From an uncultured cyanobacterium (GTDB lineage Bacteria; Cyanobacteriota; Cyanobacteriia; PCC-9006; JAAUQQ01), in assembly GCA_963718615.1 (NCBI GenBank), contig OY970368.1, forward strand, positions 3,264,001 to 3,328,000: a DNA stretch of 64,000 nucleotides, written 5' to 3'. Made by a program: the position numbers and the translations under genes. Below, one piece after another: positions 1-64,000 of this stretch. A model generated the notes under the pieces. The model searched no databases and was not told the DNA's origin. It was given only the letters and a program-made list of their open reading frames with translations. The first letter of the stretch is position 1, and each line of letters begins with the position of its first letter.

Positions 1-2801
1 ATCACCGCTGGAATTCCATATTCCCGCGCCACGATCGCCCCATGGGATAACCGCCCCCCCACCTCTGCAATCACCCCCGCAGCCTGGGCCAACAACGGAG
101 CCCAACCCGAGTCCGTGTAAGGAACCACAATAATCGTCTGGGGGGGAATGGCTTCACTGCCCGTCACTTGGCGAAAGATGCGGATGGTGCCTTCCACTTG
201 GCCTGCACTGGCTCCAATCCCCTGGAGTTGGTTGGCGGAAGCCGTGATTGGGTCGAGGCTAGCGCTGGGACGAGGGGGTTCTTGGCCATACACCAGGGTG
301 GCGACGGATTCGGTTTGGTCTATGGAAAATTGAGTTTTGCGGGTTTGGAGGACCGAGCGCCAAGCCGGTTTCAGGGTCTCCAAATCCTCGGCTGTTAGGC
401 CTTCAAGGCGTTGCGGGACTGCACCGATCGCCTGGATCTGAGCTTCAATTTCAGCCCGTTCTAAAAAGAAGATATCACCGGGGTCTTCTAGCCAACCCAG
501 CGCTAGCCATTGCTGTTCTAGGGCCACAAAGCTCCAGCGCAGCTCGGCGAGCAAACGGCTGTAGGTTTCGGTAACACGGCCTTTGAGATCAACGCGATTT
601 TGGACGGACTTGGGGGCGGATCTTTGGCGTTTGCCCGAGTTGGGGCCGGAGGTGGGGACAACTGTCGGTTCCTGTCGAGGTTGGGGCTGCCGGAGCAGTG
701 CTTCAATGGGGCGGGGGTCTTCGCGCCAAGTGGGAACGGCGATATCGGTGCCCACTTGGCTTAGGTAGCCGTATTCCTTGAGAAAGTCGTCTAGGGTGGG
801 TTGGGGCTGAGCGCGCAATGCCGCTAGCGCCGCAATCTCCGGCGAAGCGGCATAGTCCAAATCTTCATCTGCAACCTTAAAGATGCCTTGGCGAATCGCT
901 GCACTCAGGGGAGCCAAAATGCTGTAATAGGTCGCCTTCTCTAGCTGTTGTAAAAGCAGCTCAATCCGAGACCAGATCTCCAGGGGGGTCAGGGTCTCTG
1001 GGGGTTGGGAGGGGAGCGATCGCAACACCGGTCCAAACAAGGCTTGCTGATCCCGCGCAAAATCCTTTTCCAGTGACCCCTCCCGCCGCAGCAAGCGCCA
1101 TAAACCCGGCGCACTTTTTAAGGTCGATTTTAACGGCGGTTTTGAGAACTTCGCCCCCCGCGTCAAAAATTCTAAACTCTCCGGCGGCAACCCCATGCGC
1201 AAAAAGATTTCGCCCAACAGCGAAGCATTGAAATAGGCATGGGCGTGGTGTAGGGTTGCAGTCTGGTCAAAGTTTAGGTCGGTGGCGCGATCGCCCAAGA
1301 CCAACGTAAACAACTCCCCCCACACCCCACAGGTTAAGGGCTGATTAATTGACCAAGTGAGCGGACGAATTGCCCCTGGAATCACCTCCGCCGCAATTTT
1401 GCGCGTCCAAATCGGCAGCATTGTCGTGATGGGTCGCGCCTGTAGCAACCACAACTGCTCGCCATCGTAGGTCCATTCAATATCTTGCGGGATACCGTGG
1501 TAACGGGCTTCCAAATGTCGTGCTAGATAGGCAACTTGCTCTAGCAACCAGCCTGGAACATCGCCTGACGTTGTAGCGCTCCGAACTGTCACGGTTGTTT
1601 CTGGGGGGAGCTTCCAACTCTCCGCTTCAGCCAGTTGCCAATCCAGTTGCTCTGGCAGCTGAGCCCGGTATTGCTCCGGCGTAATTTTGCCAGATACCAC
1701 CGCGCTCGTGGGTCCGGCGATCGCCTCAATCACCACCACCCCAGGCTCCTGGGTCACGGGATCCCGACTAAAGGCCACACCGGAATAAACCCCCTGGACC
1801 TGTCGCTGGACGATGACCGCCATGGCTTCCTCCTCCAGACCCCGATCCTCCCGGTACTGTCGGGCAGTAGCGGCATTGTAGGAGGCGAAACAGCGGGCGA
1901 TCGCCTCCGCCAACTGATACCGACTGGTCAACTGCAACACGCTCAAATACTGCCCCGCCGCTGAAGCCTGGGCCGAGTCTTCCCCAATCGCTGAAGACCG
2001 AACCGCATAGGGCTCCTGCTCCGAAATCGGCACCGCCTGGATCAAAATCTCCGGGTCATCCCCCGGCGGCAACACCCAGCCCCCCGGCACCGGATAGCCC
2101 CAGGCTTGCAGTTGTGCCAAGGTCGCGGCTTTGCCGCCCACCTTTTGGGGGGAGAGGGGTTTGTCTAGGGCGATGAGCGATCGCTCCCCCCGAAAAAATG
2201 TAAACAGACTTTGCCCTGAGGCACTGTCCGGCTTGAGGTCAAGATCGTCAGGCATTTGGTTCAAAATCCAGTAGAGTAACCCGCACAGTAACGCCGCCGC
2301 CAGCCCGCGCCCGGACTGGGGATGCAGCAAAAACAGCATCAGGGGCATGAGCAGCAGGGCAACAACACGGCCCTGCTGGCGCTGGCGAAAAATCGTAAAG
2401 CTGATGCCGCTGAGGAAGAAGGCGATCGCCGTCGCCACCCAGTCATGGACAAAAAAGCCCCAAAAGGCATTCGTCGTTCCGGCCCCGCGCCCGCCCCAGT
2501 AACGGCCCATGACCAACGCCATCAGACCAATGATCTCCCAGGAGGAACCCAGGGGAAAAAATTGGCGTACCAATAGGACTGTTACAACGCCTTTGCCCGC
2601 TTCCGCGAGGACAGCCAGAATACCTGCGGTTTTGCCGCCGTGGTAGAAAGCGGCGGAGACGCCGACGTTGCCGGTGCCGATCTGGGAGAGCTTTTTGTGG
2701 GCGATCGCCTCCACGATCCAGCCGGTGAGCGGCAAGGCCCCCAGAATCGGACAAAGTACAAAAATCAGAAAAACACCACCGACTTGGGCAAGGGTCAACA
2801 T
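1..2801 (-). CDS. Glycerol-3-phosphate acyltransferase (PlsY-like) domain fused to PEP/pyruvate-binding ATP-grasp and PEP-utilising His-swivel domains; 3' end truncated by the window edge
   Basis: Absent from the ORF track (no stop in window). Manual translation from ATG at 2801: MLTLAQVGGVFLIFVLCPILGALPLTGWI...IGTGNVGVSAAFYHGGKTAGILAVLAEAGKG (PlsY-like motif 1). Further on: KVGGKAATLAQL, AVRSSAIGEDSAQASAAGQY, QDIEWTYDGEQLWLLQARPIT (PPDK_N-like) and GGRLSHGAIVAREYGIPAV (swivel His). Frame checked at 2132, 1409 and 5. Confidence 0.88.
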   Translation of the reverse strand, partial: MLTLAQVGGVFLIFVLCPILGALPLTGWIVEAIAHKKLSQIGTGNVGVSAAFYHGGKTAGILAVLAEAGKGVVTVLLVRQFFPLGSSWEIIGLMALVMGRYWGGRGAGTTNAFWGFFVHDWVATAIAFFLSGISFTIFRQRQQGRVVALLLMPLMLFLLHPQSGRGLAAALLCGLLYWILNQMPDDLDLKPDSASGQSLFTFFRGERSLIALDKPLSPQKVGGKAATLAQLQAWGYPVPGGWVLPPGDDPEILIQAVPISEQEPYAVRSSAIGEDSAQASAAGQYLSVLQLTSRYQLAEAIARCFASYNAATARQYREDRGLEEEAMAVIVQRQVQGVYSGVAFSRDPVTQEPGVVVIEAIAGPTSAVVSGKITPEQYRAQLPEQLDWQLAEAESWKLPPETTVTVRSATTSGDVPGWLLEQVAYLARHLEARYHGIPQDIEWTYDGEQLWLLQARPITTMLPIWTRKIAAEVIPGAIRPLTWSINQPLTCGVWGELFTLVLGDRATDLNFDQTATLHHAHAYFNASLLGEIFLRMGLPPESLEFLTRGAKFSKPPLKSTLKSAPGLWRLLRREGSLEKDFARDQQALFGPVLRSLPSQPPETLTPLEIWSRIELLLQQLEKATYYSILAPLSAAIRQGIFKVADEDLDYAASPEIAALAALRAQPQPTLDDFLKEYGYLSQVGTDIAVPTWREDPRPIEALLRQPQPRQEPTVVPTSGPNSGKRQRSAPKSVQNRVDLKGRVTETYSRLLAELRWSFVALEQQWLALGWLEDPGDIFFLERAEIEAQIQAIGAVPQRLEGLTAEDLETLKPAWRSVLQTRKTQFSIDQTESVATLVYGQEPPRPSASLDPITASANQLQGIGASAGQVEGTIRIFRQVTGSEAIPPQTIIVVPYTDSGWAPLLAQAAGVIAEVGGRLSHGAIVAREYGIPAV

Positions 2802-2851
2802 AAGAGTTCTGGGGGGAGGACGATTTTGCTGTGATGCCTAAGCAACCAAGT

Positions 2852-3379
2852 TTAAGCAACCAAGTTTCTGAAGTGATCTTGGAGGTTAGATTCAACTTTT
2901 TGCCAATTTCGGGTGATGTTAGCGTCCATATTTGTTTTGGCGATTTCCAACAGCGTTTCATCAAAGACGTAGGCTTTCGCCTGCTTCAACCAAGTTAAGA
3001 TTTCCGCCAGATGCCAGATGGAGGGTGTGCCTTCATAAACAGGCTGTGGAGCTCCGGGGTCGTTGGTAACGACTAGTTTTCTAATATTTTGTCGGGTGCA
3101 TCCTAACAGTTTGGCAACGTCTGTCAGACCGACGAGATCAGGGGTTGCTTCGGCTAAGGTTGCTTGGGGAAGGACGGCTTTGATAGTTGCGATCGCACTC
3201 GATATCGCCTCATAGGCCGACGGGGCTTCACGGGTGAAGTGGAGGAAAATAAATCCCGGCTTGCCCATGCTGATGAGAGCATCGTCACAGCCTTCTCTGT
3301 ATAATAACTCGATGTAACTTTCGGGATCAGCCTGACGATTGTTGAGGTTGAACTTTAGGGTAAAGTCGTATCTGGCCAT
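2852..3379 (-). CDS. Antitoxin-like DNA-binding protein (HicB-like N-terminus + HTH)
   Basis: 175 aa: YDFTL...GCDDALISMGKPG...FTREAPSAYEAI, then PDLVGLTDVAKLLGCTRQNIRKL helix-turn-helix. Confidence 0.7.
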   Translation of the reverse strand: MARYDFTLKFNLNNRQADPESYIELLYREGCDDALISMGKPGFIFLHFTREAPSAYEAISSAIATIKAVLPQATLAEATPDLVGLTDVAKLLGCTRQNIRKLVVTNDPGAPQPVYEGTPSIWHLAEILTWLKQAKAYVFDETLLEIAKTNMDANITRNWQKVESNLQDHFRNLVA

Positions 3380-3460
3380 GGTTTATGACTCTGCCTCAAG
3401 TGTGGTTTCTGGCGGGTGATGGGTAGGAGCATCGGGGCTTGGGTCATCTCCTACTGGCAC

Positions 3461-3499
3461 AGGCTAGCCTTCTGGGAGTCAGGTTGTCAAGTGACAACC
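3461..3499 (-). promoter_or_regulatory. Putative promoter with overlapping operator palindrome
   Basis: GGTTGTCA-AG-TGACAACC (3482-3499) is a perfect 8-bp inverted repeat. It contains a minus-strand TTGACA (3485-3490), 18 nt from TAGCCT (3461-3466), upstream of the HTH gene. Confidence 0.55.
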
Positions 3500-3650
3500 C
3501 GGCTTGGTGCGCTTGGGAACAAAGTCTCATTAAGATGAGGAGGCAGGTGCTGGGGTTGATGGGTTTGAGATTTGCGATCGCCACTTGCTCAATCAGTGCC
3601 TTGATCGATCGGTGTAAATTTTTTAGCAGTAGAGAATAAATGGGAATTTA

Positions 3651-4310
3651 ATGAACACTAAAAGTACCCAAGTAGAAGCTGGACAAGCGGTGTACACCCA
3701 GCAGACACTGGCTGTCTACGACTTCATCGTACTTGGTCTTTCAAACCAATTTGTTTGGCAATGCCCGACTCAACGGCTTGTGAAGCACTACGACCAACTC
3801 GTGACAGCCAATCATCTAGATGTTGGAGTAGGGACAGGCTACTTTCTTGATCAGTGCCAGTTTCCCTCCCCTACGCCGCGTATTACATTGATGGACCTCA
3901 ATCAGAATACACTAGAGTTTGCTTCCCAGCGTATTGCGCGATATAACCCCAAAACCTATCGTCAAAATGTTTTAGAGCCTATTAACTTAGATACGGAAAA
4001 GTTTGATTCGGTAGGAATCAACTACCTACTCCATTGCATTCCGGGCACCCTTGAGACAAAGTCGGCTGCTATCGATTATCTCAAGGCTTTGATGAATCCT
4101 GGTGCAGTTCTTTTTGGTTCAACCATTTTACAGGGTGACGTGCCCGTCAATGGGTTCGCCAAGCATTTGATGGCTGCTTACAACCAAAAAGGAATCTTTT
4201 CAAACCAAAACGACACCCTCAAAGACTTGAAGAGTATCCTTAATCAGAGATTTAAAGATGTCTCTGTTGAGGTTATCGGCTGCGTTGCACTTTTTTCAGG
4301 CCGAGTCTGA
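3651..4310 (+). CDS. Class I SAM-dependent methyltransferase
   Basis: HLDVGVGTG motif I, TLMDLN motif II, FDSVGINYLLHCIPG. Confidence 0.85.
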   Translation: MNTKSTQVEAGQAVYTQQTLAVYDFIVLGLSNQFVWQCPTQRLVKHYDQLVTANHLDVGVGTGYFLDQCQFPSPTPRITLMDLNQNTLEFASQRIARYNPKTYRQNVLEPINLDTEKFDSVGINYLLHCIPGTLETKSAAIDYLKALMNPGAVLFGSTILQGDVPVNGFAKHLMAAYNQKGIFSNQNDTLKDLKSILNQRFKDVSVEVIGCVALFSGRV

Positions 4311-4392
4311 AGCCTAACGTAGGTCCTTAAATCCCCTTCGCGCTACTGCCTCCCACCTTACTGCACTTCCCCTAGAATGCCCTAGCGTGAAA

Positions 4393-6216
4393 TCATTGCC
4401 CGAGCAACTGAAGCTGATACAAACTGGCGTAGAGCCCCTGCTGATCGAGCAATTCTTCATGGGAACCCGATTCCACAAGCTGTCCCTGCTTCAAGACCAG
4501 AATCCGATCTACATTGCGAATCGTGGACAGACGGTGGGCAATAATAATCGCTGTTCGATCGACTAAAAGCGTTTCTAAAGCCGCTTGAATATCAGCCTCC
4601 GTCCCCACATCCAGATTCGAGGTTGCCTCATCTAACACCAAAATACTTGGATTGCGAATCGCCACCCGAGCAAAGGCCAAAAGCTGCTTTTGTCCCCCCG
4701 AAAGATTCGAGCCCCGCTGGCGTAATTCCGTATCATAGCCCTGGGGTAATTGCTCAATGAACGAGGCAACATTCGTCCGTTCCGCAGCCGATTGAATCGC
4801 TTCAAAGGGATAGGATTCTCCCAGGGAAATATTGCTTTTCACATCCCCCGCAAACAGAAAGCCATCTTGCAAAATCACACCAATGTGACGGCGCAGCTCC
4901 TGCTGGGGTAAATCCCGAATATCAATACCATCGACTAAAATGCGGCCTCGACTCGGTTCATACAGACGACAAAGCAATCGAATAATTGAACTTTTCCCCG
5001 CTCCCGTGGGTCCCACTAGCGCAATTTTTTCACCGGGCTTAATTTCAAAATCTAGGTCCTTCAGTACATACTCATCCGGCTTATACCCAAACCAAACCCG
5101 CTCAAACCGAATTGACCCTTGTTGATGACCATCATCTGGGGGAAGCTGGGCGAGATTATCGAGGCGATCGCGAATATCAATCGGCTCATTCAGCAAATCG
5201 CTAATCCGTTCAACCGCAGTCAGACCCGCCTGAATCGACGTAAACTTTTCCGCAAGTTGACGCAGGGGATCAAATAACCGCTGAGCAAACAAAATGAACG
5301 ATGCCAATTTACCCAGACCCAGTGGCCCTTCCAGCACTAGCAACCCACCCACATAGAGGACCCCGGCGATCGCCGCCAGAGAAATCCACTCCAACGTGGC
5401 AGAAATGGCCGAATCATTAAAAATCGTCTTATCGACTTCGCGAATGTAGCGCTGGTTGGTCGCCCGAAAGATTTCGCTATTGAATCGCTCCCGCCGAAAA
5501 ATCTGCACTACATTAATCCCCAGGACATTTTCCTGGAGCATCGAGTTGAGCACCGACAGTTCCTCCCGCGCCTTGTAGTTAGCCTTGCGGTAGCGCTGCT
5601 GAAAGAACACAATCAGCGCCGTCACGGGCAAGAGCATCACCGTCAGCATCAGCGCCAACTGCCATTGCAGCAAAAACATCATGACGACAATGGTAATCAG
5701 CGAAAAGAGATCGCTGACAATGCCGATCGCCCCCGTCGAAAACACATCCCCCAGGGCCTCAACATCACTGGTCAATCGCGTAATCAATCGCCCCACAGGC
5801 GTGCGGTCAAAGAAGCGCACGGCTAAGGACGTGACATGCTCAAACAGATCCGCCCGAATCGCCGCTGTGACCCGCTGACCCACTTCCTGGACGAGATAGC
5901 CCTGCCAGCCCCGAAACGCCAGCCGTAGCAAAATCGTCCCCAGCAGCATGAGGGAGAGCCAGTTCAGGCCCTGCGCGAGGGCAGCGCGGTCCAGAAAGGA
6001 AAACATCAAATCATCGCAAACGCTGGCATTTTCCTGGCACTGAATTAGCGAAATGGCCTGACCCAAAATAATCGGTTGGATAGCCCCGGCGATCGCCACC
6101 GGCACGAGCAAAATCAACGAAATCGTCAGCAGTTGGCCATTTTGCTTGGCATAGGGAACAAGCCGCTTGATGAGCTGCCAATCATTTTCGCGGCGACGGG
6201 GGGAAACCAGGGTCAT
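4393..6216 (-). CDS. ABC exporter, fused permease/ATPase (MsbA/MdlB-like)
   Basis: N-terminal TM domain, Walker A GPTGAGKS, LSGGQKQ, ILVLDEAT, IAHRLST. Confidence 0.95.
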   Translation of the reverse strand: MTLVSPRRRENDWQLIKRLVPYAKQNGQLLTISLILLVPVAIAGAIQPIILGQAISLIQCQENASVCDDLMFSFLDRAALAQGLNWLSLMLLGTILLRLAFRGWQGYLVQEVGQRVTAAIRADLFEHVTSLAVRFFDRTPVGRLITRLTSDVEALGDVFSTGAIGIVSDLFSLITIVVMMFLLQWQLALMLTVMLLPVTALIVFFQQRYRKANYKAREELSVLNSMLQENVLGINVVQIFRRERFNSEIFRATNQRYIREVDKTIFNDSAISATLEWISLAAIAGVLYVGGLLVLEGPLGLGKLASFILFAQRLFDPLRQLAEKFTSIQAGLTAVERISDLLNEPIDIRDRLDNLAQLPPDDGHQQGSIRFERVWFGYKPDEYVLKDLDFEIKPGEKIALVGPTGAGKSSIIRLLCRLYEPSRGRILVDGIDIRDLPQQELRRHIGVILQDGFLFAGDVKSNISLGESYPFEAIQSAAERTNVASFIEQLPQGYDTELRQRGSNLSGGQKQLLAFARVAIRNPSILVLDEATSNLDVGTEADIQAALETLLVDRTAIIIAHRLSTIRNVDRILVLKQGQLVESGSHEELLDQQGLYASLYQLQLLGQ

Positions 6217-6247
6217 AGATGTTCACGGTGAAAGGGTTTTTAGACGT

Positions 6248-7363
6248 TTAAGAATGCAAGGGGGTATCGGGTTGCAAATCTGTTGCGGTGGTTTGGGTCA
6301 AAATCACCTGCCGTCGCTCAGCAATCAGCTTGGGTCGCAGATACAAATTTTCCACCAACACCGACGCCCCTGCAAACCAAGGCGGTACGATCAGTGCCCC
6401 GACAATGCCCAAGAGTTGCGCTCCTCCCAACACCGCCAAAAGCTGATAGAGCGGATGCACGCCGACGGAAGAGCCCACCAGCAGCGGATCCAAAACGTAG
6501 GTCTCCAGATTTTGCACAACCACAAACAAAATCAAGACCCAGAGGGGCACCCAGCCCCCAACAGAAAACGAGACTAGCAGGGCTGGAATTGCCCCCAGAA
6601 GTGGCCCTAGGAATGGAATGAGGTTGGTGAGACCAGCGATCGCCCCCAAGCCAATCGCATATTCCTTCATCCCCAGCAAGCTCAACCCCACCGTAATCCC
6701 AATACCCAACACCACCGACACCAACAGTCGTCCACGAATATAGCCCCCCATACGGCCTCCCACCGGGCGAACCTGGGAAGCTAGGCGGTCTTCCCAGGGT
6801 TGGGGAAACAACTGCAAGAGTCCCCGCAGCAGGGCGCGGCTGTCGGCGACCATATAGCCGGAAATGAGAATAGCGAGAACAATGCTGAGCAGGCTGCCCA
6901 GGATATTACGGGTCAGGCCATAGGATCTCAGGAGTAGGTTTTGGGTCGAGCCGATGACCCACCGCCCGATCGCCTGGGGATCGAGAAACTGACGGATGAG
7001 CTCCGCCTGGGTTTCGCCGAGGCGCAGGGCATTTTCTTCAACCAGGCCCCGAAAGGCTTCGACAAATGTCGGTAACCGCCGAATCAGGGTTTCGATTTGC
7101 TGTAACACCGTCGGCCCAATCACCAAGCCAGCGCCCACCAGGACCAAAATCAGCGCCACGTAGGACACCAGCGTCGCTAGCCAGCGGGGAAAGCGCCAGA
7201 CTTCGAGCTGATCCACGACTGGGGCAATGGACGCCGCCAAAATCACCGCTGTCATGACGATGAGTAAAAGGCTGCGGATTTGCCAGAGGAGGACGGTGCT
7301 GAGGGCGATCGCCCCTAAAACCAAGATGGAAGGCAGGGAAATCGTAAACCGCTGGTCGGACAT
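6248..7363 (-). CDS. AI-2E family transporter
   Basis: Polytopic; GYIRG, NLIPFLGP, QNLETYVLDPLLVGSSVGVHP motifs. Confidence 0.9.
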   Translation of the reverse strand: MSDQRFTISLPSILVLGAIALSTVLLWQIRSLLLIVMTAVILAASIAPVVDQLEVWRFPRWLATLVSYVALILVLVGAGLVIGPTVLQQIETLIRRLPTFVEAFRGLVEENALRLGETQAELIRQFLDPQAIGRWVIGSTQNLLLRSYGLTRNILGSLLSIVLAILISGYMVADSRALLRGLLQLFPQPWEDRLASQVRPVGGRMGGYIRGRLLVSVVLGIGITVGLSLLGMKEYAIGLGAIAGLTNLIPFLGPLLGAIPALLVSFSVGGWVPLWVLILFVVVQNLETYVLDPLLVGSSVGVHPLYQLLAVLGGAQLLGIVGALIVPPWFAGASVLVENLYLRPKLIAERRQVILTQTTATDLQPDTPLHS

Positions 7364-7458
7364 GCAAAGCAATTCCCCGCAGAAGGGTTAAAAGGTGGGC
7401 TGGTGTTATGACCCATATTCTGCATTGTACGCGGGGTGGGGAGGGACAGGGCGGGGGG

Positions 7459-7487
7459 GTCGGGACAGGGCAATGCCCTGTCCCAAC
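7459..7487. repeat. REP-like palindrome (degenerate GTAGGGAC... type)
   Basis: GTCGGGACAGGGCA-A-TGCCCTGTCCCAAC with an 11-bp perfect inner stem. Confidence 0.6.
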
Positions 7488-7533
7488 AGGATTGATGCCC
7501 AGTATCAGCAATGTCAAAAAAAGACCTAATAGG

Positions 7534-7605
7534 TTCAAAAAATTTTAAACAAGGCGCTGTGCGCTAAGAGAGGAAAGAGGGAACAGACTGAAGGGTAGAG
7601 GGTAA
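7534..7605 (-). repeat. Orphan copy of the ~70-bp element found 3' of the putative DGR target gene
   Basis: TTCAAAAAATTTTAAACAAGGCGCTGTGCGCTAAGAGAGGAAAGAGGGAACAGACTGAAGGGTAGAGGGTAA aligns as a direct repeat with 8930-8999. Confidence 0.85.
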
Positions 7606-7747
7606 TCTTAGAGCTTTAGCGACAGAACCTTGGCGTTTTAAATACTGAACCTTGAGATTCTCAGGGCCGGAAACCCAGAACCAGCAAGAAATCCAGCTTT
7701 TTTACCGTGTTAAAATGCAGGCTACCCCTGAGCAGGAGGCTAGGCCC

Positions 7748-8320
7748 ATGACCCTCGCAACCTCAAAAAAAATGACCCTCGAAGAGTTTCTGGCCTACGA
7801 CGATGGCACAGACACCCGTTACGAGCTAGAAAACGGAGAACTGATTGCCATGCCTGCGGAGAGCGAAATTAATCGTCGAATCGCCGTCTTTCTCTTGATT
7901 TACTTCAGCCAACTGGGAATTTCGCCAGCACGTCTGACCCTGAAAACTGAAGTTGCGGTCACCAGTACCCGAGTATCCGTTCGAATCCCAGACCTGATGA
8001 TTTTGTCAGAAGAAGGCGCAACGGCTTTAGAAGGCGCGAGTCGCTCCATCGTTCTCCTCGACATGCCGCCCCCCCAGCTTGTGGTCGAAGTTGTCAGCGC
8101 TGGCCAGGAAAAACGAGACTACCGCTACAAACGCACGGAGTATGGCGCGCGGGGCATTGTGGAGTATTGGATTGTAGACCCGATCGCCCAGCAAATCACC
8201 CTGCTGGAATGGGTCGAAGGGTTGTATGAGGAACAAGTTTATGGATTGGGCGATCGCCTCCGCTCCACTCTCTTCCCCGCCTTGGATTTAACTAGCGATC
8301 GCATCCTGAGCGCGCAATAA
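7748..8320 (+). CDS. Uma2 family putative restriction endonuclease (PD-(D/E)xK)
   Basis: MTLEEFLAYDDGTDTRYELENGELI, RIPDL, LVVEVVS, DYRYKRTEY, EYWIVDP. Confidence 0.92.
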   Translation: MTLATSKKMTLEEFLAYDDGTDTRYELENGELIAMPAESEINRRIAVFLLIYFSQLGISPARLTLKTEVAVTSTRVSVRIPDLMILSEEGATALEGASRSIVLLDMPPPQLVVEVVSAGQEKRDYRYKRTEYGARGIVEYWIVDPIAQQITLLEWVEGLYEEQVYGLGDRLRSTLFPALDLTSDRILSAQ

Positions 8321-8386
8321 TCGTCCGCGCAGCACTGTCTTTATTGTGGTTGAGTTCAGCGGTCCTCTCGCACAGGTAGTTCGCAA

Positions 8387-8776
8387 ATGAGTACAGTCAA
8401 GACACTCCACGAAGAAGCCATGGACTTAGCGGAGTTGGCGGATGTGGCCAAGCTACGGGGTGAACTGGGACGGTGTCGTGAACTGCTGGTGCAGGCGTTG
8501 GAGAAGGCAATTGCGGCGGCGGATGAGATCGCGCCGAAGACAGATGCTGAGCCAACTCGCTCGATTATTCATCGCAGTGCAGCGTCGTTGGCCGTAGAGG
8601 TGGGTCAGGTGAAGGAGGCGGAACGGTTGTTGGCGGTAGCGTTGGCGGGTGATCCGCCTGCTGAGGTTGCGGAGGAGTTGAGGGATTTGTTTGTGCAGAT
8701 CAATTTGCCCTCTTATTTTGAGCGGCGGGGGTTATTGCTGGATATGGAGCGTTGGGAGTTATCGAAGGCGGGGTAA
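8387..8776 (+). CDS. Hypothetical all-helical (TPR-like) protein
   Basis: 129 aa; LHEEAMDLAE...EPTRSIIHRSAASLA...EAERLLAVALAGDPPAEVAEELRDL. Confidence 0.75.
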   Translation: MSTVKTLHEEAMDLAELADVAKLRGELGRCRELLVQALEKAIAAADEIAPKTDAEPTRSIIHRSAASLAVEVGQVKEAERLLAVALAGDPPAEVAEELRDLFVQINLPSYFERRGLLLDMERWELSKAG

Positions 8777-8929
8777 GCGCTATGGCTTTTAGCGGCTTGG
8801 GCAGCGGCAGCGGAGACACCGGAGGTTTTCGTCAGAGTCTCGGGCTCTTGCTTAGGACTATTGCTTGACGCTCTCCCCCCAACTTTGACGGGTATGGTCG
8901 GAGATTCCTGTTTCAAAGGACATAATTAA

Positions 8930-9020
8930 TTCAAAAATTTTAAAAAAGGCGCTTCGCGCCAGGGAGGAAAGAGGGAAAAGACTGAAGGGTAGAGGGTAAA
9001 AGATTAAGAAGTATAAAGGG
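8930..9020 (-). promoter_or_regulatory. Putative DGR target 3' cis-element (pyrimidine tract + GAA-loop hairpin)
   Basis: Directly after the TAA: CCCTTTATACTTCTTAATCTTTTACCCTCTACCCTTCAGTCTTTTCCCTCTTTCCTCCCT, then GGCGC-GAA-GCGCC (8948-8960) and a T/A tract. Confidence 0.6.
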
Positions 9021-10946
9021 TTACGTCCTCGGCGGCAAGCAGGCGACGCGGAACCCGCTGAAGCGGTTGAGGCGGCCGCGATCGAGCCAGTCGCGATTGG
9101 CGGAGCGGCAGTTCCTAGGACCGCGCATCCAGGAGCCCCCCCGCAGGAGCCGGAGTGATTGCTCACCCTTTTGTAAACTTTTCCATGCACTTCCATCTGT
9201 CGGTGCCCCCTCGTAGCTGTCGTGCCACTCGTCCTCGCACCATTCCCACACATTCCCATGCATGTCATACAGCCCAAAGGCGTTGGGTGGAAAGCTGCCA
9301 ACATCAGTCGTTTGTTCTCGATACTTCCCCTTGCTTCCCTTGCCGTAGGTAGAGTTGCCGTTGTAATTCACCAGGTCTGGCGTAATCGTTTCTCCAAAAT
9401 AAAACGGCGTTGTCGTCCCTGCCCGACAGGCATACTCCCACTCCGCTTCGCTCGGTAACCGATAGGTTTTGCCCGTCGCCTTGCTCAGCCGCGCACAAAA
9501 CTCCTGGGCATCGTCCCAACTAATGCACTCAATGGGGCGTTTGGGTCCTTTAAAATTCGCCGGGTCTGGCTCCAGATCTCGCTGCACCTTCGGCAGGGCT
9601 GCAACCCGCTTCCACTGTTCCTGAGTGACCGCAAACTTGCCGAAGAAAAACTCTGGCACTCTGACCCGATGCTGTTGCTCAACATTGACATTGCCTAGCG
9701 CTTCTCGCCAGTTCTTATACCAATCTCGCCCTTCTTCGTTTTCCGGCGATCCCATCACAAACTCCCCACCTGGAATCCGCACCATCTCCAGCACAACGCC
9801 ATTGCCCAGGTCTTCGACAAACTGCTCCGCCGACCGGGTCTCGCGCTGGCTGATCTTGCCCCGCTCATCCACCTGCACCGTCTCAAACTCAAACCGGATG
9901 AGGTTGAGGCCGTTGGCTGGGGGCTGGACGAACGGCGGTTCGTCCCTACGGGGGGTGGGGGATGATCGGGATCCTTGGGGGATTGGCTGGGGCTTCGGTG
10001 GGTCAGGTCGGGTGCCACTGCCTCTGGCCCGCAACTCTGGCAATTGCTGCAATGCCCGGATTGCCTCCATATCCCGCCCCTGGGCCACCACCAACACCCG
10101 AATCCAAATCTGCTCCGCTAGGTCCCAGTCTCCCTGAAACATCATCCGGTACGCATCGTTCTTGAGCACCGCAATATCCGTCAACGTCGCACAGCGCGGC
10201 TGCAAAATAAAATGCAGCTTCTCCGCCGGATCCGCCGCCGTCCGAGGCATTTGTTCCGGAAACTTGCCGTGCTGCCGACACAGCCCCGGCACCCGATCGC
10301 GCAAATACTGGCCCAACCGCTCCACCGTCGCACAATTGCGCTCCCCATTCAGCCGCAACGCCTCCAGCAAGCTATAGGTAAACGCCCCATGCTCCAACGC
10401 CTCAATCTCCCAAGACTTCTGCGTCGGTCCACAGGACGAAATCGTAATAATCCCCGGCTGCGCCTCCGCCCCAACGCCACCCCCATCCCTCGCCCCCTCC
10501 GTCCGGCAGGCATCCAAGAGCAAAATCACATTGTCCGCCCCACAGCGACAGAGCCGCTCCCGGATATAGTTCACCGGAATGGCCGTGCGGTCGATCACTC
10601 TCGGATTCGCATCTTGAGGCATCAAAAAATCCTGATTCTGATGCTGCCCCCCATGGCCCGCAAAGAAAAACCAACAGTTATCCCCCTTCTCCAGAAAAGG
10701 ACTAGCAAACCGATCCTCCAGCAACGAAATTAGATTTCCCACCGTCGGGCGAGTCGAAAGCTCGTTCCCATTGGGCAACACCTGGGACGGAGAATCATCC
10801 GTAAACAGCCACACCCCCTCAAACCCCGCCTCCTGGGCAAAAAAATCCCGCACCGCCTCCGCATCCCGCTTGGCATAGCGCAGCGGCGGGAAGTTCGTCG
10901 GTACATAATCATTGATGCCAATGACAAAGGCCCAATTGCGTGACAT
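9021..10946 (-). CDS. Caspase (peptidase C14) + FGE-sulfatase/CLec-fold protein; putative DGR target
   Basis: [15 protein letters not shown] and LLDACR catalytic dyad; Pro-rich linker; [42 protein letters not shown]...CRSANR...GFRV. Probable ATG at 10946. Confidence 0.92.
9926..9950 (-). repeat. REP copy embedded in frame in the caspase-CLec linker
   Basis: Minus strand CGTAGGGACGAACCGCCGTTCGTCC, 23/25 identical to the start of the 10978-11007 palindrome; translated as RRDEPPFV. Confidence 0.8.
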
Positions 10947-10977
10947 GGATTTGATGCGGTGACAGGTTTCCGGCAAC

Positions 10978-11007
10978 CGTAGGGACGAACAGCTGTTCGT
11001 CCCTACG
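10978..11007. repeat. Perfect 30-bp REP-like palindrome
   Basis: CGTAGGGACGAACAG|CTGTTCGTCCCTACG; contains the TAG stop of the 11003-11434 gene. Confidence 0.9.
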
Positions 11008-11434
11008 GGGATTCTGGGGATAATGGTGGACTGGCTTTCTTAAATTTCAGCGTCATCGCTCCTTTTCCGCCCGTTTTGATCCCAGACCCCATCAAACTCA
11101 CCTGACCCTCCCCATTCACCTCCACCGTCAGCTCGATCGCCTCCAACTCCATCCCCGCCACATCCCCTGCACTCTCCAGCGCATGGCGCAACACCCGCCC
11201 CGTCACCTGCAAAAAATCCGTCAGCCCCTGCTCCAATTTTTCCGCACTCACTGCCACCCGCCGGGGCTCCGCAGTGGTTACGATGCCGCCGTCCTTGGAC
11301 GTGCGCTGGGGCGTGCGCTGGGGCAAGGTCTCGTAGGGACTAGACCCCAGATTCCAGTCTCGACTGCCCTCAGAATATTGAGCGTCAGCCACCGTGACTT
11401 CGTCGGTGATGAGCCAAATGTAATCGTTTGTCAT
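11003..11434 (-). CDS. Pepco/Trypco-like peptidase-co-occurring domain protein
   Basis: IWLITDE...[14 protein letters not shown]...[39 protein letters not shown]; lies immediately upstream of a caspase. Confidence 0.75.
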
Positions 11435-11516
11435 CTTGCAAAGGAGAGATTTCCGTGATTCTCACGACCCATTGTAGACGGGGGACGATGGTAGACGGAG
11501 GGCGATCGCCCCTCCC

Positions 11517-12383
11517 CTAATCCGGCGGTGGCAACTCCAGCGGAATCTTGCCCAACAACCCCTTGCGAAAATCATCGAGAAAATGACGGGCGGTGCGTTC
11601 GCGATCGCCACTAAACCGTGCTTCCGCCACCGCAAACAAATAGTCCTCGCCCGTATGAACCCATTCATCGACGCCGTAGCGATCGCACAACAAACTCCGA
11701 GGCACAGGGGGGCGATCGAGATCCTGCAAGGCTTTGACCTGCTCGATCAGCTCAGCGGCAACCCGCTGGTTATCGTAGGCGGCTTGGCCAATGTCATCGC
11801 AGAGGGCCAGCTTAATCGCAGCGGCTTGGTCGTTGAGTTTGGCCGGGAGGACGCCAGGGGCATCGAGTAGATCTAGGTCTTTGCCCACCCGCACCCAGCG
11901 CAGCGCGCGGGTCACCCCCGGTTTTCGGGCACTTTCAACGGCGCGTTTGTCCACGAGGCGATTGATCAACGCCGACTTACCCACATTGGGAAAGCCAATC
12001 ATCACCGCCCGCACCGCCCGAGGCTTCATCCCCCGCTTCCGCCGCCGTTCGTTCATGGCAAAGCCTGCCTCCTGGGCGGCCTTGGCCAGTTCCCGGATGC
12101 CTTTGCCATGCTGGGCATCGGTAAAGCAAACGGGTTTGCCCTGGGCCGCAAACCAGGCGTGCCATTGGTCTTGGAGCTGTTGGGGAATCATGTCCACCCG
12201 ATTGAGGACCAGGACGCGTTCTTTGCTCCCGACCCATTCTTCAACGCGGGGATGGTGAGTGGCGAAGGGAATCCGGGCATCGCGCACCTCCAAGACCACG
12301 TCAACGCGCTTGAGTTGGTCGAGGAGGAGGCGTTCGGCCTTGGCAATGTGACCGGGATACCATTGAATCGAAGGGGTGGACAT
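11517..12383 (-). CDS. ylqF: Ribosome biogenesis GTPase YlqF/RbgA
   Basis: IQWYPGHIAKA, EVRDARIP, GFPNVGKS, KPGVT, LLDAPG. Confidence 0.95.
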   Translation of the reverse strand: MSTPSIQWYPGHIAKAERLLLDQLKRVDVVLEVRDARIPFATHHPRVEEWVGSKERVLVLNRVDMIPQQLQDQWHAWFAAQGKPVCFTDAQHGKGIRELAKAAQEAGFAMNERRRKRGMKPRAVRAVMIGFPNVGKSALINRLVDKRAVESARKPGVTRALRWVRVGKDLDLLDAPGVLPAKLNDQAAAIKLALCDDIGQAAYDNQRVAAELIEQVKALQDLDRPPVPRSLLCDRYGVDEWVHTGEDYLFAVAEARFSGDRERTARHFLDDFRKGLLGKIPLELPPPD

Positions 12384-12432
12384 GAAGGCTGGGAAGATAG
12401 AGGCTGAAGCAGTGATCCATTAGGCATTATCC

Positions 12433-13023
12433 ATGCAAACACCGGGACATGTGATTTTGAATTTGGGGGTTTTAGGACGGCGATCGCATCCCCAGTGGAA
12501 CTGGCCCATTGCCATCGGGGCATTTTTGCCGGATGCAGCGATGTTTGGGTTTTATTTTTGGACGAAGGTTGTGCAGGGATTGCCTGACGGAGAGATCTGG
12601 AGAACCACCTATTTTTTACCAGGTTGGCAGGCTCTATTTGATGTGTTTAATTCGATTCCATTGGCATTGGTTGGGACAGGCATTGGGCTGTATTTTCGCA
12701 AGCAGGCGATCGCCCTGTTTTTCTTCAGCATTGTCCTCCACTGTCTTTGCGATTTGCCGCTGCACCATGATGATGCCCATCGACATTTTTTACCGTTGAG
12801 TCAGTTTCGGTTTGTGAGTCCGGTGTCCTATTGGGATCCGGACCATTATGGGCTTTGGGGCGCGGGGCTGGAGGCGATTTTGGTTGTGGCTGCAAGTGTG
12901 GTGTTGTGGCGGTGCTGGCGATCGCGCTGGATAAGGGGGGTTTTGGGGGCGATCGGGCTGCTTTATGTTGTCCATTATGGGGTGCTGTTGGGACAGACTT
13001 TTTCACCCATGCATGTTGGATAG
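12433..13023 (+). CDS. Membrane protein, metal-dependent hydrolase-like
   Basis: N-terminal TPGH, GAFLPD, LHCLCDLPLHHDDAHRHF; hydrophobic helices. Confidence 0.7.
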   Translation: MQTPGHVILNLGVLGRRSHPQWNWPIAIGAFLPDAAMFGFYFWTKVVQGLPDGEIWRTTYFLPGWQALFDVFNSIPLALVGTGIGLYFRKQAIALFFFSIVLHCLCDLPLHHDDAHRHFLPLSQFRFVSPVSYWDPDHYGLWGAGLEAILVVAASVVLWRCWRSRWIRGVLGAIGLLYVVHYGVLLGQTFSPMHVG

Positions 13024-13042
13024 GTTCTACAAATGTTGTATT

Positions 13043-13064
13043 GGGCGCGGGATTCGCGCCCCTA
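13043..13064 (-). repeat. REP flanking RAYT (downstream side)
   Basis: Minus strand (C)TAGGGGCGCGAATCCCGCGCCC; 7-bp stem GGGCGCG/CGCGCCC. Confidence 0.85.
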
Positions 13065-13103
13065 GTGTTTTTCTGATATCAATGACCCAATGATCTGCCA
13101 GTG

Positions 13104-13625
13104 TCACCATTTGGATGGATTTTGGGGATGCAATTGGTCGATTGTCCAGCGCAGAGGGTTTTCCTGGATGTAGCTTTGTAACTTCTGACGCGAGGAGTTG
13201 TCTCGAATGATGTGTTCGTAATAGTTTCGCTGCCAAACTTTGATGCCTGGGGTATTGCGCTGCACGTTAATTTGCTTTGTGGTTTCGTATTTAAATGTTT
13301 GGATCAGTTGCCCTAATGTCGCTCGCTTCTGGAAAGAATTGCACTGGTCGGAAGGTAGAATATCCAGAATGAAATGAATGTGGTTTGGCATGATGATATA
13401 GGATGCGATCGCCACTCCCTCATTACCTGCCGCGAAATGCTCTAACTGCTTTTCTACCAAAACACCAAATTGGCTGAGCTGAACAGTTGCTCCCAAAACC
13501 TTACCGAATAAACATTCACGATGTTGAACACAAATAGTCACAAAATAGGAGCCGGGTTGACGGTAATTATACCCGCGCAAACGGATCGATCTGCGGTGAT
13601 GTCGTGCTGGGTCGTAACGTTCCAT
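13104..13625 (-). mobile_element. REP-associated tyrosine transposase (RAYT, Y1 HUH family)
   Basis: HHRRSIRLRGYNY, YFVTICV, IMPNHIH (HUH), WQRNYYEHIIR, YIQENP; flanked by GTAG REPs; AT-richer than its neighbours. Confidence 0.92.
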
Positions 13626-13715
13626 CAAAATCATTGACCAAAACCCCATAGGTTCAGAATGCCCATTTTTCACCTAAACCCAAAATCTCCAGGGAGGCAT
13701 CACAAATCCTGCATT

Positions 13716-13795
13716 GGGCGCGGGATTCGCGCCCCTACCGAAAATCCATGGATTCCGCCCAAAACGATTAGGGTAGGGGTCGGCATTCCCGACCC
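13716..13795. repeat. Inverted REP doublet upstream of RAYT
   Basis: GGGCGCGGGATTCGCGCCCCTAC (13716-13738) and GTAGGGGTCGGCATTCCCGACCC (13773-13795) in opposite orientations. Confidence 0.85.
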
Positions 13796-13970
13796 TCAGG
13801 GGTCTAGGGCGCTTCACAAATTTGGTATTGGCGATGGGTGCGATCGCTAATGTATCGCAATATTGCGCAGTGTTTCGCTCTGCTTCAGGAACCGAGGGAG
13901 ATTCAAAGAGATCGCTAGGATCGGAGCATTGCTTAAATTTCATTCCAATTCCGCTAGAAAAACGCCGCTT

Positions 13971-14435
13971 ATGAGTTCTGCGATCGCCTATCCCAACGCC
14001 TCCGACCTCTCCACCGACAGCTATCTGCCCGTGGGCCTCGCCCTTTGCTTTACCAAGGAAGAAGGCGAAGTCAAGCAAGTTCAGGTGCTAGAACCGATTC
14101 CCTCTTCCACCCTAGCGACGCTTTTAGCCGGGACAACCACATCCTATCAAAAGGTCTTTGGCCTCACCCTCGGCGAGCTGTTAGAGGGTGAGCAAGTCAA
14201 ACCGCGCCCCGAATTCCCCGCCGAAGCCATGCTGGCCGAAAACTTTGCCTTCCGCGCCATCAGCGCCGCCCGCACCTACCAGCGCAACCCCGAATTCGCC
14301 ACCCAAATTCCCCCTGGCACCACCTACGATCGCCTCAACCATTCCACCGAGCGCAAGCGGGTGCTGAATGCAGACAACATCGTCGGCCAGGACGACAACG
14401 TCAAACAACATGCCTACACCCATCAGGTGTTATAA
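13971..14435 (+). CDS. Hypothetical protein (conserved cyanobacterial type)
   Basis: DLSTDSYLPVGLALCF...EPIPS...AARTY...LNHSTERKRVLN...DDNVKQHAYTHQVL. Confidence 0.75.
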   Translation: MSSAIAYPNASDLSTDSYLPVGLALCFTKEEGEVKQVQVLEPIPSSTLATLLAGTTTSYQKVFGLTLGELLEGEQVKPRPEFPAEAMLAENFAFRAISAARTYQRNPEFATQIPPGTTYDRLNHSTERKRVLNADNIVGQDDNVKQHAYTHQVL

Positions 14436-15773
14436 CAACCGCAATTGGGTTTGCGCCGGGGGGTCGGTGATATAGGGGGCGGCGGGTTCGCGGAGGCGAT
14501 CGCCCCACTCCTCCGACTCCTCCACCTCCCACGCTTCCCCCTCAATCAACGCTTCCGCCGCCGCCAGCAAATCGGTTTCTCTGGCTTGCAGATCGTCTCG
14601 ATGCTGAATAAACGTCTTCAAGGCTTCCAGGGGATTGAGGCCGCTATCGGCATTGAGTTCCGGCAATCGGGGTCTGGCCAGTTGGCTGGTTAACTCGGCT
14701 TGAATGGTATACTGGTGGGCGATCTGTAGGGCCTCGTGAAGAGCTTTATCGTCGATGAGTGCCAGTTGCTCCGGCTTCACTTGGTAGAGCAACCGCACGA
14801 TCGCTTCGGGGATCTCGTGGCGGGCGATCGCTTTCATCAACGCGGCCTGGGGATCCTTTGCCTTTTCCAAATTAACCCGAATGGTCTTAAAGGGTCGCAC
14901 GGGCAGCGCCTGAAACTGAAATGTCGCCTTTCCCCGTTCTAAATTGACCCAAACAAAGCCTTTTTCTTCCTTTTCCTCACTAAAATCCACCCGCTCAATA
15001 CTGCCGGGATACACCACGGGCGGCGATTCGCACAGAACCTGATGGCGATGAACATGACCAAGGGCAACGTAGTCCAGACAATCCCGCGTGAGCAGCGACA
15101 TCGGCAATGTAAAGCCCTTCCCTACAGCGAGAAAGCGTTCGGCTCCGTACATGGCAGTGTCGAGCATGGCGTGGGCTAGGAGAACGCTGGGGAGGGCTGG
15201 GTTGAGTTGGCGCAGTTCTCCCTCTAGGGCAATTCGGAGGCGATCGCGCAGGCGATCGCTCACTTCCGCCAGGGATAGTCCTTCCGTTTCCGGGCGCGTC
15301 AGCAGGGTCGATCGGGTCAGCCAGGGCAGCGTAATGATCTGAACCGGGCCATTACGGGTTTCAATGCAATGAGTTGCCAAAGCATCTCCGACGATCACCC
15401 CCGGCACCGCCAAGGTCCGGTAAATCGCTAAACTCGCACCGCCTTGGCCCTGGGAATATTGGTCATGGTTACCCACGAGCAACACCACTGGAATCTCTGC
15501 ATCCACCAGCCGCCGAAACTGACCGGCAAAGGCTTCTTGGATATAGGGCGCGGGCGTGGCATCGGGAAAGGCATCGCCTCCAAAGAGGACTAAATCGACG
15601 GGCTCACCCGAGCCTGATTCTGAGGGTCTAAGGCCCAAGGCATAGTCGATGCAGTGACTCAAGGCCGCGACAAAGTCTTCAAATCGAGTATTCAAACCCG
15701 TTTCCGGATTGATGTGACCCTGGGCAAAGCCGCTGCCGAGATGGATATCGGAGAGGTGCAGAAGTTTAATCAT
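14430..15773 (-). CDS. sbcD: Exonuclease SbcCD subunit D
   Basis: HLSDIHLG, FGGDAF, VGNHD, ALGHVH, YPGSIERVDFSE. Confidence 0.93.
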   Translation of the reverse strand: MIKLLHLSDIHLGSGFAQGHINPETGLNTRFEDFVAALSHCIDYALGLRPSESGSGEPVDLVLFGGDAFPDATPAPYIQEAFAGQFRRLVDAEIPVVLLVGNHDQYSQGQGGASLAIYRTLAVPGVIVGDALATHCIETRNGPVQIITLPWLTRSTLLTRPETEGLSLAEVSDRLRDRLRIALEGELRQLNPALPSVLLAHAMLDTAMYGAERFLAVGKGFTLPMSLLTRDCLDYVALGHVHRHQVLCESPPVVYPGSIERVDFSEEKEEKGFVWVNLERGKATFQFQALPVRPFKTIRVNLEKAKDPQAALMKAIARHEIPEAIVRLLYQVKPEQLALIDDKALHEALQIAHQYTIQAELTSQLARPRLPELNADSGLNPLEALKTFIQHRDDLQARETDLLAAAEALIEGEAWEVEESEEWGDRLREPAAPYITDPPAQTQLRLL

Positions 15774-16383
15774 GGCGGAGCGAGTGCGGTTCTCGATAGA
15801 CGCCGTAGGCCGAGAACATTCCTAACAAAAAGCCAAACAAATGGCCCCACCAAGCGACCCCCATTTGCACCGGCAAAACGCCCCAGAGAAAATAGCTGTA
15901 GTTGAGCAAGACCACAACCGAAAGCATCAGCGGAATAAAGCGCCGCTCCAGGCAACCAATCACCAACAAATAGCCAAACAACGTATAAACGACCCCGCTC
16001 AAGCCATGGGCACTTTGTGGCCCCAGCAACCAATTGGCAAATCCGCCGCCAATCCAACCGATTAGAACTGTGGTCCAATAATCCTTCCGGCTTTTGGCTA
16101 AAATCAGCCAGCTAAACAGGGCAAACCCGATACTATTGCCAATCAGGTGGGCAAAATTGGCATGGGAAAAAGCCGAGAGCAGAATCCCTGGAATGCCATC
16201 CAAACTGCGCGGATGCACAGGCAAATTCCAGCGCCCGCGAAAGACAACCTGGTCGATCATTTCCTGCGCCCAGGGAATCGCTAAGATTTGCAACGGCAGA
16301 AAAAAGTTTTGCTTCACCCGCGTAATGGCGCTGGGCTGTGGTTTGGGAGAATGGGAGATTGTGTGAAAGTCGTCGGTGGTCAT
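15766..16383 (-). CDS. Rhomboid family intramembrane serine protease
   Basis: FSHANFAHLIGN, HGLSG (GxSG), WWGHLFG. Confidence 0.88.
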   Translation of the reverse strand: MTTDDFHTISHSPKPQPSAITRVKQNFFLPLQILAIPWAQEMIDQVVFRGRWNLPVHPRSLDGIPGILLSAFSHANFAHLIGNSIGFALFSWLILAKSRKDYWTTVLIGWIGGGFANWLLGPQSAHGLSGVVYTLFGYLLVIGCLERRFIPLMLSVVVLLNYSYFLWGVLPVQMGVAWWGHLFGFLLGMFSAYGVYREPHSLRHD

Positions 16384-16431
16384 GGACGGTCTGTGCGGAG
16401 TGAGTCACCAGCTCCAGCGTAGCTTTTCTGC

Positions 16432-16803
16432 CTAGGAATTGCCCACTGCTCCCCCGCCGATGGCAGCCTGAATCTGTTCACGCCATAGGGCCGCATCGGA
16501 GAGCGCCAGACCCACTCGCTTGTAGTAGTGGTCCTTGAGGTCAATCAAAAGGGTGTTGGGTTCTCGGGTGGTGTACCAAAACTCTCGGCCTCGCTCGGTG
16601 TAGTAGGTGCCTGCCTTGATGAGGCCGGGAACAAAGGTGCCGGGGGCTCGGATTTCTCGCCAGGTGGTGATGGGGCGATCGCCCGATACCCGCAGGATTT
16701 GGCTCAGGGGCAGGGCGATCGCAGGGCTGAGATGGCAACTCCACAGGCGTTCGGGGCCGGTGAGCTGGATTTCGAGGATTTCGGGATAAAGGATGAGGTT
16801 CAT
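16432..16803 (-). CDS. Hypothetical protein
   Basis: 123 aa; EIRAPGTFVPGLIKAGTYYT...EFW; co-directional with its neighbours. Confidence 0.7.
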   Translation of the reverse strand: MNLILYPEILEIQLTGPERLWSCHLSPAIALPLSQILRVSGDRPITTWREIRAPGTFVPGLIKAGTYYTERGREFWYTTREPNTLLIDLKDHYYKRVGLALSDAALWREQIQAAIGGGAVGNS

Positions 16804-16857
16804 CGGAATTCAGATAATGGCTGATTCAGGGGCTATAGAAATGTTCTATGGACTGTT

Positions 16858-17532
16858 CTAAAGTTGCTCAGGATCAACACCTAACGCTCGCAGCTTCTCC
16901 GCCAGCCGTAGCGCCCGCGCTTCTGCGGCCTCCGCCCGTTCCTGAGCTTTTGCGGCTAACGCTGCAATTTCCTCGTAGGTCATAAAGGGTTCTCCCGTCG
17001 ACCGGTACAACACAAGATTTCCGACTTCATTTTGCTCAAATCGAATGCCTAGTGCTGGACTAACCCACCCCTGCACGTCAGGAATGTGCTCCAAATAGTT
17101 GCCTTGCCGTACAAAGCCGCCCAGCACCTGTTGTTCTGGATCATAGAGGTAATATTCGTTGATCCCATAGCGTTCATAAAACTGAAATTTTCGATTCATT
17201 TCAATCACCGTATTACCAGGGGAAATGATCTCAAAAACCACTTGAGGGACAACGCCATCCTCTCGGTGCTGAATATAGCTGCTGCGATGCCCCTTTGGTC
17301 TCCCTAAAACAACCATCACATCAGGCGCTTGACGGATTTTGTTGTTACCTTCAACCGGATACCACAACAGGTCACCAGCCACAAAAACCTGTTCATTTGC
17401 CTCGAATAGTAAGTCAAGTCCCTTTTTGATGTAAACAATCCATTCAAACTGTTTGGTATTGTCTGCCATGGGCTGACCATCACTCGCTGGATATTCAATT
17501 TCGGCGGTTGTCTGGCGGAGTTCGCTAACCAT
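16858..17532 (-). CDS. Uma2 family endonuclease with C-terminal coiled-coil
   Basis: YPASDGQPMADNTKQF, APDVMV, VVFEIISPGN, EYYLYDP, AERAEAAEARA...LRALGVDPE. Confidence 0.92.
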   Translation of the reverse strand: MVSELRQTTAEIEYPASDGQPMADNTKQFEWIVYIKKGLDLLFEANEQVFVAGDLLWYPVEGNNKIRQAPDVMVVLGRPKGHRSSYIQHREDGVVPQVVFEIISPGNTVIEMNRKFQFYERYGINEYYLYDPEQQVLGGFVRQGNYLEHIPDVQGWVSPALGIRFEQNEVGNLVLYRSTGEPFMTYEEIAALAAKAQERAEAAEARALRLAEKLRALGVDPEQL

Positions 17533-17721
17533 GGGACTCTCCAACGCTTAAGACTGGCTTTTGGCCTGCTTCCATCTTGCCCCAGAAACCGAATTTTTCC
17601 GAGGCGATCGCCCGTTGCTTCCGGATCTCCCGTAGGATATGGAAAATCTGCACGCTAAACGTCTCCCCAGATCTCAGTTTTTAGCCCATCCTCCCTTGTC
17701 GAAAGAATCCCTTGTCAAAAG

Positions 17722-18528
17722 ATGCTGAATCAACTCCTGGCTAACCCCTGGCTGATCGCCCTTCTGCTCAACACCGTCCTACTCCTCCCCGCGCTGCTTG
17801 CGCCCAAAAAGCTGCTGACGCCCTTGGGCGTTGCCCATGCCTGGGTTTTAGGCGTCACCCTCTGGGGCACGTTGGGCTGGCGTGGTTACGCGGTGGTGAT
17901 GTTTTATTTTTTAGTGGGGTCCGCCGTAACTCGCATTGGCATCGCTGAGAAAGAAGCCGCAGGCATTGCGGAAAAACGGGGCGGGGCGCGCGGCCCGGAG
18001 AACGTTTGGGGGTCCGCTGCGGTGGCCATTCTCTGCGCTGTGGGGGCGGGTTTTTTGGCCCCTCGGATAGATTCGGACGCCTCGGACGCCATGGTTTTGG
18101 CCTATCGACTGCTGGTCCTGGGCTATGTGGCCAGTTTCGCCACCAAACTCTCCGATACCACCGCCAGCGAAGTGGGCAAAGCCTACGGCAAACGCACCTT
18201 TTTGATTACAACATTGCAACCTGTGGCCCGTGGCACGGAGGGAGCCGTGAGTTTGGAGGGGACCTTAGCGGGACTGGGGGCTTCGATTGTAATTGCGGCA
18301 TTGGCTTGGCGTTTGGGCTTAATTTCCGTGGGGGGAATTGGGATTTGTGCGATCGCCGCCTTCATCGCCACCAACCTCGAAAGCGTCATCGGGGCCACGC
18401 TCCAGAATCGTCTAGACTGGCTCTCCAATGAATGGGTCAATGTGATTAATACATTAATTGGGGCGGGGGTGGCGATCGCCCTAGGAATAGTTCTCAGCAA
18501 CGTTCTCGGCAACTCGGGAAATCTATGA
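17722..18528 (+). CDS. DUF92/TIGR00297 membrane protein (VTE6-like)
   Basis: EKRGGARGPENVWGS, KLSDTTASEVG, GTEGAVSLEG, ESVIGA, NEWVN. Confidence 0.88.
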   Translation: MLNQLLANPWLIALLLNTVLLLPALLAPKKLLTPLGVAHAWVLGVTLWGTLGWRGYAVVMFYFLVGSAVTRIGIAEKEAAGIAEKRGGARGPENVWGSAAVAILCAVGAGFLAPRIDSDASDAMVLAYRLLVLGYVASFATKLSDTTASEVGKAYGKRTFLITTLQPVARGTEGAVSLEGTLAGLGASIVIAALAWRLGLISVGGIGICAIAAFIATNLESVIGATLQNRLDWLSNEWVNVINTLIGAGVAIALGIVLSNVLGNSGNL

Positions 18529-18630
18529 CTTCAAAAGCATTTTTGTGGATTGCGTTTGCGCTGACAAGCGTAGTCTTTCTTTTCTATTTAGATCAAAACT
18601 TAGGCCAAACCTTAGGCTAAAACTGAGATC

Positions 18631-19926
18631 TCAGAAAGATTGCCCAACGATCCAACGCATTCCTAAAAACACCAGTGCCGCTAAACTGGCCGCTGCGGGA
18701 AGAGTAACGATCCAGGTTAATAAAATCGATCGCAACGTTCCCCATTGCAACTTGCGCCAATCCCGCAGCTGCACCCAACCTACGCCTACAACTGCCCCCA
18801 CCAAAGCATGGGAGGTAGAAACGGGAAGACCCCAACGGGAGGCAGCCAGTACCGTTGTTGCCGTGGCTAATTCTGCGCAAAACCCGCTGCTGGGCTGAAG
18901 TGCAATAATCGATTCGCCAATGGTTTTAATCACCCGATGCCCTAAAATTGCCAACCCTAAGACAATCCCAACACCCCCCAAAATCAAAATTTCTAGGGGC
19001 ATTTCAAAGCGATCGCCCGGTAGCTCTTGGGTTTGCAAAAAATAGGCGATCGCCCCCACCGGAGCCACCGCATTGCCCACATCATTAGCCCCATGGGCAA
19101 AGGCGACAAAACAGGCGCTAACCACCTGAAACCGCGCAAAAATTCGCTCAATGGGATGGTTTTGCAATTCCTTCCAAGCATTCCAACTCAGTCCCGCGAC
19201 CCCGATTCCGCCTAACAGTAAGCCTAGATCCTGCTGGGGGATCGGCAAATTTGCCAGCGGCGTTCGTTCTAGGGCGGGAAAGGCGATCGCTCCAAATACA
19301 CCAAACAACAACACCGCTAGCCAAGGAATCCACTCCCACAACTGTCTCAGCGGTTGCGCTTGCATCAAAATCCAGTGCCGCACCAAGCTATAAAATCCGG
19401 CGGCGATCGCCCCACTCACCAAGGGCGTGACGATCCAAGCCAGGGAAATCTGCCCCAATGCGCCCCAGTTCACAACATCTGCGCCTGCGGCAACCAGGCC
19501 CACCCCCGCTAATGCGCCCACAACCGTATGAGAAGCGGAAACCGGTAAACCGCTGAGGGTGGCGAGATTGAGCCAAACCCCGGCAGAGAGCAGCACCGAT
19601 AGCATGGCCAACAGCCAATCCTGAGGAGCCGCATCCCAGGCACTGGGGGTGATAATGCCATTGACCAAACGGGCCGAGACTTCGTGGCCCAGCAACACCG
19701 CGCCGGTAAACTCCAGAATGCCAGCCAGGACAATCGCTTGGACCAACGTAATCGCCTTCGCACCGACGGACGTGCCCATGGCATTGGCGACATCGTTGGC
19801 CCCCAGGTTAAAGGCCAAATAGAGCCCGAGGATCGCTGCCACAATCAAGCCAGCATCAGCCAATCCCGCTGAGATGCCGGTTGTCAATGCATCCCCTGTC
19901 AGCGCACCCACGATCAGTCCATCCAT
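18631..19926 (-). CDS. Inorganic phosphate transporter (PiT family)
   Basis: Two GANDV(A/G)NA signatures, LPVSASH and LPVSTSH. Confidence 0.93.
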   Translation of the reverse strand: MDGLIVGALTGDALTTGISAGLADAGLIVAAILGLYLAFNLGANDVANAMGTSVGAKAITLVQAIVLAGILEFTGAVLLGHEVSARLVNGIITPSAWDAAPQDWLLAMLSVLLSAGVWLNLATLSGLPVSASHTVVGALAGVGLVAAGADVVNWGALGQISLAWIVTPLVSGAIAAGFYSLVRHWILMQAQPLRQLWEWIPWLAVLLFGVFGAIAFPALERTPLANLPIPQQDLGLLLGGIGVAGLSWNAWKELQNHPIERIFARFQVVSACFVAFAHGANDVGNAVAPVGAIAYFLQTQELPGDRFEMPLEILILGGVGIVLGLAILGHRVIKTIGESIIALQPSSGFCAELATATTVLAASRWGLPVSTSHALVGAVVGVGWVQLRDWRKLQWGTLRSILLTWIVTLPAAASLAALVFLGMRWIVGQSF

Positions 19927-20915
19927 AGAAAATCCGCAATTTTATCGTCCGCTGAATTCGCGTTCTCCTCGGCAAGCGTTGCCTCGCTGGGATTGAGCAG
20001 AACCGTTGCCTGACGAACCGTGGGGCCAAGCCGTCGCGCGACTCGGCTGGGAATACCATAGTTGTAAATGACGTGACCCTGACCCGCGAGGACCACGATT
20101 TGATAATCCGGATGGGCCTGGGCAAACTGGGCGATCGCCTCCGCCATGGTTTCATCCCAGAGAACTTGAGCCGCAAAAAAGTTCTCAAAGTCCATGGTGC
20201 TGGAGTGACTGCCGTGGTGATGGGCAAACGCCCCTTGGACAAATTTGCGATAGCGGCGGTTGATTGCGTTTTCGCTGAGGTCGATGGCTGCCAGGGGCGG
20301 AATTAGGGCTTGGTCTTCTGGGGTTAAGCTCGCTAAACCTTGACGCGCCACTTTTTTGGTGATTTCAGTCGGTGTATTGAGGGCTAAGAGCGGCAATTTC
20401 TGAGCCTGGCCAAACCGCAAAATTGGCCCATAGAACGCCCAGGGAAACCCCCAGCGCGTTTCGTATTCGGTTTGGGCAATCAGATCGGCCTCGCTGATTT
20501 CACCGGCTCCATAGCGATCGAGCACCGGTTGAAACGGTCGCTGGAACATTTCAAAGGCGATCGCCAGTTGAGGATTAGCCCCGTGAAGCTGTTCCAGAAT
20601 TTTGAGCTGAGCCCGATGATCCGCCTCGCTGCTGTGAGTTTCGCCCAGATAAACAATTTGAACTGACTGAAGCTGCTGGAGGATTGCGGCGGCGGAGGCC
20701 GGGGGGGATGGGGGCTGTTCTAGACGCGAAGGATTCGGGCCAGGATTCGGGCCAGGATTCGGGCTCAGCCCTTGGGCCATGCAGCCGAGGGCTCCCAGGG
20801 TTAAAGTCCCCACGAGGAGTGAGGCGATCGCCCAAGCGACCCTGTGCCCAGACAAACTGGGTCCAGACAAACTGGGTCCAGACGGATGCGGTTTGAGAGA
20901 AGCTTGTTTGGCCAC
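19914..20915 (-). CDS. ChaN family lipoprotein (heme/iron-uptake related)
   Basis: Lipobox-like LGC, VYLGETH, AFEMF, WDETMA, LAGQGH. Probable GTG start at 20915, just after the wzc stop. Confidence 0.82.
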   Translation of the reverse strand: MAKQASLKPHPSGPSLSGPSLSGHRVAWAIASLLVGTLTLGALGCMAQGLSPNPGPNPGPNPSRLEQPPSPPASAAAILQQLQSVQIVYLGETHSSEADHRAQLKILEQLHGANPQLAIAFEMFQRPFQPVLDRYGAGEISEADLIAQTEYETRWGFPWAFYGPILRFGQAQKLPLLALNTPTEITKKVARQGLASLTPEDQALIPPLAAIDLSENAINRRYRKFVQGAFAHHHGSHSSTMDFENFFAAQVLWDETMAEAIAQFAQAHPDYQIVVLAGQGHVIYNYGIPSRVARRLGPTVRQATVLLNPSEATLAEENANSADDKIADFLWMD

Positions 20916-20916
20916 G

Positions 20917-23172
20917 TTACTGACGGAAATGGGATCGAGATGAAGCCTCCTGGTTTGCAGGATTGGCATTAAAGCTTAAACTGGCGGGCAAACTTCGTCC
21001 TTGGTGATAGGCTGCGGTCTGGGTAAAGTATTGGCGCGATTCCCGCTTGCCCTGTACCCCGTTGATCACGATGCCCAACACCGACTGAGCCGACTGATGC
21101 AGCAACTCCTTGCCGCTATTGGCACTGGCCACATCCAATACCCCAGGCCTTGTCACCAATAATAGCCCATCCGTCGCATGGCCCAGGGGCAATGTGTCAG
21201 CCACCAGGGTGAGAGGCGCGGTGTCGAGCAGGACAAAGTCGAAATGCTCTTCAAAATGACGGAGGAGCGATCGCATCCGGTCCGAATCCAGCAAGGCTAG
21301 GGGATTGGGCGGAATCGTTCCAGCGGGAATCACGGTTAGATTGGGCAGCACCTGATGCATGGCAGTTTGGGGGTCAATCTGGCCGATGATCAGATCCGAG
21401 AGACCGCTGCTGGGACCCAGCCCCCAAACCCAGTGCTGGACGGGATAGCGTAAATCTGCATCAATCAGCAAAACACGATGACCGAGTTCGGCGAGGGCGA
21501 TCGCCAAATTCGCCGAAACAGTAGATTTTCCTTCCTGAGGAACAAAACTCGTAATCGCCACCGACTTTAACTGGCTATCGGGACTGAGAAACTTGAGTTT
21601 CGCCTGGAGCATCCGATAGGCTTCGCTGCTCAGGGTACTGGGCTCATCCCGCACCGAGAGTTGAGGCAAAAAAGCTTCCGCACTGCCCCGGCGCGCTAGT
21701 TTAGTGGCAGGAACGATTCCCAGCAAGGGATAGGGAAAGCGATCGCGCACATCCTTAGCGGTTTGCACCGAAGAATCCAGCAAGTCCAACAGCAGTGCCG
21801 TCGCCAGCCCCAGCAGTCCGGCTCCCAGAACGCCCGCCACTGGCAGGAGCAACTGTTTTTTCGAGATCGTCGGATCGGTCGGTGTGATCGCCGGAGACAG
21901 AACCCGCACATTGCCCAGGTTTTGATTTTCGGCAATTTGAACCTCTTGCAGCCGATCGACCAAATTTTTGTAATTGTTCTGGGTGAGTTCGACCTGGCGT
22001 TCTAGCTGGCGCTGGAGCTGATTCAAACGCGGCAAGCTATTGGCCCGCTGCTGGTAGGCTTGGCGAATCTGTCGCAGCGTCAAAAACTGATTTTGCAGGC
22101 TCTGACGATTAACTTCAACATCAACGAGATCCTGGAGCAATTTGGCCTTAATGGTATCCAGCTGAAAATTGCTGATGGCTACCCCCTGTTCGCCCAAAAC
22201 CCTCGCCACACGAGACTGGAGCAGCAAACGCAGGGAACGCTCCTGGTCCTTCAGCAACGTGACATTAGGACTCGTCTCGGTGTAAACCGCCCGTTGAAGG
22301 GCTAGCTGCTGCTGTACTGTCTCATACTGGGTTAAGGCATCTTGAACAGATTTGGATTCTCCCAGAGCGTTGAGGGCGATCGCCTGTTGCTCCGAAATCC
22401 CCAGCTTCTGCTGCAAACTCGCAGACTGAGCCACACTCCCCGACAATGCGGTTTGTACCTGGGACATCTGTTTATCCAAATCGCTAATATTGGTGACTGC
22501 GCTCTCCGCTTCCTTTTGCAGCTCCACCACCGAATTTTGCTCTTGAAAAAGCTGAAGATTGGCTTCGGCCTTGCGTAGCTGCTCCGCTACCTGGGGCAGC
22601 TTTTGACCAATAAATCCTCGTGCCGCCGCTGCTTCCTCGCGGTTGATCTGAATATTTTTCTCGATGTAAAGCTGCATGAGCTGGTTGACCAAACGAGCCG
22701 CCTGCTCAGGATCCCCCGATTCGTAGGTGACGCTGAGAATATCTGCCCCTTTAATCGGCTTAACCTCCAGGGCCTCCGCCACCGCGCTAGCCTGGAGCGG
22801 CGTTCCGTCCTCTGCCCGCAGATCGAGCTGGGCAATCACCGCTTGTAAAAGGGGAGTGCTACGCACAACCTCAGCTTCCGTATCGAGCGGCGTATTGAGC
22901 GCATTTAGCCCCTCCAGCTCCCCCGGATTTCGCCCCGGATTCCCCTGGGTCAAGAGTGACAGGGCTTCGTCTCGCTTTTTGACCAGCAATTGGCCCTCCG
23001 CCACATAGTAAGGCTGCTGGCGAGAGGCCAAAAACAGAGCCCCGGCAATAACCCCCATCCCGACAAGCACCGCAGGCAACCATCGGCGACGCAACACCAT
23101 GCCATAGGCGGCCAAATCGCCAAGGGACTCAGGTTCCGCTTGGGGGAGACGAACTTGATTAATTGACTGCAT
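20917..23172 (-). CDS. wzc: Polysaccharide co-polymerase / tyrosine autokinase (Wzc/GumC)
   Basis: LRRRW, coiled-coil periplasmic region, EAYRML, ITSFVPQEGKST, LLIDADLR, FVLLDTAP. Confidence 0.92.
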   Translation of the reverse strand: MQSINQVRLPQAEPESLGDLAAYGMVLRRRWLPAVLVGMGVIAGALFLASRQQPYYVAEGQLLVKKRDEALSLLTQGNPGRNPGELEGLNALNTPLDTEAEVVRSTPLLQAVIAQLDLRAEDGTPLQASAVAEALEVKPIKGADILSVTYESGDPEQAARLVNQLMQLYIEKNIQINREEAAAARGFIGQKLPQVAEQLRKAEANLQLFQEQNSVVELQKEAESAVTNISDLDKQMSQVQTALSGSVAQSASLQQKLGISEQQAIALNALGESKSVQDALTQYETVQQQLALQRAVYTETSPNVTLLKDQERSLRLLLQSRVARVLGEQGVAISNFQLDTIKAKLLQDLVDVEVNRQSLQNQFLTLRQIRQAYQQRANSLPRLNQLQRQLERQVELTQNNYKNLVDRLQEVQIAENQNLGNVRVLSPAITPTDPTISKKQLLLPVAGVLGAGLLGLATALLLDLLDSSVQTAKDVRDRFPYPLLGIVPATKLARRGSAEAFLPQLSVRDEPSTLSSEAYRMLQAKLKFLSPDSQLKSVAITSFVPQEGKSTVSANLAIALAELGHRVLLIDADLRYPVQHWVWGLGPSSGLSDLIIGQIDPQTAMHQVLPNLTVIPAGTIPPNPLALLDSDRMRSLLRHFEEHFDFVLLDTAPLTLVADTLPLGHATDGLLLVTRPGVLDVASANSGKELLHQSAQSVLGIVINGVQGKRESRQYFTQTAAYHQGRSLPASLSFNANPANQEASSRSHFRQ

Positions 23173-23743
23173 TTGCTAACCCCACCTTTCAGTCATCGAA
23201 CGGTCACACTTATATAGAGAAGCCCTAACGATCACCCCCGACCCTAGCACCACAGACGGACTACTGCATCAAGCATATAGACTATGCGGCAGCAGGCCGA
23301 GGCCAAAAAGTCCGGAAGGTTTGCGGACTCTTCACAAAAACATTGAGTTTCTCAATGCAAACTTTACGAAGCCGCCATAGGATTTCGAAATACACTACGG
23401 AAAGTCTCAGCGTTATTACCGACCTGACGAGAGAATAAGTAGATGCAAAAATTACGGAAGTGACTTGCTGAACTTCAATCAAATCATAAAGGAAATGCTG
23501 AAGATAGCGTGTCGTCACTGAACTCTCACCCTAGAAAATGTATCCTAGAGTTGCGGAGAACCCGGTCTATTATCGTGATTTGAGCTTTTCTCCTGGAGAA
23601 ATACCAGCGTTTTCCGATCGCGACGCAGACCCGTGAAAGATACTGAAATTCTCTGTTGAATTGAGTTCTCTGTTGCATAAAATCGTTAGCCGTTTTTGCC
23701 GGGTTGCATTCTTAATAAAACCGACGGATTGAGATCAAATACT

Positions 23744-24961
23744 ATGGCGCAGACATCGGTAACCAATTGGCCCTTGAATCGACCCGCAAGAGTCGCGCTA
23801 CTGTCCGGGCGTCAGGTTCGGCATCACGTTTCAGATGCCATGATCTATGAGTTTGAGAACTGCGTCGCAGCAATGGATCAAGTAGATCTGTTGACCTATA
23901 ACGGGTCCCCCGATCGCGCCCGTCAAGTGTATGCCCTGACCCATCAGTGGGTTCGCTCCCATACCTTGGCCCAGTGGGTGACTCCGTCGGTGGGTCCTGT
24001 CCAATCCTTGGAGCAGGATTACGATCTCTTTGTAGTGGTCCTGAGGAATATTTTTGAAGTGGCGGCGTTGAGCTCGCTGAAGAATTGGCGCGATCGCTCC
24101 CGTCAAGCGGTTTGTATTTTGATGGAAGCTTGGGATAAACCCCACTGGCTGGAGGATCGGCGATCGCTATTTGAGTGGCTGAAGCCCTTTGATCATATTT
24201 TTCTAGGGAATGAAAACGCGGTTGCAGCAGTGCAGGCCGTTACCGGACGCCCCTGTTCCTATTTGCCCTTGGGGGTCGATGCCTTAAGCTTTTATCCCTA
24301 CGGCAAAGGCCATCGACCCGATGGCCGCGAGGCCCAGGCCCGACCCATTAAGGTTTCTTCCCTGGGACGACGCTCAGACATCACCCACCGAGCGCTGTTG
24401 GATTGGGCGCGATCGCAAAATATTTTTTACTATTACGACACCGCTTATAATCTCCACTTTGTCGACCACGAAGAGCATCGGTCGATGTATGCCAATTTGC
24501 TCAAGCGCAGTCAGTATTTTATTTGCAACTACAGTCGCATTAACGAAAATCACAACCAGCCTCGATACCAGGAAATTGCAGCTCGGTTCTATGAAGGGGC
24601 GGCAGCCGGAGCGGTTCTCATTGGCATGGCCCCTACCACCGAACGCTTCCAGGAGCAGTTTGGCTGGGAAGATGCGGTGATTCCCATGGCCTTTGATGAA
24701 CCGCAAATCGAGCAGGTGTTGCGACGGCTAGATGCGGAGCCGGAGCGCTTAGCCGCGATCCAACACCGCAATGTGATCCAGTCCTTGCGCCGCCATGACT
24801 GGGCCTATCGTTGGCGATCGCTCTTAGAAACCCTCGACATGCCGCCCCTGGCAGCGCTGCTGGCGCGCCTTGAAAAACTCAATCGCATGGCTACATCGTT
24901 AGAAAACGCTGCTCTATCGACGAATCTCAGCACTCTTCCCAGCAATTCCCATGCCGCTTGA
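23744..24961 (+). CDS. Glycosyltransferase (CgeB/GT1_2-like)
   Basis: YLPLGVD, SLGRR, EIAARFYEGAAAGAVLIG, RHDWAYRW. Confidence 0.8.
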   Translation: MAQTSVTNWPLNRPARVALLSGRQVRHHVSDAMIYEFENCVAAMDQVDLLTYNGSPDRARQVYALTHQWVRSHTLAQWVTPSVGPVQSLEQDYDLFVVVLRNIFEVAALSSLKNWRDRSRQAVCILMEAWDKPHWLEDRRSLFEWLKPFDHIFLGNENAVAAVQAVTGRPCSYLPLGVDALSFYPYGKGHRPDGREAQARPIKVSSLGRRSDITHRALLDWARSQNIFYYYDTAYNLHFVDHEEHRSMYANLLKRSQYFICNYSRINENHNQPRYQEIAARFYEGAAAGAVLIGMAPTTERFQEQFGWEDAVIPMAFDEPQIEQVLRRLDAEPERLAAIQHRNVIQSLRRHDWAYRWRSLLETLDMPPLAALLARLEKLNRMATSLENAALSTNLSTLPSNSHAA

Positions 24962-25189
24962 AGGGTTGATCTGGGGAAATTTCTAGGGAAATTACGGACG
25001 GATTCATAAAAATTTCAAGAAGTTTCTGTAAATACGGATAGTCCTTTTAGCAAGATAAACCCGGCCCTCTACAATAGGCAGGAATAAATAGGGATATAGC
25101 GCGCCGATGGTTGCGGACTATTTTTAGACGCAACGAAATTACTGTGAACGATGACTGTGAACGGTTCTTTGTGTAAGGGGCGTTGATCT

Positions 25190-26524
25190 GTGGGCGGTGG
25201 AGGAATTGCAACACGCGTTCGTACCGTGTTGAAAAGTGGAATTGCCAAGGGTGCGGCTGGGTCTTTTGGGCTCAAAGTGGTTTCCCTTGGAATCTCGTTT
25301 GTAACCAATGTGGTGCTGGCCCGTCAGCTCGGTGCAACGGACTATGGAGCCTATGTCTATGCCCTGGCCTGGATTACGTTTTTGGGGATTCCGGCCAGTT
25401 TAGGATTACCTGAGTATTTGATTCGAGAGGTAGCAATTTATCGCGCGAAGGAAGATTGGAGCCATCTGCGCGGGCTGCTGCATTGGGCCAATGGCCTGGT
25501 CCTGGTGTTGTCCCTGGGGACTGGGGCGATCGCCGCTGCGGTGATCGCCGCTTTAGATTTGTCCCCACAACTGCGCCTGATTTTTTGGCTGATGTTGTTG
25601 GTGATGCCCTTGGCTTCGCTCACGGGGTTGCGCCAGGGCACGATGAAGGGGCTCAACCGCGTGGTGGTTGGCGATTTTCCAGAACTGCTGGTGCGTCCTA
25701 CGCTCTTTCTCGGACTGGTCGGTTTGGGCATTTTGCTTTTGGGGCAAAGGCTTACCGCCGTGTGGGTCATGGGAATTTATGGGGTCACCGTTGCCCTGGC
25801 CTTTGGGGTTGGGGCTTGGCTCCTGTACCGCAGTTTGCCGGAGGCGGTGCATCGGGTTGAATCCCGCCAGATGCCGGGGCTGTGGTTCCGGGCGACGCTG
25901 CCGTTTTTGCTAATCGTGGCCATGTTTGTGGTCAATCAGCAGACAGATGTCATGATGCTGGGGTTGTTGCAGGGGACCGATGCTGCTGGCATTTACACCG
26001 TGGTGGGTCGCGGCACGCAGCTGATTCAGTTTGCGCTAATGGCGATTAGCTCGGCGACGGGGCCGACGCTGGCCGGTTTAGTCAGTCGGGAGGACTGGTC
26101 GCAGCTCAAGCAAGTCTTGACCAATAGTTCGCGGCTGTTGCTGGGGTCTACCCTGGCGATCGCCCTCACCCTCATGCTTTTGGGCCGCTGGTTTTTGGCG
26201 ATTTTCGGGCCTGAATTTGTGGCGGGCTATCCCGCACTGATTATTTTGGGCTGTGGTTACTTGATGAGCGCACCGCTAGAGCTAGCCGGTTTATTGCTGC
26301 TCATGAGTGGTCATGAACGGGAAACGGCGATCGGCACCGGCATGACCGCGACACTCAATGTGATTTTTAATGCGCTGCTGATTCCCCGCTGGGGACTGGC
26401 CGGGGCGGCGTTGGCGACGAGCCTCAGCATGGTTATCCGGGGGAGTTATTTTATGATTCGCGCTCACCAGCGACTGCACATGGTTCCCAATCCCCTGGCT
26501 TCAGGGTCCTCTCAGTCATCATGA
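25190..26524 (+). CDS. wzx: Polysaccharide flippase
   Basis: LARQLGATDYG, TDVMMLG, AGIY, LIPRWGLAGAALAT; polytopic. Confidence 0.9.
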   Translation: MGGGGIATRVRTVLKSGIAKGAAGSFGLKVVSLGISFVTNVVLARQLGATDYGAYVYALAWITFLGIPASLGLPEYLIREVAIYRAKEDWSHLRGLLHWANGLVLVLSLGTGAIAAAVIAALDLSPQLRLIFWLMLLVMPLASLTGLRQGTMKGLNRVVVGDFPELLVRPTLFLGLVGLGILLLGQRLTAVWVMGIYGVTVALAFGVGAWLLYRSLPEAVHRVESRQMPGLWFRATLPFLLIVAMFVVNQQTDVMMLGLLQGTDAAGIYTVVGRGTQLIQFALMAISSATGPTLAGLVSREDWSQLKQVLTNSSRLLLGSTLAIALTLMLLGRWFLAIFGPEFVAGYPALIILGCGYLMSAPLELAGLLLLMSGHERETAIGTGMTATLNVIFNALLIPRWGLAGAALATSLSMVIRGSYFMIRAHQRLHMVPNPLASGSSQSS

Positions 26525-27807
26525 AGGTTTTACTGCTCAATACTGCCGATCGCGACGGGGGCGCAGCACGGGCGGCCCAGCGGCTGCATCAAGGACTGGA
26601 TCATCAAGGACTGGACTGTCAAATGTGGGTACAGTCCCGCACCGGTCAAAATCCCCAGGTGCGCGGCCCCAAAACCCGGTTTGCCCAGGGGGTGGCCCAA
26701 GCCCGTCTGAGTCTTGATGCCCTGCCGCTCAAGCGTTATCCCCAGCGTCAAGACCAAACCTTTTCGGTCCAGTGGGTGCCGGATCAGCTTGCACCGGCGA
26801 TCGCCCAATGGCAGCCCGACGTGATCAATCTCCACTGGATCAACGAAGCCTTTGTGCGGCTGGAGTCCTTGGCCCAATGGCATCGTCCCCTGGTCTGGAC
26901 GCTCCACGATATGTGGCCCTTTACCGGCGGCTGTCACTACGCCTTTGATTGCGATCGCTACACCGAACAGTGCGGCCAATGCCCCCAATTAGGGAGCGAT
27001 CGCCCCCAGGATCTCTCGCACCAAATCTGGCAACGCAAAGCCCAAACCTGGAAAAATCTTGATCTCACCGTTGTCACCGTCAGCCACTGGCTTGCCGACT
27101 GTGCCCGGCGCAGTTCGTTGTTTGGCCCGCGACCGATCGAAGTGATTGCCAACGGCATTGATACCGAGCTCTATCGACCCATTGACCGGCAGTGGGCAAG
27201 GCAGTTGTTGCAATTGCCCCAGGATAAGGCGCTGATTTTGTTTGGGGCGGTTTCGGCGACGGGCGATCGCCGCAAGGGATTTCATCTGTTGCAGCCTGCG
27301 TTGCAGCGGTTGTGTCGGGCTGAGGAATGGCGCGATCGCCTAGAGCTTGTGGTGTTTGGGTCCGAGCAACCCGCCGATCCGCCGGATTTTGGCACGCAGG
27401 TTCACTATCTGGGCAGTTTCCGAGACGATTTGTCCCTGGCCTTGGTCTATGCAGCAGCGGATTTGTTTGTCTTACCCTCCCTGGAAGAAAATTTAGCCAA
27501 CACGATCATGGAAGCCCTCGCCTGCGGGACGCCCTGCGTGGCCTTTAAGGTGGGCGGCATGCCGGACTTAATCGAGCATGAGCGCAATGGCTATTTGGCC
27601 CAGCCCTACGACATTAAGGATTTGGCCCAGGGATTGGCCTGGGTATTGAGCGATCCCGCGCGGCGGCATCGGCTCTCCGCCCGCAGCCGCGAAAAAGTCC
27701 TGGAAGAATTCACCCAAGCCCGCCAGGCCCAGGCTTACAAACAGCTTTTTCGCTATCTTTTGTCTGAATCTCGTCTGTCTGAATCTCATCAGGAGGAGCC
27801 GTCATGA
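26521..27807 (+). CDS. GT4 glycosyltransferase (WcaC-like)
   Basis: GGAARAA, WTLHDMWPFTGGCHY, ENLANTIMEALACG. Confidence 0.92.
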   Translation: MKVLLLNTADRDGGAARAAQRLHQGLDHQGLDCQMWVQSRTGQNPQVRGPKTRFAQGVAQARLSLDALPLKRYPQRQDQTFSVQWVPDQLAPAIAQWQPDVINLHWINEAFVRLESLAQWHRPLVWTLHDMWPFTGGCHYAFDCDRYTEQCGQCPQLGSDRPQDLSHQIWQRKAQTWKNLDLTVVTVSHWLADCARRSSLFGPRPIEVIANGIDTELYRPIDRQWARQLLQLPQDKALILFGAVSATGDRRKGFHLLQPALQRLCRAEEWRDRLELVVFGSEQPADPPDFGTQVHYLGSFRDDLSLALVYAAADLFVLPSLEENLANTIMEALACGTPCVAFKVGGMPDLIEHERNGYLAQPYDIKDLAQGLAWVLSDPARRHRLSARSREKVLEEFTQARQAQAYKQLFRYLLSESRLSESHQEEPS

Positions 27808-29123
27808 CAACGTTTGCCCTCCTGATGCGCACCTTGCGCCGCCTTGAACCTTGGGTGGCGGGCATCTTCTTTTTCTATTTTCTGGGAGTCAACGTGCCGC
27901 CCTTTGCGGTGTCTGCGCTCAATGCCCTGAGTTATCCTGTGATCTTGGTTTTGCTAGGGAGCTGTTGGCGGCAGGTGCTCAGCACGCTCACCGTGGATCT
28001 GCCCCTACTCTTGCTCCATCTCCTGGGCTTCGGCTCGATTCTTTGGTCTGCCGCACCTGAGTTTACGGGGGATGAATCGAAGACACTGATTCGAGCGGGA
28101 CTGTTTGGGGTGTATTTGGCGGTGCGGTTTGGTTTGGCAGGCACAATTCAGTTGATTCGCTGGCCATTTATGGTGGGGGCGATCGCCAGTTTCCTGGCGG
28201 GTGCAGCCCTACCCAGCTATGGGGTTCACCTTACCGACGAATGGGCAGGGTCTTGGAAAGGTGTTTTTATTTTTAAGAACCTTTTTGCTTCCCAGATGGT
28301 CCTCTCCTGTGTCTTATTTGTCTTACTGGCCTTGGGATTACGACAGTGGCGCTACTGGGGATTGACGGCACTGTCGCTGTTGCTACTGGTCCTGAGCCGA
28401 GGCAAAACCGCCATGGCCAGTTTGGCGCTGGTTCTGTATTTATTGCCCCTCTATTTCTTTATTCGACAGCAACTCAAACTTCGGGGTCTGCTGCTAGTGA
28501 CTGGGCTACTGGTGACCTTGATGGTGACCCTGGTCGGTTATTTGAATCTTGAGCTGATCGTGGTCGATTTTCTGGGCAAAAACCTTGAATTTAACGGTCG
28601 TTTACCCATCTGGACGCTGATGCTGGAAAAGGGCATGGAACGGTTTTGGCTGGGCTATGGCTATACGGCCTTTTGGACATCCCATGCGTCCGACTATATT
28701 CTGACCCACACCTGGGCCGCCGGAGCTAGGTCTGCGGGGCTGCGGTTTAATGCCCACAATGGTTACATCGATTTATTCCTACAGCTCGGATTTGTGGGAC
28801 TCGCTTGCTTTTTTCTCAGCTTTATCCGCACGGTTTGGCAAGCCTTGCGGCTATTGGTGGCCACCCAGGCCATCGAGTTTTTCTGGATTTTGCTGACGCT
28901 CTTTGCAATCTTTCTGGTGAATTTGGCCGATAGTTTGAGTATTGCCTCCAGCGGCAGCCATTGGAGCCTCTATGTGGCCTGTGCGGTAATTACGGCTGTG
29001 GAATACCAGCAGCTGCGAAAGGCCGAGCGGAGACCTGGAGTTGGCGCTAATGTTGATGAGCCCCTCTTGAGGGCATCTCCCCGTGACATGGGCCAACCCT
29101 TCCCCGCTCCTAGGATGGAGTAA
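27804..29123 (+). CDS. O-antigen ligase / Wzy-like polymerase
   Basis: WKGVFIFKN, LSRGKT, GRLPIW, LGYGY, NAHNGYIDL. Confidence 0.88.
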   Translation: MTTFALLMRTLRRLEPWVAGIFFFYFLGVNVPPFAVSALNALSYPVILVLLGSCWRQVLSTLTVDLPLLLLHLLGFGSILWSAAPEFTGDESKTLIRAGLFGVYLAVRFGLAGTIQLIRWPFMVGAIASFLAGAALPSYGVHLTDEWAGSWKGVFIFKNLFASQMVLSCVLFVLLALGLRQWRYWGLTALSLLLLVLSRGKTAMASLALVLYLLPLYFFIRQQLKLRGLLLVTGLLVTLMVTLVGYLNLELIVVDFLGKNLEFNGRLPIWTLMLEKGMERFWLGYGYTAFWTSHASDYILTHTWAAGARSAGLRFNAHNGYIDLFLQLGFVGLACFFLSFIRTVWQALRLLVATQAIEFFWILLTLFAIFLVNLADSLSIASSGSHWSLYVACAVITAVEYQQLRKAERRPGVGANVDEPLLRASPRDMGQPFPAPRME

Positions 29124-29208
29124 CGGAAGATTGCCCCCAGATTATACGGACCTGGCTGTGCCACCTCTGCTGCGTTTTTTCTTGTGTTGACCTGTTTTGA
29201 GCCCCGCC

Positions 29209-30438
29209 ATGAAAATTTTATTTCTAACCACTGTCTTGCCCAGCCGCAAGCTTCACGGTAGCGAAATTGCTTCCCAAAATATTATTGATGCCTTGGGCCA
29301 AGCCGGTTGTGACGTCGAAGTCTTGGGCTATGGTCGCCAGGAAGATGGTGAGCTCGAAATCGCGCCCGGAGAAGTGCTGGTGGCGGAACGTGCCGTAGAA
29401 ACCAAGCAGGTGAAATACAAAGCGGCATTGTGGTTTGCCCAGAGCTTGATGTGGCGATTGCCCTATTCTGCGGCCAAGTATTACACCACCGACTATGTGG
29501 AGCAGGTGCGATCGCGTCTCTCCCCCCAGGGTTTTGATGCCATCGTCATCGACCATTCCCAATTGGGCTGGCTGCTGCCGCTGATTCGCTCCACCGCGAA
29601 GCGCCTTGCCATCCAGCCTCCCCCGCTCATTTTTAGCGCCCATAACATCGAGCACGAGATCTACCGCCAACACCAGCACAGCGCGAGTAATCCCTTGAGC
29701 CGCTGGGTCTATGGCCGAGAAGCCCGGACTATTCAGCAGCTGGAGGACCAATTGGCCCAGGGCGTCAACCAGGTTTGGACGCTCACCGACCACGATGCCC
29801 AATATTTTTCCCAGGTGGCTCCTCGGACGCAGGCCTACGCCCTGAGCCTGCCGTCTGGGCTAGACCGATCAACGCTGAACTCAACCCCAGACCCCTTAGA
29901 TCCCTTGCCCAAACGGCCCGAGCCCCAGTTTGATATCGGCCTCATCGGCAGTTGGCCCTGGAAACCCAATGAAGAGGGCCTGCGCTGGTTTCTCGATGAA
30001 GTTTATCCCCATTTGCCCCAAAGCCTGTCGATTCAAGTGGCAGGACGCGGTGCCGATTGGCTGCATCATCGCTACCCCAACGTCACCTATCGCGGCTTTG
30101 TCCCCAGTGCCCAGGATTTCATGGCCTCGGCGAAAGTCGTTGCAATTCCCACCCTGAGCGGCGGTGGGATTCAAATTAAGACCCTGGATGCGATCGCTAC
30201 AGGTTCCCTAATAGTCGGCACCGGCATCGCCCTGCGCGGCATCCCCAACCCGCCGGATACGGTTCGCTTAGCCGACGATCCTGAGGATTTTGCCAAAGCG
30301 CTGCAAGAGGCTGTCCATCAGCCCAGTTTGCCCGCAGCCTGGAAGGCCAGTGCTCGCACTTGGGATCGCGATCGCCAACAGCAATTTCTACGGGACGTCC
30401 AAAACGCCCTATCGCAGCTATCTGCCCCAACTTGTTAA
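29209..30438 (+). CDS. GT4 glycosyltransferase
   Basis: HNIEH, WKPNEEGLRWF, GGGIQIKTLDAIA. Confidence 0.88.
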   Translation: MKILFLTTVLPSRKLHGSEIASQNIIDALGQAGCDVEVLGYGRQEDGELEIAPGEVLVAERAVETKQVKYKAALWFAQSLMWRLPYSAAKYYTTDYVEQVRSRLSPQGFDAIVIDHSQLGWLLPLIRSTAKRLAIQPPPLIFSAHNIEHEIYRQHQHSASNPLSRWVYGREARTIQQLEDQLAQGVNQVWTLTDHDAQYFSQVAPRTQAYALSLPSGLDRSTLNSTPDPLDPLPKRPEPQFDIGLIGSWPWKPNEEGLRWFLDEVYPHLPQSLSIQVAGRGADWLHHRYPNVTYRGFVPSAQDFMASAKVVAIPTLSGGGIQIKTLDAIATGSLIVGTGIALRGIPNPPDTVRLADDPEDFAKALQEAVHQPSLPAAWKASARTWDRDRQQQFLRDVQNALSQLSAPTC

Positions 30439-30551
30439 TAATTTCATAAAGAGACGGTAAAATCAGCCAGAATGGCCTTGATTCACAACCGTGATATCCC
30501 GTAGAAATAAGGCTGGCTTTGTTAAGGCTTAGAAGAAGAGGGAATTCTCTG

Positions 30552-31610
30552 ATGAAGGTTTTAGTAACAGGTTCCAGTGGATTGATCGGCTCTGAAGCGG
30601 TGACCTATTACGACCAAGAGGGTCATGAGGTTATTGGTGTCGATAACAACATGCGGGCCGAGTTCTTTGGCAGCAATGGCGATACCCTGTGGAATCTGCA
30701 ACGCCTTAAGGACAGCACGCAGCAATTTAAGTCCTATAGCATTGACATTCGCGATCGCGACGGCCTCTCTGAGCTCTTCCAAAATCACAAGTTTGACCTG
30801 ATCATTCACTGTGCCGCCCAGCCTTCCCACGACAAAGCCTGCCAGATTCCGCTCCAAGATTTTGAGGTCAATGCCCTCGGCACAATCAATTTGCTAGAGA
30901 CCACAAGGCAGTTTTGCCCAGAAGCTGTGTTCATCCACATGAGCACCAACAAGGTCTACGGCGACGGCCCCAACCATTTGCCTTTAGTGGAGCAAGACAC
31001 CCGCTACGAATACGCTCGCCCCGAAGACTTTAATGGCATTGCAGAAACCTTTTCCATTGACCAATGTCTCCATTCCCTCTTTGGTGCCTCAAAAACCGCA
31101 GCGGATGTGGTGGCGCAGGAATATGGTCGCTATTTCAATATGAATGTGGGGGTGTTTCGGGGGGGCTGTTTGACCGGGCCGTCCCACTCGGGTGTGGAGC
31201 TCCACGGGTTTCTCTCGTACCTGGTGAAGGTGGCCTTGAGCGGTGGCACCTACAAGGTGTTTGGCTACAAGGGCAAGCAGGTGCGGGATAATATCCACAG
31301 CTACGATGTCATCCAAGCCTTTGAAGCCTTTCGCCGCAATCCCCAGCCCGGTGGCGTCTATAACCTCGGTGGCGGACGGGACAACAGCGTTTCGATTTTG
31401 GAAGCCTTTGCCCTCATCGAAGAAATTAGCGGCAAAACAGTGAACTGGGTGTATGTCGATCAAAATCGGATCGGCGACCACATTTGCTACATTTCCGATT
31501 TGACGCGGTTAAAGACAGATTTCCCGGACTGGGGAATCACGCGCAGCCTGCGCACGATTTTTGAGGAAATGATCGAAGCTGAAGCCGCTCGCCTTAGCGT
31601 TGCCGTTTAA
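30552..31610 (+). CDS. NAD-dependent sugar epimerase (CDP-paratose 2-epimerase-like)
   Basis: [45 protein letters not shown]. Confidence 0.9.
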
Positions 31611-31633
31611 TCCGATTTCTTTTTTCAGTGCCC

Positions 31634-32932
31634 ATGACTTCATCCCCTGCTCGACGGATTCTGCTGTTTGAACTGGATACCCGAGGCCATCATCCCGGCT
31701 ATCTCCAGCATTTGGTGAAGTATTGGAACGAAAAAAATCTGACTGGGCAACTCGATATTTTGGTGAGCCAAGCCTTTTTGCAACAGCATGCCAATATTGT
31801 GGTGCTGGCCGAGCAGGCTCCCCAGGGCAATGTTCGATTTGTCGGCCTGCGGGATGAGGAAGAAGCCCTGCTGTTTGATAGCGCCGCGCTAGAGGGCTCG
31901 TTCAAGGGCCGGATTGTGCGGGCGTTTCAGGAATGGAAGTTGCTGCGTCGATACGCCAAGGCGTTACAAGCCGATGTGGCCTTTTTGATGTACCTGGACA
32001 CCTTGCTGTTGCGGTTTGCCTTCGGCGGATCGTTACCTTGCCCCCTCTCGGCGATTTATTTTCGGCCCCTGCTGCACTATCCCAGCTTTCCCCAGTACCA
32101 GCCCCAGGGCAGAGAGGCCCTCTGGCAATGGCGCGATCGCCGCTGCCTTCCCCCCCTCCTACGCCATCCCCAACTCCAGACCCTCTTTTGCCTCGATCCC
32201 TTCGCGGCGGACTATATCAACACCACCTACAACAGCACCAAAGCCCTGCCCCTCCCTGATCCGGTCCAAATTTATCCCAGCAATTTGGCTCGAGTAGCGG
32301 AGCTAACGACCCAGCTTCAGGTGCCGGGCGATCGCCAAGTCTTTCTCCTGTTTGGCGTTTTGACTGAACGCAAGGGGGTCAATCAGGTGCTGGAGGCGAT
32401 CGCCCAACTCCCCCCCACCCAAGCTCAAAAACTCTGTCTTCTCTTGGTGGGTCCAGCCCAGCCCGAAGACCGAGCCAACCTCGAAGCCCGCATCGCGGAG
32501 CTCCAGCAAACCAGCCCAGCCCAGATTCGGCTCGCGGTCACGTTTGTTCGCGATGAAGATATTCAGAACTACTTCGAACTGGCGGACGTCATTTTGGCTC
32601 CTTATCAACGCCACGTCGGCATGAGCGCCATCCTGGTTCGGGCGGCAGCGGCGCAAAAGCCGGTGTTGAGTTCGGATTTTGGCCTCATGGGTCAAATGGT
32701 GCAGCGCCATCAGTTGGGTTTGGCCGTGGATTCGACCCAAGCCGAGGCGATCGCCTCGGCCCTGCTCCAATTCCTGCAATCCACCACCACCGGCGTTCAT
32801 CCCTGCGGCATCGGCAATCCAGACGCTATGGCCGCCTTCGCCGAGCAAAATACTGCCAGCAAATTTGCCCAAGCAATTTTTTCGGATCTAGAGATTGAGG
32901 CCCCGTCTCTAACGCTAGTCAAGGCGGGATGA
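31634..32932 (+). CDS. GT4 glycosyltransferase
   Basis: GHHPGY, FGVLTERKG, ADVILAPY, AAAQKPVL. Confidence 0.88.
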   Translation: MTSSPARRILLFELDTRGHHPGYLQHLVKYWNEKNLTGQLDILVSQAFLQQHANIVVLAEQAPQGNVRFVGLRDEEEALLFDSAALEGSFKGRIVRAFQEWKLLRRYAKALQADVAFLMYLDTLLLRFAFGGSLPCPLSAIYFRPLLHYPSFPQYQPQGREALWQWRDRRCLPPLLRHPQLQTLFCLDPFAADYINTTYNSTKALPLPDPVQIYPSNLARVAELTTQLQVPGDRQVFLLFGVLTERKGVNQVLEAIAQLPPTQAQKLCLLLVGPAQPEDRANLEARIAELQQTSPAQIRLAVTFVRDEDIQNYFELADVILAPYQRHVGMSAILVRAAAAQKPVLSSDFGLMGQMVQRHQLGLAVDSTQAEAIASALLQFLQSTTTGVHPCGIGNPDAMAAFAEQNTASKFAQAIFSDLEIEAPSLTLVKAG

Positions 32933-33029
32933 GCGTCTGTTTGCCAATATTTCTTTTATCAATCTCTCTTTCACTAATATCTCTTTTACCAATCTCTCTT
33001 TTATCCTTTCCCTCCCTTCCCTCAGGACC

Positions 33030-33836
33030 ATGCCCTCTTCCCCAAGCCCCGTCTCTTCAACTCAATCCGTTCCCTTTGAAGCAATTGAAATTCTTGGCAC
33101 GCGATTTCATAAGCTGCGGGTCCAGGATTTGATTCGGTTTATCGTCGCAGCGGGTCAGGGCGATCGCAAAACCCTCGTGGCCAATGTCAATGTCCATGCC
33201 ATGAACTTTGCCCAAAGATTGTCCTGGTATCGCGAATTTATCAACCAAGCCGATTTGGTTTTTTGCGATGGCTTTGGCGTGTTGCTCGGGGCGAAGCTCT
33301 GTGGCTGTCAACTAGAATCCTGCCACCGCATGACCTGCCCGGACTATATTGAAGCCCTTGCCAAAGCCTGCGAACAGGGTGGTGTTTCTCTATATTTGCT
33401 GGCCGGGAAGCCAGGGGTGACCGATCAGGCTATTGCCAAACTACAGGCGATCGCCCCCAATCTCCGCATCGCTGGACACCATGGTTTTTTTGCTAAAACC
33501 GGTTCAGAAAATGATCAAATAATCGAGCAAATCAACCAATTTAATCCGGATGTGCTCTATGTCGGGTTTGGCATGCCGCTCCAGGAGCAGTGGATTGCAA
33601 ACAATTTCTCGCGGATTAATACAAGGGTTTTTCTACCCTTGGGGGCTTGCCTCGATTTTTATACGGGCACGGTCTATCGCGGACCCCAATGGATGACTGA
33701 TCGCGGTCTAGAATGGCTCAGTCGGTTGTTTACGGAACCCCAGCGGTTGTGGGATCGCTATTTGGTCGGGAATACCGTTTTTTTGAGTCGAGTCGTTTGG
33801 CAGAACGTTGCTCAAAAACTGGGTCGTTCTCGCTAA
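33030..33836 (+). CDS. WecB/TagA/CpsF family glycosyltransferase (GT26)
   Basis: NVH, CDGFG, VGFGMPLQEQW, GLEWLSRLFTEPQRLWDRY. Confidence 0.92.
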   Translation: MPSSPSPVSSTQSVPFEAIEILGTRFHKLRVQDLIRFIVAAGQGDRKTLVANVNVHAMNFAQRLSWYREFINQADLVFCDGFGVLLGAKLCGCQLESCHRMTCPDYIEALAKACEQGGVSLYLLAGKPGVTDQAIAKLQAIAPNLRIAGHHGFFAKTGSENDQIIEQINQFNPDVLYVGFGMPLQEQWIANNFSRINTRVFLPLGACLDFYTGTVYRGPQWMTDRGLEWLSRLFTEPQRLWDRYLVGNTVFLSRVVWQNVAQKLGRSR

Positions 33837-33881
33837 AATTTCCTTAAAATTTTCCCAAAACTTCCATCACCAGAGGATGGC

Positions 33882-35099
33882 ATGGGTCACTGGAATCGTC
33901 GGCAATTTCTTCGACAAGTGGGGGCGATCGCAACGGGGGCGATCGCCCTACCCCTGTTTAGCCATCGCTGTTTGGCCCAATATCAAAAAACGTTCCCACG
34001 ACCCCAAACGCAGCAAGACTTAGACCGAATCCAGCAGTGGCTTGCCGCCCAGGATCGACGCTTTACAGTACAGGGTTCAGAAAGCCTACGCCAGCGCGCG
34101 GAACGTCGGGGTCTGCTTTACGGTGCGGCGCTGGGGAGCGTGGGTTTGCAGGATGCTGCATTTGCCCAGGCGTTTCAGCGGGAATGCGGCATCCTGGTTC
34201 CGGAAAATGAGCTGAAATGGCAAAGCCTCTGTCCCGCACCGGATCGCTATGAATTTGGTCCGGCGGATCGCCTTTTGGCCTTTGCCCAGCGCCACAAGCT
34301 ATTGATGCGCGGTCATACCCTGGTGTGGAATCAGGCCATTCCCGATTGGTTTAAAGAGCGGGTCGATCGCAGCAATGCCGAACAGGTTTTAATCAAACAT
34401 ATTCACACCGTTGCCGGTCGCTACCGAGGCAAATTTCATTCCTGGGATGTCGTCAACGAAGCGGTCAATGGTCAACCGCAGCAGGCTAACGGTTTGCAAT
34501 GGTCACCTTGGCTAGACCTACTGGGTCCCGACTATATTGCGTTGGCCTTCTGGACCGCTGCCGAAGCTGACCCCAGCGCCCTGCGGGTCTACAACGACGC
34601 CCGACTGGAGTACGACAATGCCGAAGGCCAACGCTGTCGCCCAGCGGTTTTGCGGCTGTTGGAATCGCTGCGGGCGCGCCAGGTGCCAGTCCAAGCCCTG
34701 GGCATCCAGGCCCATTTGAATGCGGCAGACCCTCGGTTCAACCCTAAGGTTTTTCGACAGTTTCTGCGGGATGTAGCTGACCTAGGGCTCAAGATTTTGA
34801 TTACCGAACTGGATGTGAGCGATCGCCATCTCCCCGCCAATTTCACCCAGCGCGATCGCATCGTCGCCGCGACTTACCAAGACTTTCTCGATGTGGTACT
34901 CGATGAACCCGCCGTGATTGCCATTTTGACCTGGGGACTGAGCGATCGCTACACCTGGCTGAGCAACTATGCCCCCCGAGACGACCAAAAGCCGGTCCGA
35001 GGATTACCCCTAGACCGGCACTTACAGCGAAAACTGGCTTGGCGGGCGATCGCCCAAAGTTTCGACCAGGCCAAAACCCAAATTTCCGCTGAAATTTAG
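33882..35099 (+). CDS. GH10 endo-1,4-beta-xylanase-like glycanase with Tat signal
   Basis: NRRQFL twin-arginine motif, PENELKW, RGHTLVW, WDVVNE, GIQAH, ITELDV. Confidence 0.92.
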   Translation: MGHWNRRQFLRQVGAIATGAIALPLFSHRCLAQYQKTFPRPQTQQDLDRIQQWLAAQDRRFTVQGSESLRQRAERRGLLYGAALGSVGLQDAAFAQAFQRECGILVPENELKWQSLCPAPDRYEFGPADRLLAFAQRHKLLMRGHTLVWNQAIPDWFKERVDRSNAEQVLIKHIHTVAGRYRGKFHSWDVVNEAVNGQPQQANGLQWSPWLDLLGPDYIALAFWTAAEADPSALRVYNDARLEYDNAEGQRCRPAVLRLLESLRARQVPVQALGIQAHLNAADPRFNPKVFRQFLRDVADLGLKILITELDVSDRHLPANFTQRDRIVAATYQDFLDVVLDEPAVIAILTWGLSDRYTWLSNYAPRDDQKPVRGLPLDRHLQRKLAWRAIAQSFDQAKTQISAEI

Positions 35100-35117
35100 C
35101 GGAAATTTAGCAGAAAT

Positions 35118-36641
35118 TTAATAGGCTCCAGACTTTTGTAACACCACGCCTACGGTGCGCAGCAAAATTTTCAGATCCAGCCACAGCGACCAATATTTCA
35201 TGTAGGCCAAATCCAGATTGACCACATCTTCGAAGTTATCAATATCAGAGCGCCCAGACACCTGCCAAAGTCCCGTAATTCCCGGCAAGACTTCGTGGCG
35301 AATAAAATGCAGATCCGAGAACTTTTCCACATCTCGTAGGGGGAGCGGGCGGGGTCCCACAAAACTCATTTCCCCTAACAAAACATTAATAACTTGAGGC
35401 AATTCATCGAGACTATAGCGTCGCAAAAGATGACCTGCTTTCGTAATTCGGGGATCATTTTTAATTTTGAATAGGACGCCGTCCTTGGTTTCATTCTGTG
35501 CTTCTAGCTCCTTCTGAAGCTGATCCGCATTGGTCACCATCGTGCGGAATTTCCACACATAGAACGGTCGGTTATTCAGCCCAATCCGAAGTTGACGATA
35601 GAAAATCGGCCCCGACGAGTCTAGGCGGATCCAGAGGGCGATCGCACCATAAACCGGCGACATCAAGAGCAAAAAGAAAAAAGCAGCTAACCCATCCATT
35701 GTGCGTTTGATGCCAAATTCAAAACCCGACAGCGCTGGCGGAAACAGGGTTTGCACAATCACCGAAGGCGAGGGATCTTCAATCACCCAGCGAGAAATTA
35801 AAGGCCGTTGGGGATCGGCTTCCCGTTCCGCATCAATGTCTTCCTCCAGTTCCGGAGCAAGGCACTGACAGCAATGAACCCGAATCCCAGTATTGCGCAA
35901 TGACCAGTAGGTTGACAGTAGTTGGCGATCGCTCTCCGCTGCCTCAATAAAGACCTGGGAAACCCGCAACTGACTGAGGCGCGCCAAGAGCTCCGGCAAG
36001 CAGGGATCATCTAAACGATCCAGCCTGTAGGAGCGCACAACCTTGTAATGGGAGGACTGGGCGATAAACGCTTTGAGCTGCTTAGCATGGCCCGGTTGGG
36101 AAAAAACCACAACGCGATGGCAGGCAATCTGACGCTGACGTAAACCGTGGGTTATTCGGTCAAACCCCAAACGTCCTACCAGCAACGCCGTCGCACTGGC
36201 TACAAACCCATAGGCCGGTTGCACCTCGCTCACGAGCCCATTGGCCGCACCCTGTTCTAGCAATAAACCAATCAGCAGCCAGCTCACCCCTTGGGACTGA
36301 AGCAATGCCCCATAATCTCGCCGAGCCGGTCCGGCCCCATACAGTCCTCGCAACCACAGCGGAGCAATATTAAGACTTAAACAAAGAAAAATAACAACGG
36401 GAGATAAAACACCTAAGCATCCGGTCAACAGCCAAGCGATTCCTAAACAAGCGGAATCAATCAAAAACAAACTGCACTGTCGCAGAACCGAAAACTTGAA
36501 GCCTTGACCGACTGCAAGCTGAGTTGCAGCACGCAGATCACGCGTATTCCAACGGGTAGAAGAAGTTGTGGTAGAAGAAATCCGGATTGACTGCTTTTGA
36601 GGATTCTCCAGCAGTGGGCCGACCTGAAATTGGGGGAACAT
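35118..36641 (-). CDS. Priming sugar transferase (WcaJ/WbaP-like)
   Basis: KRTMD, KFRTM, DPRIT, SLDELPQ, SFVGPRP, PGITGLWQVSGR; start uncertain. Confidence 0.92.
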   Translation of the reverse strand: MFPQFQVGPLLENPQKQSIRISSTTTSSTRWNTRDLRAATQLAVGQGFKFSVLRQCSLFLIDSACLGIAWLLTGCLGVLSPVVIFLCLSLNIAPLWLRGLYGAGPARRDYGALLQSQGVSWLLIGLLLEQGAANGLVSEVQPAYGFVASATALLVGRLGFDRITHGLRQRQIACHRVVVFSQPGHAKQLKAFIAQSSHYKVVRSYRLDRLDDPCLPELLARLSQLRVSQVFIEAAESDRQLLSTYWSLRNTGIRVHCCQCLAPELEEDIDAEREADPQRPLISRWVIEDPSPSVIVQTLFPPALSGFEFGIKRTMDGLAAFFFLLLMSPVYGAIALWIRLDSSGPIFYRQLRIGLNNRPFYVWKFRTMVTNADQLQKELEAQNETKDGVLFKIKNDPRITKAGHLLRRYSLDELPQVINVLLGEMSFVGPRPLPLRDVEKFSDLHFIRHEVLPGITGLWQVSGRSDIDNFEDVVNLDLAYMKYWSLWLDLKILLRTVGVVLQKSGAY

Positions 36642-37253
36642 TGCGTCAACTTTCCTATGCCTGAACAGGGATGACGTAGCTAATTCCCGGAAGAAGAGTG
36701 CACTCAATTGCTCAAGCCTAAAAGCTCAAGCGTGAAAGCAAGGGCAACAAGTAGATAGATAAATCTAGAGCACCTGCACAGTTGCCCAGACTATAGAGTC
36801 CCTGAGTCAAAAATCCCTGAGTTGATTCACCTTAACCGGTACACCCTAGACCCTAACTCGCTACGTAATACGTGAGGACAAGGCAAAATCTATTAGCTAG
36901 GCCGAGGTTGGGAGTTGCGCTATGCCAAAGCCTAGAGCTGTGTTGTCTCAGCGTTGGCTCGAGCATAGGAGAACCCTAAACGAAGGCAAGCTAAGTACGG
37001 ATCTCGCCGCCTCAGTTAGCCGTTAACTGAATACTATCTTGAAACCAGAGTGACACCTCGAAGCCCCACGCAGGCTTCATCAAAGCTTCATGAAACCAGG
37101 AAAAACTCTCCGGGGGGAAAATTCATAGTTTTGTCTTTTTAGAGCAAAACCACGCAGCCTTTATGTATCTTTTGTAAGTTTTACAAAAACCTAAGATTAG
37201 TCTCTGTGAAGAGAAAGAGTTAAATTTGCTACCATTATGGTCGCCTTATGACA

Positions 37254-38090
37254 TCAGTGCCGTCGTCGGAGTAAGCCGTGTTGCGGACTAAAGATGAGTG
37301 CCAAACTAAAAAATGCCGCAGTGACGAGGGCGATCGCCGGACCCGAGGGCAAATTAAACCAGGCGCTCAAGTACATGCCGGTTAAACTCGACGCGATCCC
37401 CACGGCAGCCCCCACTAACATCACCTGATGCAGCCGAGTGACTAGCAAATAGGCCGTGGCACCGGGAGTAATCAACAGCGCTAACACGAGGACCACGCCC
37501 ACGGCTTTGAGGCTAGCCACCACCGTCAGCGCGATCAACGACATTAACCCAAAGCCCAAGGCATCCACCGGCAAGCCAGCGACCTTGGCCCCTTCAGGAT
37601 CAAAGGTGTAAAACAAGAGTTCCTTATACAACAGCCAAATGACTGAAATCACAATTAAGGCAATGATCGAGGTATCGCGGACATCAGCGGCGGTAACACC
37701 GAGAATATTGCCGAAGAGAAAGTGATTCAGATCAATTTTGTTGTTTTTTTGAATGAGCGTGATCAGCGTCACACCCAAAGCGAAAAAAGTAGATAGAACA
37801 ATGCCCATGGCGGCATCTTCTTTGATGGGCGATCGCGTCCGAATCCAGTTGATCAACACAGTGCCCAACATGCCGCTGACAAAGGCCCCGAAAAATAGAT
37901 TGAGATCCCACCAGTAGGCCAAGGCCAGCCCCGGCAAAACCGAGTGGCTAATGGCATCGCCCAACAACGCCAGCCGCTGTACCAACAGATAGCTGCCGAC
38001 CACCGAGCAAATCAGGCCAACCAAGATGGCGACGACTAACGCCCGCTGCATGAAGCCATATTGCAGCGGCTCCCATAATAAATCCAGCAT
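37254..38090 (-). CDS. mntB: Mn/Zn ABC transporter permease
   Basis: GDAISHSVLPG, EDAAMG, HFLFGNIL, TFDPE. Confidence 0.88.
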   Translation of the reverse strand: MLDLLWEPLQYGFMQRALVVAILVGLICSVVGSYLLVQRLALLGDAISHSVLPGLALAYWWDLNLFFGAFVSGMLGTVLINWIRTRSPIKEDAAMGIVLSTFFALGVTLITLIQKNNKIDLNHFLFGNILGVTAADVRDTSIIALIVISVIWLLYKELLFYTFDPEGAKVAGLPVDALGFGLMSLIALTVVASLKAVGVVLVLALLITPGATAYLLVTRLHQVMLVGAAVGIASSLTGMYLSAWFNLPSGPAIALVTAAFFSLALIFSPQHGLLRRRH

Positions 38091-38092
38091 GC

Positions 38093-38869
38093 CTAGGCCG
38101 CACCCCGCAGAAAATTGACATAGCCGCCATAGGCCTGCTCCATGGGCGCATCTCTCAGCACCCGCTGACGGGGACCACTGGCAATCAGATGGCGATTGAG
38201 CAAAATCAGGTCATCAAAGTTTTGAATGGCCGCGCCCAGGTCATGGTGGACCACGACCACGATTTTGCCGGACTGGGCCAACTCCTGCAAAATGTCAAAC
38301 AGAATCGCCTCGGTTTTCTGATCGACCCCCGTAAAGGGCTCATCCAAAAACAATAGATCAGCATTCTGGGTCAACGCCCGTGCCAAAAAGACCCGCTGCT
38401 GCTGGCCCCCGGAAAGCTGGCCAATGGGTCGTCGGGCCAACTCCAACATTTCCACCCGTGCCAACGCCGCCTGGGCACTGGCCCGACTCGCTGCTGAAAA
38501 CCTCCGTAGCCATCCGGTCTGGGCCACTCGCCCCATCATCACCACATCCCACGCCGTTGCCGGATAGGTCCAATCGATCTGCGCCCGTTGGGGCAGGTAG
38601 GCAAGGCGATCGCGTTGCTCCAACAGCGCTTTCCCCGCCCAAACCGCCGATCCTTGGCTGGGCACCAATCCCAACAGGGCTTTCATCAATGTACTTTTGC
38701 CTGCCCCATTGGGACCAATGACACCAGTTAACCGTCCGGGGGCGATCGCCACAGTAATATCCTCCAGGGCCCGGACCTCTCGATAGGCCACCGTGAGATG
38801 GTTGACCTGAAGGAGGCGATCGCGAGCGCTAGGTAATCCCTGAAGTAAGGCCGAGGAAGGAGCTGCCAT
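38093..38869 (-). CDS. mntA: Mn/Zn ABC transporter ATP-binding protein
   Basis: GPNGAGKS, YLPQR, LSGGQQQR, LDEPFTGVD, VHHDL. Confidence 0.88.
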   Translation of the reverse strand: MAAPSSALLQGLPSARDRLLQVNHLTVAYREVRALEDITVAIAPGRLTGVIGPNGAGKSTLMKALLGLVPSQGSAVWAGKALLEQRDRLAYLPQRAQIDWTYPATAWDVVMMGRVAQTGWLRRFSAASRASAQAALARVEMLELARRPIGQLSGGQQQRVFLARALTQNADLLFLDEPFTGVDQKTEAILFDILQELAQSGKIVVVVHHDLGAAIQNFDDLILLNRHLIASGPRQRVLRDAPMEQAYGGYVNFLRGAA

Positions 38870-38881
38870 AGATGCCGACAA

Positions 38882-38935
38882 AATGAAAAGATTATGAAAT
38901 CAGTATAGCGGACCAAAATGAAAGAATTATGAAAG
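38882..38935. promoter_or_regulatory. Two ManR-like direct-repeat boxes around a -10 element
   Basis: AATGAAAAGATTATGAAAT (38882-38900) and AATGAAAGAATTATGAAAG (38917-38935) flank a minus-strand TATACT (38902-38907). Confidence 0.7.
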
Positions 38936-39187
38936 ATAAAAGAGATTAAGGTCTTGTATTTTCCGGAAGGTCCCTAGGCTTTGTCTGAAGGAAAAATCAG
39001 AGGTGCATTGCTTTCGAGAACTGGGAACGCTAACCCTAAGGCCAGCCCTAAGGCCCTATGAATGTTTTCAAGCATGTTTTCAAGACTGCTTTCGAGACTG
39101 CTTTTGAGTCAAGCCGCCTCAAGGTTAACCCCCTGGGTTGCATCCCATTGCCTATCCCATTGCCCATCATTTTGATTGAAAGACAGC

Positions 39188-40384
39188 ATGCAGATATCGA
39201 GTCGAAAAAAAATCGCCGTACTCTATCCTGCGTTTTTGGGGGGTGGAGCGGAAGCCGTTGGGCTTTGGATCTTAGAAGCCCTCAAAGATAAATATGAGGT
39301 CACGCTCTTCACCGTCGCGGGAATTGCCTTTGAGCGGCTCAATGCCATGTATGGGACCCATTTGTGCGATCGCACCATCCAGGTCAAGGCCCTCTTTCCC
39401 CGCTCCCGTGCTGGCTTCGTCAACGCTTGTATTGCAAACAACTGGCATATTCGCATGCTATTGTTTCACACCTTAATTCGCCAGCTCAAGGCACAGCAAT
39501 CTCAGTACGATACCTGCGTTTCGGCCTACAATGCCGTTGACTACGGCTTTAAGGATTGCCCCAGTCAAGGGATTAACTATATTCACTGGGTCAATGTTCT
39601 CGACAGCAGTCGGTTCTACAACTTAATTTCCGAGACCGACCCCGCCAGAATCAAACAGTATTGCAACCTGGCCAACTCAAAAATGGTTGCTGAGCGAATC
39701 CAGACGGTTTATGGCACGACGCCGGAACTGGTTTATCCGCCCGTGGTTATTGATGTCCAGGATGTACCCTGGGAAGAAAAGGAACATGCCTTTATTTGCA
39801 GTGGCCGGTTGACCCTCGCCAAGGAACCCCACAAAGTCATCGAAATTTTGCGACGGGTGCGCGATCGCGGTTTTAACATCAAACTCCACATGACCGCTGG
39901 CGGCGGCGGCGTCTATGCTTGGCAATACCGCAACCGCATTCGGAAGCTGGCCCAGGAGCATGGAGACTGGATCACGCTTTACGAAAACCTCAGCTATGCC
40001 GACTATGTCTCGGTGTTGTCAAAATGTCGGTATGGCATTCACTACAAAACCGAGCCCTTTGGGATTTCCATCGCCGAAATGATCAAAGCCGGAGCAATTC
40101 CCTTTGTGCGGAGTTTTGGCGGACAGGTCGAGATTGTGGGTGAACAGAATCAAGACCTGTTCTTCTTTGACCCCGACGAAGCGGTTGAAAAGATCGTTCG
40201 GGTTTTGGGCGATGAAGCCCTCCAGGGTCATCTGCGGGACGCCATGGACACCCAAAAAACCCTTTTTTCGACGGAACGGTTTATGGCGGAGTTTGAGCAG
40301 GTGGTCGATCGCCATCTCCATCCCGCACCTGCCCAGTGCGAGGAACTGCCTCCGGCCCCTCATCCGGTTGGGGCGGCTTCCTAG
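39188..40384 (+). CDS. GT4 glycosyltransferase (ALG11-like)
   Basis: GGGAEAV, ANSKMV, VYPPV, EPFGISIAEMIKAG. Confidence 0.88.
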   Translation: MQISSRKKIAVLYPAFLGGGAEAVGLWILEALKDKYEVTLFTVAGIAFERLNAMYGTHLCDRTIQVKALFPRSRAGFVNACIANNWHIRMLLFHTLIRQLKAQQSQYDTCVSAYNAVDYGFKDCPSQGINYIHWVNVLDSSRFYNLISETDPARIKQYCNLANSKMVAERIQTVYGTTPELVYPPVVIDVQDVPWEEKEHAFICSGRLTLAKEPHKVIEILRRVRDRGFNIKLHMTAGGGGVYAWQYRNRIRKLAQEHGDWITLYENLSYADYVSVLSKCRYGIHYKTEPFGISIAEMIKAGAIPFVRSFGGQVEIVGEQNQDLFFFDPDEAVEKIVRVLGDEALQGHLRDAMDTQKTLFSTERFMAEFEQVVDRHLHPAPAQCEELPPAPHPVGAAS

Positions 40385-40443
40385 GCGATCGCCCCCATCT
40401 ACGCAACTGTTGCGCTTTGAATCAGAACTAACCAGAACCCATC

Positions 40444-41379
40444 ATGAAGCTTTTCTTTTACCGACGCAGTGACGACCAGCCCAACTTTGGCGATGAGCTC
40501 AATCTCTGGCTCTGGGACAAAATTATGCCCGGAATACTCGACGAAGATGAATCCGCAGCCTTCTTTGGCATTGGCACCTTGCTCAACAATCTGGTGCGGG
40601 AGCGCGTTCCCAATGCCAAGCAAATTGTCGCCCTAGGCACTGGCGTGGGATACAACCGGGGTCTGCCCCAAGTGGATGATGCCTGGACAATTTATTGTTT
40701 GCGAGGACCTCTCTCGGCGTTGAAGCTGGGCTTAGATCCTAAAATCGCGATTACCGATGGAGCCGCATTGATTCGCCGAGTTTACAAACCAGAAGGCCGG
40801 AAGCTTCACAAGTTTTCCTACATTCCCCACTTCACCCAGTCGATTATTGCTGGAGAAGACTGGGAGGAAATTTGTGCCGAGCTTGGAATTCACTACATCG
40901 ACGCTCGCTGGCCGATTGAGCGGGTGCTCCAGGATCTCTGCGAAACCGAAGTGCTCTTGGCGGAAGCCATGCATGGTGCCATTATTGCCGATGCCCTGCG
41001 CACGCCTTGGATTCCCATCCAGACCAGCCAGTGGATTTTGCCGTCCAAATGGATTGACTGGACCATGTCCCTAGATATGCAGTTCCAGCCCCATCCCATC
41101 ACTGGATTAGAACCCATCCAACCCGAGTATGCACTCAAAAATATTCGGGGTCTCCAAGGCAGCCGCACAGCCTTGCGCAAGTCAGCCACCCGTTGGCTCA
41201 AAAAACAGCAGGCCAAAATTCAGATGGAAAGCATCATGAAGCACGGCAATCCCCAGCTCAGTGCCGATGCCTTGATCGAAAGCAAAACTTGCCAACTGGA
41301 AGAAAAGCTCGAACAGTTTAAGGCCGACGTCGCCGCAGGCCGTTTCCGGAGCGACAATCCCCAGTTGTCTTTGGTTTAA
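40444..41379 (+). CDS. Polysaccharide pyruvyl transferase family protein (ExoV-like)
   Basis: NFGDELN, GIGTLL, LRGPLSA, YIPH, AEAMHGAIIADALRTPW, KWIDW. Confidence 0.85.
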   Translation: MKLFFYRRSDDQPNFGDELNLWLWDKIMPGILDEDESAAFFGIGTLLNNLVRERVPNAKQIVALGTGVGYNRGLPQVDDAWTIYCLRGPLSALKLGLDPKIAITDGAALIRRVYKPEGRKLHKFSYIPHFTQSIIAGEDWEEICAELGIHYIDARWPIERVLQDLCETEVLLAEAMHGAIIADALRTPWIPIQTSQWILPSKWIDWTMSLDMQFQPHPITGLEPIQPEYALKNIRGLQGSRTALRKSATRWLKKQQAKIQMESIMKHGNPQLSADALIESKTCQLEEKLEQFKADVAAGRFRSDNPQLSLV

Positions 41380-41406
41380 TCTGGTTCTGAATCTTCTTGA
41401 AAATTA

Positions 41407-41442
41407 AAAAAGAGGGACATAGCGTACCATGTCCCTCTTTTT
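41407..41442. terminator. Bidirectional intrinsic terminator (REP-like stem)
   Basis: AAAAAGAGGGACAT-N8-ATGTCCCTCTTTTT between convergent genes. Confidence 0.8.
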
Positions 41443-41478
41443 GTTATTTAGATCTGAGTTTTTTAGATCTTAGAGTCC

Positions 41479-42456
41479 CTAGCTTCTCGGCGTCAGTTGA
41501 GGCAAGGCTGCCGCTGTTTCGTTAGCCGCACTTCCTTCTGCCGGAGCACCGATCGCCCGAACAACTTCCACGCCGGATTCTTCTAAAATCACCACCGGCT
41601 CCGAGCCATTCATTTCAATGCGCTTGACCAAAACGCGACCGTTGGAAAGCCGCTGTCCCGCCATGACATATCGGCTAGTGGGTTCCTCAGGAGCCTTGAC
41701 GATCGCCTGATAGCGAGAGCCAATCTGAATGACACCTGTGACTTCTACTGCCCTGGCTAGAGCCGGATCGGGAACCGGGTCGCGGGGGGAGAGATCCGGT
41801 AGGTCTGGAGCCTTGGCAATCGGGCCACTGGCACTGGCACCGCTGCCTCTAGAACTGCTGCCGGTGCTAGTTGTTTTAGCGCCCCCAGCAGTACCTGCCA
41901 CAGGCTGCCCACCAGAGGAGGTTGAGCCAGAAGAACCAGCGGCACCGCCAGAGCGGCTGACACTGCTCGAACTGCCACCGGCATTAGCTCCCACGGACCG
42001 AGTTTGATTGCCGCTAGCACGACCTGGATTACTGCCAACACCACCAGGGAAACGCTGCCCCCCGGTCGAGGAGGCGTTGCCTAGAGGAACGTTAAATCCC
42101 GTAGCACTGACGGCATCAGGCTCAGGAGGAACCGGACGCACTAGCACTACGCTGGGACCACTAAACGGATCTTGACGACCGCTGCCCACAGCCTTGATCC
42201 GCAAATTGGCATTGGTGGAAGGGATCAGTCCGGGTACCTGGGTTTCTGCCTGGGTAACGACCACGCCATCAGGGGTTGTAAAGACCTGTGAGGGGGGCGC
42301 ATCCTGCGGTTGAGTTGCCTCCGTTGTAGGGGGCGTTGCCACTTCCGTCCCCGGTGTTGCTGGTTCAATGGCCGTCGGCTCCTCGGGTGTACGATTACAG
42401 CCCGTGAGCGTTAGGACGATGAGACTGGCCAATGCGATCGCCGAATGTTTTTTCAT
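41479..42456 (-). CDS. Lipoprotein, possibly PilP-like
   Basis: Lipobox LTGC, GRQDPF, long G/S linker, C-terminal VEVTGVIQIGSRYQAIVKAPEE...YVMAGQRLSNGRVLVKRIE. Confidence 0.75.
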   Translation of the reverse strand: MKKHSAIALASLIVLTLTGCNRTPEEPTAIEPATPGTEVATPPTTEATQPQDAPPSQVFTTPDGVVVTQAETQVPGLIPSTNANLRIKAVGSGRQDPFSGPSVVLVRPVPPEPDAVSATGFNVPLGNASSTGGQRFPGGVGSNPGRASGNQTRSVGANAGGSSSSVSRSGGAAGSSGSTSSGGQPVAGTAGGAKTTSTGSSSRGSGASASGPIAKAPDLPDLSPRDPVPDPALARAVEVTGVIQIGSRYQAIVKAPEEPTSRYVMAGQRLSNGRVLVKRIEMNGSEPVVILEESGVEVVRAIGAPAEGSAANETAAALPQLTPRS

Positions 42457-42789
42457 CGTGGCTCCCCCACAATCTCCTCTGACCTTAAGAATAGCGTTTC
42501 TCTTTCGAAGCTGTGTTAATGCTTACCTGCTGTTCATGTAGGCGCTTATTATATGTGGCGCTTAAAGCATGTAGGCGCGTAAAGTTTAACAGGGAATGCC
42601 TCGGGTTGCCCTCGTTATTTCACTGCATTTTGTCCAGCGCCATCTCCTCAAGCGCTAATCCACGACCGGTCTGCCGCTGTTCCATAAATCCAGGCCATAA
42701 TTGAACTAGGCTATTCAAGCCTTCATCAATGTCAAGCACCTGTCACACTGGCTTTAGGTCCATTGCAGGATAGCAGTAAGGAGAGGGTT

Positions 42790-43068
42790 ATGGGCGATCG
42801 CGAAAAAAACGAAAAGCTACGGGATGACTTTCTCTATCCCACAACCAGTTATCAGGGCCCTTTTACGCCCCAGCAATTGACGTTTAATGCCAATCTCCAA
42901 GAGTTTGCGCAACGGGTTTCGCTGCTCTGCGGTTTGGAAACGGGCGGAAAAATTTCCACTGAAGATGCCTACACCCAGATCAAGCTTCTGTGGAAAATGC
43001 TGAAGAACTCAAAAAAAGAATTACTGGATCAAGCCCCTCCAGAGACGCCTGAATTGCCCGAATCCTGA
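42790..43068 (+). CDS. Small hypothetical protein (conserved cyanobacterial type)
   Basis: FLYP...YQGPFTPQQLTFNANLQEFAQRVSLLCGLETGGKIS. Confidence 0.8.
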   Translation: MGDREKNEKLRDDFLYPTTSYQGPFTPQQLTFNANLQEFAQRVSLLCGLETGGKISTEDAYTQIKLLWKMLKNSKKELLDQAPPETPELPES

Positions 43069-43073
43069 ACGGA

Positions 43074-44207
43074 TCAAGAGGAAACGCTGAAATAGTCCTT
43101 GACGATTTGGAGAATTCGCTGGGTGGCTAGGCCATCACCAAAGGGATTCGTTGCATTGGCCATGGCCCGGTAGGCCTCTGGATCGCTCAGCAGTTCCAAG
43201 GCGGCAGGCACCACCCTGGCAGGGTCAGTGCCTACTAATTTTGCGGTGCCTGCCATCACCGCTTCAGGACGCTCTGTCGTCTCTCGCAGCACTAAGACCG
43301 GTTTGCCAAGACCAGGGGCTTCTTCTTGAATGCCGCCGGAATCTGTCAGCAGGAGCGTACATCGCTGCATGGCACCGACGAGGGCAGGATAGTCTAGGGG
43401 CTCGGTCAAAAAGACGCGGGGATGTTCTCCCAGGGCTACTTGTAAGGGTTCGCGCACCAAAGGATTGCGATGCAAGGGCAGCAGCAGAGCAGTGTCGGGG
43501 ACTTTGTCGAGGATTTGGAGAAAGCTGGTGGCGATCGCCGCCAAAGGTTCTCCCCAGTTTTCACGACGATGAACGGTTGAAAGAATCACCCGATGTTGCT
43601 CCCAGTCCAATCCGGCGATCGAACAGTCAGGGGTTTGGGCCGCAACCGTTAGCAATGCATCAATCACCGTGTTACCGGTTTGGTAGAGATGTTCAACCAA
43701 ACCCGACTTTTTCAGATTGTCCACGGACAACGCCGTTGGGGCAAAATGCAGCTGGGCAATTTGCGAAACCAAGCGGCGATTGGCTTCTTCGGGATAGGGA
43801 TTAAATAAATGATCGGTGCGCAGGCCCGCTTCCACATGGCCCACCGGAATTTTTTGATAGAACGCCGCCAGGGCCGCCGCGAAGGCAGTGGTGGTATCGC
43901 CCTGAACCAAGACAATCTGAGGAGCCAGCTCTTGAAACAGCTTTTCGAGCCCCTGGAGACTGCGGCAGGTAATGTCGGTTAGCGTTTGCCCCGCTTGCAT
44001 AATCGCCAAGTCACGGTCGGCATTCAGGCCAAACCAATCCATAACTTGGGTGACCATTTCCCGATGTTGGCCAGTCAACACAACTTGGGTCTCGAAAGCC
44101 GGATCCTGCCGAAATTGTTGAATTACAGGGGCAAGCTTAATCGCTTCAGGTCGGGTACCGAGCGTAATGCAAACCCGAATTGGCTGGGACGGCGACAAAC
44201 CGGACAT
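43074..44207 (-). CDS. wecB: UDP-N-acetylglucosamine 2-epimerase (non-hydrolysing)
   Basis: GTRPEAIK, TGQHREM, VQGDT, HVEAGLRT, HRREN, TDSGGIQEEAP. Confidence 0.95.
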   Translation of the reverse strand: MSGLSPSQPIRVCITLGTRPEAIKLAPVIQQFRQDPAFETQVVLTGQHREMVTQVMDWFGLNADRDLAIMQAGQTLTDITCRSLQGLEKLFQELAPQIVLVQGDTTTAFAAALAAFYQKIPVGHVEAGLRTDHLFNPYPEEANRRLVSQIAQLHFAPTALSVDNLKKSGLVEHLYQTGNTVIDALLTVAAQTPDCSIAGLDWEQHRVILSTVHRRENWGEPLAAIATSFLQILDKVPDTALLLPLHRNPLVREPLQVALGEHPRVFLTEPLDYPALVGAMQRCTLLLTDSGGIQEEAPGLGKPVLVLRETTERPEAVMAGTAKLVGTDPARVVPAALELLSDPEAYRAMANATNPFGDGLATQRILQIVKDYFSVSS

Positions 44208-44248
44208 AAATCAACCATGGTGAAGGCCGATTCCCATCCTAACGAAAG

Positions 44249-44277
44249 ATAGGGACATGGCAATGCCATATCCCTAC
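44249..44277. repeat. REP-like palindrome / possible terminator
   Basis: ATAGGGACATGGCA-A-TGCCATATCCCTAC. Confidence 0.6.
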
Positions 44278-44315
44278 CCTTGATAAATTCAAAAAGATTC
44301 AAATAATTTAAGTCT

Positions 44316-44723
44316 CTACAGACCCGAATTGACTTCGCAGGTGAGCGGGCAAGAGGCGTAAACGGATTGGCTCTTGAGTGCAGCCTTACCGTTGAGCCAA
44401 GTCAGCCAGCTAACATCCTGGGGATGAATGCCTCGGAAGGTGAGGACAGCGGAGGCCATGATAATGCCAAGAAGATGAGAACCGAGGATCGCGCCACTCA
44501 CAACCAGAACTGCACTCATGGGCAGAACAGACTGGAGGGCGATCGCCGCCAAAGCGCTCACCGTGACCACAAGAATCAACAGGGGAAAGCCAATCACGAC
44601 CATACAAACGGTCAGGGCAAAAACCCACATCAAGAAACTTTTCAACCAAATTAATTGGCTGCCTCGATCAAATGTTGAACTCTCTAAATAGGCCATGACC
44701 ATCGCTCCTTGCCGGGAAATCAT
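44316..44723 (-). CDS. Hypothetical membrane protein
   Basis: Long hydrophobic core; RGIHPQDVSWLTWL...YASCPLTC C-terminus. Confidence 0.75.
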   Translation of the reverse strand: MISRQGAMVMAYLESSTFDRGSQLIWLKSFLMWVFALTVCMVVIGFPLLILVVTVSALAAIALQSVLPMSAVLVVSGAILGSHLLGIIMASAVLTFRGIHPQDVSWLTWLNGKAALKSQSVYASCPLTCEVNSGL

Positions 44724-44882
44724 CTTTTGTTACGGGGTTTCTCTGCAAACAGCCTAGGCTATTCACCCTGGGAAAAGGGAAGATATTTTAGGTAAGAGAG
44801 AAGACTAGCGTAACGCCGGATGGGTGTAGGACCTTCAGTATAGGGAGCAACTCCTGGGATTTCATCAAACGTTTATCAAAAT

Positions 44883-44904
44883 TTACGGAAAGGCTTTTCC
44901 GTAA
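44883..44904. promoter_or_regulatory. Inverted repeat in a divergent promoter region
   Basis: TTACGGAAA-GGCT-TTTCCGTAA with 9-bp arms. Confidence 0.45.
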
Positions 44905-45282
44905 CGTTTTCTTAACAAGAACAGCCAGATTTTACAGCCAAAACGGAAATAAGGTCAGCCAGCCCAAAACACTGTCAAGGTGTCCTGCGCAAGAACGTTG
45001 AATAGGCGATGGCTGAACGATGGCTGAACGGATGGCTGGATGCAGCTCCTACAGTACAAAGCCGGAACTATTAGAGGTTGGTCTAAAGCCAAGCCCTTGC
45101 GCTACAGTGGGATTGCTAAAGTGGAAATGATTCCGCTTTAGCTTAATTTTATTCAGCGGATACCCGGTTGGTTTCTGCTTTGTCTGGGCCATCTAGGGAA
45201 AAACTTCATCAAGTCTTGTGAAGCTTTTTCAGGGATCGGTGGTCAGAGATACAAAAAGTTTGGAGATTTAGAGGTCGATAAA

Positions 45283-45852
45283 GTGATGGAACGACAATCG
45301 ACAGCATCAGACCTTGCTCCTGACTGTGTCTCCGCAGCTCAATCCTCTCCGGTTCAGGGTTTGGAGGAAGCGGTGGCCAAATGTCAGGCCCTAGGCATGC
45401 GGATGAGCCGTCAGCGTCGCTACATTCTGGAATTGCTTTGGCAAACGCGCGAGCATTTATCCGCGAGAGAAATTTATGATCGCCTCAATCGCCAAGGGTG
45501 CGATATTGGCCACACGTCGGTTTATCAGAATTTAGAAGCGTTGTCGTCTCAAAATATTGTTGAATGTATCGATCGCGCCGACGGACGGCTCTATGGCAGC
45601 GTCAGCGATTCCCACAGCCATGTGAACTGTCTCGATACCCAGCAAATTTTGGATATTCATATTGCCTTGCCAGAGGCAATCCTCCAAGACATCGAAGCGC
45701 GGACGGGGGTTAAGATCGTGGACTATCGCATTGACTTTTTTGGCTATCAGCAAACCCCGCCAACGTCGGACCCTAAGGCGTTGCCGGCAGATACCCCGGA
45801 GACTTCTGAGGGTTTGTCGGAAACTCCGGCAAATGCTTTACCGGAGCTATAG
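45283..45852 (+). CDS. furC: Fur family regulator, FurC/PerR type
   Basis: GMRMSRQRRYIL, EHLSAREIYDRL, GHTSVYQNLEAL, DSHSHVNCLDT. Confidence 0.85.
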   Translation: MMERQSTASDLAPDCVSAAQSSPVQGLEEAVAKCQALGMRMSRQRRYILELLWQTREHLSAREIYDRLNRQGCDIGHTSVYQNLEALSSQNIVECIDRADGRLYGSVSDSHSHVNCLDTQQILDIHIALPEAILQDIEARTGVKIVDYRIDFFGYQQTPPTSDPKALPADTPETSEGLSETPANALPEL

Positions 45853-48800
45853 AGCGATGGTTTCATCCTCACTGGCCAGCCCCGCCTCTACGGGTTCCTG
45901 GGAAGCGGTCCAGCCGTTCGCCGGAGGTTCAGCCCTGGCTTGAGGTGCAGGGAGGGTTGCCGTAGTGGTTTCCTCTTCATCAAAGCGATAGCTACTGGTC
46001 GTATCCAGCGCCGATGCTGGGGGCTGTTCTGCGGAGAGTGTGGCCTCCTCCTCTGAAGCATGGGTGGCGAGGGGTCGGTCGGGCGTCGTGGATCGCGGTA
46101 GGCTGGCGGCTTCCTCCTGGACTAATTGCTGATAGACCTGATATTCCGTCATCGAGAAAAAGGCCCCGGATTGCTGGGCGATGGCGATCGCCGCTGCATC
46201 CAAGTGGGCATGGGCAACGCAGGCATTGCTCAGATTGACCCCCACCAGCGTCGCCCCCGTTAAGTCGGCATAGCGTAAGTCCGCACCCTGGAGATTGGTG
46301 CGACACAAAAGACTATGGCGCAGATTCGCCCGCTGAAGGTTGCAGCCAACGAGGTAGGCATCGGTCAAATCGGCCCCTTCCAAGTTGCTGCCGAGCCAAG
46401 CGGCATCTTCTGCTTGAATGCCCTGCAAATTGGCTCCGGCCAGCATGACTTGGTTGAGATGGGCTTTGGGCAAATGGAGCTGGGCCAAATGTTGACGGGC
46501 ATAGACCCAGAAGGCAAAGGGAGACAGAATGCTGGTGCGACCGATAAATTGACTCAGACGGTTGGGGTTATAGTCCGAGGAGCGCTGACTGTCACCGCAG
46601 GGACAGAAGCCAAAGGTCGATTCCTGGGCGATTCTGCACAGCAGCGTAAAGACATTTAGCCCCACAGCGGCATCCACTTGAAGCATGCTGAAGGGATTGT
46701 GGAGAACCCGGAGCATCTGGTGCGCCGTTTGGGGAATGCCCTCATCCAGCCAACGGCCTCGGCAGTAGTAACGATAAAACTCGTGGAGGCGATCGCTCAA
46801 AATCTCCAAAGAAACCCCCGGCGATTCCCGCTGCTGTTCCCGCCGCAACCGCTCCAAAATAAAGTTGACCAGACGCGGGGAGAGGGGGGCATGGCCCAAC
46901 AGTCGATAGAGATGGAGTGCCACCTGTTCGGCACTTTCTAGGGCAAAGGCTTCACCGTAGGGGGTTTGGATCCGTTGGGTGACCGTTTGGAGGGCGAGGG
47001 CGATCGCCTCCGCTCCGCTGTAATCCCCCAAAAAGGAATGGCGAAAAACCCAGCCCCGCTGCTTGGAAGCAAGGCTCTGTTCCCGGAAATAAAAGTTTGG
47101 TAAGGGCTGCTCCCAACTCCCCCCAGCCAGTTCACCACCGGACTCTGGCAAAAGATTATCCTCTGGGAGAACCGCTTCCTCTGCCCATTGGCCACGCCCA
47201 CTCTGGAGGATTCGGAGGGCCGCCCCTTGAATTTGCTGCCGCACTTGACGGGGCGATCGCCCCGCCAGCAAATTCGCCACCCCATCAGTGGAGCGGCTGG
47301 CATGGGCTGGTCCATTGCGGGACAGATCCGCCAGCAGACCGGGCTGGGGATAGGCATCGGTGGCTGCTCCCAAGAGCCAGGTCTGAAGCCGCTCGAAAAT
47401 TTCAAACTGGAGTGCCTCGACGGAAAGGGAAAAAATGCGCTCATCCAAAAATCCGTCCCGATGCAGCAAGGCCATGAGCAACAAGGTTGAGGGCCAATGG
47501 GCCAGCTCCTTGACCGCCGAATGGGACTGACCGCGAAAGGCTCCGCCTTTTTTGAGAAAGTTGAAATAGGATTGGGCGATCGCCTTGGTTTGCAAAATTG
47601 CCCAGTGGCGGAACCAGAGCTTCAGATCCGCTTGATCCATCGGTTGAATCTGAAGCCGAGGGTAGGACTGTTCCCACTGCATTTCGGGATGGGTTTTGAG
47701 CAGCGTAGCAAACAGTTCTGGCTGGCTGGTGAGCAAAATACGGTGACGTGGCACGCCTTTCTCATTGCGATAGCGATCCTGAAAAGCTTGAATCTGCCGC
47801 AGAAACCGCGAGAGCTGACCTTCTCCATCCGGACCGAGGGGCAATTCTTCTAGACCATCCAGAATCAGCACACAGGGGGGATTGTGGGCAGCGAGCCAGC
47901 TTTCTCGCTCCGTAAACAAACCGCTAGGAAGGGCCGGAGCCAAGGTTTCTTCCAGCGTCGCGCCCAGGAGCAGGCCCCGTAGCGAGATCACAATGGGCAT
48001 CCAATTGGGATAAAAATCCTGGGCCAACCGCACCGCAAACATTTGGCAAAAACAAGTCTTGCCCTGGCCCGCTTCAGCTTCCAAAATCGGAATTTCACCC
48101 GGCTTCACCAACTGTTCTGTGGCCCAGTCCAAGGCATCCTCAAGGGGCTCTGCTGGCAGGGAGGCCTTCGCCAGAGAACTATCAGGGCGATGGGTCGCAC
48201 CCAACCCAGCGGAGTCACCGGTCTTGAGCAGCCCCCGAGGCGGAATATAAAGATCCCGTAGACAAAACACCTGGCCCAACAGCGGCCCATTCAGGCTTTG
48301 CAGGAGCTGTGCCCGATAGAGCTCTTGCTGGGGCTCAATGGTGATGTGGGAAGACCGGCCTTCATCAATCAGCTCATAATCGCGGTCCGGCTGGGTAGGT
48401 CGGCTCCAGGTGGCCAGATGTCCCAATCGTACAAATTTTTGGAGTTGGGCCAGAGGGGTGGCATTTTCCGCGATCGTCGCCAGTAAATGCCCCACCAGTC
48501 CATGCTCCAACCGCTGGATCAACAGTTGAGCCTCCCGCTCCTCTGCCCCATTAAACGTCAGCCAAGTCACCATGACCTGCCGAATTTGCTGAACCAACAA
48601 CGACTGGGAACCCGAAACCAGCGCCTGCTCCGCCTGGGTATCCGTCAGCCGCTGGGGTCGTAAACTGGCAATGAGTGGAGTTAGGGGCGTCTGGGCCAAG
48701 GTTTCTTCCGATAGGGTTTGGGCTGCGGTAAGGGAAATCTGAGCGGCATCGAGCCAGGGGCGGTGGAGACTGGCCTCCTGGGTCAAGAGTTCGTCCAAGG

Positions 48801-49158
48801 CCCGCAAATAGGCAATCTGAAAACTTAGCCAAGTGCCTTCATTGCGTCTCAAGGGACGTTTGCGGCTGAGCTGCCGTAGCAATTGAGACGTCACCATCGC
48901 CAGAGGCTGGAGCATTGGCCAGGCTTGGGTAAAGGGTAGCTCTAATACCTCGGCCAAAACAGCAATGTCAAAAATGGTGCACTGACTCAAACCCATTTCC
49001 TGGGTAATGCGGGCCGCAATGCCCCGCAGCAAAGTGGTCTGCTCAGGCACCTGCCAGAAGGGAGCAGAGGTAGAAATCAGTTCGCTACTGTTGCTGGGCA
49101 AGGTCAACCCAAGCGAACTGCCATAGGTTCTGAGCCAATGGCAAATACTCAAGCCCAT
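45847..49158 (-). CDS. NACHT-type NTPase with C-terminal pentapeptide repeats
   Basis: Walker A AEAGQGKT, Walker B LILDGLEE, ILLTSQ, FRHSFLGDY, A(N/D)Lxx repeats. Confidence 0.85.
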   Translation of the reverse strand: MGLSICHWLRTYGSSLGLTLPSNSSELISTSAPFWQVPEQTTLLRGIAARITQEMGLSQCTIFDIAVLAEVLELPFTQAWPMLQPLAMVTSQLLRQLSRKRPLRRNEGTWLSFQIAYLRALDELLTQEASLHRPWLDAAQISLTAAQTLSEETLAQTPLTPLIASLRPQRLTDTQAEQALVSGSQSLLVQQIRQVMVTWLTFNGAEEREAQLLIQRLEHGLVGHLLATIAENATPLAQLQKFVRLGHLATWSRPTQPDRDYELIDEGRSSHITIEPQQELYRAQLLQSLNGPLLGQVFCLRDLYIPPRGLLKTGDSAGLGATHRPDSSLAKASLPAEPLEDALDWATEQLVKPGEIPILEAEAGQGKTCFCQMFAVRLAQDFYPNWMPIVISLRGLLLGATLEETLAPALPSGLFTERESWLAAHNPPCVLILDGLEELPLGPDGEGQLSRFLRQIQAFQDRYRNEKGVPRHRILLTSQPELFATLLKTHPEMQWEQSYPRLQIQPMDQADLKLWFRHWAILQTKAIAQSYFNFLKKGGAFRGQSHSAVKELAHWPSTLLLMALLHRDGFLDERIFSLSVEALQFEIFERLQTWLLGAATDAYPQPGLLADLSRNGPAHASRSTDGVANLLAGRSPRQVRQQIQGAALRILQSGRGQWAEEAVLPEDNLLPESGGELAGGSWEQPLPNFYFREQSLASKQRGWVFRHSFLGDYSGAEAIALALQTVTQRIQTPYGEAFALESAEQVALHLYRLLGHAPLSPRLVNFILERLRREQQRESPGVSLEILSDRLHEFYRYYCRGRWLDEGIPQTAHQMLRVLHNPFSMLQVDAAVGLNVFTLLCRIAQESTFGFCPCGDSQRSSDYNPNRLSQFIGRTSILSPFAFWVYARQHLAQLHLPKAHLNQVMLAGANLQGIQAEDAAWLGSNLEGADLTDAYLVGCNLQRANLRHSLLCRTNLQGADLRYADLTGATLVGVNLSNACVAHAHLDAAAIAIAQQSGAFFSMTEYQVYQQLVQEEAASLPRSTTPDRPLATHASEEEATLSAEQPPASALDTTSSYRFDEEETTTATLPAPQARAEPPANGWTASQEPVEAGLASEDETIAL

Positions 49159-49488
49159 AGGGGTCACCGCTAGAGTGTCAAAAACGCATCTATTAATCTT
49201 TTCTACCGGCAAGATCACGGATCCGCCTTAAATCGTATCTCGCTATCCAAACTCGATCTCTACTACATCTCTCTACGGAAATTTCAGGAGAAATTAACAA
49301 GATGAATGGGTGTAAAGGATTTCCTGGTTTATCCCGATTCGGCCCGGAAAAAGTTGAAGTTTACTCAAACAAAGGGCTAGTGCTTCACACAAGCTTTTTG
49401 TAGAAGAGCCTTTTATGGCAACGCTTGCCTGTGGCCATAGGTCGGTCGAGTCGAATCTTATGCGCTCGTTTGGGGGGAGGAAAAGGGT

Positions 49489-50397
49489 ATGCTGCATCAG
49501 CCTTTAATCAATTTGGATCGGCATCGGGAAAACCTGAATCGCGTCTTGGCTTTACCGTGGGTCCAGGGCTCCGTGAAGCAGTGGCAACAGTTGAAACAAG
49601 AGGTGGAGGCGCAAATTGGCCCCCTGCCGTCTCCGGAAGACTGGGCTCGATTGAAGCTGAGTCTCTTACTGTTAGCGCTTCCTTGGAGCGGGGGAGCGTT
49701 AGCCTATCAATGGCTGACAGCGGTTCCTAATGTGCCTAATTGTCATGTTCCACAGTGGTCCCAGGCCGATCTCGATCGCCTAGACTGCATTCAACAAAAA
49801 ATGAAGTCCGGTCAGTCCCGCCAGGTCTTGGCTGGAATTCGTCAGTTAAAAGCTTGGCCGGAAGATAGCCCGATGTACGGGGTTTCTCAGCGGTTGCTAG
49901 AGGATTGGAGTTTGGTGGCCTGGAGTCAGGCCCAGCTTGAGTTTGAGTCGGGTGAATGGGAGACATCAGCGCAACTGGTGGCGGAAATTCCTGCGCAGTT
50001 ACCCCTGTGGACCCAGGTACAAGACCGTTTGGGATTGTGGCGTGAGATTCGGACCCAGGGCGAAAACCTTTACGACCTTGCCCAATCCGCCATTCGGGCA
50101 CAAGACTGGACCCAGGCACTGGACCATGCCAAGGCTCTAGCAAAGCTGGATAATGATTACTGGAAACGGCAGGGTTTGCATGAGTTGCCGCTGCTGATTG
50201 AAGAACGTCAGGCCGCAGTGGGGGATTCAACGAGGCAGCCCTTAGCCCAGTTTTTTTCTGACCCTCGCTCTGGGGCAGATTCCCGCTCCCATCCGGAGAT
50301 TCCTCGATCCCGTTTACCCATGCCGATGATGATTGGCTTAGAACGACCGGCGATCGCCAAACCCCATCTGGCCCAACCCGAATTCTCTACGGTCTGA
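49489..50397 (+). CDS. Hypothetical membrane-anchored helical protein
   Basis: One TM helix, PNC...DC pair, TPR-like helices. Confidence 0.7.
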   Translation: MLHQPLINLDRHRENLNRVLALPWVQGSVKQWQQLKQEVEAQIGPLPSPEDWARLKLSLLLLALPWSGGALAYQWLTAVPNVPNCHVPQWSQADLDRLDCIQQKMKSGQSRQVLAGIRQLKAWPEDSPMYGVSQRLLEDWSLVAWSQAQLEFESGEWETSAQLVAEIPAQLPLWTQVQDRLGLWREIRTQGENLYDLAQSAIRAQDWTQALDHAKALAKLDNDYWKRQGLHELPLLIEERQAAVGDSTRQPLAQFFSDPRSGADSRSHPEIPRSRLPMPMMIGLERPAIAKPHLAQPEFSTV

Positions 50398-50485
50398 ATT
50401 TTCTTGGGTTTAGGGATCCGAGGCTAAACTCTGGTGATAAGGTGTGGGGAGAAAATTTCCCCTGCCGCGCCTCTCTGCTGGGACT

Positions 50486-52411
50486 ATGGCCGATCGCCCC
50501 CTCAAACTTCTCCTGATTGATAGCGATGCAATTGTGCGACTGGGGCTCCAAACCGCCTTACAGAGCCATACTGCCATTGGGGCGATCGCGGTTCAGTCTG
50601 CTCTCAATCTGGATCGTCTGGGTGCGCTGGGCCGTCTGGACACACCTCAGGCGGTTGCCGATGAAACGCCCATTGAACAACCGGATATTGAACGACCGGA
50701 TGTAGTCCTGCTCAATCTCCTCAGTCTGTCCCAGGATGAAGGCTTAGAGCGGCTGGAGCGGGCAGTGTTTGAGTTGCGCCAGCGGCTCCCTGGGGTTCCG
50801 CTGCTAGGCTTGGAATACAGCCGACCACCTGCCCTGGCCCGGTGGGCCGAGCGGATTGCCTTGGAAGGATATTGGACCCGCAGTCGCTCTGTGGATGAGC
50901 TAGTTGAGGCGATACAGCAGCTTCAGCGGGGGCAACGGGTTTGGACCTTGTCTACGGTTTCCCAGTCTACGGTTTCCCAGCCTACGGTTTCCCGAGGATC
51001 GCCTCAGGAAGGGGAAGCGCGGGGAGCAGCCACTGTTCAGTATCAGAGGCGATCGCTCAATCCCTGGAGCCGCACCCTAGCGTCAGGCATGGCCCAAATT
51101 GAGACCAACATCCAAGCCTTGGAGCAGCAACGGCAAGATCCCCAGACCTTTGTGTTGGATCAGCTTTGGTTGGCGGGCTGGCAGCGAGAGCTTCGCGCCA
51201 GCCGGTGGCTATTGCAACGACTGGGGGGCCAACCGCTTGGAGGAAAGACTGAACCTCAGGGTTGGGAATTGGAAAATGGCTCATCGGTACCGCTCAGACT
51301 TCAAAAGGATCGCCAGGACCTGAAGACTCCAGAACGGGTTCACCCAGGGACAAGGACTCCAGGGTCTGTCACCCCAGGCTCAGGGATGTCCCAGTTCCCT
51401 CGCGAAAACCTCTCCCCCCGCCTGAATCCCGGAGGCCGAGAGCTACAAACCCTGCTGTTCGATCAAATCAGTTTGCGCATGCCGCCAGGGCTGGTGAACT
51501 ACACCGAAGAGCCCCAAGAAATCGACATTCTCAACGCCTCCCGCCGTCAGGAACTGCTGAGCACGGTGTTGCGGTGTTGGGGAGAGCTCCTGGTAGACGT
51601 CCGACTGTCCAATTTACCCCCGGAAGGCTTTGGCCGTTTTATGGGTGAGAAGCGATCGGAACTGCTTTTAGACCTCTGGCAAGCATCCCTCAGCGACTTT
51701 TTGGGCCGCTATTCGACGCTGACGCTGGAAGGAAATATGGTGGAACTGTTGCCGGTACTCCTCCAGGAACAGGTGGCCGTAGAACGTTCAATTTTGCGAC
51801 CGATTCCAGGGGTTGAGATGCTCGTGGGGGCATTGCTCTTTAGCCAGCCCGTGACAATCGATGGCACGCCCTACCGACCGACCTCGCCGGAAGCCCTAGA
51901 GCGTTTGGGATTGCTGATGGAAAATTTATTAATTACAGTGGCCAATGCCGTTGTCCAGCCGCTGCTCAATCATTTTGCCGAAGTAGATGCGATTCGCGAA
52001 GGATTTTACGATCGCCGCCTCCTCTCCACCCGAGAAATTGAAAAGTTTCGCAATAATCTTTCTTGGAAATATCGCGTGGCCCATCTCTTTCGGGAAGCCC
52101 AGGATATTTATGAAAGTCGGTATGGACTGCTGGGGTTTAGCGATCGCGGCATCGAAAAATGCACCATCTACGCCCCCCGACGCCAAGACCTCACTACCCT
52201 GACCCCCTTGCAGCAATCCGTCACGCTCATGCTCGAAGTCCGGGACGCGGTCGCCCCGCAACTTAAGTTTTTGGCCGGGTGGGTTGGCAGCGGCATGGTC
52301 TATGTCTTGACGCAAATTGTGGGTCGCGGCATTGGTCTGATTGGCCGAGGCATTATTCAAGGCGTGGGCAGTTCGATCCAGGATGTGCGCACCATGGGCA
52401 AAAATCGCTAG
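50486..52411 (+). CDS. ycf55: Ycf55-like protein: receiver-like domain + DUF3685
   Basis: LKLLLIDSDAIVRLGL receiver-like start; STREIEKFRNNLSW, IYESRY, LEVRDAVAPQL, VGRGIGLIGRGIIQG. Confidence 0.82.
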   Translation: MADRPLKLLLIDSDAIVRLGLQTALQSHTAIGAIAVQSALNLDRLGALGRLDTPQAVADETPIEQPDIERPDVVLLNLLSLSQDEGLERLERAVFELRQRLPGVPLLGLEYSRPPALARWAERIALEGYWTRSRSVDELVEAIQQLQRGQRVWTLSTVSQSTVSQPTVSRGSPQEGEARGAATVQYQRRSLNPWSRTLASGMAQIETNIQALEQQRQDPQTFVLDQLWLAGWQRELRASRWLLQRLGGQPLGGKTEPQGWELENGSSVPLRLQKDRQDLKTPERVHPGTRTPGSVTPGSGMSQFPRENLSPRLNPGGRELQTLLFDQISLRMPPGLVNYTEEPQEIDILNASRRQELLSTVLRCWGELLVDVRLSNLPPEGFGRFMGEKRSELLLDLWQASLSDFLGRYSTLTLEGNMVELLPVLLQEQVAVERSILRPIPGVEMLVGALLFSQPVTIDGTPYRPTSPEALERLGLLMENLLITVANAVVQPLLNHFAEVDAIREGFYDRRLLSTREIEKFRNNLSWKYRVAHLFREAQDIYESRYGLLGFSDRGIEKCTIYAPRRQDLTTLTPLQQSVTLMLEVRDAVAPQLKFLAGWVGSGMVYVLTQIVGRGIGLIGRGIIQGVGSSIQDVRTMGKNR

Positions 52412-54108
52412 GGCTGAGGGCTCTGACGGGGCGGTGCCCACCAGGCTAGACCATAGGATTGGGTCGGTTGATGACGTTGCTGCTGATATTGAACGCGCAG
52501 CTTGTACCGACCCGTGACGGGAATAGGATGAAAAATATGCTCCACGCTGTCGACGCTGCTGCGGGATGACCAAATGCTGCGAGAACTATCGGTATCTTCG
52601 GCACGCATGAGGTATAAATCAAGATTATTGAGACCGCGATCGCGAAATTTCTCCCCTAGGTCATAGGCGTCATTGCTGTTTTCGTCGATCAGCTCCACTC
52701 GCCGATCCCAGACCAGCGTTGCAGCCATATAGTCTCCCGCCCGCAACGGTTTTTCTAGGACATAATCCGCATAGGTCACCGGAGGTTGGCGTCCTAGCGT
52801 AGGATCCTGAGAAGCAATCCCCACTTGGCCATAGTCCCACCCCCGAACTGCCACGGTAGTTTGGGGCGTAAACCGACCGGCACTAAACTGCTGATAGGCC
52901 CGCAGGGCATTGAGCTGGCCTGCTCCCATGAGTGGATCTAGGGGCAATGTCTGGGACCGGAATGCAGGTGAGCGGCTCCAATCATGGTTATCTTGGGCCT
53001 GTATCGTTTTCGCCATGCCCAAGAGCCTGCCATTGCCGCCATCCTGAAGCTTGTCCGCAGCATTGAGCAAAACCGCTTTCATCACCTCATGGCGACGCCC
53101 CGCTGGCCCAAACTTGGCGCTATCGCCATATTCCTGCAACAGCGCCACCGTTGCCGTGACATGGGGAGCTGCAAAACTCGTGCCACTCATGGTCGAAAGC
53201 TTGCCATCGGGATTGAGGACCTGGACCTTGTTGCCGGGGGCGACGAGACTGACGGAGTTGCGATCGCCCACATTCCGCTCCCGCCCCGCAAATCGATAGG
53301 CCACGCCCACCAGTTCATCGCCTAAATTGGCAAAGTCCACTTTGCTAAAAATGCCTTTGCTTTTTCTTGTGTAGGCAACTGTCAGACCATTGTATTGGTC
53401 CGTCGGAATCGGAATTCCCCCATCCCCCTGGTTTCCCGCTACGGTATAAAGCGTATCGTGGACGCGGGCAGACCAATCAACGCATTGGGTCAGCAGCGCA
53501 TTGCCATCCAGCAAAGGATTGAGACGCCCATCCTGGCGCAGCGATTCACCAAAGCTGAGATTGATGGCTCGCACATCAGTGCCATTTTGCAACGCCACAT
53601 GATTGAGCGTTAGACATTGTTCCGGTTGACCACTACCCGTGCGCCGAGAGCCCAAGGCCGCAGAATAGAGCCGCGCCTCCGGGGCGATGCCCAAACGGGC
53701 TTTAGCATTGCCAACCATGAGCGATGCGACGTTGTGGGCATGGACATCGACATTATTATTTTCTAGGGCCGCTTTATTTTGGTAAAACAATCCGGCCAAC
53801 GGCAGCCCCAATTCCCCCGGCGCAACTTTTTTGTCAAAACCAAATAGGGCCGGACGACCCGGCTCCACTTGACCAATGGCAATCTTACGGCCCGAAAGCC
53901 GGTAGGGAGCCTTTTGCAAGGCTAGGGCATCGATGCCCTCTGGCCCAATCGAATCTTCGAAGGAGCTTTCGACAGCCTCATCCAACGGAAAAGCCTGTGC
54001 CGGCGCGACCTGAGGACCCAGCAAGCCAGGTAATGCCAAGACCGATGCAGCCCCAAGCCGAATTGTCAGGATAAAGAAACCATCAACCCGGTAAAGATAC
54101 CTACACAT
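52408..54108 (-). CDS. S8 (subtilisin-like) serine peptidase
   Basis: IGQVEPG, HAHNVAS, INLSFG, AGN, GTSFAAPHV, NNLDLYL...VEHIF; start uncertain. Confidence 0.88.
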   Translation of the reverse strand: MCRYLYRVDGFFILTIRLGAASVLALPGLLGPQVAPAQAFPLDEAVESSFEDSIGPEGIDALALQKAPYRLSGRKIAIGQVEPGRPALFGFDKKVAPGELGLPLAGLFYQNKAALENNNVDVHAHNVASLMVGNAKARLGIAPEARLYSAALGSRRTGSGQPEQCLTLNHVALQNGTDVRAINLSFGESLRQDGRLNPLLDGNALLTQCVDWSARVHDTLYTVAGNQGDGGIPIPTDQYNGLTVAYTRKSKGIFSKVDFANLGDELVGVAYRFAGRERNVGDRNSVSLVAPGNKVQVLNPDGKLSTMSGTSFAAPHVTATVALLQEYGDSAKFGPAGRRHEVMKAVLLNAADKLQDGGNGRLLGMAKTIQAQDNHDWSRSPAFRSQTLPLDPLMGAGQLNALRAYQQFSAGRFTPQTTVAVRGWDYGQVGIASQDPTLGRQPPVTYADYVLEKPLRAGDYMAATLVWDRRVELIDENSNDAYDLGEKFRDRGLNNLDLYLMRAEDTDSSRSIWSSRSSVDSVEHIFHPIPVTGRYKLRVQYQQQRHQPTQSYGLAWWAPPRQSPQP

Positions 54109-54161
54109 TTTGTTAGACTGATTTGTATTGCAGGATGCAGGCAATAAGAGGAACACCCGCC

Positions 54162-54866
54162 ATGACCCAATCGAAAAAGTCCACTGTTATCTCCCCTTCG
54201 ATTCTATCGGCTGATTTTAGTCGTTTAGGCGAGGAAATTCGCGCGGTGGATCAAGCCGGGGCGGATTGGATCCACGTTGATGTAATGGATGGCCGTTTCG
54301 TTCCGAATATCACGATTGGTCCCCTGATCGTCGATGCGATTCGTCCCTATACCCAAAAGCCGCTAGATGTTCATTTGATGATCGTCGAGCCGGAAAAATA
54401 TGTGGCAGATTTTGCGAAGGCGGGTGCAGATATTATTTCGGTTCATGCTGAGCATAATGCTTCTCCTCATTTGCACCGCACCCTGGGGCAAATTAAAGAG
54501 TTGGGTAAGCAAGCAGGGGTGGTGCTCAATCCTGGCACGCCGCTTGCTCTGATTGAAAATGTCTTGGATCTTTGCGATCTGATTTTGATCATGAGTGTGA
54601 ACCCTGGCTTTGGCGGCCAAAGCTTTATCCCGACCATGGTGACGAAGATTGCGCAACTGCGTCAGATGTGTGATGAGCGCGGTTTGGATCCTTGGATTGA
54701 AGTGGACGGGGGCCTGAAGGTCAATAACACTTGGCAGGTGCTTGAAGTGGGTGCTAATGCGATCGTGGCGGGTTCGGCGGTGTTTAATGCGCCGGATTAT
54801 GCAGAGGCGATCGAGGGCATCCGCAATAGCAAGCGTCCGGTAGAGCGGGAGCTGGCTGCGGTTTAG
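54162..54866 (+). CDS. rpe: Ribulose-phosphate 3-epimerase
   Basis: [46 protein letters not shown]. Confidence 0.97.
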
Positions 54867-54920
54867 GACGCTGCGCAATGGGCTTTCAAGGTCCAACAAA
54901 CAGCAAAGATAAAGCTTAAG

Positions 54921-54949
54921 AAAAGCGAGGACATCAGTTCTCGCTTTTT
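54921..54949 (+). terminator. Intrinsic terminator after rpe
   Basis: AAAAGCGAG-N10-CTCGCTTTTT. Confidence 0.6.
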
Positions 54950-55042
54950 CTGTGGAGCGAGAAGGGCACGAGGCGCTATTCGACGAAGGGGTGATGACGG
55001 GGGGTTGACTATCGTAGGATGAAGGCAGTGCTCTGAAACTCT

Positions 55043-55924
55043 ATGCTGCTTCCCCTCGCCTCTCAATTTACCTCCCCTGGTCCCGTCATCTTTGACCTGG
55101 GACCCTTCTCGGTACGTTGGTATGGTCTCCTGATTGCGTCTGCGGTCATTTTAGGACTGTCGGTTTCCCGTGGTTTGGCGAAACGACGCGGGGTTGACCC
55201 TGACCTGATGACCGATTTGGCCCTCTGGATGGTGATTGCAGCAATTCCGGCGGCCCGACTCTATTACGTCCTATTCGAGTGGAGGCAGTATGCCGATGAA
55301 CCCCTGCGGGCCTTTGCCATTTGGCAGGGGGGGATTGCGATCCATGGTGCGATCCTGGGGGGGACTCTGGCGGGGCTGATTTTTGCCAAGCTCAACAAAA
55401 TTGCCTTTTGGCAGCTTTGGGATCTGGTGGCTCCGGCCTTAATTTTGGGGCAGGCGATCGGGCGTTGGGGAAATTTTTTCAATTCCGAGGCCTTTGGCGC
55501 TCCGACGAATTTGCCTTGGAAGCTTTATATCCCTCAGGAAGTCGTGGTCCATGGCCAAACCTTTTTTCCGCGACCGGTCCAGTTTGCCAATGTGGACTAT
55601 TTCCACCCCACGTTTCTCTATGAATCGCTTTGGAATCTGGGCGTTTTTGGGATACTGCTGTTTTTATTTTTTCAGGGACTTAAGCACCGTCCCCCCCTCA
55701 AGCTAGGAACCATCGCCCTAACCTATTTCATCGGCTATGGTTTGGGTCGACTCTGGATCGAAGGCTTGCGGATGGACAGTTTGATGCTAGGACCGTTGCG
55801 CATTGCCCAAGTGGTGAGCTTGGTTGCCATGGCGATCGGCGGTTTGGGTCTCTTCTGGCTCTATGGCCTCAAGCGCGAATTACCCGACGTAGTCCCTCAC
55901 GCCATCGAAGAATCGTCAACCTAG
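55043..55924 (+). CDS. lgt: Prolipoprotein diacylglyceryl transferase
   Basis: [37 protein letters not shown]. Confidence 0.96.
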
Positions 55925-56077
55925 GGCTCGGCAGACAAACCTGGCGAATAAAAAAATTACCAACAAAAAACCCGCTGCCAACGAGTGGCGCGGGTATTGA
56001 GTCAGGGTGCATCTACCAATTAAGTCTTCTCCGCAGCCCGTTCTCTTCCGGAACTTTTTCAAAATCTCTTTTGAGCC

Positions 56078-56962
56078 ATGTCCCTTTCTTCTGTTCAGCC
56101 TCAGTCTATTGAGCAGTCCATGAACCAGTCCATGGATGCGATCGCGCCCCAACCCACCCACCGCACGGCCCCGGCTGTCTATATTGTCGGAGCAGGTCCT
56201 GGCGATCCCGAACTGCTGACGGTGAAGGCTGCTCGCCTGCTAGCAGAGGCAGATTTGATTGTCTACGCAGACTCTTTGGTACCGCGCCAAATGCTTCAGG
56301 GCTGTCGTACCGATGTGGAAACCATCCGAACAGCCAACAAAACCCTAGAAGAGATTTTGCCGCCCATGATAGCAGCGGTGCAGGCGGGCAAAGTGGTTGT
56401 GCGGCTCCACGATGGCGACCCGAGCCTATATGGCGCGATTCATGAGCAAATTCAGGCCCTGGCTCAGGCAGAAATTCCCTTTGAAATCATTCCGGGGATT
56501 AGTGCTTACCAGGCGGCGGCGGCCAAACTGGGCCTAGAACTGACGGTGCCGGGATTGGTGCAGACAATCATTCTGACCCGAATGAGCGGGCGGACCCAGG
56601 TGCCGGACGCGGAGGAACTCTCAAGTTTGGCGGCCCACCGGGCGAGTCTGTGCCTCTACCTGAGCGCTCGCCATGTGGACCAGGCCCAGGAAAAACTGCT
56701 GGCCCATTACGATCCAGAAACCCCGGTAGCAGTTTGTTTTCGCATTGGCTGGCCCGATGAACGGATTTGGCAGGTGCCGCTGCGGGAAATGGCGGCGCTG
56801 ACCCAGCGAGAGCATCTGATTCGCACGACGATGTATGTAATTAGTCCAGCCTTGGCTGCCCAGCAGAGCGGGAATGGGGGCGACGGGGAAGTGCGATCGC
56901 GTCTCTACAACCCCGACCATCACCATCTGTTCCGAAGTGGAGCAGAGGCGAGTTCTGTCTAG
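56078..56962 (+). CDS. cobM: Precorrin-4 C11-methyltransferase
   Basis: VGAGPGDPELLT, YADSLV, RLHDGDPSLYGA, ELTVPGLVQTIILTR. Confidence 0.93.
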   Translation: MSLSSVQPQSIEQSMNQSMDAIAPQPTHRTAPAVYIVGAGPGDPELLTVKAARLLAEADLIVYADSLVPRQMLQGCRTDVETIRTANKTLEEILPPMIAAVQAGKVVVRLHDGDPSLYGAIHEQIQALAQAEIPFEIIPGISAYQAAAAKLGLELTVPGLVQTIILTRMSGRTQVPDAEELSSLAAHRASLCLYLSARHVDQAQEKLLAHYDPETPVAVCFRIGWPDERIWQVPLREMAALTQREHLIRTTMYVISPALAAQQSGNGGDGEVRSRLYNPDHHHLFRSGAEASSV

Positions 56963-57102
56963 ATGTCTCTCTTTTGAGTGCAACGCGAACTCTGACCAGA
57001 ACGTAAACCTTGACGACCACACAGCTTTAACATTCCGTTCTAAGAATCGACCAGCAGGTTAAGATAAGTTTATAGATCTTAGTCTTTTCTTAACCTGACG
57101 CG

Positions 57103-57837
57103 ATGGGGCTTCTGCTACTAGGACTGGTTAGCTTTGTTTCCTGGTTTATGAGTTTGTTGGCAGGGGCGGGCAGTCCGCTGGTGCTGATTCCCTTGGTAAA
57201 TGTATTATGTGGCGCAGGGGCGGTGGCTCCGGTGATTACCCTGGGGATGCTGCTAGGAAACGGGCAGCGATCGCTCATGCTCTGGCGGCAGATCAACTGG
57301 ACGATGACGGGCTGGTATCTTCCAGGCATGGCCTGTGGGGCGGTGCTAGGAGCCTATGGTTTTAGCCGAATTCAGTGGGACTGGCTCCAGTGGATTTTGG
57401 CGTTGGGGCTGATTGCCATGGCGTTGAATCAATGGCTGGGGAAGGGAGAGATTCAGGTTAAGATTCGGGCTTGGTATTTTTTGCCCTTGGGTTTTTTGAA
57501 TGCGATCGCCTCGGCCTTTATTGGCAGCACTGGCCCCATTTTGAACCCGCTCTATCTGAACTATGGTCTGGTTAAGGAAGATCTGATCGCGACCAAGGCG
57601 TTCCACAACATGGTCCTGCATCTGATTAAGCTCGTGGCCTATGTTTATTTTGGAATTCTCCAACCCGAACATTGGGGCTATGGTTTGGTGATTGGGGCCG
57701 CAGCCTTACCGGGAAATTGGCTAGGCCAGCGGGTTTTGAGCCGGATGAATCCGGTCCAGTTTAAGCAGGCCGTTGTGGCATTTGTGGCCTTTAGCGGCGT
57801 GGTGATGCTTTGGCAGCAGGCGGTGTTGGTGTTTTGA
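57103..57837 (+). CDS. TauE/SafE family sulfite exporter
   Basis: AGAGSPLVLIP, GSTGP, IATKA; about 8 TM helices. Confidence 0.85.
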   Translation: MGLLLLGLVSFVSWFMSLLAGAGSPLVLIPLVNVLCGAGAVAPVITLGMLLGNGQRSLMLWRQINWTMTGWYLPGMACGAVLGAYGFSRIQWDWLQWILALGLIAMALNQWLGKGEIQVKIRAWYFLPLGFLNAIASAFIGSTGPILNPLYLNYGLVKEDLIATKAFHNMVLHLIKLVAYVYFGILQPEHWGYGLVIGAAALPGNWLGQRVLSRMNPVQFKQAVVAFVAFSGVVMLWQQAVLVF

Positions 57838-57858
57838 GAAAGAAGCTGTACTCCTCTC

Positions 57859-59523
57859 CTACTTAGACTCTGGAGAATTGCAGCGTTGCTGGGCCTGTCG
57901 TCGGAAAGCTTTTGCGGTCCCCTGGACGTTGACCAATTGCCACCCCTCTGTTGCAGCGATCGCCTTCACCGTTACCCCCGGCCAAGCCTCTCCCCGGTCT
58001 AACCGCCGCAAGACATAGGTGTCCGGCAAAAAGGGATGGGTGGCTAACTGGAGTGAGCAGAGGGGGATGACCGGGCGATCGCCATAAAAATTGACCGAAG
58101 GTCGATCAATCCGATCCGTCGTGTAAACTACAGCCCCTGCTGGAACTTGCTGCACCATCTCGCCCATGGGCTTTGCCCCAGGCCAACCATTGAGTTCAAG
58201 CACCCAGTGGGGCGAGGCCATGAGCAGGGCAATGCCGATCAGCCAGCTCCAGGCCAGCACCGGAATAAACTGAGGATCCTGTCGCCCTAGCAATCCTAGG
58301 GCCATGGCTGTGCCAATCCCGACAGCGGCGAGGGGCCAGTTGTAGGCGGGGGTTGGGTTTGCGTCCCAGAAATTGAGGTAGAGCAGGCCGCTGAGGGCGG
58401 CGATCGCCATCACCCCCAACCCCCAACCCCAACCTCGCGGATAACGCCCCGGCGTATAGGGTTTGATGCTAAAGCCACCACCGCGATGCCAAGCGTCTGC
58501 TAGAACGGGTCCGATCGCCAAGGCCATCGCCGGATAGAGGGGCATGATGTACCAGGGCAATTTAGTTTGCATCAGCGTGATTGCACCCAAATAGCCTACG
58601 GTCCAGACCAAAACCAGTTTGCTCCAGCTTTGCCAGCGCTCCTGCCAAGCCTGCCGCAGTCCCCAGGGCCAAAACAATAGCCAGGGCCAAGCCCATTCCA
58701 GCAATTCCAACAGGTAGTAATAGGGCGGCTGACGATGGTCTTCGACGGGGCTCCAAACCCGCTTGAGCGACTGGTCGATTAGACTGGCCTGAAAAAACCC
58801 TTCGGCTTGGTTCAAAATCTGGTTAACATACCAGGCTTCCGCCGGAGCCAACCCCAGGAGAATGCCCCCCCAGAGATAGGGCGATCGCCCCAACCTCGGC
58901 GTGTCCCACAGCAAAAACACCAGCAACAATCCCCCCAGGAGCAATCCCAAAATCCCCTTGGTCAGGCACATCAGCCCCATCCCCAGGCCAATGCCCAAGG
59001 CCCAGCGGGTGTCTCGACGCGATCGCACCGCTGCCCAAGCCGTCCCCAGAAAAAAGCACAAAATCGCCCCATCCAGCATCGCCATCCGGCCATGGCGAAC
59101 CACGGGGAGGAGCGTCAAATACACCGTCGTGCTAAAAATTGCGGGCAGCCGCGTCGGCCAGAGCTGACGCCCAATCCCATAGAGGATCGGTACAGATACA
59201 GCCGTGAGTAGGGCTCCAGGAAGTCTTGCGGTCCATTCATTCACCCCGCCAAAATGGTAGGCCAAGGCAATGAGACCGTGAAGCAGGGGAGGTTTGTTGG
59301 CGTAGGGGGTGCCAAAGACCGTGGGGTGGAGCCAGCCGGAGAGACCGGGCGATCGCCAAATCTCCCGCGCCACCTGGGCCACAGTCCCCTCATCCCAATC
59401 CCGCAGGATCGGTCCCCCCAAATTCACCGTAAACAAAATCAGGGCTAGCCCGGTAAAGGCCAGGATCCAGGCCCAATCGAGCAAAACATCCTGCTGTCGC
59501 CAACGGCGGAACGGAGAAGGCAT
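57859..59523 (-). CDS. ArnT/GT39 family membrane glycosyltransferase
   Basis: DWDEG, KPPL, EWTARLP, GRMAMLD, LTKG, TKLPWYIMP. Confidence 0.9.
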   Translation of the reverse strand: MPSPFRRWRQQDVLLDWAWILAFTGLALILFTVNLGGPILRDWDEGTVAQVAREIWRSPGLSGWLHPTVFGTPYANKPPLLHGLIALAYHFGGVNEWTARLPGALLTAVSVPILYGIGRQLWPTRLPAIFSTTVYLTLLPVVRHGRMAMLDGAILCFFLGTAWAAVRSRRDTRWALGIGLGMGLMCLTKGILGLLLGGLLLVFLLWDTPRLGRSPYLWGGILLGLAPAEAWYVNQILNQAEGFFQASLIDQSLKRVWSPVEDHRQPPYYYLLELLEWAWPWLLFWPWGLRQAWQERWQSWSKLVLVWTVGYLGAITLMQTKLPWYIMPLYPAMALAIGPVLADAWHRGGGFSIKPYTPGRYPRGWGWGLGVMAIAALSGLLYLNFWDANPTPAYNWPLAAVGIGTAMALGLLGRQDPQFIPVLAWSWLIGIALLMASPHWVLELNGWPGAKPMGEMVQQVPAGAVVYTTDRIDRPSVNFYGDRPVIPLCSLQLATHPFLPDTYVLRRLDRGEAWPGVTVKAIAATEGWQLVNVQGTAKAFRRQAQQRCNSPESK

Positions 59524-59690
59524 AGAGAGGTGGGGTGAAACGGACACAGTCCAGCACTGCCAAATCCCCACTTTACCGGTTTCCTTTTCTTTTGGCCTGA
59601 CGCCCTAGAGAATGGGAAAGGTCAAAAATCAAACCGATAACCAAACGACCGTAAAAACGACCGTAGCAACGACAGTAGGAGACAACAGTA

Positions 59691-60140
59691 GTGGAACGCA
59701 CGTTTATTGCCATTAAGCCCGATGGTGTCCAACGCAATCTCGTGGGCGAAATTGTGGGCCGGTTTGAAGCCAAGGGCTTTACCCTGGCCGGTTTGAAGCT
59801 GATCAAACCCAGCGTTGAATTAGCGGAACAGCACTATGCCGTTCACAAGGAGCGTCCTTTTTTTAAGGGCCTGGTTGAATTTATTACTTCCGGTCCGCTG
59901 GTGGCGATGGTCTGGGAAGGCGACGGGGTGGTGGCTGCTGCTCGTCTGATGATTGGTGCAACGAATCCTTTGACGGCTGACCCCGGTACGATTCGTGGAG
60001 ATTTTGGCGTCAGCATTGGCCGCAATATTATTCATGGCTCGGACGCGATCGAAACCGCCAATCACGAAATTGGTCTGTGGTTCTCCGATAGCGAATTGGT
60101 GAGCTGGACGCCGGTTGCGACGCCTTGGTTGTACGAATAG
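59691..60140 (+). CDS. ndk: Nucleoside diphosphate kinase
   Basis: [29 protein letters not shown]; GTG start with GGAG upstream. Confidence 0.97.
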
Positions 60141-60198
60141 GCTACGCTGGGTTTACCCACTATCGGCTAAGAAAGAATCGGTTGAGTCCCTAGGCCAT

Positions 60199-60222
60199 GG
60201 GGCGTGGAATTCGCGCCCCTAC
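60199..60222 (-). repeat. Dispersed copy of the RAYT-flanking REP
   Basis: Minus strand GTAGGGGCGCGAATTCCACGCCCC versus GTAGGGGCGCGAATCCCGCGCCC at 13716-13738. Confidence 0.8.
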
Positions 60223-60386
60223 CATTTGCTTTCGTTATGGTCGTCGCTACAATAGACACTGACGAAATTCGTAGCTACCCAGATTGTCTCGTCTAGAGTA
60301 GTTTGAGATAGCTGTTTCCTCCATTTGGTGGATCTCCGTAGCTTGAGCATTTCATACTTTAAAAGGGCATCGTAGACGATTGTAGG

Positions 60387-61436
60387 ATGATCGCTGTGCC
60401 AGACAATCTTGATAGCAGAAAACTAGTCCTCGGCCAAGTCTCTGAAAATGCAAGGGAATCTCAATCCCATACATCCGTTCAACAATGGCAGATCCGGCGT
60501 ACAGGTAAGATTGGTTTAACCGTTGCCGAAATTGAGCCAGCCACGGACTTCTACTGCCATGCCCTTGGGTTTGAACCGGTTTCAGACCAGAGGTTCGTTT
60601 TGCAGGTGGGCGATCGCAATCCTCAATCTCAATTCCATTGTAATATTCAGGTTCGTATCGTAACGCTTTGCTTGGGTGATGAATCCATCGATCTGATGCA
60701 TTATCCTGACCTAACAAGTCAACCCATTCCTACAGATTCTCAAAGCAACGATCTTTGGTTTCAACACTTTGCGATTGTTGTGCGGGATATGAATTTGGCC
60801 TATGCCCATCTCCAAAAATTGGCATTTGAACCCATCTCCTCCGGCCCCCAGAGATTCCCCGCCGAAAATAAAGCTTCCGCCCATATTCGAGCCTTTAAGT
60901 TTAAGGATCGCGATCGCCATAATCTAGAAGTGATAGAATTTCCACCAGACAAAGGAAAAGAGAAGTGGCATCGTCAAACGGACCGTTTGTTTTTGGGAAT
61001 TGACCATAGTGCGATCGCCGTCGCTCAAACGGAATCTAGCCTTAAATTCTATCGGGATTTATGGGGCCTACAGGTAGCAGGGAGCAGTTTTAATGACCAA
61101 ACCGTTCAGTCGTTGCTCGATCATTTGCCGAATGCCAAGGTTAATGTAACAACTCTAGAGGCGGACCAAGGCGGCATTGGAATTGAACTGCTTGACTATC
61201 TTGAACCGAGCTCGGGTCGGCCTTTTCCCCCCGATTGGACTCCCCATGACCTTGCACATATGCATGTCGAACTGTGGGTTAAAGACCTAGAGGAGGCGAA
61301 GCATATGCTCCAGCAACAGGATCTGGCTTGGACAGCCTTTGAGCTGCGCTCCTCTCAGAATTCGTTGGAATCCTATGGGGGAATTTGGGTAAAAGACCCC
61401 AATGGTCATACTATGCTGATACGGGCAAAGGCTTAA
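60387..61436 (+). CDS. VOC/glyoxalase family protein (two modules)
   Basis: FYCHALGF, FQHFAIVVRD, IDHSAIAV, IELLDY, KDPNGH. Confidence 0.85.
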   Translation: MIAVPDNLDSRKLVLGQVSENARESQSHTSVQQWQIRRTGKIGLTVAEIEPATDFYCHALGFEPVSDQRFVLQVGDRNPQSQFHCNIQVRIVTLCLGDESIDLMHYPDLTSQPIPTDSQSNDLWFQHFAIVVRDMNLAYAHLQKLAFEPISSGPQRFPAENKASAHIRAFKFKDRDRHNLEVIEFPPDKGKEKWHRQTDRLFLGIDHSAIAVAQTESSLKFYRDLWGLQVAGSSFNDQTVQSLLDHLPNAKVNVTTLEADQGGIGIELLDYLEPSSGRPFPPDWTPHDLAHMHVELWVKDLEEAKHMLQQQDLAWTAFELRSSQNSLESYGGIWVKDPNGHTMLIRAKA

Positions 61437-61477
61437 TTTTCAGTTGCCTAATTTTTAGTAGACCAGTTTGAGGATTT

Positions 61478-61963
61478 ATGACCAAGCCATCGCCGGTCGA
61501 TCGGCAGCGGGAACATCAAGCGAATGAACGGACGTTTTTGGCTTGGTTACGAACCTCCATTTCGCTGATTGGATTTGGGTTTGCGATCGCCCGCTTTGGC
61601 CTTTTTCTGCGACAAATTGGAGCAGTCGTGACTGGAGAACCTGGACCACTCCATCCGGTAGCCCATTCTGAAACCCTCGGTGTCTGTTTGGTGATCTTAG
61701 GGGTGATAGTTATTGTTCTCGCAGCCTGGCGATACAACCAGGTATTTTGGCAAATTGAGCAAGCTAATTTTCGACCCAATCGCTGGGCTGTTTGGCTGAT
61801 GACAGGCGTTGTCGCAATTTTGGGAATTGTCAGTCTGCCACTTTTGCTAGTACGAGCGACGCCGACGCTGCCCCGGTCTTCACCTGATGTTTTACCCAAT
61901 TCGTCGCAAAGATCTTCCTTGCTCTATGCAGCATTGAAACAGTTTCAAATTGGATTTTTCTAG
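61478..61963 (+). CDS. YidH/DUF202 membrane protein
   Basis: REHQANERTFLAWLRTS signature. Confidence 0.9.
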   Translation: MTKPSPVDRQREHQANERTFLAWLRTSISLIGFGFAIARFGLFLRQIGAVVTGEPGPLHPVAHSETLGVCLVILGVIVIVLAAWRYNQVFWQIEQANFRPNRWAVWLMTGVVAILGIVSLPLLLVRATPTLPRSSPDVLPNSSQRSSLLYAALKQFQIGFF

Positions 61964-61984
61964 AGCTGCTGGATTTAGAATTTT

Positions 61985-62704
61985 TTAGTTTTGGCTTTTT
62001 GCTCGGGATCGATGACGATTAAGGCGATGTAAACGCAATAGCGTAATGCAAACCAAAACCCATAAAAAACCAACGCTGTAGCCTGCTAAAATATCTGTAG
62101 GCCAATGAACGCCTAAATAAAGGCGGCTTATGCCAACGGCGATAATCAAAATACCTGCCGCGCTATAGAAGGCCCCGGCATATTGGGGCATATGGGTCGC
62201 GAGAAGATAGCCTAAAAACCCGTAGAGCACCATGGAGCCTAGGGCATGGCCACTGGGATAGCTAAAGGTTGTTTCCGAGATTAACTGTGGCCACAGTTGA
62301 GGTCGAGGCTTATTAAATGCTAATTTCAAGCCCGTATTCAAGATGCTTCCTCCCAAGCAGTTTAGGGCAAATATTTTGGCCTCTGTTTGATAATACCGCC
62401 ACCAAAGGATAGAAAAGACTAAAATTGTAAGGGGGACCACAGTACTAGGATTGCCAAGACGAGTAAAGCTGAGCATGACTCTATCTAGAACAGGATTCGC
62501 AAATTGGTGAATCCAGATCAGAATAGTTTTGTCAAAGTTGAACGCTTCCTGCTCTAGAACATTATCAGAGAGTTTTGCAAACAAAAAAATAGCGAGTAGA
62601 CACAAGCCTAGCCATGCTATCCCTAGGAAGGCTATCAGTGATTCGATTCGAGGATAAATCTTGGTTAGCCAAAATCGAATTAAAGAGTCGAAAAAAGCCC
62701 GCAT
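61985..62704 (-). CDS. PAP2 family phosphatase
   Basis: KxxxxKPRP, SYPSGH, SRLYLGVHWPTDILAG. Confidence 0.92.
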   Translation of the reverse strand: MRAFFDSLIRFWLTKIYPRIESLIAFLGIAWLGLCLLAIFLFAKLSDNVLEQEAFNFDKTILIWIHQFANPVLDRVMLSFTRLGNPSTVVPLTILVFSILWWRYYQTEAKIFALNCLGGSILNTGLKLAFNKPRPQLWPQLISETTFSYPSGHALGSMVLYGFLGYLLATHMPQYAGAFYSAAGILIIAVGISRLYLGVHWPTDILAGYSVGFLWVLVCITLLRLHRLNRHRSRAKSQN

Positions 62705-62714
62705 ATCGGTTTCT

Positions 62715-63257
62715 TTATTGTCTAAGAGAATTGTGAGCAGGAGCTCGATCAATTAACCGCACCTGATTCTGTTTAACAACTACAGTAATTAAAGGCAAAG
62801 GACGCTTGGCAGGTCCTTTTACAGCAATTCCCTGGTTATCAAACTGTGAACCATGGCAAGGACAGATAAAACGATTTTTATCGGTATCCCAATTCACCGT
62901 ACAACCTAAATGGGTACAGACTGGGCGAATCGCATATTCCGCTAGCTTGGGACCCTGGGTAATAATAAGATAGGCGGGCTGTTTCTTCGGTAACCCCTGG
63001 GAAAAGATGGGAATTCCAGGTTTTGCTGTGGTGAGAAGTTGCTGGGCCAAAAAGGGAGCATTATTGCGATCGCGAGCGGCCACCCCCGGCAGATAATCTT
63101 TGCAACGCGTGTTGAGCGGAGAAGCGCTGCACAGGGTCTCTAAATCGACCGCACGGCTTTGTCCGGCTAGAGGTCTTAGAAAACCTAGGGCGATCGAACC
63201 CAAAGCACCACCAATCCAGTACTTGAGAAATTGCCGTCGCTGCTGCTGTGGAGGCAT
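62715..63257 (-). CDS. Rieske [2Fe-2S] protein, PetC-like paralog
   Basis: Tat RRQFLK, CTHLGC, CPCHGSQF, GPAKRPL. Confidence 0.9.
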   Translation of the reverse strand: MPPQQQRRQFLKYWIGGALGSIALGFLRPLAGQSRAVDLETLCSASPLNTRCKDYLPGVAARDRNNAPFLAQQLLTTAKPGIPIFSQGLPKKQPAYLIITQGPKLAEYAIRPVCTHLGCTVNWDTDKNRFICPCHGSQFDNQGIAVKGPAKRPLPLITVVVKQNQVRLIDRAPAHNSLRQ

Positions 63258-63553
63258 GGGAGGCTACCGGAATCTCCGGCCTAGAAAGAGAGGAAGAGGC
63301 CATAGAACGAACCATGGGGACTCCTATGGCTTTCAGCTTAACGCAGATTCTCAGGACTCCGCTTCCCCCTAGGGCTGCGCAACAGTTCTATCGTTTTCAC
63401 TGCCTAATCAGGATCCCATCAATACAGACCCTACCAGAGCTCAAAAGATATGAACGAATAATTTTTAGACCTCTGACAGACAAACAGTCAGGGAAGGAAA
63501 AATGCATTTTGCAGGATTTTCTTCTTTTCACTCTTTATTCTTCACACTGTCCC

Positions 63554-64000
63554 ATGACTTATTACGATCTTGGTCAAATTTCGAGTGAGATTACTTCGCG
63601 GGATGACTACTCTGTCACTCAAAGTGATCCCCAGGATGTTTTTGAGTTTGATCTGTTCAACTCTGGTCAGCAGATCAATCTGAACCTTCACGACATGAAT
63701 GGCGATGCTGATCTCTATCTATATTTTGACAGCAACAACAATGGTTTTTTAGATGGGAACGACACCCTTGTTGCTGCATCAATAAGAAGCGGAAGCCAGA
63801 ATGACGTCATTGACTATTCAACCACTTCTTCGGGAACTTATTTTGCACAAGTTGTCAACTTTAGTGGTGGTTCTATTCAGTACGATCTGGATTTTTCGGC
63901 AACCTATGATCTGGGAAGTTTGTCCAATAGTCCCGTGAGCCGAACTAGCTATCATCTCAATGCCACTGACCCCAAAGATGTCTTTGAATTTGATATTTCC
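63554..64000 (+). CDS. PPC (pre-peptidase C-terminal) repeat protein, truncated by the window edge
   Basis: Manual translation MTYYDLG...DPQDVFEFDL...GDADLYLYFDSNNNGFLD...GTYFAQV...YDL, then a second repeat YDLG...DPKDVFEFDIS; open to the window end. Confidence 0.8.
   Translation, partial: MTYYDLGQISSEITSRDDYSVTQSDPQDVFEFDLFNSGQQINLNLHDMNGDADLYLYFDSNNNGFLDGNDTLVAASIRSGSQNDVIDYSTTSSGTYFAQVVNFSGGSIQYDLDFSATYDLGSLSNSPVSRTSYHLNATDPKDVFEFDIS

What the first reader, a model, noticed from the sequence alone, without database searches (positions are those of the whole stretch)
9926..11007. Caspase effector module bracketed by two copies of one REP, one of them translated: candidate REP-mediated domain shuffling of a DGR sensor
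Seen: a perfect 30-bp palindrome (10978-11007) sits between the Pepco-like gene and the caspase gene and supplies the former's TAG. A 23/25-identical copy (9926-9950) lies in the Pro-rich linker between the caspase and CLec domains, read in a frame that avoids the TAG (RRDEPPFV). Both are preceded on the minus strand by C-rich ...CCCC runs. The two copies delimit the ~1-kb N-terminal effector module. Known: GTAG-REPs are RAYT substrates and are normally intergenic, and cyanobacterial CLec targets carry many alternative N-terminal domains. Inference: REP-directed nicking or recombination could swap effector modules onto a hypervariable receptor. This would be a second diversification layer that I am not aware of being described.
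Basis: partly seen in the sequence, partly recalled or inferred. Interest (0 to 1): 0.82.

Follow-up and report, generated by a model that had tools for sequence, protein, structure and literature searches.

The report
Translated REP repeat in defence-gene linker
Two copies of a small mobile palindromic repeat lie beside and inside a cyanobacterial defence gene, and one is translated as part of a floppy linker; this repeat does that in many genes here, so it is more likely a tolerated hitch-hiker than a proven domain-swapping device.

Summary
Both sequences belong to a GTAG-tagged REP family, here called REP-1 (CC-GTAG-GGACGAAC-NGCN-GTTCGTCC). It has 60 tagged copies in this 6.1-Mb genome and occurs in all 7 same-family genomes searched.

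One copy is an intercistronic palindrome that supplies the TAG stop of the Pepco gene. The other is read in frame as RRDEPPFV inside a low-confidence linker of a caspase-FGE protein.

Neither behaviour is special to this gene:
- 31 REP-1 copies lie deep inside 27 long ORFs, including LeuRS, ValRS, GltB, SufBD, a PKS and RecJ.
- Intragenic GTAG REPs, and GTAG REPs that supply TAG stops, are already published.
- The genome has no reverse transcriptase and no TR/VR pair, so there is no active DGR.
- Pepco-caspase orthologs in two other genera have neither REP, so the REP-bracketed caspase module is not a delivered cassette.

Some signal remains. Three FGE paralogs with different N-terminal modules share this REP at the junction. 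Homology starts at the REP in two of the three pairs. A roughly 55-codon tract beside the REP is more alike at synonymous sites than the rest of the domain. The probable cognate RAYT-like gene is linked to FGE genes in two genera. REP-assisted recombination therefore stays possible but unproven.

The parts
10978..11007 (.). REP-1 copy with a GTAG tag on both sides: a perfect 30-bp palindrome in the 56-nt spacer between the Pepco and caspase-FGE genes. It supplies the Pepco TAG stop (11003-11005, minus strand).
   Evidence: It is one of 5 perfect double-tagged copies in the genome. The orthologous spacers in G001 and G002 have no REP.
9926..9950 (-). REP-1 copy with its GTAG tag on the minus (gene) strand, translated in frame as RRDEPPFV in the Pro-rich linker.
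   Evidence: It is identical to the commonest family form. It lies inside the segment 312-345 with pLDDT below 50.
9021..10946 (-). Caspase-FGE gene (641 aa): the protease plus sensor component of a Pepco-protease module.
   Evidence: Pfam gives Peptidase_C14 at 74 bits and FGE-sulfatase at 181.9 bits. The start codon was chosen by agreement with orthologs.
10233..10940 (-). Caspase (Peptidase_C14) domain, about residues 3-238.
   Evidence: It is 76-78% aa identical to G002 and G001 orthologs that also have Pepco upstream.
9912..10013 (-). Predicted disordered linker (residues 312-345) that contains the REP.
   Evidence: AlphaFold2 pLDDT is below 50 over residues 312-345.
9042..9788 (-). FGE-sulfatase (C-type-lectin fold) domain. 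[quoted passage not shown]
   Evidence: strands 350-391. The description of FGS domains is from Kaur et al. 2020.
11003..11434 (-). Pepco gene (143 aa), the latent effector of the pair.
   Evidence: Pfam Pepco scores 90.3 bits against a cut-off of 27. Its function is taken from passages of Evans et al. 2025.
13104..13673 (-). RAYT-like Y1 transposase gene (189 aa), 2.1 kb upstream. REP-1 does not flank it, so it is probably not the cognate enzyme.
   Evidence: Pfam Y1_Tnp scores 26.8 bits. NCBIfam REP_Tyr_transpos scores 66.7 bits, below the cut-off of 80. No inverted repeats were found in 11400-14200. It is 33% identical to RAYT-K.

Best explanation
Both sequences are ordinary members of one lineage-specific GTAG-type REP family, here called REP-1. 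This family often settles inside genes.

REPs of this kind are thought to be spread by an HUH/Y1 'RAYT' transposase, which recognises the GTAG tag plus the hairpin on single-stranded DNA. The likely cognate enzyme here, RAYT-K, lies at G000 3,706,708-3,707,385. REP-1 copies flank it and interrupt it, and it sits just downstream of a paralogous kinase-FGE gene.

Copies that land in coding DNA survive when three conditions hold: they add a multiple of three bases, they are read in one of the five stop-free frames, and they fall in loops or linkers.

In this window one copy was inserted between two formerly abutting genes and now ends the Pepco ORF. The other sits in the disordered linker of the caspase-FGE protein. 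It was carried to, or shared among, three FGE paralogs by descent or paralog gene conversion. In this reading the REP is a tolerated passenger, and its bracketing of the caspase module is incidental.

Shown: family membership, genome-wide in-frame copies, presence/absence differences between genera, REP-free orthologs, and absence of a DGR.

Inferred: RAYT-K activity, insertion as the origin of the linker copy, and the passenger role.
For: Family:
- The genome has 29 exact cores and 67 hits with at most 1 mismatch per arm. Of those 67, 60 carry a GTAG tag.
- The loop is NGCN in 45 of 45 oriented copies.
- REP-1 is present in 7 of 7 same-family genomes. Of 23 other-family genomes, one has a single 1-mismatch hit and the rest have none.
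- G002 carries a stem-compensated variant, GGACGACC..GGTCGTCC.

In-frame copies are common:
- 34 of 67 hits lie at least 30 codons from both ends of an ORF of at least 200 aa. I discount 3 of them because their ORF is built from the REP cluster itself. That leaves 31 copies in 27 ORFs.
- 24 of those 27 ORFs have a family hit.
- 18 of the 24 REPs lie outside the reported domain stretches.

Mobility:
- ValRS carries an insert in G000 and an independent insert in the opposite orientation in G006. The site is empty in G001, G002, G003, G004 and 5 outgroups.
- LeuRS carries the REP at the same loop in G000, G002 and G004. It is inverted in G003 and absent in G005, G006 and 5 outgroups.

This locus:
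- G001 and G002 have Pepco and caspase adjacent with no REP.
- None of the 23 FGE modules found in relatives has a REP within 250 nt upstream.
- Only 2 of the 120 best database homologs carry the REP peptide, and both are from this genome.
- The linker has pLDDT below 50.

Published precedent: GTAG REPs that supply TAG stops and REPs inside ORFs are described in Di Nocera et al. 2013 (PMC3733652, passages read).
Against: - The REP is better conserved among the three paralogs (1-3 differences in 25 nt) than the flanking DNA, which is 71-81% identical. This suggests either constraint or recent homogenisation.
- Homology between W and K, and between K and C2, begins 8 nt before the REP hairpin. 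The K-C2 homology ends about 34 nt past a second REP in the same orientation.
- REP-1 is enriched at FGE loci. There are 3 copies inside FGE genes against 0.14 expected (6 of 20,000 permutations reach this). There are 7 within 200 bp against 0.17 expected (0 of 20,000).
- 5 of 33 FGE modules, spread over three genomes, have a REP 96-164 nt downstream.
- RAYT-K scores 77.5 bits, just under the NCBIfam cut-off of 80, and its activity is untested.
- The linker does not align between orthologs, so no clean empty site proves that the linker copy arose by insertion.
Confidence: 0.62

Rival explanations
1. The REP drives recombination. A nick or stalled fork at the linker REP, made by RAYT-K or caused by the hairpin itself, starts gene conversion or recombination between FGE paralogs. 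Tracts around the REP are then exchanged, and sensor modules can be re-paired with different N-terminal modules.
For: - Three paralogs with a caspase, a kinase and a second caspase N-terminus share the REP at the same codon position.
- The segment from the REP through about 45 aa is 76-79% identical between W and K or C2, but only 30-46% identical to the other modules that could be scored there.
- The FGE core of W falls with G003_L037 inside a 98* clade. K and C2 fall in a separate 97* clade with G007 and G002 modules.
- Third-codon-position identity in the 52-codon tract is 77-79%, against 56-59% in the rest of the domain. Fisher p is 0.004 and 0.005.
- Homology edges lie at the REP.
- The FGE-REP-RAYT-K order is conserved between G000 and G002, while the N-terminal module differs: kinase in G000, Pepco plus caspase in G002.
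Against: - The tract was defined after looking at the data, so the p-values are optimistic.
- The AU test does not reject a single clade of W, K and C2 (p 0.142).
- In the W-C2 pair the similarity runs about 45-70 nt past the REP, so the REP is not always the edge.
- The edges also coincide with the natural domain and linker boundary.
- Module exchange occurs at this linker in relatives that have no REP (G001, G002).
- No REP-bearing housekeeping gene was examined for a comparable mosaic.
Confidence: 0.22
2. REP-FGE-REP is a cargo element. Two REP-1 copies in the same orientation act like the left and right end hairpins of an IS200/IS605-type element, and RAYT-K moves the 1.1-kb segment that encodes the FGE domain behind new N-terminal modules.
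For: - K and C2 share 80.7% identity over 1,095 aligned bases. The match runs from 8 nt before the linker REP to about 34 nt past a downstream REP in the same orientation. There is no homology outside it.
- RAYT-K lies directly downstream of K.
Against: - W has no downstream REP.
- No empty target site, target motif or second identical copy was found.
- At 80.7% identity the event is old.
- A downstream REP is equally well explained as part of the 3' untranslated region that was copied together with the gene. G003 has its downstream REP in the opposite orientation.
Confidence: 0.06
3. The linker REP is kept for a function of its own. That could be an mRNA hairpin that slows translation between domains or alters transcript stability, or the peptide RRDEPPFV could serve as a protease or docking site.
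For: - The REP is nearly invariant among three paralogs that are otherwise 71-81% identical in DNA.
- The stems of the LeuRS REP are unchanged across three genera.
- The hairpin is stable.
Against: - The same element occurs in 24 unrelated ORFs, in several frames and both orientations.
- All 23 FGE modules in relatives lack it.
- REP conservation is also expected from continued activity of the REP-RAYT system.
Confidence: 0.06

Closest known systems
GTAG-tagged REPs/REPINs and their RAYT transposases (Di Nocera et al. 2013, PMC3733652, passages read; Bertels & Rainey 2011, PMC3116915, listing and abstract start only)
   Same: - A short hairpin with a GTAG tag at one end, in many dispersed copies.
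- Some copies are paired in opposite orientation.
- A RAYT-like gene is flanked by the same repeat.
- GTAG ends supply TAG stops.
- Some copies lie inside ORFs.
- The family is inherited vertically within a lineage.
   Different: - About half of the copies here are deep inside long ORFs (34 of 67).
- The RAYT-like gene carries three copies in frame within its own ORF.
- The best candidate enzyme scores just below the NCBIfam RAYT cut-off (77.5 against 80).
Rickettsia palindromic elements (RPEs) inserted in frame in protein genes (recalled from memory; also named in the Di Nocera passages)
   Same: Palindromic repeats are inserted in frame into many unrelated genes, housekeeping genes included, and are tolerated in loops and linkers.
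   Different: According to the Di Nocera passages, RPE-4 and RPE-6 are CGTC-tagged. REP-1 is GTAG-tagged, only 24-30 nt long, and sits in a free-living cyanobacterium with a linked RAYT-like gene.
Pepco-protease defence modules with FGE sensors (Evans et al. 2025 preprint, 10.1101/2025.11.14.688446, passages read)
   Same: A Pepco gene lies immediately upstream of a protease fused to an FGE-type sensor. In that work Pepco is a latent pore-forming effector released by cleavage of its C-terminal tail.
   Different: Here a REP separates the two genes and forms the end of the Pepco tail. Nothing about activity was tested here.
DGR-diversified FGS/CLec proteins of cyanobacteria (Kaur et al. 2020, PMC7159879, passages read)
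   Same: [quoted passage not shown]
   Different: This genome has no reverse transcriptase and no TR/VR pair.
IS200/IS605 single-strand transposition (PMC6006769, abstract start only; the mechanism is recalled from memory)
   Same: An HUH/Y1 enzyme family that recognises subterminal hairpins. Hairpins in the same orientation flank the K and C2 FGE segments.
   Different: No transposase lies inside the segment. No target motif or empty site is known. Mobility is not shown.

Membership tests
GTAG-type REP family | Short imperfect palindrome that can form a hairpin | tested here: met
   8-bp stems with a 3-4 nt loop. DNA folding gives -8.7 to -16.7 kcal/mol, with z -3.9 and -6.0 for the two window copies.
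GTAG-type REP family | Unpaired GTAG tag at one end | tested here: met
   60 of 67 hits carry GTAG (at most 1 mismatch) on at least one side, and 5 are perfectly double-tagged. The consensus is shown.
GTAG-type REP family | Many dispersed copies within a genome, shared by a lineage | tested here: met
   29 exact cores in 6.1 Mb. Matches occur in 7 of 7 same-family genomes and in 1 of 23 other-family genomes, where the match is a single 1-mismatch hit.
GTAG-type REP family | A RAYT gene flanked by the same REPs | tested here: inconclusive
   RAYT-K (L001 6708..7385) is flanked by REP-1 and contains it. It scores 77.5 bits against a cut-off of 80 for NF047646. The one gene above the cut-off, RAYT-C at 219 bits, is flanked by a different REP.
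GTAG-type REP family | Predominantly extragenic location | tested here: not met
   34 of 67 hits lie deep inside ORFs of at least 200 aa.
RAYT (NCBIfam REP_Tyr_transpos), for the window gene 13104..13673 | Score above the curated cut-off, with HUH and catalytic Tyr motifs | tested here: inconclusive
   It scores 66.7 bits, below the cut-off of 80. The motifs PNHIHFIL and YYEHIIRD are visible in the alignment. No flanking inverted repeats were found.
Diversity-generating retroelement target | A reverse transcriptase in the genome | tested here: not met
   PF00078 gives 0 matches in the complete genome, while the control genomes do give matches.
Diversity-generating retroelement target | A TR copy of the variable region with mismatches at adenines | tested here: not met
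   blastn finds only other FGE genes. The one orphan fragment (G000 944547-944672) is about 70% identical, with mismatches spread over all four bases.
Pepco-protease-sensor defence module | A Pepco gene next to a protease fused to a sensor domain | tested here: met
   Pepco scores 90.3 bits against a cut-off of 27. Peptidase_C14 and FGE-sulfatase are both above their cut-offs. The genes are 56 nt apart on one strand.
Pepco-protease-sensor defence module | Protease cleavage of the Pepco tail releases toxicity | not testable with these tools
   Known only from the preprint passages.
In-frame palindromic insertion (RPE-like) | Present or absent at the same site among orthologs, with the reading frame kept | tested here: met
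   Met for ValRS and LeuRS. For the caspase-FGE linker the result is inconclusive: all 23 FGE modules in relatives lack the REP, but the linkers do not align, so the insert edges cannot be defined.
IS200/IS605-like element with cargo (REP-FGE-REP) | Defined ends, an empty target site, and evidence of movement | tested here: inconclusive
   REPs in the same orientation bound the K-C2 homology. No empty site or recent copy was found.

The most novel reading that the evidence does not exclude
In this lineage, which has lost or never had a DGR reverse transcriptase, the REP-1/RAYT-K pair has been put to use at FGE sensor genes. The linker REP would be a RAYT-dependent initiation site for gene conversion or cassette exchange. 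That exchange would reshuffle sensor modules and their N-terminal protease or kinase partners among paralogs. This would be a transposase-derived route to diversifying immune receptors in bacteria.
Probability: 0.12. Interest if true: 0.8.

Novelty: new member of a known kind. Interest (0 to 1): 0.4.

Why it matters
Taken at face value, this is another example of two published REP behaviours: supplying a TAG stop and being translated inside a gene. It is found here in a cyanobacterial family where these behaviours have not, as far as my two searches show, been described.

Three things are worth recording:
- The scale is large. About half of the copies are intragenic. They include copies in essential genes that are conserved across genera, and three copies inside the RAYT-like gene itself.
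- The repeat and its probable transposase are physically tied to a family of modular defence sensors.
- A mosaic tract is centred on the REP in those sensors.

If the REP were shown to start exchange between the paralogs, it would link domesticated HUH transposases to the modular reshuffling of immune genes. That reshuffling has been documented only descriptively so far.

Tried and rejected
- **Public reads.** Only Logan contigs were available, the best share of words was 0.26, and no RNA holder was listed. No contig joins 9926 to 10983. A contig of run X2 spans the caspase and FGE parts with 9897-9974 replaced by 75 other letters. A contig of run X1 replaces 9897-10045 by 122 letters. I could not see those letters. 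Contigs cannot show rare excision products, so this says nothing either way.
- **Metagenome scan.** The best relatives are only 57-58% identical. None of the 79 loci holds the REP-1 core, so no close relative was gained.
- **Protein database.** The protein is a singleton at 90% identity.
- **Earlier notes of this scan.** Nothing was returned.
- **Careful tree of 33 FGE modules.** It did not finish in 288 s, so I used quick trees. For the tree I dropped 7 long-branch or partial rows before building: L053, L024, L039, L044_1198, L052, L048 and L040. One further row lacked the anchor motif.
- **Chance as an explanation.** Rejected.
- **The window RAYT-like gene as the cognate enzyme.** Set aside, because no REP-1 or inverted repeat flanks it.
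- **The orphan FGE fragment at G000 944547-944672 as a template repeat.** Rejected, because there is no A bias.
- **My guess that the C-terminus of the G001 ortholog is an HTH domain.** Pfam gave no hit there, so I say only that it is not an FGE domain.
Full report
**1. The observation.**
The window holds CGTAGGGACGAACAGCTGTTCGTCCCTACG at 10978-11007, a perfect 30-bp palindrome. It holds GGACGAACGGCGGTTCGTCCCTACG at 9926-9950. The two copies differ only at two loop positions.

The core GGACGAAC-N4-GTTCGTCC occurs twice in the window. None of 100 shuffles had any match.

The genes on the minus strand are as follows:
- ORF 11003..11434 is a Pepco protein (90.3 bits).
- ORF 9021..10976 carries Peptidase_C14 and FGE-sulfatase.
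- Orthologs start at [12 protein letters not shown], so the true start is the ATG at 10946.

The palindrome therefore lies in a 56-nt spacer between the two genes and provides the Pepco TAG. The second copy is translated as RRDEPPFV, residues 333-340 of the 641-aa protein. An AlphaFold2 model built on a 39-sequence alignment has pLDDT below 50 for residues 312-345. That segment lies between helix 293-309 and strand 350-359.

**2. What the repeat is.**
The window lies in a complete single-contig genome of 6,095,823 bp (52% GC; completeness 100). I call the repeat REP-1.

Copy numbers:
- 29 exact cores.
- 67 hits with at most one mismatch per arm and a 3-4 nt loop.
- 60 of the 67 carry GTAG, with at most 1 mismatch, on at least one side. 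Five are perfectly tagged on both sides, the window palindrome among them.

The oriented consensus is CC-GTAG-GGACGAAC-NGCN-GTTCGTCC. The loop is NGCN in 45 of 45 copies. C stands at -1 in 28 of 45 and at -2 in 33 of 45. The linker copy has exactly the commonest form.

With one mismatch allowed, the tagged pattern is found in all 7 same-family genomes, at 1 to 57 matches each. Of 23 other-family cyanobacterial genomes, 22 have none and one has a single 1-mismatch match. The reversed control pattern gave 0 everywhere. G002 carries a variant with compensating stem changes, GGACGACC..GGTCGTCC.

This matches the published description of GTAG-tagged REPs. The passages I read in Di Nocera et al. 2013 (PMC3733652) say that GTAG termini often provide the TAG stop of a flanking ORF. 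They also say that REPs lying entirely within ORFs occur in several species.

**3. The transposases.**
The genome has seven IS200-type Y1 genes (135-149 bits) and two weaker Y1_Tnp matches. A third RAYT-like gene was missed by that search because it is interrupted. It lies at L001 6708..7385, and I call it RAYT-K.

NCBIfam REP_Tyr_transpos (cut-off 80 bits) scores the three RAYT-like genes as follows:

| Gene | Place | Bits |
|---|---|---|
| RAYT-C | G000 near 6,035,500 | 219 |
| RAYT-K | L001 6708..7385 | 77.5 |
| Window gene | 13104..13673 | 66.7 |

- RAYT-C is flanked by a different GTAG repeat, GTAGGTTGG...CCCAACCTAC.
- The window gene has no flanking inverted repeat.
- RAYT-K is flanked by REP-1 copies. 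Relative to the window gene it also has a 45-aa insert between its HUH and Tyr motifs, made of three in-frame REP-1 copies.

RAYT-K is therefore the likeliest cognate enzyme. Its activity is inferred, not shown.

**4. Translated copies are the rule, not the exception.**
34 of the 67 hits lie at least 30 codons from either end of an ORF of at least 200 aa. Three of them are in an ORF built from the REP cluster beside RAYT-K, and I discount those. That leaves 31 copies in 27 ORFs.

I ran family searches on all 27 ORFs, and 24 have a hit:
- Housekeeping and metabolic genes: LeuRS, ValRS, glutamate synthase, SufBD, oxoprolinase, RecJ, a 2,845-aa PKS, two GH38 mannosidases, an ABC permease, a FAD monooxygenase, a Pyr_redox-AIRS fusion and NurA.
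- Surface or repeat proteins: a TPS-domain protein and a TPR protein.
- Conflict-system-like proteins: EAD4-NACHT, nSTAND1-WD40, two TPR-CHAT proteins and a CoxE-type vWA protein.
- RAYT-K itself.
- The three FGE proteins.

By the reported best domain stretches, 18 of the 24 REPs lie between or outside domains and 6 lie inside a domain envelope.

Orthologs show that these copies come and go:
- **ValRS.** G000 has a 33-nt insert. G006 has a 45-nt insert with the REP in the opposite orientation at the same loop. G001, G002, G003, G004 and five outgroups have neither.
- **LeuRS.** The REP is at the same loop in G000, G002 and G004, with unchanged stems. It is inverted in G003. It is absent in G005, G006 and five outgroups.

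**5. The locus in relatives.**
- **G001:C47.** Pepco is followed, with a 1-nt overlap, by a caspase that is 78% identical over residues 1-327. Its C-terminal part is not an FGE domain and has no Pfam hit. The locus holds no REP.
- **G002:C95.** The order is Pepco, a 6-nt gap, a caspase 76% identical but broken by two TAG stops, an FGE module, a variant REP 129 nt after it, and the ortholog of RAYT-K, which is 61% aa identical and again has an in-frame REP.

The Pepco-caspase pair is therefore ancestral and free of REPs in two other genera. The two REPs that bracket the caspase module in the window are later arrivals, not the ends of a delivered cassette.

Three further counts agree:
- None of the 23 FGE modules found in the relatives has a REP within 250 nt upstream, whereas 3 of the 10 in G000 do.
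- Of the 120 best homologs among 5.8 billion proteins, only the window protein and its kinase paralog carry the REP peptide.
- None of 79 metagenome loci holds the core.

**6. No DGR.**
PF00078 finds nothing in this complete genome, while the control genomes give matches. blastn of the gene finds only other FGE genes. One orphan FGE C-terminal fragment (G000 944547-944672) is about 70% identical to the 3' ends of the paralogs. Its mismatches fall on all four bases. The FGE domain is of the kind that DGRs diversify elsewhere (Kaur et al. 2020, passages read), but nothing here is an active DGR target.

**7. What argues for more than a passenger.**
I label the three REP-bearing FGE proteins of G000 as follows:
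- W is the window protein, with a caspase N-terminus.
- K has a Ser/Thr kinase N-terminus (L001 7853..9649).
- C2 has a second caspase type at its N-terminus (L002 7311..9386).

All three have the REP at the same codon position.

- **(a) Homology edges.**
  - K and C2 share 80.7% identity over 1,095 aligned bases. The match starts 8 nt before the linker hairpin and ends about 34 nt beyond a second REP in the same orientation, downstream of the stop.
  - W-K homology also starts 8 nt before the hairpin.
  - W-C2 homology starts about 45-70 nt further upstream.
- **(b) Mosaic.**
  - From the REP through about 45 residues, W is 76-79% identical to K and C2. It is only 30-46% identical to the other modules that could be scored there.
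  - In a tree of the FGE core, K and C2 sit in a 97* clade with G007 and G002 modules. W sits with G003_L037 inside a 98* clade (a similar picture).
  - The AU test does not reject W+K+C2 as one clade (log-likelihood difference 22.9, p 0.142).
- **(c) Synonymous sites.** The table gives third-codon-position identity in the 52-54 codons after the REP and in the other 225-228 codons. I chose the tract after seeing the alignment, so the p-values are optimistic.

| Pair | Tract | Rest of domain | Fisher p |
|---|---|---|---|
| W-K | 77% | 56% | 0.004 |
| W-C2 | 79% | 59% | 0.005 |
| K-C2 | 83% | 77% | 0.20 |

- **(d) Enrichment.**
  - 3 REP-1 copies lie inside FGE genes, against 0.14 expected (6 of 20,000 permutations reach this).
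  - 7 lie within 200 bp, against 0.17 expected (0 of 20,000).
  - 13 lie within 1 kb, against 0.30 expected (0 of 20,000).
  - 5 of 33 FGE modules, in three genomes, have a REP 96-164 nt downstream.
  - These counts are not independent. The three linker copies may be one event, and seven copies belong to the RAYT-K cluster.
- **(e) Linkage.** The order FGE-REP-RAYT-K is conserved between G000 and G002, while the N-terminal partner differs: kinase in G000, Pepco plus caspase in G002.

**8. Reading.**
The simplest account covers almost everything:
- RAYT-K has long sat next to an FGE gene.
- REP-1 copies seeded its neighbourhood, including a linker and a 3' flank.
- Duplication and paralog gene conversion of FGE genes then carried them along.
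- Elsewhere the family lands wherever a loop tolerates 8-15 extra residues.

I give this passenger reading 0.62. It leaves two things unexplained. The REP is so well kept in old paralogs, and the mosaic tract and two homology edges centre on it. For that reason I give 0.22 to the REP as an initiator of paralog recombination. I give 0.06 each to a REP-bounded cargo element and to a selected RNA or peptide role.

The relatives and the missing reverse transcriptase contradict that picture.

**9. Function of the genes.**
Passages of a 2025 preprint (Evans et al.) report three points:
- Pepco is a pre-assembled beta-barrel pore former.
- Its partner protease activates it by cutting its C-terminal tail.
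- Such proteases are often fused to FGE sensors.

If that holds here, the caspase is the licensing protease and not the final effector, and the FGE domain is the sensor. The REP palindrome forms the last codon and the stop of the Pepco tail. It also separates two genes that are coupled in relatives. A stable intercistronic hairpin could shift the ratio of the two products. That idea rests on recalled work on E. coli REPs and was not tested here.

**10. Novelty.**
REPs that give TAG stops and REPs inside ORFs are in print. Varied N-terminal partners of FGS domains are in print. My two searches (RAYT, REPIN, cyanobacteria; palindromic element, in-frame, protein-coding genes, insertion, cyanobacteria) listed no paper describing any of the following:
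- this family;
- a REP at a domain junction shared by paralogs;
- REPs inside a RAYT gene.

That is a limited search, not proof of absence. I file the finding as a new member of a known kind, with an unresolved and testable link to defence-gene reshuffling.

Noticed in passing
L001 6708-7385 (G000:C1:3706708-3707385); also G002:C95:2566-3216: The RAYT-like gene next to the kinase-FGE gene has three REP-1 copies in frame within its own ORF. They form a 45-aa insert between the HUH and Tyr motifs. The G002 ortholog has an in-frame REP at the same place, of that genome's own stem variant.
   Followed up: partly
L011/L054 (G000 LeuRS) and L022/L065 (G000 ValRS), with orthologs L055-L075: There are in-frame REP-1 copies in two aminoacyl-tRNA synthetases. 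The LeuRS copy is kept with unchanged stems in three genera and is inverted in a fourth genome. The same ValRS loop was hit independently, in opposite orientations, in G000 and G006. Repeated hits at one loop suggest either a target preference or a very narrow set of tolerated sites.
   Followed up: partly
L050 4028-4542, 4560-4760 and 5340-5600 (G000:C1 about 6,034,500-6,036,100): A second REP family, GTAGGTTGG...CCCAACCTAC, flanks the only RAYT that scores above the NCBIfam cut-off. On one side is a 26-nt tandem array of 19.8 copies and on the other a 48-nt array of 3.6 copies. All of this lies between two FGE genes of a MoxR-vWA-FGE cluster.
   Followed up: partly
G000:C1:944547-944672 (L085 about 4047-4172): An orphan 42-codon FGE C-terminal fragment rich in Asn codons lies next to a 131-bp repeat that has four other copies at about 95% identity. 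There is no reverse transcriptase nearby and no adenine-biased mismatches. It may be a relic of a truncated FGE gene or of a long-dead template repeat.
   Followed up: partly
L166 (G000:C1:6089988-6093196) compared with L003 (G000:C1:27108-30389): Two GH38 mannosidase paralogs carry the same pair of inverted REP-1 copies. In one paralog the pair is in frame (1,093 aa). In the other the gene is split into 704-aa and 416-aa ORFs exactly at the repeat.
   Followed up: partly
L025 1501-2808 (G001:C47): This ortholog of the window caspase is 78% identical over residues 1-327 and has Pepco upstream. It ends in about 100 residues that are not an FGE domain and have no Pfam hit. This is a change of C-terminal module at the same linker without any REP.
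   Followed up: partly
L026 483-1547 (G002:C95): The orthologous caspase gene in G002 is interrupted by two TAG stops, and its FGE part lies in a separate frame. It is probably a decaying copy.
   Followed up: no
window 7652-8320: A Uma2-family putative endonuclease gene (109.6 bits) lies downstream of the caspase-FGE gene. The 240 nt after the FGE stop are AT-rich and hold no REP, unlike the K and C2 paralogs.
   Followed up: no
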